Under the pieces are notes generated by a model. The model saw only the letters and a list, made by a program, of their open reading frames with translations, had not been told where the DNA came from and did no database searches. From Yuukianura sp. NJ FZ-2021 (lineage: Eukaryota), in NCBI GenBank assembly GCA_046563655.1, contig CM102290.1, positions 2,790,001 through 2,854,000 on the forward strand: DNA of 64,000 bases, read 5' to 3'. Below, one piece after another: positions 1 through 64,000 of this stretch (its first letter is position 1; every line of letters begins with the position of its first letter). Made by a program: the position numbers and the translations under genes.

Positions 1-759
1 CTCCTCCACGCAAAACCTCGGATTGAGAAAACGGCCCGTCTATAGATACTAGATACATAGGTAGTTTCTTTAAAAAATTTAAAAGAAAGAACAAGAAAGA
101 CAATTTTCCCAACGTTTCTTAACACGAGAAAATCCTCTAATGAAAAGATGGCTACAAGTTTGTCCAGAAAAGGTCGACAACTTATTTATGCAAAATAAAA
201 TTCAATTTCCTTTAAACTTTTCTGTCCATTTCTTTTCTGAGTTTGAGCATAATAAAATTTTTCAAATGGAAAAATGAAAAAGAACGCAGTAGGCACAATG
301 TTATTGGAATCCTTTCAAAAATATTCAACCGTACAATTAAATTTTGTCTACTTTTCTGTGAAAAAGAATTCAAAAAACATTTTTTACCCAAGTTTCTTTG
401 TTAAAAGCTGTTCCGTTTGAACAAGCTTTCAGAGATTCTTTGAGTCGCTACACCTTCTGACATTTCCATTTTTTCTGCTTGTACTAACTCTTTACAGTGA
501 AAGCATTTTTGACTTTGTAGAGAATAATTCTTGTGCTTTCAAAAAAAAATTCTTTCTTTTTTGAAAAAAAAAACACAACAGCTTTCCTTCCGTTTTGGGT
601 AAGGTTAAAAGGAAGAGTTGGATAGCCTACCTTTTGCTCTAAACCAACCAAAAAGAAAAGCCAGAAAATACTTTCGTAATGAAATGCTTTGGGAAGTGAC
701 GGACTGCGAAAGTTTTTACTTTTGTTAGAAGTAAAAATTCCTTGTTTTTTAAATTCTAG

Positions 760-3700
760 ATATCCCCGCTCAGGCCATTCTGGAACTTTTTGGCAACATG
801 TTCTTCGAATTTTGTGTCGAATCTGGATATGATAGAATTCTTCAAGTACTGGGAGCGACGCCTCGTGACTTTCTGCAGGTAATTCCAAAAACACGAAAAA
901 TTATTACTTGGTCTATACTTCATTTGAACATGTTTGAACAGAATTTAGACGCACTACACGATCACTTGTCAACAATTTACCCTGGAATGAAGGCTCCTTC
1001 ATTTCGATGTACAGAGAGACCTGAAGATGGAGGACTCGTGCTTCATTACTACTCTGATAGACCTGGACTCGAGTCCATTGTGATTGGAATTGTGAAGGTA
1101 CGGTTTTCCAAAACTAAAATGTCTAAACGTATTTGAACAAAATGCTCAATTTCTTTTCAAAAAGAGATTTCAAAATTCAAAATGACTTTTCAGTTGGTCT
1201 GTTTGGACCAGAGCTATAAGTAAGATTAGGCGTCTAAAACTGATTTGAATGTGGTAGATAGGAAGTGGACTTTTTGTTTCTAGTGGATACTGAAGTAGGC
1301 CCATGGGGCAGATTAGGCTTTTGACTTTCCCCAACTTCCTGTTTTAGTCAAAAACCCATTCCTCAGACGCTTATTTCAGACTTATGAAAATGTTAAGGAA
1401 GAAGAAACGCTTTCTTGTGCTCATTCCAAACTTGTAATTGAGTTTTAGAAACGATAATCGACTGCTTTAAGTTTTAACGAACTTTCTAGCCCACCTTTCA
1501 AAAAAATGTTACGCTGATCTATTTTTTAAGACCAAGTTTAACTAACAACGTGGCACAACCTAGCCTGTCTGCGCTTTTAACTTATGATGACGTGAGTTTT
1601 AAGCTAAACTTTTCTCAAAATTATTACTATTTTCGAAATTCCTTTCTCAAAAACCTAGAAAGGAATCAAAGGCGAGGTTTTTCCTTATCATAACTTCTTA
1701 AGATTGTCTACTAGTTCATGTATGTTTTATTGATATGTCTAGTGCGGTTGAATAGTATACCTCTGTGTTAGCTTAAGATGATCTTCATTTTTAATCAAAA
1801 AGTTGTTTTTTTTTCTAATTTAAAAAAAAATTCCAAGTTTGAATGAGCTTCAGGATACTTGGCTTTTTCAAGAGAAGGAAATTGAAGAAGAGGGAAAGTG
1901 GAAGAAGTTGTGGAGGTGTTCCGGTGTTGCCTACAGCACAAAACCAAACTAGAATTAAACATTTCTTGGAGTGCTACTAAGGAAAAGCGACAGCATCTAG
2001 GAAACAAGAGCTCCGAGGCCCCCTTTTACTTTTTGATGTTGAAACAACGGATTTTTGCGGGGTTGGTAGAGAAAGGAAAACAAAAGTTTAGAATCCCTAC
2101 GGGATTTTCAATTGATCTCCAGAATGCTTTATCCCAAAAACAAGATTCAAACATTCTTATTTGTAGCTCAAAGAGTCTAACTCAGTTTAGCAGTTTTTTC
2201 TTCACAACTTTGACAAAAACAATTCGTCACTTTTCTTTTTAAAAAAAAAGGAAACGGAAACTTTCTAGGAAAAAATTTGAAAAATTTAACTTTTGTCTCC
2301 CGCCAGATTACGTCTTTTTTCCCTTCCACGAAAGTTTGGCTAGTGTTGAAATGTTATCAGTCAACTTTTAGTCCTTTTAGACAAGTATTCGTTTGAGATT
2401 GTGCTATAAGTCGTCGGAGCGTGGTTTGTTTTTCGATGATTTCCTCGGAGCGACACGACTTAGCGTTGGTTATGTGGTTGGCATAGGGTATTAGCGTTCC
2501 TATGGTTGTAATTTTGTAGAATCAGATATGAAAGAGCTTCATTCGGATTTTGATTCCTGCTTGATGTGATTTCTTCTGCTCAATTTGCACTCGAACTGCG
2601 CAGAACTTCCAACTGCTGCTTGTGAACAGAATGCAAAATGTTGGTTTTAGAACATTTAAAACTTTTCCGCTTATAGAGAAAATTTTAGAGGCGTGGGATT
2701 CTAAATTATTTGTTTGGGATTGCCACTTTAGTGCAGACGCCACTTCCTCAGAGCGAATTTTAATTCGAGATTTTCAGTTTACCAGTGTCTGTGTTAACTT
2801 TGAGTCGATGAGTCGATTGAGCTAATTAAATTGAACCTTAACTTCAGTTTGGTAGAAAAAAAATGAAAGTTTGATTTTAATTTTTTAAGTTATTTAATGT
2901 TTGTTTTTTTCGAAAGTAGAAAAAGCGCTAGACGTTCTCTACGATGAAAGTGTGAACAAACGGAGCGCTGCGGACATTAGGTTCCGGAGGTTGTGTGAAC
3001 GTGTGTAAGTCCAGAACGAAGTAAATTTCTGTGTCCACTTTGAAGTTGATTCTGCGTAGAATTTATGAGGGTTTTGAAACAATTGAAGTGGTCCTTAAGT
3101 CTAGCTAAAGCTGAGCATTATGCTCCACTTTCTCCGTCTCTACATTTTATTGGATTCAATTAAGACTTCTTCCCGCTTTTCTACCGCCTCCTAAAACAAT
3201 CCCATTCCAATCTTAGTACTTCTAAAGCCTCTATCCCCTCATTCTTTTTCCTCATTCCACTTTCTCTTTTCACAATCTCCGTTTCCTTTCTAAAAGAAAA
3301 TATAAATCAACCTGCAACAGCTCATTCTTCAAAAAAACGCTTTCTACAATTTAAATTTACTTTACAAAAAATAATTTATTTCCTCAATTCCGAATCCTAT
3401 TTTCCCTAAAACATCTTAACTTTCAAAATAAACTTCGGAAATCTCCTCTTTTTTCCACAACTTTCGTTCTAAAAATAGTTTTTATCCGCGTAGATTTTAT
3501 CTTGTAAAATGCATTTTCACGCCGGAATGGTACTATGTTTAGTCAAGGGAAAAGCGTTCGGAACTTAGAAAAAGGATTTATAAGTGTCACACTTTAAGAC
3601 AAAACCTACGCAAAGTGCTGGAAATGATTGTCAACAGAATAGAAAACGGTGTTGGAAAGTATTCTAAAAGAAAAAGTTTGAAAAAAAACTCATTTGGGCG

Positions 3701-6700
3701 AAATTTTCAAGTTCCTTTTCTAATCGATTATTGTTTTTTGTCTTGTGAAGGCCGTTGCAAGTAAACTGCATGGAACAGAAGTGGAAGTGTCAGTTCTTCA
3801 GTCAAAGTACGAAGTTGTAGGAGCAGATCATGTTCAATTTTTGATCTCTGAGAAGAAGGATGTGAATTGTAAGGAAGAACTCCTCATTTCCCCCGATGCC
3901 TTAACACAGACGAACTTTCCCTTTCTTTCCTCCGGTAAGTTTCTAATTAATCTCTGTCACATTTCACTTTTGTTCTGCCTCAAAAACCATCACATGCTTC
4001 CTCATCGAACCAAAGAAAAACAACGTGCTAGAGCAGAAGCATTGCGAGATTCCTGGTTCCCTCATCACACTTTTTACGTTCTTGTTCTAAACGTGAGTAA
4101 TAGCTACAATATGAAAAAGGAGATAGAAAAATGTTTGGTTCTTGATGCTTTCTCTTTTGTCACGTCACGTAAAGTTACGCTAGCTCAACCTTACACATCA
4201 TTTTCGCCATGTTGAAACAACTTTTCTGCGAAATGCACAATTTTATGAACTTTGAACTCCCAGGAAATAATCTTGGATGAGAAATGGAAAAAAAAGCTTA
4301 TTGTTGGGATGAGCGAAGCAGAAATTGAATTCCAGCTAGATCACAATCACAAAAAGTTGTTGAGATGCTGGCCAGTATACCGCGAGGGGCCATAACGATT
4401 GGACCTTCCAGAAAGCTTGATTTCACAAAACAATTTCATCCATGACTAGGTTACCACAAAAAGAAATTTATTTTTTCAAATTCGAACTTATTTTTGAAAA
4501 AAAAAAAACTCGAATAGGGACACAATGATGATTTTGGCACATAACCGTAAAAGTTGAAAACGGAGAAAGTAGAACAATGCTTAGAGTGAAGTGGATAAAA
4601 AAGGAAGATGAATGGGCGGGGATTTGAAAATGGGCGAGTTGGCGGTCTTCCCTTATTTTTCATTGTGTCATCCATCATGCCCAGTTCTGACATGACACTT
4701 GGCCCAATTGCCCAACGGTGGAACAGTGTCCACAGCAGCATCGCTTTCACGTTACCACTCCTGTTCCTGCTAATTCCAGTTTTTGGTTCAAAAAAATAAT
4801 GAAAAGATGAAAAATGTTAGCAGTGACCAGAGTTCCGGACTCCTTTAAAAAAATCTCAGAATTAATGTTAATAAACTTCTTACAAAGACGATATAAGTAT
4901 CGTCAGATCAAGAAGGACTAAGCAAGGTCTGGTTCACAGTAAAATTTTTATATTCAAGGGACCAGACGGACGGACGAACGGACAAGACGATCCCTATAAG
5001 TATCTGACTATACTTAATAAATTTTCGTTAAAAGCGTAGAGTTAGCTAAAAAGCCAAGCCAAATTCAAAGACTCAAAATCGCGTTACATTAATAGTGAGC
5101 AAGGTTTGTTGACTTGTGATTTTGTTTAAGAGGTTGAGTAGTACCTCATGTTTTTTTGTTCGATTTTGCAAGAAAAAGTATGTTTTCATTTCGGTGCACC
5201 GAGTCATAACAATACAGCCAATTTTTTTTAATTTTGCATACGAATTGGTACGAATTTTTCGGATAAAAATGGTGCTAAATTTGTACTATTTTTTTGTTAG
5301 TTTTTTTCGTCTTTTTTATTGTTAACAAGCGAGTTAATGCCAACCTGTTAAAGAAAATTAACTTTTCGTTGTCAAGGAACCTTGACAGTGAGTTCATTGA
5401 TATTGGAATTTCGTATCGAATTTTGAAGGACCAGGAAAGCTTTAGTGCCCAAAAAGATGGACTGGGGTAAGGCGAGACTTACCCTGATGTGGCCAAGATG
5501 CCCTTCAGATGCAGCCTAGAAAAAACAGGACTGGAGAGGTCATTTGAGCTGACATGGATAGAACGCTAGTTAAGGTTTCTGGGTGCACTGAAGCATAGGA
5601 TTCGCAGATTGACTTTCCATGTTATTCCTGGTTTTACTTTACTTAGGAAAGGTCATGATGACAATAGATGAACTCCACTTTTTCTTACTTAACGACAATC
5701 CCTTCATCTTTGTCTCCCAGGACTCCTGCGTCTTCATTCCCCTGCTTTCTCCCAATTCCAAACTTTTTCGAAAACATTACTCTTTGGTAAGGAAAAGATT
5801 TCTAAGAAAAAATTCAAATGTACTTTCGATTCTTTTGTTCTAGAACCAAAAATCAGTCCTGAGACATTCTGCAAAGCGTTTCCGTTTCATCTCCTCTTTG
5901 ATCGAAATATGATTGTTCGTCAAGCTGGAACTGCCATTTCACGTGTCATCCCTGAAACTTGTTCCAACTGCAGCGTACTTGATATTTTCGACATGGTATT
6001 TCAACAATTTAAAAAAGTTTTTTGAAATTTAAAATGAAAGAACGTTGAATTTTTTTTTTCAGGTGCGTCCACATATGGACTTAAATTTCACAAATATACT
6101 TTCGCATATCAACACAATTTACGTTTTGAGAACAACAAAACCACTGCTTGCACTGGAGTATGCCACTCCAGAACTTCTTCTCAATGAGCATTCACGTATG
6201 AGGCTCAAGGTTAGTCACTCATGTCAAATATTTTGAACTCTGATAAGATGCAGTGTCGAGTTTTGTTACGGCATTAAAAAATTTGAGTTTAGATACAATT
6301 TTACCCAAAATCAAACTCGAATTGAATTTTTGCCCTTGTAACTGTCAAAGAGCGGTTTTTGTGAAACGCAAAATCCTCAAAAGCGTTTCGCTTCCCCTGG
6401 AGTGCTTTGAAGTTGTAACTGCTATTCGGCATGTTGGCGGAACATTTTGAAATTCCCAGGAATGACAGAGAGTGGGAATACGAAAGTGTCGTTCCAGCTT
6501 GGCACCACTTTCCGAAAAGCTTTAAAGGACCATATAGTCTCCAATGGTTCTGAATTATGGATCCCTGGCGTATTGACGCTTCCGTGGCACAAATACAAAA
6601 TGGAGTCATCGGTCTCCAAGGCCGTTAAAGGCTTTTCGGAAATAGAAACTAAGGGTTTCCCGGACAGGAAGAGGGAATCATAAATTCGGAACCACCAACA

Positions 6701-8696
6701 AGATACGTTGGTGTTGAGACACAAATAGGCCAATTGACCAGAGGGAACTTCCAGCAAGAGGAAACTCTTGAAACTGAAAAAGTTTTCCCAGAATGGTTCC
6801 AGGATTACTCAATCCTAATTCCAAAGATTTACGGACTTTCACAGGGGTTTTGGGAACGACAATGAGTTTGGCTATAAATTCAACCACCTCAAACTCATCC
6901 TGTTGCTTCAAAATGGAAATTTAGTGGAGTAGATGAGCTAATTACAAATAGGCTACAGATTTTGCCGGAATTTGAATTTTCTGAAACATTTGAAAGTTTT
7001 TTTTTATTTTGATTTTTTGGGTGATATTTTAACCAGGGAGAGATGCTGTACGTGGCAGACAGTGACATGATGCTTTTCCTATCGTCACCATCAGTGACAA
7101 ATTTGGATGACTTGACACGCCGTGGCCTGTACTTGAGTGATATTGCTCTCCATGATGCAACGAGGGATTTGGTTCTGCTCAGTGAACAGTTTGAAGCAGA
7201 GTACAAGTTGACACAAAATTTGGAAATTTTGACAGACCAGCTGCAACAGACGCATCGGTAAAGTCGCTTTTGCTTATTAAATTCCCAAGGTTCTTTGACA
7301 ATCGAATTGTATTTCCTACAACAGGTTGTCCAATAACTCAGGGTTTTCAAAAATCTTGCTTCAAACAACTTTTAGCACCAATCTCATTTAGGTTACATGC
7401 AAAAAGTTACAATAGAAAGACAGATTTGCTACTTTTAACAACTTCTAAAACTTCGAGTTATTGGACAACCTGGTGTAGAAAAAGTTTCCTTTTTGTTTAC
7501 GAAGTTTGTTAAATTACCAAAATGAAGTTTTAGAAAACTGACAATGAAATTTATTGCTGCAGGGAGCTGGAAACTGAAAAACAGAAGACGGACAACTTAT
7601 TGTATTCAGTTCTTCCCGCCACTGTGGCCAACGAACTTCGTCATCAGGTTTGAACATAAAATTCAAAAATTTATGAGAATCGCCATTATTCGAAAATATA
7701 TAATGTAAATTAACGAAATAAGTAACATAAAAAGTTATTTTGCTTTTGACAAACAGAGACCAGTTCCAGCAAAACGCTATCCTTGTGTGACACTTCTGTT
7801 CTCGGGGGTCGTTGGTTTCACGCAGTACTGTGCCCGAAACTCCAACGCGCCCATGCGCATCGTTCAGCTTCTCAATGCCATTTACACCACTTTTGATGTT
7901 TTGACAGATCCCAAGAAAAATCCAAATGTTTACAAGGTAAGTTGCACAATAGTAATCAATCAACCTGACCAAAATAGGTCAAAGCTTAGCTAAACCCTAA
8001 CATTAATTTTTTACTTTAATTCTATTAGGTAGAAACCGTTGGTGACAAGTACATGGCTGTCAGTGGTGTTCCGGACCCTTGTTCTTCACATGCTAAGTGC
8101 ATGGCTGCTATGGCTCTAGACATGATGGATTTAACGGAACAAATTAAATACGAAGACATGGACGTCGTAAGTGTTTGCTTTAAAAAATTTATAACAAAAA
8201 TTAACAAGTTTTTCTGAATTCAGAAAATCACCATTGGAATACATTCGGGAGAAATCGTGACAGGAGTAATTGGTCAGCGCATGCCACGGTATTGCCTCTT
8301 CGGAAACACCGTAAATCTGACAAGTCGTTGCGAAACGACTGGAGCGCAAGGAAAAATAAACGTATCCGAAGATGCTTACAAGTAACGTAATACGATTTAC
8401 GCATCTGTGCATTCCATTTTTCACCATAAGTTCATATCACTTTCAGGTTGCTTCAGAAAGGAGAAAACTTTGATCCATCGTTTCACTTTGAAAGTCGCGG
8501 TCCAGTTCAAATGAAGGGAAAAGCCGAACCTATGTCCATGTACTTTTTGGCCCGGAAACCACCACAGATAGCCATCGAATCTCCAACGGCCTCTGTGGAC
8601 ATTGACCTGGACCATTTAGTTGACCGTAACCTTGAAGACGACAGTCTCCGAAGTGACATGACCCCTTCTCCAGAAGTGACCAACTCCAAAGCCTGA
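760..8696 (+). CDS. Gycbeta100B: Soluble guanylyl cyclase beta-1-type subunit (NO receptor; H-NOX, PAS, coiled-coil and cyclase domains); 5'-partial
   Basis: Exons with GT-AG boundaries and consistent phase: 760-878, 942-1097, 3751-3934, 5844-5995, 6063-6209, 7037-7257, 7563-7647, 7757-7936, 8029-8166, 8224-8381, 8447-8696. Motifs: NLDALHDHL (heme His105 equivalent), HYYSDRPG (YxSxR), [62 protein letters not shown] has Gly for the metal-binding Asp, as is typical of beta subunits. GLESIVIG has Ile at the 145-equivalent site, indicating the NO-selective type. The first ~60 codons lie upstream of the window. Confidence 0.96.
4830..5020 (-). mobile_element. Possible short non-autonomous Helitron/Helentron-like (DINE-1/HINE-type) remnant in an sGC intron
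   Basis: (GACG)n-like tract gacggacggacgaacggaca at 4965-4984; the minus strand reads ...tacttatagggatcgtcttgtccgttcgtccgtccgtctg. Small hairpin GACGAT-ataagt-ATCGTC at 4887-4904. The resemblance is from memory of the element architecture only. Confidence 0.3.
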
Positions 8697-8759
8697 CATA
8701 AGAAGAAAAAGCGCAAGTCCAAGGAATGTGGACCTTCGTCCTTCTGCTCCCTACTGTAA
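8697..8759 (+). other. Candidate stop-codon readthrough extension of sGC-beta: HKKKKRKSKECGPSSFCSLL* (polybasic + CaaX)
   Basis: In frame directly after TGA (8694-8696) with +4 C; ends TGC TCC CTA CTG TAA (CSLL*). Confidence 0.7.
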
Positions 8760-9308
8760 CATTCCTTGTTCCTAACATTCCTAAGCCACGTCAAATGTTA
8801 CATTGGTGCTAACAATGAGCAGTTACAAAGTCCACAGCCTCCAAAATCCAAAACGTCGACACTTCACATTAGGTCACCAATATGTTTCCAAACGGCACCA
8901 AGATCTAGGTCACTACCGTTAAACATTTTGTCCCTTCAAAATCAGCGCCAACTTACAAGATGTCGTTCCTCTACAAAACGACTGTCATTAACTTAACTTT
9001 ACAACCTAACTTGATCACAGTTGTAAAACCGTAAGTTGTAATGGTAGGCAGGTCAAAGCCACCTACTTGTCTCCAGAGCGTAAAGATTTCTACTTTGACA
9101 ACATGTAGGACGACAAGAGACAATCAAGAAGGGACATTTGGTCCGTTCCGCCTCGTCTCAACCAATGTCCTTGTCCCTACCAACACAATTTTTCATAACA
9201 ATGTAACCAGTACAACATAATAGTATATAAACCAAAATCATAGAAAAAATAACATTTTAACTTTAGCTTTTTAAGTTGCAACTGTAGGGCGCTAAAAAGA
9301 AGTGATTA

Positions 9309-9314
9309 AATAAA
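9309..9314 (+). promoter_or_regulatory. Candidate polyadenylation signal of sGC-beta
   Basis: AATAAA about 610 nt after the stop, followed by T/GT-rich sequence. Confidence 0.4.
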
Positions 9315-10713
9315 ACCTTGTGATTATTATAGAATTTGCTGAAACGGAAAGGTCATGTGAGGTCAACTTTGATTGTTTACGTTTTTGAGGTGTTAAGTGG
9401 TCACTTAAAGTCTAGCTAGAGAGTGTGTAGATAATGGACAGAACTGTTTAAACTTTTATGCTCTCCCGATCACCATCTTCCCCCCTTAGGTTTAGTAGTA
9501 TTTGTCTCTACTTTAAGTTGTTACATACAAAACAATTGAATCTCAACAGAATCTCTTTTGCAAATCTCTTCAGAATGTTTAAGGTTGACGTAAAGAGAAG
9601 GAGGGGGACTGAGGAGGCTTCCTTTGGCCAAGTGCCTGGTAGTTCAAGTGAGCCTTTTTGCACAAATCAGTATTTTGCAAAAGGTGAAACTGCAATGTGC
9701 TACCTTCTGTGCTCCGTCAATCGAGTAAAATTTTGCCACAAAGTTTCTATTTTCTGAGAAAGTTTAGACAATTCAACAAGTGATTTTCTGTGCAAATTTT
9801 TGTGCAAGAAACCTTTAGCGGAAAAAATCACTTTTTTGACATTGGCAATTTTTTACATAAGTTTTCCCCCTATTTTTAGTGTTTAGCTTTCTCCAGTTTT
9901 CCGAAAGTTCCAAATTTTGAGTGTTCTAAGAAATAAAATTTGAATTGCAAAAGTTATAAAATTCAAAGTGAGTTTTGACACTAAGCACGAAAAATTGTTT
10001 TGTAGCAAGTTTTTTTTTGTGCAACAAAACTTTTAGGGTGTAGCAAAAGGAAAAGTACTTTTTTCAGAAATTTTTCAGCTAACGTGTCTCCATTGTCCAA
10101 AACCAAGTGAAAACAACTGTAAACTTTTGTAAACAAAAAATAATTGAAGGAAAAAATGGCATGAAAGTGAACAATGAAAATGTAAGTTCCAAGAAGCCGA
10201 AAACGACAAAACTGTAAAAAGTGACAAGCGTGAGAGTAAGTAAATTATTGGAATTGTTTGAAAGGCAAGTTGAACGACTGTTAATAATTGTTGAATCCAT
10301 TGTTATCCTAAGACAACAAAAGGATTTTGTAATTTTTATACTTCGTTGTCGTAAGGCTGTGACAACGGAAAACATCATCTCTTTCACATTCACTTCAAAA
10401 CTGAAATTAAGAACCGAAACACATCAAAAAATTTAAAAAAGAAAAGAAAAAAAAGCCGTTATATTTGTTTTTTATCTTTGTGCAAATATTGAGAAATCTT
10501 ACTACAACTTGTGGTTTACTGCTTTAGTTTTCTTTAAACTTGATTGTTTCTTATTCTCAATAATAATCTGTCAATTTTTTAAAAAACTTTTTTAAAAAAA
10601 TTTTTTTTAATTATTTTTTGAATTTTAGCCAACTTCGAACAGTCACAACACAATTCTACAAGCAGGAAAGAATTTAGCAACGCTGTCAACCGGAATAGAA
10701 TCGACATTTCAAA

Positions 10714-13700
10714 ATGTCCGCTCGCGAAAGAGCAGTGATTTATGTCGACTCAAGTTCTCCATCACTGTCCAGCCTCAACTCATTGTCCAGTTCATCTTCA
10801 TCGCTGGTCGGATCAAATTCACTTAGTGGTGGAAAACTTGGATCCTCTGGAGGGAGTAACTATGTTATCAAAATTCAAATTGGAGAAGAGGGAATATTCA
10901 ATCGACCTGTACGAATTGACGTCGCTGGAGCAAACAGCAGACAACGGAAACAAATTCATCATATCAATGCATCATCAGATGGTGATGCCGATTCGTTGTC
11001 ACAACTAGACAGTAGTGGTCAATCGTCACCCAGAAGTGACATGACCCCACCGCCTCCTCAGCGACACAATGCACAGGGAACGGTACGTCACGGTCCGTCC
11101 CTCTGTCGGTTTGGTTCGGAAACTAGTGAATCCGATACTGAATCGGATATTTCCGCAGAGTATCCCAATTCCATTCACTCGTCAGACAGTCGCTGCTCAA
11201 CATCCGTTTCCGTTAGCTCCGCACGACAAATGGTGACCAATTCGATTTTGGCGGGAGTTCCGTCGTCGAAATCGTCTGATACGGCGGCGCAGTTTGCGCG
11301 ACGTGAAATATTGGGTATAGATGCCATGGAATCTGGAACATTCAACTGCGAATATACAATACGACAACATGAAGACAATGACAGTGGCTACGGGTTTGAG
11401 GATCTGTCGGTGCTTAAGGAAAGCCTAAATTCAAGTTTGATTAAAGCATTTTCAGCTCAACAAGGTGTGACTGGCAAATCACTGCCACCTTTTACCCAAC
11501 CGACTCACCCGGACACTGGAACAGGTCAAGACTCTGGTGACCTGAGGTCAATGTCCTCTTTGATTTCACCGCGCATGTCCCCATTAGTAACAGAATCTCT
11601 CCTGAAATCCAAAACTCCGCTGTCCCGAATCCCCGAAACGGAACAACTCCTGACCTACGCACCACGCAAAATTCAAATTGACCAAGAATCGTTTCACTTA
11701 CAAGAGTTCAAAGAAGACGATGATCCGTCGCCAGCCTGCGCAGAATCCAATTCTTGTTCGTCTACAATAAATTTTGCTGGATACAAAGACATTTTTTCTA
11801 GGGCGCATGTCCAAGGTCCAACACAAATTATGAGTGACAAAGGAACGATACGTGGGGTCAAGAATCGGGTTCGAGATGGAATTGCAACTTTTCTGCAATC
11901 AACTGATTCCAAGGTGAGAGAAGACTGTTTTATTTTTGAAAAAAAAAGATTTGCTCAAGTCATTTAGTAAAAGTTTTGTACAATTTTCAAATTAAGGACT
12001 CAACTTTCTCCTCAGTTTCTCTTATAGTCTGTTGGTGACTAATGACAGCCTCATCATGTCTCATCTGTGAAAGATAAATTTTGTTAAAATTGTCAATTTC
12101 AAAACATTGAAAATTCAACAATCGGGTTGAATATGAAACAGAAGAATGGGAGAGTTGAAAAGGGAACTTTTGCAAATTTGTAGCAAATTTGCAAGTAGTT
12201 GTTGGCCCATTGTTTGCTTTTCTGTGTAAAATCTTGCTCCACTTTCGACAGCTCAAATTTCAGTGGCATTTGATGCATCTTTTCTCATGTTCTTCGTCTG
12301 TAAGGAGATGATGATCAAGTAGATTCTATTTCTACTCTGTAACAAGAAGAAACTGCTCCTGAACATGAAGTTACAATTGATAAATCCCGTAATTATTTTG
12401 AGTTACTCAAATAGAAAAGAAAACAAAGGTCATTCATCATTCGTTCCGAGAGCTCAGGTTTTTGGACAAGAGAAATTTGAAAAAGTTCAACTTTTCAAAA
12501 CACAAACAAACGAGAGAAAAGATTTTTGTTTTGCATTTTTTTGTTACATGTACATGTTTAACAATGAGAAACAAGGACGTAAGAAAAAAAAACTTTTTAG
12601 TATTTCACTCTACGTGCACAATACTTTTACAAATTTACTTTCACAGAATTCTGTAAACAATTGAAATCAAATTTACCAAAAGTGGGTCAAATGCAGTTTA
12701 ACAATGTTGCTCGTCAACTCTTCCACGAGTTGGTTACCATTTAAGGTTAATTTTTATGTTGGTTTTAAGATTTTTTGGCGAATTTAATTCGAAAACAGTA
12801 GAATTTTGGTCATTGTCGTAACGAATTTTTTTTAGACACTTTGTATCTAAATTTTGGCTTTCCTTTTTTTGAAATTTTTAATCCATCTATAAAAAATAAT
12901 TTCCATTAACCAAAATTTATATGTAAGAGTTTTCGAAAGTTTAGAAATTACTTGGTAAAGTTACCACAATGATACGTTTAAGCGTTAAACTGAAAAAAAG
13001 AGTACTTTTGTATTTTTTTTCAAAATTTGTGAGTTGCAAATAGCTGTTTTTGTTCATAATTTTTATGCTTATATAGACGTCATACTCATTAACCTTGATT
13101 ACAGTAAAAGCGATTAAAAAAAATTACCCTGTAAATCTAAAGATTCGTTAAGTTTTGCTCGTAATAGTGATGATACCCAGAATCCTAAGAATAAAGATGA
13201 CAAATCCCTGTCCAAAGTTTACTAAATTGAAAAATTTTGGCAAGGTTTTTGAAGATAATGCTATTTTATGTTATGTGATTTCCAAATTTATGCAGAATTT
13301 TACAAAGAGGCTACTGACAGGATAGGAATGCGCAAGGGCGCAGACTTCCTTTTCACACGCCCCGACCAAAATGAAAAACATGCTTCACCAGGTTTTTGAA
13401 TTATAGAGTTGAGAAGATGCTTTTCCCGAGGTCATTTGCTGAACTTCCACTCTAGGTCAAGATCAGAGTTAACCCAACCATTGAATTAAGTTTTTCAAAA
13501 GTCTTAATCCGAAAAGGAGTCAGTTTGGTTCTGACAAGAAAAAAAAACAAGTTCTAGTACCAAGCGTTTTTTGGACAGTCATCTTTTCATCTTGAATATT
13601 ATTGTTATTAATCCTTGGATTAATGCATCACTGCTCACTCCTTCTTCTTCCAAAAGGCATTTACACTCTACTCCTTTCAACAATGAAAAACTTTAATTGC

Positions 13701-16700
13701 CTCTGAAATTGAGTGGTGTCCAATTCTTTTCATCCTCCTCTGCATGAAACGTTAACTTGAAAAAGTTATGTCGAAGAGTTAACAATTTAATAACAATTTC
13801 CAACCCCAAAGTCCTCAAGGGCAACGGATGACTTCAATTTTGGCCAAAGGTCAAATTGAGGTCACACAAAACAATTTTTTAAGAAAAAGACTTACAACAT
13901 TTTAAATTTCTTGATTCCTTGTGGTCGACCTTTTAGTTTTGTGTTATTTTTGAATGAGGTGGAGAATTGAAGGTCGTAAGCTCTGCGCCTGAGCAGTTGC
14001 GTCTGAACAATGAAAATTTAAAATATAAAATGGCGGGTGAACAATGGGCAGTGAGGTCATCTCATGTTCAATTTCACGGTCCGTCAAAACGTTGGAATGC
14101 GGATTAAATGCTGCTCTCGGAACAAGGTTGGTTGGTATTTTTAGGTGCTCCAACGATTCCGTTGTTTCATGACTTCTGCGCAGAGCGGACTTTTTAAGTA
14201 ACACCTTCTGCGCAGTAACCATTTGCCAAAAATGTTGTATTTTTGTTAAAGTATTTTCCAAGTGGGTAAAATGAGGTTACAAGATCCATTTGGATCAGTA
14301 GGAGCTCCTTATTCAGAGCATGGAGACAAACATTCAACTGTTAAAGATTAATTGCCAACTCATTGCTGAGCATATGGAGCAGTAGAGTGTGAATTTCTGG
14401 TGTGATTCTTACATTAGAATTCGCTAATTTGGGCTTTGTCACTTTTTTTTTCAAAAATGCCAAGTTTATTTTTCTTCTTTTTCATACTTTTTCAGCGTCA
14501 ATGACGGACTAAAGTGTGAGTAATCGTAAAATATCTATTGAAAATTGGGAATACAGGCTTTTAGTGTCACTTTTGCTATTAATTTTTTCAGTTCAACATC
14601 ATCGTCATCGTTGTTTTATTTCCATGTTATAAGATTCCATAATTTAATAATAAAAAAAGCACTTCGTGCTAATAGAGAAAAGTTGTTATAAGTATCAGAA
14701 ATACATTTCAAGTAACTTTTTTTGGAAATGCGAAACGACGAACCAACGAAAAAAAATTATAAACTATTAAACTAATAAATATAATACTAATGTTACTATT
14801 AAACTCTTCTGGACCAAATAGAGTGAAAGTTGTAAAAGAGGATGTTAGCATAGGATTAAGTCAGGTTAGTTTAACCTAACAATTTCAGCTACATGCGGAA
14901 GACAAAGCCTTCAGTTTGCGGCGACTCACTTGCTAATTGAATCTTGATAAGTTCACAAGGTAGGTCCTTGTAGAAAGTTGATTCATTCTATTGTTTTCTC
15001 TTTGCCCCTGTCTCCATTTCCCCATGAGCATTTGTGCCAATTCTTGTGGGATGTGGACAACGCTGTACATGTTGTAGAGCAACTTTACAAACATTGAGAT
15101 GTCATGTCACGTCTGTCCCAATTGTTGTACAAAGTCAAGCGCGGTTTTGTTCAACAAAGTTTACCTAAACATGTAATGGGCCAAACAGTTTCCAATTTGC
15201 TTTTGAAACAATTCAATAATGAACTCTTTCAATTTTAACTTTGCTAATCATCGATTTATGCAACTGTAGCGTATGGTATTGCGTTAGGTTAAGATTAGGC
15301 TAGACAAATTTAGGTTACCTAATTAGTACCTTGTACCTTGTATTGGTACATCCAAAAGGCAATGAATCACACACGACTGCGTAGTTGGTCAGACAGAGTG
15401 ACTTTGTTGTACGTTAGAAAGTTCATTAATTGCTCATTCATAATTTGAATTTCACTGTTGATTGAATGAAAAGTGAAAAGGTAGGGAGATGACACCCACT
15501 CACACACTACTAAAAACTACAAGTGTGGAATCTTTAGAGTAGTGCTTAATTGCTTTATGAATTCAAAATGGGACTGAACACATAATAACTCCACCACGTT
15601 CTTCGTGAGACTTTGTACATCTTGTCTCATAAATCAGAATTTAATGTCCACATTATTACGGAAACGTTTCCTCTTCTTCCTTTTAACCTTAATTAGTAAT
15701 AGTGACAATTTCAACTTTTTCAACAATTTACACCCCAAACAACTACGTGTATTCACAAAACAATGCAAAACATACAAGGAAATTCTTATTCAAGCTTACC
15801 TAACTCAAGAAAAAATTACAAGAACATGTTATTGGCAGTTTTGCAACACTTAACTCAGAAACAAGGTTTTTGGCTGTACAGGTCATGCGTACTTGGGGCA
15901 AGAGAAAACAAAGTAAACAATGCAAAGAATTCTAGTGAACGCTAAAGGCATTCTGCGGTGCTAAACAAAGAATTTTCGAAATTTACCAATTAATAATCAA
16001 CGATGATATGAAACAATACATTGCCAAAATTTCTTTGAATGAGACATGGAAAGACCATTAGCATCTTCAAATCAATTGTTGCAATTGAACATAAATTTAG
16101 AATTGAAAGACAAGAATTGATGTACAGCGTTGTTCAAAAAGTTAACAAATCTCATTTAGAATACAAACGATTGTTTATAGACACTCTGTGTCAGTGTCTC
16201 TTGGAAAGATGTACAGTCACTTTGTCATAAACGCATTTCCATTGTAAATTTAAGAAGCATGGACTCTGGGCAGCAGTGGGAAATTTGAACTGCCATATAT
16301 TTCGCAAGACGGCACTTAAAAATTCAGTACTGGCTCTCTCTTCATTTTGTAAAAAAAAATAAGGTGGGACGCAGACAGGCACATTGTTGGTCACTTCCTT
16401 TTGTTCTTAGTGTTGATTGTCATCATCAAACTCTCACCAAGTCCCAATTGTCCCTATTAGATCTAATGTAAATAAAGTCGCGAAAATTATAGCTTTGGAG
16501 GTTAAAAATGTTTAAACATAAGGTTAAAAAATAAAATTATGTGAGACTATAATTTAGTTTTAAATGCTGATTAGTGTAGGTAGAAAGTCAAGTTGGGCTG
16601 ATATGTGCATGATCTAGATGTAATTTTCCATTTCTTCTTAAAAAGTTCACTCATTAGAAAACAACGGAAGATAATTTGGAATTGTTCAAAATTGTATGGC

Positions 16701-19700
16701 TATTTTTTTGGAAATTGCATCTTTGAAGAGTCTTTGAGTTGTCAATTAGTTTCGGAAAAGTTGGCAAAAAAGTTGTTTTCACACACCTTTAGTCCGGAAA
16801 TAGTTGATAAAGCAAGTTAATATTTTAGCAAAGTCATTTTGATTTTGAAAAAAATGAAGTTTGAAACGAAATGAAGGCACTGAACAGAGTCCGTCACACA
16901 GAGGCAATCTTGCATGAGAACCTAACAGTAAAAAATTATTAAATCGATTTAATGCTTAAATGTTCATTTAAGAAAAGCAGTAACTTATGGAGGAAAAAGA
17001 ACAATCACAATTAGAGAGACTCTCAATCAAATCGTACTAAAAGGAAGTTTTATCTTTTGGTGAATGGCACGTGCTTGTGAACCAAAAAAGTGCAAATTTC
17101 GAACTCTTAAAATTTCTAAGTTGTTTCACAATTAGGAAATGAAGTACTTAGACTATGACCTGACTCAATTTTTCATAAAGATTTTCTCGTCTCGGCATTT
17201 TTATGTTTTATTTTTTTGTGTCAGGTCACCTGTGAAGATGTCAATCACCACGCAATTGCATAGCCTATTTTTAGGTTAATGTTTTTGAACTTCGTCAATT
17301 TTATGCAATTTAATAACTTTTGTACAAATCGAACCTCGCTTCGTAATTTAGCAACAATTCCAAGATTTAAAACTAGAAAATTTGGAACTTTACTTCAATT
17401 GTTGTAAACTTGACATTTGAAAATTTTAGTGTGAATTTCCTGAAATTTTTTTTCTTAAAATTTCCTAACAAATTTTCCCACAATTTTGTTCCTGTAAGGG
17501 AAAATGTGCATGTTGTGAAACTTTTAAAGGTTTGACGTAGTCGTGATTTAGTACTTTCCAGATACAAATTTTTATGTGACTAAATGCAAAATGAGAAGTA
17601 GCTATGTGTTCACCCAAGGGTACTTCAAGTGTTTTATAACAAAAGATCAAAAGTGATACGGATTTGCAACGCATCATTTGTAATTTGTCTTGGATTTTGC
17701 TGAAGTTCACACTGCAGAAATGCAGACAAGTGACAAGGAAATTCTCTTTTTGCAAACCTACGCGCCATAGAAAACGCTCGCAACAATAAATTTTTTAAGC
17801 TTTTGAAAATTCTTGACTTTTAAATAAAAATTTATTCTGTGAAAGTCACCCAAGAGGTAAATTCAAGGTTTAAAAATTTCTCTTCAAGTCATCCAACATT
17901 GAATTTTGGTTGTTTTAAAGCGTCGCGCCAAATTTAAGCAACGGTAAATTCAAATGTTTTTGACTGAAGGTTAAAAAACTTGAAAAAACTTTCAGTCAAA
18001 GGCTTTGATTACTAGTCAAAGATTTTGTCTAAGACTTTCAGTTTTTTTCAGTCAAAAACGTTGGGTAAAGAAATGAATATTCATCAACTAGAGTTCCATT
18101 TTGATTAATTTAGTAATAATTGAAGTAATGCAGTTGTTGCTATGGAAACGGCGATGAAGGTTGTGTTTGAGGATTTGAGATAATTTTGAAAAACAAAGCT
18201 CAGGTTCAAAATTTTTTTCCTCGAGGGTCGCTTGGCTGTCAGGTTCGTCTCACTGCTCGTGCTCACAAATTTTCTTTGGATTTTTCCAAATTTCTTGGAA
18301 GGTTGGACCGTAGTTATCCTCGTGGAACGCTAGTGCTCATCATGTCTTTTCAAAAATTCCCCGTTGCTCGAGTAAATGAACTTTCAAAATTTTTTTTACT
18401 TTATGAACTGACAACCCCAGCCATTTCGTATGATTAATCGTTTGTCATTATGTTGTTAATTTGTGGTTGTGGTGGTGGAACGCAAGGGAGTGTCCTGGTC
18501 ACTGACTCGTTCCGTAACTTCGGCTGTCTCTATACTAATTGATGTTTCTTGTCTGCCTTACAGAATTACAATGAGAAGGAGCAAGGTCGTGTCGTGGTGT
18601 ATGTGACGAGCATGGGAGTGGTTCGTGACACTTACCAAAGATGTCAAAAGGTCAAGCAGATTCTGAGGAATTTGTTGGTCAAATTTGATGAGCGGGACTG
18701 TTACATGAACCAAGCTGTCCAAGAAGAAATTCGTGACAGGTTTCCACTGGAGATGCGTCGAAAAGAGTATCAGCGTCAAAAGGAATTGAACAATGGCGTC
18801 AGTCTCGGTTTTCCACGCGGAGCCTCTCGAACTGAACAAACAGCCACGTTCTTTGACCTGGTCACCCTACCACAAGTTTTCGTTGAAGGACAGTACTTGG
18901 GTGTAAGAACTTTTCAAAATTCAAAACTACTAAAAAGAATTTGAAAAAATATACAAAACTGTTCTTTTTATTGCTCAAGGACGCAGAAACGATTGAAAAA
19001 CTTAATGAGAGCGGTGAACTTCGCAAAATTCTTCAGCCTTACAAGGTAAACCACGCCTTTTCGAAACGTTTGATTTATTTTTGGGCATTTAGTGATAGGC
19101 ATTTTCGATGTTTTATATATTTGGTTACAGTCGTTTGAAAAAAGTTTCAAAATTTTAAGTTTTTCTTGGGTTTAGGTTGCTAGTTTTCGAACACCAGTCT
19201 CATTCTAAAATGGAAGTTGATTATATAAAATTTTAGTTTTTCATTTCCACTGGCGTCATTTTGACCTAATGACATTATATTGAGGTCATTCAAAAAAAAT
19301 ACAATCCGAATTTTCACAGAACACTGCTTGAATGTTGTAAAGCTTTCGGTTGAAGATTTGACCTGATTGGCGAAAATAAAAACCATCTTCTCTAGTAATT
19401 GCGTAGTTTGACACGTAGGGTAAACACGCAGCGCCACAATAAAGTTCACAATGTTTTATATTTCCGAAATTTGAAATTAGGCGAAGAAGTCGGAATTCCA
19501 CGCATTGGCAATTGGTCACCCCTACTTTCTTTATTTTCCCTCATTTAGATAGAACATGTCAATAAATCAGGGACCTGCGGATTTGCATTGCGTATCCTGA
19601 GGGACTTCGTGCAGTTCCCCACATTGCCAATGACAATGAAAATGAAAAGCAAAAAAGAAGAAATGAAAGTGTTAATTAAAAGTCTCTAATTCATTCTCGT

Positions 19701-20710
19701 CAGGCTTTAGACCAACGCCTACTAAATCCGTATTTTACTTTCAGTCTCCAAACATTCACGCAGCCGTGGGCTTCATTTCGGCAAGCAGTGGTCAGCGTCA
19801 CGAGGTCATTGACCTAAAAAAAAACTAATTTAATGTTTGGGTGGTTGACCTCCGCTTTCAGGTTAGGTTAGTGGCAAAGGCGACCAAGGCCAAAGTTGAA
19901 CAAATTTTAAAAGTTTTGAAATTTTGAAAATGGTCACTTGAATTTGAAAATTTTTAGTAAAATGTTGGGTGTCAGTGACCTTTAAGATTAGTTCCGGTTG
20001 ACTAGGAATCCTCTTCCAAACTTGACATAGAGGTTAACGACCTTGAGTATTCTCGGCGTTTTACTTTTTTTTAAAGCAGTGTAGCTTTCCACTCAAAAAG
20101 TGAATTGTAGGAACTAATTTGTAGGAACTGTACGGTAGTTAACTTAAGGAAAGTTTAATTAATCTGTTAACTTGTAAAAAATGTATAGGAAGAATGTTGT
20201 TGTTTTTTTTTCGCTTCTGATTTTCATTTCATTTAAGTCTTGTCACACCTCATAAGTTTGATTTCTGGTTTTCATGACTTGTTGTAATCAAAACTTGTTG
20301 TGTTTAACTGAATTAACACGAAACGAGTTTCAAAAAATATATTAATTCAACCTTACTGTGTGTAGAAGAGGATATAGTTAATCAGATGGTGTGTTGTACA
20401 ATGGCTTGTTGTTGCGAGTACTTCGCGGCATAGCCATTTTTAAATACACCGTTATATTTTCTTAGCCGTTTTTCAAAAATTTTGAAAAAATAACATTTTT
20501 ATTTTTAAAACTTTCTGTATTCTGTTCCAGAGTGTGTCTGTCCTCACAACATGCGACAATTGCGGCGGTTACCGAATGCTTCCGTGCCCAATTTGCAACG
20601 GATCCAAGAAATCCGTTCATCGAAATCACTTCACTGAAGAATTCGTGGCCCTCAAATGCATGCACTGTGATCAAGCAGGACTGGTGAAATGTCCTCAATG
20701 CAACTCCTAA
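10714..20710 (+). CDS. Glutaredoxin domain-containing cysteine-rich protein (GRXCR1/2 family; Drosophila CG31559/CG12206-like)
   Basis: Exons 10714-11913, 18564-18902, 18980-19045, 20531-20710. A long Ser-rich N-terminus ends in GTIRGVKNRVRDGIATF. The Grx-like domain runs GRVVVYVTSMGVVRDTYQRC...LPQVFVEGQYLGDAETIEKLNESGELRKIL. The C-terminus has four CxxC pairs: CDNCGGYRMLPCPICNGSKKS...LKCMHCDQAGLVKCPQCNS*. Confidence 0.93.
17956..18059. repeat. ~104-bp foldback with 13-bp perfect terminal inverted repeats
   Basis: gtttttgactgaa (17956-17968) pairs with ttcagtcaaaaac (18047-18059); there is also inner complementarity aaaaaacttgaaa / tttcagtttttt. Confidence 0.6.
19803..19815. promoter_or_regulatory. 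Perfect IR1 palindrome AGGTCA-t-TGACCT (canonical ecdysone-response-element geometry) in GRXCR intron 3
   Basis: The sequence cgAGGTCAtTGACCTaa is read directly. Function is inferred. Confidence 0.5.
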
Positions 20711-21704
20711 ACACTTTCGTCAAAATTCAACATTTCTTTTTCAAAATTGACAACTTTCGAGTAAAACCGGAGAAATTTTCCCACAAAATTGTGTCATTTG
20801 TATAAAATCATAATATTCAAAATTTCATTGCATAATATAGTACTTTTTGTGGGTACAAAGGTAGAGAGCAGGGAAAACTGGAATACGCAAAGTGGTTGAA
20901 AATATTTAAGTAGCCATAAAACCTAACGTTTACCTTTATTTTCAAACAAAAAATTAAAAGCGGCCGAAATTTTTAAAATAGGGCGCAATTTGTGTTAAAA
21001 TTTTTCATTGTAAAATTTGAAACAGCAACGCTTTAGTCGGGTGTACTAAGTAAGAGTACCATTAAGTTATACAGCTGTAGAAAAGGTGTAGAATATGTTT
21101 AGTTTGAAGTCAAATTATGAACGTAGAGAATTGTTGAAAATAACATAACGTTAAATTAATAATGTTAAATTTGTAAGTTAGAACAAGCTCAATTTATCGA
21201 TTTTGATTAGTGATTAAAGCTTTTTCACATTTTGTTTAATTTGCTTTTTCAAGTTTCACATGTAAGTTATATGCAGGAACATTAATTAAGTTAGTTATAA
21301 GTTAAGTAATTGGTCCGATTATTGTTAAGTTTTGGCTCATGATCAGAAGCAGAATTTGGATTCTGCGAATCTGAACAATTTTTGATTTGGTCCCACTTTC
21401 CACGCAAACTTATAACTTTAAATAGGTTTGCTCCCGTTACCACTTCCGTAACTACAATTAACTTAATGAACCTTCTAAAAACTAAAACAGTTAACTAAAC
21501 AGTTAGTCGTTGTAAGTTTTGCATTGACTTTACATAATTTTTTCGTTGTATGATTTTTCTGCATTTTTTAGCTTACTTTACCCAACTAATTTTTAGCACC
21601 AAGTACTGCATTTGACCTCATTTGACCTGACCGTTCTAAATGTTTAAACTTTCTGCTTCTACACATGAGCTAATGGAGACTACGGAATGTACAGCATGGG
21701 TTTT

Positions 21705-24700
21705 CTACTGGAATTTCATATTATGTACAGCATGATCCAAGTAGGTGACTTCCAAATGAATTTGACCAAGAGCCGTTTCCAACTTCTCTACAGTGTCCAG
21801 TTCTTGAACTGTCTGCGTAAACGGATCGTAACGAATTTCAAATGGGCGGGACATGCTTACCTCAACCCATTGCCTAGAAATTTTAAAACATGAAATTTTT
21901 GGGAAAATTTTGCAGTTTGGAATTTGATGTAGTTTTACCGAAATTTCTCTTTGACTTGTTGAAAACTATCTGCGACAAAGTAGACATCTTGGAAGTCTTG
22001 GTCCTGGTACGGTTGAACTGCTGCTGTTTGGGGCTCAAATCGACGGCGTTCGGGCTTATCAGACAGCGCATGCTCCAACTCTCCATAACTTGACAACAGT
22101 CCAGCACCATATGCCTTCACTTGATTGTTTTCTTTGCACAACCCAAACTCCACAGTAAACCAGTACAACTTTTGAAAAAAAAAGATCAAGCTTAATTTAG
22201 AACCAAAAATTTTTTTTTTGAAATAGCAGACTTACTGTGGAAAATTTCTCAATTTCGGCATCTGTAGCAGCCAGAGATGCCAGACCAAGTTCCTGTGAGA
22301 ACTGGGCAAAAAATGGATCCGCCAACATTGGTACGTGACCAAGAAGTTCATGAATGCAATCACTGTAAACGTCAAAGTTGAAAAATTCAAGAGGTCAAAG
22401 GTTAAGTGAGGTCAACAGCTACGGTGCTTACGGCTCAGGAGAGTGATCTGGAGATGAGCCATGCCGAACGTACTGCGTACATTGAAATACACGAAAAGCC
22501 AAACTGGCTAAAAAGTCTCGAGCAGTTAACAATCCAGCGGCGGGTCTCAACGTGAATCCAGTTCGCCCTAAAACCAAATTTTAAAAATGTATTAAATTTT
22601 TTTTAGTTTTTTAACAGTAAGACTTACGTTGCAGAAAATCTGAAATATCTTGCAGTTGTGGAATATTGTCAGCTCGAAATCCAACTTCTTTTTGTAGCAG
22701 ATTGAACGCATCGACATACTGTTTGCACGCATGCGTCGGAAGAAGGGCCACCAATTGATTGAAGACGTGACCCCAAGTTCGAATTTCTTCTGCCACATAC
22801 TGAACTCTTGGAATTCGTTCACCACTAAAAATTATACAGGATTTTTCAACTATTTTTTTCAAAAGAAGAAGGTGTCAAAAGAATTTTGAGTTTACTGTTT
22901 ATATTCAAAAGCAATATCTGCAATCATTTTGCGACGTGCTCGGTAAACCTTGTCAGCAAATCCAGGATGGTCCATGTCCAGATCCGGTTCAAACTTTGTC
23001 ATCAAGTGATTGCATAAGTCCAGCTCAGAAATGTGTCTCGGATACCACGGGGCTGTTTTGACATTTGAAAACTCAAAAAATTTAAAATATTTCTTTTTTC
23101 AAAATTTCGTTATTCAAAAAATTATACATGTAATAGATCCTTGCGTCGGCAGAACATTAACAGTAGCAATTGATTGACTCTGTCGAAGCGCTTTGATCAA
23201 TGTAACAAAATTTGGAGGTGTAACTAAAATTTTGATGAGAATATCAAAATCGGATCCTGTAGTTTTTGAAACGCGACTTTCCAAATGAACAACGGTTCCT
23301 CTGCTACTCTGCAAAATAAAAAATTTAAAAATTGAAAATTTCATTTTCAAAATTGCAACATGCGTCTGTTTTTTTACTTCAATAGTTTCCAAAATTCGCG
23401 ATACAGGAGCCATTCCTCCTTTGAGAGCCAGCAGAAACGTGGCTTCACCTAGTTTGTCTTCAACTTCTTTTGACCCAGGAATGACCTTATCGTCAATGAC
23501 CTCGTTTCCAATTGGAACAGAAGTGAGAACACTTTCATCCACAAAGAGTAGATCATCTTCCGAAATCTGAGAGTCGCTGGAGATTTGTCGAATTTCTTCT
23601 AGCCAAGTTCTCTTGTTCTCTTTGTTCACTTGCGTTTCAAATCGAGCATCTCCAACCAATGAGCGACGTCGAGATGGGTAGCCATTCTGCCAAAAATTTA
23701 AAACAAAAACAATTCGTAAATTTTAAAACTACGAAATACCAAATATTAATGAAAACATGCTAAAACTAAAGCTAAAACAATTTTAAACAAAACCAAGATA
23801 TTCAATATTGGATGAATTTGTAGAAAAGTAGACGCTACCAATTCTTCTAGGTTCTAAATTGTAACAATTTTAGGAGAAAAAAAAGGATTTGAGTGTCGAA
23901 TTGAATTCCTGCATAAGAATCTGATTTTGATTTGGTCCATATTCTATTTTGTGTAAAACGTAATTGAATTTTGGCGGAAAAGTTTAAAGGGTCGACACTT
24001 TCAGGGCAAACTGTGCTCACTCCCTCCCTCCTTTGAAGATCAAAACGGCTTAATATTGAATTAATTTTCCATTCCTTGAATGAAATTGCTTCCGTCGATC
24101 GATCACTCTTCCATGACCCCCCTCTTCATCTTCTGTTGGACAATTCAATATCAAACTGAACAGGAACAGGACTTGACTCGGGGCAGTCTTTTTCAGAACT
24201 TCACTATGCCAAATACTGCTTAAATCTTATTGTCTCTTTCCAAAAAAAACTAGAGTACATGCGTGAGCAGAGGTAAACATTCAGGCGCCTACGACCAAAG
24301 TCATGATTAAAAATTAGTAGTTTAGAAAAATACTGGAAAGGCTTTGTCTACGCTAGGAGTCAGCAAATGTCAAAATCTGTCAAGTACGAATAAAAGAGGC
24401 CAATTTCTGTCTAAAAAAATTTCAATTTGTGTGTCTTTGTCAAATTGAAGTTTCTCTTTCGTTGTGGATGGATTTCGAGTGCGTTGTAAGCCTGAGTTTA
24501 TGACTCTAGGATTGGACGGGAATATAAAGTGGTTGATGACGAAAGGTCATTTGGTGGTCAGCAGATTCAGAAATGGACGATGGACGGTCGTGACACATAG
24601 CGACTCTGAGCCTGTTCAGTTGACGATGACGAAGTGGGCAAGAGAAAGGAAGCTGTCTTAATGTACTTTTCTAGTAAGCTGCCAGTTCTCACCCTGAATA

Positions 24701-25532
24701 TTAACACTTTCACCTTAAAAAACTATAGTAGTGAGAAAGTTGTTGGGAAAGGCGTCAATTTCCCAATCTCCGCCTCCATACAAACCCCAACTTTCCAACT
24801 TTCGTCCAAACCAAGTTACTTTTGGAAAAGTAAATTTCAACTTGTTGCCTCGCGGACTCTTTTGAGCTTTAACCAACTGTGAAACTGAAATTTTCGTAGG
24901 TTCATAAGAGCAATGGGGGCCTTAAGTATACATCCTTTCGTTATGGTTTGAAACAAAGTCGGAGAAGAGCCAGCGGCGCTTCCGAAAGCAGCTCTCTGAA
25001 CTGATCTTGATTTTTGGAAGAGCCAGAAGGTTCTTAAGCATTTGGAATCTTCCGTTTGAACAAAGGAAATTAACTCCTTTCTCCATCTTCTTTCTTTTTT
25101 TGTTGTAAACACGAGAACAAAGGAATGCTCAATATATCGAAAAATTCAGTTTCCGTTAACATAAAGGTTTATTTCAGAAGGAATGCTGCTACAAACTGAG
25201 AGACTCTTGACTCAATGAACCTTAGAAAAAAAATGAACGGATCAAACAAACTTGAAAAGTTCGCGGAAATTTGTTCCGCCCACAACCTTCAGAAACATGA
25301 AACTTCTTATTACGCAACTGAACGCCTCAATTCATAGGACGATTCGGAAAATCTTACTAACCTTACGGGAATTGAAATCTTTTTTTATTGAAAAAAAAGA
25401 AGTTTTCCACCTAAAAACTAAATCTGAATTCAAAAATATTAATCATAAAATTTTGTTTGCTAAGCTTACCTCAATGCTGTATGACTTCTTGATGGCAAAT
25501 CGTTCCCTGTTCTTTCTGGTGGTCACCAGCAT
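21705..25532 (-). CDS. ple: Tyrosine 3-monooxygenase (tyrosine hydroxylase)
   Basis: Exons in transcript order: 25470-25532, 23378-23686, 23128-23308, 22896-23052, 22628-22824, 22432-22567, 22236-22362, 21939-22168, 21705-21873. Arthropod TH N-terminus [33 protein letters not shown] with the PKA site, followed by an ACT domain. Iron ligands are in [10 protein letters not shown] and [19 protein letters not shown] carries the TH-specific Asp (Asp425 equivalent). Confidence 0.97.
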
Positions 25533-26442
25533 TTCTTCTCTAGACAACGATGAAATGGAGTCACGGAAGTATCGGTTCTCGACAATTGTCGCTCCAATGT
25601 CGCTTGACCTTCCAAGTCGTCGGCGTGACCTGGGAAGCCGTGGACTTTCAAAATAAGGATTGGGATTGTAGCAGTAGTTGATAATACCGAATCGGAACTC
25701 CAGCGTATTCACTTATTCAGTTGAAAAAGTGCTCAATTGGATGAGAAAAACCAAAACTAAAAAGTTTAGTTGTAAGGAAAACTAAAAGGAAAATGTATCT
25801 AAAGGGGTTGAAATCTGGAGTGGTTGTGACTCTATTTCAACAAGTTGGAAGTGGGATGATGCTTTCTCTTGGAGCTTCAGAAGGAAACAAAGGGAGTAAA
25901 AGCAGAAGTTGCCTGCTTTTCACCTAACTCCCATCCCATTCTACCCCCAATCTTCGCACCTTACATCAAAAAACGGACAATATTTGTAACTTTTTCGGAG
26001 TCACAACATAATTTCGGACTTGGAAGGTAAGTTTAGCTAACCATCACATTTCAGGCATACTTTTCCATGAAAAATTAAATTAACACTTTCCAACAACAAA
26101 AAATTGGCATGGCAACGAAAACGCAGCTTTATTTGTTTCTATACGAAGTCTACAACGTGATGCGTTTTTCACGTTTGTTTCCGACTCCAATCAAAAATCG
26201 TTTCGTCTGTCCGTCATCTCTTGCCGTGTTGGTTTGATTTTAGTTTGCTCATCAATTTTTCTTCATTTTTTTTCAGTCGTTGCTGCCTTTGGTTGGTTTG
26301 AGCTTGCTGTCCAAGTTTGCTGGACTTCGTCAGCCCGCGACGCTTCGACTTTGGTTGATTTGGTTCCTGCTTGTTCGTCAACTCGTCTGAATTCGCGTCT
26401 TGATTCGAAGTTCTCACTTCGCATTCTACTCCTCATCCAAAG

Positions 26443-26903
26443 ATGTCTGCGCCAGTCGTTGCTACAGATGAAAATCAGTAAGCTGGATATAAATCAGTCG
26501 ATCTAAACGAATTTAAAATGTGACTCATATTATTTATTTGATTCCCAGGAATGAGGCTGACCCTCCGCCAAGCCGTAGCGAACCTGCCGGTCCAATTCCC
26601 AACCTTGAGCCTCATCCGCGCTACTCTGAACTTGACCGCTACATGCGTCAACTGACGTTGTATGGCTTGTACGAGAATGAAGCTGCGCTTCATAACTACC
26701 TCGAAGCGCGTGTCCATGACATTCGAGACTTTGGAACTGTGGCTCAACAGGTCACTGACGTACTTCGGGATGGCTCGTTCGCGGCACGCCAAAATCATCG
26801 AGAACGAGTTTGGTTTGGGCAGGAAGTCTCGTGGATGATGGCCATTGGAATGCTAGCTTGCTCTGCAGTATTTGGAGCACTGCTGTATCGTCTTGCACTG
26901 TAA
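26443..26903 (+). CDS. Small orphan protein (~129 aa) with a C-terminal hydrophobic segment, putative tail-anchored membrane protein
   Basis: ATG at 26443; exons 26443-26477 (CA|gtaagc) and 26549-26903 (ttcccag|G) join in phase. The composition is GC-richer and coding-like. C-terminus VSWMMAIGMLACSAVFGALLYRLAL*. Probable 5'UTR splice from a donor at 26027 (aag|gtaagt) to an acceptor at 26276. Confidence 0.65.
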
Positions 26904-28511
26904 AGTCCAGCCAATCAACTACTCACTACTATTAAGTCACACCTTACTTCAAACAATACTTCACAAACAAATGAGACATGTTCATACTACAAAAATTACT
27001 TGATCTGATTTAAAAAATTACAATCTATTAAAAATCTTGTATAAAAAAGACTTACGTAAAATGTGTTGAACGTTTTCTGTTTTGATTTACTTGAGTTCTT
27101 TTTTCTGGAGCCGTCGAATAATGATCCGAAAGTGGAGAAAAGTTGTGCAGAGGGTGAAAGCACAAGGAAGTAAAATCGGTGAACCATTTAAGCTCCGCTT
27201 AACGACTTCCGTTTTTGCCTAAAAGCATTATAATGGCTCAATTCATTGGATTCAGAGTCGAAGGAAGTCCATTTCTTCTTCCGCGAAGCATTTCCAGCGC
27301 CAGCGTTCAACATTCGCTTCCAGGATCGAGAAAATTCTGGAACGCGTACGCAACTTCCCTTTGATTTTAATTAATCCACTCCACTGCAAGAATTAGAACA
27401 ATTTTTCGCTGTTTAAAAAAATGGACCATTCTTTAAGTAGAATGGAAAGTGAATTAAGATTTGTCATGCATCACAATTCTCCTGATGAGTTCTAACATAA
27501 AAGAACGACTGTTTTTAATTACAGTAGAAATGTTGAATCCTCAACATTTTTTTTTAAATATAAAACGCTTTTTTAAATAATAACTTTTTGAAATGTTCTG
27601 CCAAACTCGTAACAAAAAGGATCAAGGTGGTTAGTGACACTGTTGGCTTTCAATGGATACGGAAACTAATTATACTAGACAAATTGACGTTAATTTTGGA
27701 TGCTTTTAGTTACACAATCGTAATATATAAAGGAAATCAGGTTAACATTGGTAGCCAACATCAAAAGAAATGAATTTCCTACAACTACTTAAGGTTAGAC
27801 TTAAAAACTAAAACTAATTTGACAGTTTTACTTAAAACCTAAGTGTTAAAACGACTAGATCTCACTGATTAATTAAAACATCACAAAGGAATAATTCAGA
27901 ATTGACTCATACATAAATACGTTCCACATGCACAAGTCAAATCTGATGTTGCTTTTAGGAGAAACGAAGAATTTTTAATACGTTTAAACTGGTTAGCTAT
28001 CTTACTTGGGATTCCAGTATTCAGGGGGACAGAAGATGGTTGCGCATGCTCTATTTAAAATTAACTGCAACAGTTTTCGGTTATGGAAGAGATGACAATA
28101 CAATGAAGGCGGAGAAAGTTTGATCTTGGCAGATTTCTTTTCTTCCGAATTGTAGAGTCTTGCCGGCGAAGATGGAGGGAGTGAAAGGTGGGCTAATTCT
28201 CGGTTGATTTTCAATTACGTTCTTAGCTCATTAAATGCTTCGTGATGTTAGCTAGCAAATACTCGAGATACATTTCAAATTACACTGTACGGTAGTAGTT
28301 GAGACATTAGCAATGTTTCTGACGTCTGATTGGATCGACTTAACATGACTTGTTATAATGAAATGGACGCACTAAACCTATCGTGTCGGGCAAAGTCAAT
28401 AGTCAATATCCCAAGGAATAACAAAAACTTAAAAAAGAAGGACACACCTTGGGCCATTGGCGTAAAATGGAACGTGCAAAACTGACTATTAAACTGCAAG
28501 TTAATGATCTT

Positions 28512-30410
28512 TTACGAAAGTTCTGGATCGGGTTTACACTCTGTTTGTCGTCGATCGGTGCAAACCGTCTGCAAATAAACACCAAAATGTTAAATCAAGT
28601 TGTGCTAACTCTAACTGAGCAAAACGTTTTAAATAGTGTGTAACAAACCTGGTGATTAGGCCAGTCTTTCTTCTGACAAAATGAGGAGCAATAATGTACT
28701 ACATGACATCCAGAACATTCCAATGTCCCTTCTCTTCCACAGTTCTCACACTGGAAACAAAATGGCCGAATATCAACTGGGCGATAAGTATCCTGAATTA
28801 ATTTTGGTAATTTTAACTTGCTTTGAAAGTTTTAATGTAATAAAGGGCATAAAGTGTAAAAAGTCAAAAATTGAGAAAATACCTGCGCAATGCTTACAGT
28901 GTTCGTCGGCAAGGGTTTAAAACTATCAGGATCCAATACTTCAATTGAGTAGGTTTGAATTCGATTGGAGTCAAAAATCCGTAGGATCTGAGGTTGTCCT
29001 ACGATTGGATTCTGAACCAATGTCGTTTGAACCGAGTTCTGGAGTTGAGATCTGAGACTTTCTGCCTCTTGATTTGTTCGTTCCTTTATCTCATGAAGTA
29101 AGGTCTTCAAAGTGGCAGAAGCATTAACGATTCCATCCACGGCCTGCAAGAAGGATACAGTTTTATTTAACTGAAGACTTGAAACACCTTGGATACTTAC
29201 ATCTTCCACTACTTTCCAAGCGTCTTGAGTACACGGCGGCAGGGTAACTTGTGTAACTTTTAAGAGGGACTGTGCCAAGGGACTGAGACTCGATGCCAGT
29301 GTGATTGGTGCTACCGGAGTTGTAATTATATCCGACGATTCATCTGTATTTGAATCCTTGGAAGTTAGCCTCTCAAGCTTTGTTCCCTTTGAATGATCCA
29401 TCCCTTGGCACTTTCTCTTCCTTTGGTATGGTGTGAATGGTCGGATTGGTCCGGTCTGATCAAAAAGCGACATCATGCAAATAATTTATGTTTTGGTAAA
29501 TGTTTTTAGGAAAGAAGAAACGATAAACTTACAGCTGTAGCGTCATCCACACAATTGGAGCAAATGCAACTCGATGCGTGGGGAATAAGAAATCCTTTGT
29601 CGATTAACGTTTGAAGTGTTCTTCCTCCGAATCGAATACTCCTCTTCCAATCTTTACTGTTTCCTCGGCCGCACAATGCTTCAAATTCTGTTGGAGTGAA
29701 CCAATCCGTACCAAGCTTAATACATTTCCCTTTGTTTCCAGATCCAAACTTGGACTTGTGCAGTTCAGCATTTGTGTCCTTGCAACGAATGGGCAATATT
29801 GGAGCTGAAACTGCTTCTTCCCACGTTAAATGAGAATTACATTGTTGTTGTTCAGATGAATGCGTGGCTGAGATGACTTGCTGAATAAGTTGTGAATCTT
29901 GCGATTGCTGCATCGGTAACGAGTCATCAGCCAGTGATACAGAAATTGTCCCAGTTCCATTCTGAAATTCACAAAAAAAAAAGTAAATCTTAAGCCTCCT
30001 TCCAGATCAGATGCTTTGTGTCGTAAAAGATGAAATCGAACTTGTCATCTGGTTTTCGCTTAATCAAAACACCTCAAAGACATGTAACATTGTAGAGGGA
30101 GTTAAATGCATACTTTAACTGATATTGGGAATCGTTAATCACCACTTACAGTTTCTGAGTCAGCTATGACAGTATATGGTGTGAGAGATCCTACGGGAAT
30201 GGTAATGATGGTATTGGGTCCAGGGTTTTCATCGTGGTGGTTGTCCATAGCCCCACCTGAATGATGCTGGACATTGTTGTGGTGGGTGTGGTGCTGCTGA
30301 AGTGGATCCACCGTTTCGACGAGGGTGGTGTCAGAAGTACTGATGTCAACCAAATTGACTGCCTGTTGTGTAACTGTTATACTAGATTCGGGTACGACTG
30401 TTACCATCAT
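28512..30410 (-). CDS. Deaf1: Deformed epidermal autoregulatory factor 1 (SAND domain + MYND zinc finger transcription factor)
   Basis: Exons 30150-30410, 29533-29961, 28898-29455, 28649-28750, 28512-28568. SAND domain [27 protein letters not shown]...[36 protein letters not shown] (NLS); [41 protein letters not shown]. The start codon is the least certain part. Confidence 0.93.
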
Positions 30411-30758
30411 AATGGTACATCCGAAGACAGTAGACCACACAAGTGTAAAAGGGACACTCACAGCTCATACTCAACCACGGACAAAGCTCATCTCTCCTTC
30501 ACTCCATTCGAAGGCAGGGCTTTCTTCCTCAGCCAGCGGTTCTACTATACCGTAAAATCTCAAATAGGAGCACATAATATAGAGTAATTGGAAATCGAAG
30601 TGTAAAGTGAAATATAGAATATAAATTGATTCTATATTTATATTCTATATTTTGAAATATGGAAGCGCCACACTTATTGCACAGTTTACTGATAAGCTGA
30701 TTCAAAACATAGATAATTTCTGGAAAAATTAGTAATTCCAAATTCAAAAATGATAAAC

Positions 30759-30790
30759 TGCGCAGTTTGTGCGCAGTTTATGCGCAGTTT
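30759..30790. repeat. Three copies of TGCGCAGTTT at 11-bp period upstream of Deaf1
   Basis: Copies start at 30759, 30770 and 30781; the first lies within the palindrome aaactgcgcagttt. Confidence 0.8.
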
Positions 30791-31365
30791 AAAATTTATT
30801 CCGACTTTAACCTCTGACCGGAGAGGTCAATGTCTAATGACCGGGAGTGCTCGAGCTATCCCGTAGGGGACTACCACCCCCCAAATTTTCATTCGAATCG
30901 GAAAAATTAGGGGAAACGCAAATTGTCAATTTCACAAATAGTAATCACTATATAGTGAGATGGGTTGTGGCGACATAGGTGAAGACGACATTGCCACTTT
31001 ACGTTGTTTTCGTAAACTACATGGCGACATCAAGCAGCGTCAAGTTTAAAACCACAGCTATTGTCCTAGAAATTACGTGTTGCGTCTCGGTTTTGCCAAT
31101 GAGCGAGTTTTTCATCTTGTATTCTATATTTCATAATCGAAATATGAAACTTTTGTATTTCACATAATCGAAAATATAGAATATGGAGCGTTCCATATTC
31201 TATACACTATATACTATTCTATAAACTCTATAAAGTGAGTTGCAATTACTTTCTAAAAATTTAATACCCATTACATGACTTGAAGTTTGCCAGTATGTAG
31301 TTTGTTTCAACCTCAGCAGCATTTTCAAAACGTTTATTTTTATTTTGCTAAATTTTAAAATTTCA

Positions 31366-31626
31366 AATGTGCAAAAAATATGCAGAAAATAATGTGCAAA
31401 AAATTTCCAAATAAATGTGCAAAAAATGGGCAAAAGATAAGGTGCAAAAAATAATGTGCAAAAAATCTGAAAAAATAATATGCAAAAAATAATGTGCAAA
31501 AATGAGCGGGATATGTCAAAAAATAAGGTGCAAAAAATAATATGCAAAAAATCTGAAAAAATAATGTGCGAAAAATGTGGAAAAAATTGAGTGCAAAATT
31601 AATCAATCATTAATCATGTGCAAAAA
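31366..31626. repeat. Degenerate minisatellite, unit ~13-14 bp (aatgtgcaaaaaat), with an ~86-bp higher-order duplication
   Basis: More than a dozen tgcaaaaa-type cores. The block ataaggtgcaaaaaataat(g/a)tgcaaaaaatctgaaaaaataat occurs at ~31437 and ~31523. Confidence 0.9.
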
Positions 31627-33263
31627 CTGTAGTTCTGAGTAGGAACGGTGCGTTGGGGTTGTAAGCCTACCTTGGCCAGCTTATGCGAACTTACGGTAAC
31701 TTGGGTGCCCGAAAGTTGCGACTGCGCGGAAAAATTGAAAACATTGTGAACCCACTTACTACTCTGAACCCACTCACTCTGAGACATGTCAATTGCGGAG
31801 ACCCCGTTTCTTGACTTTCACCAAAAACCGTTTGCCATAGTATAAACTAATGTAAGAACAACACTCGATAATTTCTAACCCGTTGCCCGTTGTTTAGGAA
31901 CCGCGGTAGTATGAGTCAATCATTTCCTGGATGCAAGACATACTGTGAACACTTGATGCCTAATTTGGACCCAAGTCCAAGCGTCATTCTGCATCAACAA
32001 ATCTCTTACTTCGAGAATCATAAAGATTTGTGCTGCTTCAGAAGTTATAACTTAAGTGCTAAGGTCACCTTTGACATTTCACTGTCAGCAGTTTTCCATC
32101 CCAAACGCCTTAAAATGTCCTTGCGAACGATTTACACTTTCACTGTTTACACAATTTGTAATAATTTGAAAAATAATTCCAATCTTTCAGAAGTAGTAAC
32201 AACGCGAATTAAAAACCGGCAAAAGTTTTTAGTTTTAGTATTTATATATTTTATTCGACTAAAGTTAGGCATCAGTTCACAACAAAGGCCGAAAATTCAT
32301 GTCATCCACATTCCAAATTTTGAGAAATTTCTAAAAAATCTACAGCAGTTAATGTATTTTTCACACTTTCCATTTCCAAGAATTCTTAACTTTTCGTTTT
32401 TTTTTCTTCTTCATTTTGTGAATCCGCAAGAACTTCAGCCTTAGGAATAAATAATGTTTTACAACAAAAAAGCATAATTTTTTAAGTGAATAGTGAATAA
32501 CAATTTCCATTTTCATTCTTGATTTTTTTCATCATTCCGTATTCAGTTTTACTTACAATTATAAGTCTAAAAGGAGTCAAAAGTTAGAACGATCCTAAAT
32601 ATTTTTACGTTTTGCTTAGTATAATACACGATAACAACATGGAGAAAAAACGGAGCAAAAATTGCACTCCTGCGCATACTTTTTTTTGATTTAAAATAAA
32701 CTGCCCATTATCCTAGAGGGAGCCTGCGCACGCTCAAAAGCCACCGAAAAACGTCAATCACTTTCACTGCTCCCACACATTGCAAAAAACTGTTTTACAT
32801 TGTCCAGGAATGGGAAATGGACGACGAGAAAAAAATGGCGCCCATTTTTTGAAACTATAATTTTACGCCTATGAAGTTAGAGTGTGTTAAGTCTTAACTC
32901 GTTAAAAGCTAAAAGTCATTACATTAACTTTTGCAAAAAGAGTGACACATTAACAACCCATTCATTTTTTTAAGTCTCAAATCACATGACAAGTTCAAGC
33001 CTCTCGGAAAATACAATTTCAGATGAAAAATGAAACAAAATTTTGAAAAACTGGATTCAGTCTAAACAAAAAGGAAACCGGAACGTTTTAGAATCTCGAC
33101 ATTGAACTTTTAGAGAGGAATTCTGCGGAGCTCTGTAAAGGGAAGTTAATAATAAGTCAAAATTGAGGCATTATTACTTTTTTGCAACAACTTTTTGTTT
33201 AAAATACGACTTTTTTGAGATTTTTGTTTTAAATTTCTGTCAAAATTTAGACTCTGGTAGTCA

Positions 33264-50505
<17,242 letters not shown>

Positions 50506-51322
50506 GATCGTGAATGGAACTTTTAACTTGACAAAGACAACCACTTAAGCTAACCTGCTCCTACTTTTCACTAATTTTTAAAATTGCCACTGCGACACTT
50601 TAAACCGGGTTAACTTTGTGGTGGAAACAAGAGGTGGTCCAGGTAGCACCAAAAACCTTGTGTACCCAGAAACACTGCTGGTCTTCGGTCCATGATGTTC
50701 CAGGAAATCCTTGAACTGTCCTCAACGAGAAGTACAAAGTGTTTAGCGGTTGCAGCGGAGAAGAGGGGGCATGAGGCAATGGAGAGGGTACGTCGTGTTC
50801 TGCTGCGGATTTTGTGAGCAGTAGACCGTTTTCCCCGTGCCGTAGTAAGAGTCCAGGGAGAAAGCCATCTCCCCACATCAGTTGGGGAACCAAGGGAACA
50901 TAGTGGCGCATGGGCTGAAATTGGTCGGATCCCGACTTTCTCCGGGCATTTGGTCCTCAGCCCAATCAGACACGCCTTTATCGATTTAACTTCCCACCGA
51001 CTCTGCACTGCACTACTCCCAATTCTTCCCATGTACGAGACCATTGCGGTACTCTTAGAAGGTTTAGGTTGGGCTAGGCACTTTCCTGGCTATAGAAAGC
51101 ACTACATTTGGAACAGGAGAGACGTACTGCTGCTAGGTCGAGGTTTTTTGGTGAAAGGCTCCTTTCACTCCCAAGTCACTCCTTCATATGGTTAGGTTAG
51201 GCTGTGAAAGTTCTGAATGTGAACGTGCTAATGAGGAACCTTGGAAGTGGTTTCTTGAAGGAGACGCAGCAGGGATTGCCGTTTTCTATAAATTCTGATC
51301 TCTATGACACATCCGTCCTTAC

Positions 51323-51398
51323 CTGTCTCAGAAATCTCCTACACTCGTATTGACTACGCCCAATAACTCATTCACTCTCACGTCAAACCAATTTTCGT
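51323..51398 (-). other. Probable non-coding 5'UTR exon of BRSK
   Basis: Minus-strand acceptor tttttag| and donor cag|gtaagg; a further upstream donor g|gtgagt lies at 51950. Confidence 0.4.
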
Positions 51399-54300
51399 CT
51401 AAAAAGTTGCCAAAATTTTTTTTTTTTGGAAAAGAACAAAAACATACGTTTTTCGGTTTACAAAAAAAAAAGAGTGGAAAATAGCTAAAGTGGATTTATT
51501 GTCATTTTTCGTAAGTAAAACATTGGATGGCAAAATATAAAAAAAATGGAACAAAAAAGTCGAGAGATTTTTTGAGAGATATATTTGCTTGTTGGAAGTG
51601 CAATTTTTGTTGTCGAATTTCATTTTATGCATAAGTTCTAATTTAAATTGATCTTTTCAAACCCAAATGTATTTTTACACTGATTATGTTATCATGTGAT
51701 TATTTTTCCTTTTCGATATTTCAGATTAAGTTTTTTCAAACAATAAATTTTTAATTCGGTTTTTAAAGTGACGTGCTTCAACCACCAATCATTTTGGAAC
51801 GGAAGAACTTTTTTCTGGTGTCGGTGGAAGTCCAAAAGGAGACAAAGAAAAAATAAATGCGAGGAATTTTTAGTAGTACTCAAACTTCCCATCCTCCATT
51901 CAGTTTTCGAAGGGAAACACAGAGGAAGTAACTATTCTGTTTAAACTCACCAAAGCGAAGCGCCTTGCAAAAAAAAAAGAATGAAAAACTTAACTTCAGA
52001 CAGACGAGAGGATCTTCACTTCGCTTATTCATCATCTTCATAAAAACATTCGTAATTCATAATTTACAAATCACCCGGGCACAAAAACACTCAAATTTTA
52101 CTAAATTTTGAAATGAAAAATAACAAAAAATTGCCAAATGCAGGTTCCAAGAAGCCAATCACATTGAGTTGCGCCATGGCAAATTTCATCGCGGTTTTAC
52201 TTCGACAACATGCTGCACTTTTTTGTTAAGTTTTTGCTCTAGTTCAAAATCTTTGCTCGAGCTAAAAAACCAAGTACCTAGAAAATGAAATTTCGAAATT
52301 TAAGCTAAATTTATATTTAATAAACTGAAAAGCACATAATTTTAATGGTGGATTTTAATTTTAAACTTATGATTTTGGTACACGTTGTACAAAAGTGATG
52401 TAAAATGAAGATTGCGTAGCATTACTACTGTTGTTGATGGAAGGGGAAGGTCGAGCCGTGCAAGGATAGACGCAGACTTTTATTGCGTAACAACTCATTT
52501 GGAATACCAATCAGTTGCAAAATTTTAGTTTTGGAAAGGATGAGAAACAAAGAACAAAAGATTCACTGCAAAGCAATTTCATTTTCTACCCAAATCAAAA
52601 GCAACAGCCTTTATTGTCTATTTGTTAGTTACTCCCTCTACTAAGCAGACAATGGGATTTTGAGGTTTAGGTTTTTACTATCGTTGCAAAATTATTTCCA
52701 AAAACAAAGAAGTTCCGTTATCCTCTTCCACTAAAATACGATGTGAAGGTGACAAGAAAAAAGGACGAAAACTTTGAATCTTATAGTACATTTAAAAAAA
52801 AATAGACTATTAAAATTAAAATATGAAACAGTCAGTTAGTAATATATGATGTTTCATGGAGTTGTTTCTCATAAGTGTGGTTACGGGTTAGGACAAATTT
52901 TGAGTCAGAGATTCAAAATTTTTTTTCCCATGAAGTACTCATGAAAATTTTACTTTCTCTAATATGGTAGCTTCCATTGTGGTTTTGTATTTTGTCAAAA
53001 GTGTGACAATATCGCACACATGAGTTGTTTAAAATGAGTTTCAGTTATGATCTTCGGTCATTGACCTTTGCCCATCTTTGGAACTATAACGCTTGACATA
53101 GTCGTAAGTGGTTTGTTTAAAAGGAAAAAAATTACTCTATCCAGAGACACATGGATCTTGAGTATCGCGGTTCTCACGGTAAAACATTTTTATTGTACCA
53201 ATTCAATTGTCTACTAAAAGAGATGCATGGTAAGCTAAACCTTTAGCATAACAAAAGACCAAAGCGACCCAAATAACAGTGACCAATTGTAAATTATAAG
53301 ATGATGAAGGTGTTTTGTTTGCTTCGCTACAACTAAAAAAAGGTTTTATTTTTTAATTTTGCTAACTTCTTTTTTATTAGCAAAAAACCAAGTTTTTCTG
53401 CTAAAGAAATTGGGAGCATGACACTTTTCAATTCATCTTTGACGAGATGAAGATGACACTCGTCGCGTGCAAACCACGCATTAGTCATGTCAGGTTTAGG
53501 AATTTTCCAATTCTAAACAAGGTCACGTATTCCGTATCCACGTAAATTGGACACACGCGCTTCATCGATATAACAAAAGATTGCGATTGCGCAGTCGAAA
53601 AGTTAAAGCAAACATTTTTCGTGCAAAAATTGAGAAAGGAGAAACCATTATTGTTTATTTTAGAAATTTGGGATGTTGCTAATTGAAATGTTACGTTGAA
53701 AGATGTTGTTGATTTTGGTAATTAAATACTTCACTTGCATCACTCTCCGTTCCTTTTCTGTATTGATCAGTTTCAATTCTGAGGAACATTGACTTTTACC
53801 CCTGAACACATCCTGCCTCCGGACATGGCAAATCCTAGCGCCATTTTTAGATTTTAATCACTGATTAACATTAACTGTTAACTATTAAATTCATAGTCAG
53901 CCAATGAACATTGCCCAAAATCGTGATTTGCCAAAATTATTAATTTCCTTTTGCCAAATTGGTTTCACCTTCCCTTCAAAAGTCTCATGCCGCGACTTCC
54001 TAAATAATTACACCATCCTCTGCCCAATTTCAAATTTACTTTTGCATACGTTTCAATTGTTTTCAATGCGTCTTCAATTTGGTTTAACTTTAAGGACACT
54101 GATATTTTCTCACCTCAATTTTTTCGTCTCATGCAAAAAGTGTCCAACTCTGCTAAAACTTTAACTGTAGCTATCATTTAACAACATAATAACGCTGAAA
54201 ATTTTTAAATTTCATTTGGTTTCTGAAATTCAATTCGTGCTCCATCATGAATAAACTTTTACGTTCATGTAGACGTAAAATGAAGTTGAAGAAGTTTTTT

Positions 54301-57300
54301 CTTTTAGAATGACGTCATTTGCTAAATTGAATCCGTAATGAGTAGAACTGGTATTAAAACTGGCAGTTTCGCAAAAATCCTTGTAAACAAAAATTTTGAA
54401 GATTCCCACGCCGGACTCTTGTTGAATTTTGGACGTTCCATTCCCAGGCTATTTGGGTATGACGCTTAGCTACTTGGGGAACCATTTTATTGCAACTTTT
54501 AACTGCCTCGGTTTAAATTGCATTCAATGCTTAACAATTTGCAACGTTGCAAAAAATGGTCCAGGACCTACGTAATTCTCCTGCTATGCAATGTTATTAC
54601 TCCATGAATCAAAATTTAATTAATAGCTTTCACTTAGGCCATAACATGTCAAGGATTATAACACGCGGACCAATCAGGAATTGGATTGCTTCAAACAGAA
54701 ATTCCGTCAAACATAAAAACATACTACTAAACTAAACGTGCATTAAAAAGATATATGCAACTCTAATAAAACTTTTTTTTAGAAGAGTTGAAACCACAGC
54801 GAATTCCGAAAATCAAAAAAGTGAAAGTTTTTGAAAAATTGAACCTTCTAGATGCTGATTTCTGTGTCAAGTATGGATTGGAATAACAATAAACAAAGAG
54901 GTTTGGTGTTGCGCCTGCCAGCAATTAATTTAAACACAAACTTTTAATTTCGTTGTTATCGGATTGCATTGTGGAAATGAATTGCAACACTACTTACAAC
55001 TTCTCAAATTGCTCACTTTTGATTGATTTGTGCTTTTAAAGTGGATCGAATGTACTTTTGGTTGAATGAATGACGTGTCAGAATTTAAAAGTATTTGGAA
55101 AAAACAAAGGATTGATTCTATTGTTCCCGTGACTCATCTCTTGGAAAAGATAACAGAAAATTTGTGGTCTGTCGTCATCTTTTGCCCACTTATTCAGAAG
55201 AGATTTAAAACAGGAAATTCAGCATTCCTGACTTGTGTATACATAACACTACCACGTTGATCAAACTGCTGCTACTACTTTTTCATCTGCATTTGACTAA
55301 CAAAGCATAAGGGTATACACTTTTTCCAGGATATGATTTCAATGACACAGCACTGCATCAGAGGCAGAGAGAAACAAAATGTCATTTTATTTGAACTGTA
55401 CCGAAAGTTAGGCTAACTTCCTATAGAATCTAACAGTCCTCACAAACCTAACAACGCCTACTTCCGCTCACTTTGCTTGTAAACACACTTTACAAAACAT
55501 TGACTTTTGAATAAAAAGTTTGTCCAAATTTTAAACTTTCAAAAAGTAAAACAATTGAAAGGCTCAGTAGTTTCCAAAATTCATTTTCCCCAATGTCAAC
55601 GACCTCCTGAGGCTTTCGGAGCACAATGAACTAATCAAATTAAAGTTTGCTCACATTTTAGCATCTTTTTTTTAACAAATGACAACGTCCTCCCTCAAGT
55701 CATTTTGTTCAGACTTTGCAAAAAAAAAAAATTTCTTCGCAAATTTGATTTTGCAACAAAATAATTTCGGACAGGCTCTCTAGGCTGTCAGTAATGAAAT
55801 CCATATTTCACAAAATAATGTGTGCGAATCTGAACATTTTGTTCCTCGAGGAGCCGAAAAACAAAGGGGCAAATTTTAAAAAGAAATTTGCATTCCTTTT
55901 TTCCCATCAATTAACTTTAGCAATTTTGACAGAATTCGCAATTCTACAACAACCAAACGCATCACCAACAGTATTAGACTCTCATTCTAAGTTTGCACAA
56001 AACTTTTTTTTGCAACTGAGTCATATTATGTATAGTTTACTTCAACTAAAAAAGTTAGCAAAGTGGATTTGGTGTTAAAGTTTTTCTGTATTAAACGCAG
56101 CAAAAGAGAGGGGTGAAGTGTATAGTTTGTAAACCCACTTGGGTATGGATCTTACAACGTTAGAATGAAAATGGCAATTGCTCCTGAGTCAGTCAGGATC
56201 TGACACTCGACTGGGACACATTAGTCAACTGGACGCTTGTAACACGCAAGCAACTTTTCCAGCAAACTTTACAAAAATTTGATAAAAAATATTTTTTTGT
56301 TTCAAAAAAACAACAACTACAGTTCCGCATTTTTTAAAAAGTGTTTCTCAAGTGTTTCCAAGAGGTTCTTCTCCCCCCGAGATACAGAAAAAAGCAAGTT
56401 TCGTGCTCAAACTATTCAATTGACTTGAATTCAATTAACGAACGGAGGGAGTAACTACACCAAGTTAGACCTTAAGAAGTGCTTCTACAAAAAACACAGT
56501 TCCGTGTGGAATACTAAAATGGAACTTAGTTCTAATTACTTCCTAAATCTTAACTAACGTTACACCTAACAGCATTTAGTTAGTCAGCATAAGTTACAGT
56601 GTAACATTAACAACTGGAACGCCATTTTGGAAGTGACTGCAGTGGTAGTGATAAGCCTAGGAGTTACTATTTTCCTTGTTTGCCTTTAGATTAGTCCACT
56701 TTCCCTCGGTGACCTGGTGACCTCATCTTCGTCACACACAGTCATCGTCATCTTTATTTTGGATCTTTGACCTCAGTAGAAAGACTTCTTATTTTTGAAT
56801 CTGACCTCTACGCATGCGCTTTCTCAGAACTTGGGCGTCTGAAGCGGTCTTGGAATTACTAAGGTCAGAAATATAAAATGGTTCATTTTTGTTACACATT
56901 TAATTTTGAGAAAATTTGAAAAAAACAAACTTGAGAATAATTTTGATAGGCTTATGCTGAGTAATCCTGAGATTGAGTTCACCGTTAACTGAGTTTAGGA
57001 AGGACAAAATAACACTATATGATAAGTTGTATGCGGTCTAGATAAAGTGGGAAAGTGGAGATTGAAAAACAATAGAAAGGAAGTAAATGAAAATATCAAG
57101 TCAAAAACAAATGAATTACAACAGTTTTTACAATTTATGTCTTTCAGCCCTTAGCGTCCTGCGCACATTTGTGATTTTTGGTTAAACGCCTCAACAACTA
57201 CAGGTTCAATGTCAGTTTTTGGGAAATCGTGCAAAGCATGCCTTTTCACATGTCCATCCACTTGGTCAAGGTTCATCAAAGACGCTTCTTGACATGCCAA

Positions 57301-60300
57301 ACACTCGTGTCTAGTCCATGACTTTCTCTTCTAAGCTTTTAAGATAATAGGAAAGTGTCAATTTGTTATGAAGATCCAACATAAGATTTGAAATGGTTTG
57401 GGATGACGGTATCACCATTCTCCTGTGATCGAAATAAGTGTTGGCGTTTTTGGATGTTGGAAGTGGGCGGATTATGCTAAATCACAATGTCAAGAAGTCT
57501 CGTATGAAAGTATTTAGTATGCACAGAATTCTAAGTTAGGTTACATCAAAAACCATGACTCACAAAGATTTAAGAGGGAAAGGTCGAAAGTGTGAGTAGG
57601 GTTAGTCTGTACCCCTGGAAACCCATGGGTCAATGGAACAATTTGGGTATCTGATCTGTGATTTTGCAAAGCACAACTCTGGCATGCATGACCATCACAA
57701 TGAGTTCCATGCAAAGGAATAAGTTCAAAAACGTTTTAAAAAATTCACAACTTCAAACTTGCCGCCAAATTTAAAGTGCAGCAGGTTTCTTGGGCAGTAC
57801 TAATTGAAAGTATTTCCTTTTTAGGCGGGAAATTATTCTGGAAAATTAAATTTAAAAACTACAGAGCACTTTTGTTTTCGGATTAGTAAAAGTTATTACC
57901 ATTGAATTTAGAAAAAGAAGTTTCCCGTCACAAGAACCACAGGGAACTAGTGAACCTAGGAATGTCTCCGCGTGTTGCCCAGAAACCAATTTCAAAAATT
58001 CGCGCCGGTCAAACCCTGTTCAGGTGTTTTGAGACGGGCACTTTGGCATTGGAGTTCAAGTCAAGGTGAAAGACATAAATTGTTCCCGCTGCGACTTAAC
58101 AATGAGTCAAAATGGCGTCGTTATTCTTCTTAGAAGAGGAAAAAACTGGAATCTAATTTGAGATGATAATTTTCAAATGTGCTAATTTTAGCAATTAGTC
58201 ATCCACTTCTTATTGTCCATGTTCTACCGTACAAAATCATTTTTTAACTACTCTCAGAAAAATTATGCCCAATCTTCCAACTGCATGAATACTGTAACCT
58301 CCACATGCGTTTTTTTCTTATGAACTATGACTTGTTTGACCACTTTTTAACACACGATTATCATCGTCTCTCACTTTCAACAAGGTTGCAACAAGCCAAA
58401 AAATGGAAAAAGTCAAACTAGCTGACGGTCAGTCGTCATCGTATTTTGCAAATCGCATCATACCAAAAAAGTCATGTGACGTCAAACCTTCTTCCCCACT
58501 TACGATTCAACTGTCAATAATTGTTCAACTCCTTTAATTAATTTCCATTGCATAAGTTACTTACTACAACAAACCTTCTTGAAAAAAAAACGAACAACAA
58601 CATTTACTTGGAAATATTCCTACTCGAAAAAAATTTAAATGGTTTTAAACGCAAGACATTAGCAGAATGGGCAATTGAGGGGATGACGTAACCTTTATGA
58701 CGCCGCTGCTTATTTTCAAATCTTCAAAATCTTGGTTTTTGTTGATGCAAAAAAGTCATAAAATTCCTTTGTTAAAAAAATTGTTTATGTTCACACACTC
58801 AAGTTAAAGGAAGAAGGACACTTGGAAATTACAAACACAAAAAGACTACTTCAGATTGTCACTTTTAAATTTTAAAGAATCAGCAAATTTTGGTTTTCAA
58901 AATTCGGAAATCTAAAAAAAATTCTTGCTCATGACAGAAGCACAGGTGAACTAAATCTGACGTGGAATGCTTTATACGATTCTTTTTCATTTTCTTCAAG
59001 TGGCGAAAAAAAAACACTCTACCGTTTTGAAAATTTTTAGAACTGCGACACTTTCGTTTTCATTATGAACGGTTAGTTATTAATATCTTTGAGACTCCAA
59101 AGCAAAATTATCGTAACTGGTAGCATTAATTACATTAATTAAATTTCAAAAATGAAGATCATCATACTTAAGTTCCGTGTCTTGTTTGCTGTTTCATCCC
59201 ACTTTTTCTAAAAAAAAAAAAAAAAAACTTACATTCTTAAATTTAGCTTGAAGTTTAAATTTTTTTTTTAAAGAATGAAAAAAAAAGAATGTAGAAAGTG
59301 AACAATGCAGTGTATTCTTTGCTGCGCACGTGATTTTGATCTAACGTTTGTGGATGTAAAATGACCAATTTTTCTTACCGTCTTCACAAAATGACAATAA
59401 GATGTTCTGTGTTGTAAAACACGCCTAAATTATTCAGCACAAGCAGATTCTCAAAAGGAACAAAAAATGGTTATATAAGTGTGTAACAAAACGCTTTTCA
59501 AGGATTCTGTGTTTACAGGTCAATACGACTTGGATTTGCCCAATGAAAAAAAATCTTTCCAAACATAATTTTTCAAATTTTGTGAACTCAATGTGCAATG
59601 AATTGCAAGAATATTTTTTGTATAAACAAGAGAAATCGGCTGAAGTTTTAAAGTTGTTATGTAAATCTTGTAATTTTCAAAAATTTTGAAATTCTTACAC
59701 TTAATTAATCTACTATCAACAGTTTTCGTTTAAGGGTGACAAAGTTGAAAATGCGGATGGAATAAAAACACAAAAAGTGTAAATTGAACGTGGATGGTTC
59801 ATTAGTCTAAAAAATTGAAAATTGGAATTGGACAGTACAAGCACGAGTGCGCATGCACATGAAACACGAATTTGATTTAATTCGCAATTTTTTATTCTTG
59901 AAACGTTCCCTTGATCTTGTTAGAAACCCAAAGTTATCATCATCGCCATCATAAGAGTGAATCTTCTTTTTTAATTTTAACTTCTGCGCATATCATCTTG
60001 TAAGGTGCGAAGAGAAAGTGAAAGCAGCCGAAGATCTGCACAATCTTTGACTTTGACACATTCGTTTGGCACTTCATTGTTAGAGTGTCATGCATAGGCG
60101 CAGGAGAAATGAAGAAGTGTTAGGTGCGGCGCATGGTCTCTGAACGCGTGCCAACCAACATAACATTACATCTGGTTAGTTGCAGTTGAACGAATGAAGT
60201 AAAATGTTAAAAACGCAAGAGTGAAAAAAACTTGTTTTTAAAGCAGTATCATAATAATTTCACTTCGAAAATTTTGCAAGAAAAGCTAAACTTTTCTAGC

Positions 60301-60742
60301 AGAATTTGTTTTATTGAAGGATTTCAGTTTTCTATTGAATTTTTAAAAGTGGAAAAAGTGCTATGCAACTTTTTCTGAGAAATACAATGACAAGTGAGTT
60401 GTTAAAGTTAGACTCAAGGATGTTAGTTGAGAGGCGTCTTTTAGTGTAAACTATTGTTTTAAATGAATTCAATTCCAGTTAATTGTTAATCGATTTTCCA
60501 TTGAATCGTAAAAATTTATACAACTTGTTTCAGAGAATGATGTTCATTTTTTTTTGTTCATGGGTCAGTTGGCAACTGGTAAAACTAGAAGTTGGACTAA
60601 TTTTAGTACACTTTTTTTTGGCTTTGTAAAAATTAAAAATTTCGAAACTAAAATTAAATTAAGAACACGTTGCGCCTATCTTCTGTTCCATTTGGTTTAT
60701 TACATATTCAAACTGTAATTGATTTTTCTTGCTTTGTTTCAG

Positions 60743-60856
60743 GTGAAGGATTTTGAACAAAACAAAAATACAACAGAAAATCTTGAGAGGCAAAACGGGA
60801 TTCTGTATTGCGCAACGTCCATTTTTTTGTTCTTCTCAGATCAACAATAGAAACAG
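60743..60856 (+). other. Probable non-coding 5'UTR exon of the gene at 62838
   Basis: Strong acceptor ttttcttgctttgtttcag| and donor cag|gttagt; the next acceptor is tttttaag| at 62520. Confidence 0.45.
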
Positions 60857-62837
60857 GTTAGTGAACCTCAAAGGTGGAACTTTGGAATAAAATTTTGTTT
60901 TTGAAGAAGCCATTTTTCAAAAATTTGTGCCAAAAAATTCTAGAAATTTTTCTCCTTGCGTTGCCGTCCTTTAAATTTTTTTTTGGCAGTTTATGAAGAA
61001 AAATAGCGGAAGTGCGTTTACTTCCGTTACAACAAAAAATTGGAATGTTACCTTTGAATTTTTTGGCACACTTTGGCATTTGCTACTTTGCACAGAATAA
61101 TAACAAAAATTTACACCTAAACTTATGAACATTTTCATTAAAATTTTTGTGAAGTTTTTGCTTAACAAAAGAAACTATGCCCCTTGAGGAAGCCCCTCTA
61201 CGATGATTACGTAATTCCTAAAAGTTCAAAAGTTCTCTTTTTCTCACCCTAAATTCTTCAAATTGTTATTATATTCCTGTGTACAGGAATTGTGTACTTC
61301 CATTTCCGTTTCATTTTACCGCTAGTAATTCAAAAAAAAACATCATTTTGGAATCACACTGTACATTCATCAATTGTGTGAAAAAGTAAAGTCAGTTCTA
61401 ACATATTCTTTCCGTTTTCTTGAATGGAAGGCTACGATTGATATATTTTTGCAAGGAAATTATTATGTACAGCGTGATTCGTATCAGAATTGACTCGGTT
61501 GACCATGAATGGAGGTTGTTGATACTACATAACCTCTAATTACAAAAGAAGGAATTGTTAGGTTCATAGGTCACTGCGCAGACGCCGTCTTCTTTTTGTG
61601 TTACTCTGACCAGATCCTCTGAGCAGCCATTCTGTTAACTTGTGAGAAAATGGACGCATGTGTGAATTAGAGCAGAGCGTTTAGCAGCAGTTGCTGCTAC
61701 AGTTGATGCCAGATTCACCAAAATACAAATAATAATCAACAAGCGTAACTTCTTACTTTCTGAAGAAACGAAAGCTTCTTTTAGAAAAAGTTTAGGATAT
61801 GTTGGGTTATTTTTTCCCCTTGATGTGCTCAATTGAATTAGATCAACATTTAATAACTACTATGTGTGTTGGTCTTTCGTAAGTGTGACTGGATGACCTT
61901 TATGCCGTAATAGCAAAGGGTAGTCAACCAACGCATGCGTCCATTCAAGCAGAACGTAGCTATTTGTCACGTCCAGAAAAAAATGTCACAGCGCGTGCGT
62001 GCCATTGGTTCCAACACTTTGTGTCAATTATGGTCAAAAGTGTGAAGAAATACATAGGCTTTTGTTTACTGTCAAATTATGGGCGGGGTTTTGGAAAATT
62101 GTTGACGTTAAAAAGTAAAAAAAAAAAGAATTTAGGATTTTGACACTCACTCGCACACTCAATTATGAAGACCTAAAAAATTTTTGGTAAAAATTTGAAT
62201 TCAATTTCACAGATTCCGCAAGGGAATGGACACAAATTTTTGTGTCAATAGTTTAGGCAAAAAAGTTTTAGTAAAAAAATGCTACAAAAAATGTGAAATG
62301 TTGACACATTTTCTTTGTTTAGAAGAAAGAAAGGAAAGCTGTTGGAAATTTTCTATTTTAAGTAACCTCTGGTACAAAAGTACTAAAAATTGAAGGAATT
62401 ACATAAACTTTGAACATTAGAATAAACAATTGTTAGGGTGATGATGTGTCGGAGTTGACCTTCCGAGTGACCTCTTTGAACGCAAACGCTAAAACTAAAG
62501 TCTATTGTTTTATTTTTAAGGACTCTGGGAAATTGTTTATCTGTTCAAACGGACTATTAAACTGAGACGACATCGGACTTTGCTCCAGATCCCTTTTGGC
62601 TAAAGAAAGTCAAGGCAAAAACGCATTTGGTCGGATATAGAACTGTGTCATCAACACAACTGGTCACACAAGACGCGTTGAGGCACCACAATCTACACTG
62701 GTCACACACATCAAAGTCATTCGTTACGCCCAATTCCGCTTACACAGCAAACTAAAGTACTTCCTCTCGAAGAAATTGAGACCGAAAACTAAACAAAACG
62801 AGACCAAATCCTAAGATTTTTATCAAAATTTTGAAAA

Positions 62838-64000
62838 ATGTCAGACGTAGGCATAACTGAATCGGTCACAGCAGCTCCAATTGTGTCCAGACCACTTTCA
62901 CGTCACCTCTCCACACCACATTTGGAAACATTCCGTGTCACACGATCAGCCAGCAGCGTCACTCCAGTAAACAACTACGTCCAGCCCTATGGCACTCAGA
63001 CGCCAATGACGTCATTCGGTACATTCGGTTCGACTAAAAGTAAAGGCAGCGTTTGTCCAATTCAAGACGATCCGAATCCATATAGCGTCAGTAAAATTGA
63101 TGAATTTCGAATTCAGCTTCAAAATCCGTACCGAATGAGAACAAAATCCACCAATCAGATTAGTAGTTGCTCAGCATCAGAGCGCAGTAGCAGTGCCCAC
63201 TACTACCAAGAACTGGAGGACTACGACGGTGGAGACGGAGACAATGATGCGGAAGGTGCCCTTCAGGAAAGTGTCAACGATTTGACTCACAAATTTGTTC
63301 ATCTGCCAAACTTCTACGCAAGAAGCAGTTCTGGTAAAGTGACTAATCTTATCGTAACATGTCAAAGTCAATTGATTAAAACAAGAGTGCCAGGTATTAC
63401 ATAGGTTGAGGTAGTGAATCAGTCTTCAAAATACCACTTTTTGCAAAATAACGAGTTTCGAGTAACGTTGTTTTTCAAATTCCGGAAATTCCTTTTTTGA
63501 ATACATTTTTTTGAGAAAAATGGAAGGTAATGCGTCTTTTTTGTTTCAAAGCACTTCATTTTTTTTTCTAGAAAAAATGGAAGACAAGAAAAATTAGCCA
63601 AATTTTTTGACATGGAGGATTTTTTTGTCTAACTTTTTTTTTTCTTTTGATTAATTACAGGCGGATATGAAGAAATTCTGGATGCTGAAGGAGAGCTGAG
63701 TGGCGCAAGTTCTGAGGAATTGCCTCCACCTCCAAGCGAATCTTCTGAAGAGTATCATCATTCCCTAAGTATCGCGACATCTTCTGGGTCAGAAGGCATG
63801 AGTCCAATTCCACGAGATTTCAGTGACCCCGAAGCCCTCCCATCTCCGCCCCGAACCACGCCGACTTCAATCTCCCGCCAAGATCTGTTCCGTATTGAAC
63901 TGGCTCTCAAGGGACGCAAAACTGATATCTTCGTCTGCGATTCCCTGGCTAATCTGTACTACTTGAAGCCCAAGACGCCCGGAAGATCAAACAGCTCCAG
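62838..64000 (+). CDS. Unidentified protein, 3'-partial; Ser/Thr/Pro-rich disordered N-terminus followed by the start of a folded domain
   Basis: ATG in aaaaATGt context; exon 62838-63333 (or to 63393), both phase 1, joins the acceptor ttacag|63661. The frame stays open to the window end: ...ISRQDLFRIELALKGRKTDIFVCDSLANLYYLKPK. Confidence 0.75.

Follow-up and report, generated by a model that had tools for sequence, protein, structure and literature searches.

The gene for the beta-1 subunit of the nitric oxide (NO)-sensitive soluble guanylyl cyclase (sGC) of a springtail-clade animal has, directly behind its UGA stop codon, a conserved in-frame segment of 20 codons that resembles a lipid membrane anchor. 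We propose that UGA readthrough yields a minority form of beta-1 with a polybasic geranylgeranyl anchor at its C-terminus, and the probability of this proposal as a whole is put at about 0.65. One gene would then probably give rise to free as well as membrane-bound beta-1.

The beta-1 gene and the end of its reading frame

The window, i.e. the whole stretch of 64,000 nucleotides that was analysed, carries a gene that is identified by its domains and its closest relatives as sGC beta-1 of a springtail-clade animal. The beta-1 domains are found on successive exons by Pfam (HNOB PF07700, E 8.6e-26; HNOBA PF07701, E 3.6e-25; Guanylate_cyc PF00211, E 2.5e-21). The closest protein matches are entries named beta-1 by their sources, and identity to springtail beta-1 proteins is ~73% over the tblastn segments. 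Frame 753-1136 has the heme-ligating His and also the sequence Y-x-S-x-R (it reads ...HYYSDRPGL...), which we take to be the sGC heme-contact motif. Exon blocks upstream of the last exon lie near 753-1112, 3730-3930, 5843-5998, 6063-6209, 7034-7258, 7561-7647, 7751-7942, 8029-8151 and 8218-8381. Residues ~58 onward are encoded inside the window, and exon 1 is located before the window start. A high-copy repeat is present in an intron at 7285-7500.

Two metagenome contigs, L001 and L002, contain beta-1 orthologues from two further springtail-clade species. The features of the gene, with the similarity to L001 where it applies, are as follows.

753..8381, + strand: upstream exons of sGC beta-1 (tblastn with the springtail beta-1 proteins P0001, P0003 and P0004; Pfam)
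8447..8594, + strand: conserved part of the last exon, with the last part of the catalytic domain and the first part of the tail; 41/49 amino acids and 0.75 nucleotide identity to L001
8595..8693, + strand: variable acidic linker, 33 codons, net charge -6; 6/33 amino acids and 0.39 nucleotide identity to L001
8694..8697, + strand: first stop, TGA with C at +4, a candidate leaky stop; TGA-CA in 3/3 species
8697..8756, + strand: post-stop extension, 20 codons, HKKKKRKSKECGPSSFCSLL; in frame, 16/20 amino acids identical to L001
8700-8723, + strand: polybasic block within the extension
8727-8729, + strand: conserved internal Cys of the extension (ECG)
8745-8756, + strand: CaaX box CSLL, the C-terminus of the extension
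8757..8759, + strand: second stop, TAA; conservation stops here

Frame 8430..8696, in which the last exon starts at 8447, ends ...SPEVTNSKA, then GCC TGA, and C is at position 8697. An earlier note on this DNA had described the TGA-C end, the 20-codon peptide and the TAA at 8757-8759, and both coordinates and peptide agree exactly with our own. It had also raised the prospect of an assembly error at the TGA; this is ruled out, as three independent assemblies from three species all carry the TGA. In addition, the TGA is unchanged in 3/3 sequencing runs that cover it (X1, X3 and X4; Logan contigs), which represent one sample that is possibly the source of the assembly, and the stretch 8404-9223 is free of listed differences. 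Run X2 (second study, organism B) covers solely the intron repeat and not the stop.

A conserved coding segment between two stops

L001 and L002 have TGA-C at the same junction, followed by HKKKKRKSRDCGPSSFCHIL or QEKKKSKRKSRECGSSTLCSLL and then a stop. The order of elements is common to 3/3 species: a variable linker, TGA-C, a polybasic-Cys-CaaL peptide of 20-22 codons, and a stop. It should be pointed out that the comparison is one of three sequences, and that L001 and L002 come from one metagenome, with the taxon inferred from a tree. This is a tree of beta-1 sequences, with the paralogues (beta2, beta3, atypical cyclases) left out. The window and L001 pair with a support of 100, L002 groups with two Orchesella proteins (support 89), and the window, L001, L002, Orchesella and Allacma form one clade (support 100). 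As window/L001 and L002 are on separate branches, the feature is present on two or more branches of the clade.

The two stops delimit an island of conservation: in the comparison with L001, nucleotide identity rises from 0.39 ahead of the TGA to 0.75 in the extension and falls to 0.18-0.24 in the 240 nt past the second stop. Conservation begins at the codon directly 3′ of the TGA, and in 3/3 species the extension keeps the phase of the open reading frame ahead of the stop. The first stop is always TGA-CA, and the second varies (TAA, TAG and TAG). The final 33 residues ahead of the first stop are acidic in all three species (net charge -5 to -7).

The substitutions in the extension are mostly synonymous. 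Relative to L001, 16 of its 20 amino acids are identical, with pS 0.79, which is saturated, and pN 0.106; in the last exon, the catalytic end has pS 0.78 and pN 0.108. The extension and the catalytic end thus have equal pN/pS ratios, and the constraint is of the coding kind. The values for the extension are pS 0.84 and pN 0.20 between the window and L002, and pS 0.99 and pN 0.27 between L001 and L002. By codon position, the differences in the three species pairs are 3, 2 and 10; 5, 2 and 14; and 8, 2 and 16, i.e. third positions account for 10/15, 14/21 and 16/26 of them (binomial P 0.0085, 0.0018 and 0.003). The sole indel in the extension, found in L002, is of 6 nt (2 codons) and in frame. 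The earlier note had looked to related animals for conservation of the TGA-C and of the CaaX, and for a bias towards synonymous substitution; all three are present in the comparison with two other species, and neither L001 nor L002 has a frameshift or has lost the CaaX. Judged from these alignments, the post-stop extension is real, conserved and coding. The codon usage of the 20 codons is between coding and non-coding, with a log-likelihood ratio of 0.6, a value that is reached by 15% of open non-coding windows; 3% of coding windows are that low.

No such tail was found at nine non-springtail metagenome loci. Among the 20 metagenome loci, L012, L013 and L015 are unlike beta-1 tails, and L014 and L016-L020 (weak, at most 32 residues) are outside the comparison. 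A read-through query was compared with three protein sets ('longer', 1 match; 'near', 1 match; representative library, 50 matches), and none of the matches reaches residues 84-103. The matches are bodies or last-exon fragments of relatives, including P0135, P0122, P0126 and P0002. A scan of the viral_contigs set found no relative. None of the 121 beta-1-type proteins examined has a CaaX at its annotated end. The annotated Allacma and Orchesella proteins are among those that end without it, their models terminating at the first stop. Since all annotated springtail beta-1 models examined terminate there, standard annotation would miss the long form, which is a candidate isoform.

Proposed passage of the stop and function of the tail

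Programmed UGA readthrough that adds a polybasic geranylgeranyl anchor is the most likely explanation of these properties. Most ribosomes would end at the UGA at 8694-8696 and give the ordinary cytosolic beta-1, with the fast-evolving acidic linker as its C-terminus. A minority would decode the UGA, with its leak-prone C at +4, by a near-cognate tRNA, thereby extending the protein by 21 residues, the first of them at the stop and the other 20 being HKKKKRKSKECGPSSFCSLL. The CaaX Cys would be geranylgeranylated by GGTase-I, after which proteolysis would remove the three residues behind it and the Cys would be methylated. The Lys/Arg block would associate with acidic lipids in the inner leaflet of the plasma membrane, and the conserved upstream Cys (ECG) may carry palmitate as well. 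As beta-1 is the obligate heterodimer partner, a set fraction of all NO receptor would be on the membrane, tethered through the flexible acidic linker. Readthrough as the route, its rate, prenylation, membrane location and palmitoylation of the upstream Cys are what we infer from the sequence and its conservation.

The strongest known leaky context is UGA-CUAG, and the context beyond the +4 C is not of this type. Folds 3′ of the stop are no better than shuffles (z -1.3 and -0.4), and the three-species consensus fold is weak (-5.35 kcal/mol). With a context short of UGA-CUAG and no stimulatory RNA structure, the rate of readthrough may be low. A search of Rfam gave no SECIS or other match at E<=1 on the relevant strand of window positions 8400-12500 or of the whole of L001 and L002. 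A SNORD74-like match on the minus strand at 9155-9207 (E 0.16, below the gathering score) is taken as chance. Abundant readthrough is a Pancrustacea trait and concerns at least 5-6% of the stop codons of A. gambiae and D. melanogaster, and conserved leaky contexts are a hallmark of functional readthrough (PMC5100048, in the part available).

The tail might be coding and yet be joined to beta-1 by alternative splicing, i.e. by removal of an in-frame intron ('exitron') that spans the linker and the TGA. An AG is present at a codon boundary 6-9 nt past the TGA in 3/3 species (CATAAG/AAG, CATAAG/AAG and GACAG/GAG, the slash marking the boundary), and the linker has GT dinucleotides at codon boundaries. 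However, these candidate acceptors lack the pyrimidine tract and CAG of the real acceptors in this gene, e.g. the tttcag at 8441-8446, and no donor is conserved in position. Splicing also leaves unexplained why the TGA-C is constant and why the conserved block abuts it, and three protein searches found no database protein in which the tail is joined to the beta-1 body. We consider a spliced origin of the long form unlikely. A micro-intron with its GT at 8653 and its AG at 8702 or 8705 is rejected because it would break the frame.

If the tail is reached by readthrough, there is the question of whether it serves as an anchor. GGTase-I recognizes a C-terminal CaaX box of four residues with Cys first, an aliphatic residue third (position -2) and Leu or Phe last. 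The boxes in the three species are CSLL, CHIL and CSLL, so that all three begin with Cys (-4), have Leu or Ile at -2 and close with Leu. In tails of the Rac1, Rap1 and K-Ras4B type the CaaX Cys is lipidated, the last three residues are clipped and the Cys is methylated. Upstream of the box, the best stretch of eight residues has 7, 7 and 6 Lys/Arg, the net charge is +6, +6 and +5, and a second Cys is conserved in 3/3. The KKKKRK sequence also resembles a classical monopartite nuclear localization signal (NLS), and the tail could be such a signal or a degron, or it could be translated by leak and kept harmless as a by-product. Functional NLSs are reported in Drosophila readthrough extensions (PMC3840789, available part), and PMC5100048 discusses, in the text seen, constraint that merely avoids toxicity. 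Yet the features kept in 3/3 species include Cys at -4, an aliphatic -2 residue, the terminal Leu and the exact position of the second stop, none of which an NLS or a harmless peptide needs. A conserved leaky context also argues against a by-product, as in the same portion of PMC5100048. A translated tail with a role other than anchoring is therefore considered improbable.

Selenocysteine at the UGA, or its editing to UGG by an adenosine deaminase, is very doubtful. A conserved in-frame TGA with conserved coding sequence after it is the signature of selenoprotein genes too, and A-to-I changes of stop codons are known in other systems. However, no SECIS was found at E<=1 in the regions given above, the residues beside the TGA vary (SKA, PKP and KDP), and no redox Cys is nearby. 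As to editing, no double-stranded structure surrounds the stop, and the A of the TGA has a 5′ G, the least favoured neighbour.

Base rates were obtained from the 5531 stop-to-stop segments of at least 4 amino acids in the six frames of the window. A strict CaaX ends 36/5531 and a CaaL/F ends 17/5531, and 6/5531 have at least 7 Lys/Arg in 8 residues. A strict CaaX together with at least 5/8 Lys/Arg is found in 2/5531, one of which is the post-stop extension itself. The earlier supposition that the pattern is unlikely by chance holds, with a rate of ~1e-5 per stop under independence of the two features, although it is conservation, rather than the base-rate count, that carries the case against chance. 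That an open frame in the 3′ UTR resembles a polybasic-CaaX signal by coincidence can be dismissed as highly improbable: such signals are short, very many gene ends are scanned and the codon usage is not clearly coding, but such patterns are rare in the window, three species have this peptide behind the same stop although their synonymous sites are saturated and neither flank can be aligned, and L001 and L002 would have to be misassembled copies of one sequence, which is unlikely at 75% nucleotide identity.

Significance and relation to known systems

The broader proposition, that springtails keep an ancient programmed UGA readthrough that gives a geranylgeranylated, possibly doubly lipidated plasma-membrane beta-1 sGC, is judged slightly better than even. 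Peroxisomal and nuclear targeting signals hidden behind readthrough stops are known, and the literature yielded just two cases of a lipid anchor, both of them motif-server predictions. If the proposition is true, this would be, to our knowledge and by a search of the literature, the first stop-hidden lipid anchor in which conservation between species extends to all parts of the signal. The balance between NO sensing in the cytosol and at the membrane would be determined by the stop context, and cells might be able to adjust it. In addition, membrane placement of the NO receptor would be encoded in the beta-1 gene of one old hexapod lineage, whereas mammals rely on partner proteins. Selection appears to maintain every element of the bipartite lipid anchor behind a leaky stop that is itself conserved, and this makes the idea directly testable.

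The tail has the Lys/Arg cluster ahead of Cys-x-aliphatic-Leu that is found in K-Ras4B, Rac1 and Rap1, and the fast-evolving flexible linker resembles their hypervariable region. Unlike in the small GTPases, the basic block and the CaaX are eight residues apart, with the second conserved Cys in between, and the anchor would be on an enzyme subunit and behind a stop codon. The 20-residue tail has no sequence match in the PDB at E<=10, and thus shows no sign of relatedness to small GTPases.

The readthrough genes of Drosophila and Anopheles (PMC5100048 and PMC3840789, in the parts available) share with beta-1 the post-stop coding constraint, a conserved first stop in a leaky context, the Pancrustacea lineage and a short targeting signal in the extension. 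Unlike these, the present case is known from three sequences only, and from sequence alone, and the host is of the springtail clade rather than a fly or mosquito. A full-text literature search found no paper that joins Gycbeta100B of the fly with readthrough.

Prenylation signals have been predicted in the readthrough extensions of Drosophila Syx17 (PMC3840789, Table 2) and of Arabidopsis MT1C (2021 preprint 10.1101/2021.11.09.467898), both sources being available in part. The concept of such a signal behind a readthrough stop is therefore not wholly new. As in beta-1, a CaaX-type signal becomes C-terminal only upon readthrough. These are motif-server predictions, with a positive PhyloCSF score for Syx17 as well. 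As far as those texts describe them, neither has a polybasic block or involves a guanylyl cyclase, whereas in beta-1 the CaaX, the polybasic block and the extra Cys are each kept in three species.

The hidden PTS1 of mammalian LDHB (PMC4359377, partial text) also represents one mRNA with a major cytosolic and a minor relocated form, with a short UGA context that sets the ratio. Fungal and animal cases of hidden PTS1 readthrough are cited in the available text of PMC5100048. Here, unlike LDHB, the target would be the plasma membrane by way of a lipid anchor, not the peroxisome by way of a receptor.

Mammalian sGC beta2 was said in the earlier note to end in a CaaX, and its C-terminal isoprenylation sequence is borne out by PMC8200204 (available part). 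Beta2, together with partner-recruited sGC (PMC9914232), resembles the springtail case in that a fraction of a 'soluble' cyclase is sent to membranes, as far as these two sources were available. The beta2 tail, however, is constitutive and on a different paralogue, whereas the beta-1 tail is behind a stop. In its accessible sections the review PMC9914232 mentions neither prenylation nor readthrough; it reports that membrane-associated sGC is more NO-sensitive, and that alpha2 with PSD-95, and Ca2+-dependent association, bring mammalian sGC to the membrane. The membrane routes of mammalian alpha1beta1 and alpha2beta1 described there are thus by protein partners, unlike the anchor that would be encoded in the springtail beta-1 gene.

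The beta-1 cyclase gene and its stop codon

Features of the window discussed here
753–8696, plus strand: multi-exon gene encoding a soluble guanylyl cyclase of the beta-1 type, most of it present (Pfam and tblastn)
8447 to stop at 8694–8696, plus strand: last exon of the cyclase gene (reading frame)
10699–11967, plus strand: uninterrupted Ser-rich frame of 422 residues, beginning MSARERAVIYVDSS, just downstream of the cyclase gene
18543–18941, plus strand: exon with a glutaredoxin-like domain (E 4.2e-10)
29509–30006, minus strand: exon with a SAND domain (E 2.4e-29)

Pfam assigns exons of the cyclase gene to HNOB, HNOBA and Guanylate_cyc. Used as tblastn queries, beta-1 proteins of the springtails Allacma fusca, Orchesella dallaii and O. 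cincta tile along the window from residue ~58 to 609, with ~73% identity over segments that include intron read-through. No Pfam family matches the 422-residue frame at E ≤ 0.001. A cyclase intron contains a very high-copy repeat (7285–7500) with hundreds of diverged copies and a summed contig depth of up to ~140,000 against ~200 in the flanks; it is the sole part of the window matched by X2, a run with a second organism label, and is probably a transposable element of the short interspersed or miniature kind.

The TGA at 8694–8696 closes the last exon after ...EVTNSKA and is followed by C at 8697. Twenty in-frame codons, HKKKKRKSKECGPSSFCSLL, separate it from the TAA at 8757–8759; the earlier note had the stop, the extension peptide and the coordinates exactly right. 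Runs X1, X3 and X4 come from one sample, possibly the very one used for the assembly, and their Logan contigs agree with the window throughout 8404–9223. Elsewhere in 7458–10000, X3 differs from the window by 12 letters and 9 gaps, which suggests a second haplotype or a separate assembly. Better proof that the TGA is real comes from two other species that carry it.

Split at stops, the six frames of the window give 5531 segments of 4 residues or more. Strict CaaX (prenylation box) ends occur in 36 and CaaL/F ends in 17, and 6 segments have at least 7 Lys/Arg in 8 residues. Strict CaaX together with at least 5/8 Lys/Arg is found in only two, one being the tail itself. The combination is rare in the window, yet alone it is not decisive, given the scan of many gene ends.

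Conservation of the tail

JGI metagenome contigs were scanned with the last-exon alignment (A1), and multi-exon beta-1 orthologues were found on two, L001 and L002. A 30-row tree was built with IQ-TREE (quick search, LG+G4) and SH-aLRT support. In it L001 is the window's partner (support 100), the two sharing 93% identity over 374 columns, and L002 joins the two Orchesella proteins (89). A single clade (100), separate from insects, crustaceans and chelicerates, unites these three with Orchesella and Allacma, hence the label 'springtail' for the window gene.

Ends of three springtail beta-1 genes (residues before stop; first stop; extension; second stop)
Window: ...EVTNSKA; TGA-C; HKKKKRKSKECGPSSFCSLL; TAA
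L001: ...GVPEPKP; TGA-C; HKKKKRKSRDCGPSSFCHIL; TAG
L002: ...NNENKDP; TGA-C; QEKKKSKRKSRECGSSTLCSLL; TAG

Window versus L001 (nucleotide identity; identical residues)
Last exon, conserved coding part: 0.75; 41/49
33-codon linker before the stop: 0.39; 6/33
Extension: 0.75; 16/20
240 nt past the second stop: 0.18–0.24; n/a

The extension is thus an island of conservation between window and L001, which recent common descent cannot explain because synonymous sites are saturated. It shows 10 synonymous and 5 non-synonymous differences from L001 (pS 0.79, pN 0.106), the same as the catalytic end of that exon (0.78, 0.108); against L002, pS is 0.84 and pN 0.20. Differences at codon positions 1/2/3 number 3/2/10, 5/2/14 and 8/2/16 in the three species pairs (binomial P for the third-position excess 0.0085, 0.0018 and 0.003), and length differs only by one in-frame indel of 6 nt. 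These patterns mark the constraint as protein-coding, and the extension is very probably selected coding sequence. The earlier note had proposed checking orthologues for TGA-C, CaaX and synonymous-biased change, and window, L001 and L002 share all of them. The Cys of ECG, eight residues upstream, is conserved in all three species; the linker is acidic (–5 to –7) and the tail basic (+5 to +6) in each.

Springtail beta-1 tails, otherwise variable, have in common a short acidic motif, S/D-V-D/N-I or V-D-V, e.g. SVDIDLD (window), SDVDITLL (Allacma), SDVNIG (Orchesella) and SEVDVTL (L002). In the 3′ UTR, a 44-nt block (window 9060–9102, L001 ~3706–3750) is 88.6% identical (E 1e-10), the remainder of the two UTRs being unalignable. 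The block is absent from L002, has no predicted structure, and may serve in regulation, for example as a binding site for a microRNA or a protein. Downstream of it, AATAAA occurs at 9309 and 9932.

Nine further metagenome loci (L003–L011, of which L006 and L007 are alike) hold beta-1-like last exons of other invertebrates. Their first stops are TAG-G, TAA-G (three), TGA-T, TAG-C, TAA-A (two) and TGA-A, and none of the nine has a polybasic-CaaX after the stop. Cys at –4 occurs in 0/121 proteins from the beta-1 search (P0001 to P0121, one a fragment). Two of 49 further fragments from a representative search end in C-x-x-x; both lack a basic block and look like frames running on into non-coding DNA. 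Judged from these loci and proteins, the post-stop polybasic-CaaX tail is lineage-restricted.

Other short conserved C-terminal motifs are present among the 121 orthologues (P0009–P0083 and P0070–P0107): E-x-I-V/L in 23, the named ones mostly hemimetabolous insects and some unnamed, and T/V-C-D/E-V/I in seven, six molluscs by name and one unnamed. Scaffold domains could bind these ends, in which case beta-1 placement through the C-terminus would seem a wider theme with lineage-specific solutions.

Probable readthrough and its alternatives

The locus displays a four-part readthrough signature: a conserved TGA with C at +4, constraint from the next codon, the same frame in 3/3 species, and a variable second stop. 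The same signature was used for calling functional readthrough in flies and mosquitoes, where conservation of a leaky context is read as a sign that the longer product is wanted, and abundant readthrough is assigned to Pancrustacea, which include springtails (PMC5100048). On these grounds the locus is read as programmed UGA readthrough.

Alternative splicing may instead remove linker and TGA and join the tail to the gene body, and AG dinucleotides do occur at codon boundaries after the TGA in 3/3 species. However, these belong to AAG or GAG codons and have no pyrimidine tract like the one at the gene's real acceptors, there is no conserved donor, and the constant TGA-C abutting the tail is left unexplained. 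Were the tail a harmless by-product or an NLS, the kept CaaX and fixed tail end would have no explanation. Against decoding of UGA as selenocysteine, none of the three loci gave a SECIS (selenocysteine insertion element) match at E ≤ 1, and residues beside the TGA vary among species. Removal of the stop by editing is disfavoured, as no double-stranded structure forms there and the 5′ neighbour of the stop-codon A is unfavourable. A chance open frame is contradicted by the three-species comparison.

A proposed membrane-bound NO receptor

Programmed readthrough at 8694–8696 would give a long beta-1 form with an added tail. Both parts of the Rac1, Rap1 and K-Ras4B-type anchor are present, a Lys/Arg block and a Leu-terminated CaaX, which specify geranylgeranylation. 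The tail would thus be geranylgeranylated and anchored at the membrane, with the ECG Cys a candidate palmitoylation site. The acidic linker, free to vary like the hypervariable part of a small GTPase, would act as a flexible tether for the lipid-anchored tail. Since the heterodimer has beta-1 as its common subunit, some of the NO receptor would be at the membrane. We infer translation past the stop, its route and lipidation from sequence, and put the whole series of steps, from readthrough through prenyl anchor to membrane isoform, at about two in three.

Prenylation signals have been predicted in readthrough extensions of Drosophila Syx17 (PMC3840789, Table 2; repeated in a review, PMC4973966) and, in a preprint, Arabidopsis MT1C. 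None of the literature matches listed appears to tie readthrough to guanylyl cyclase; among them, 'readthrough' and 'soluble guanylyl cyclase' are co-mentioned only in a muscular-dystrophy review (PMC3886293) and a meeting-abstracts volume (PMC2377328). Gycbeta100B with readthrough gave no literature match, supplementary fly/mosquito candidate lists being outside the search scope, and the main text of two 2026 Drosophila readthrough preprints mentions neither prenylation nor Gyc genes. The sGC beta2 tail is described as carrying an isoprenylation sequence (PMC8200204); that tail is constitutive and on another paralogue, whereas the window tail lies behind the stop of beta-1. In mammals, membrane-associated enzyme reportedly responds to lower NO, and sGC is described as reaching the membrane via partner proteins (PMC9914232), unlike the anchor proposed here, which would be part of beta-1 itself.
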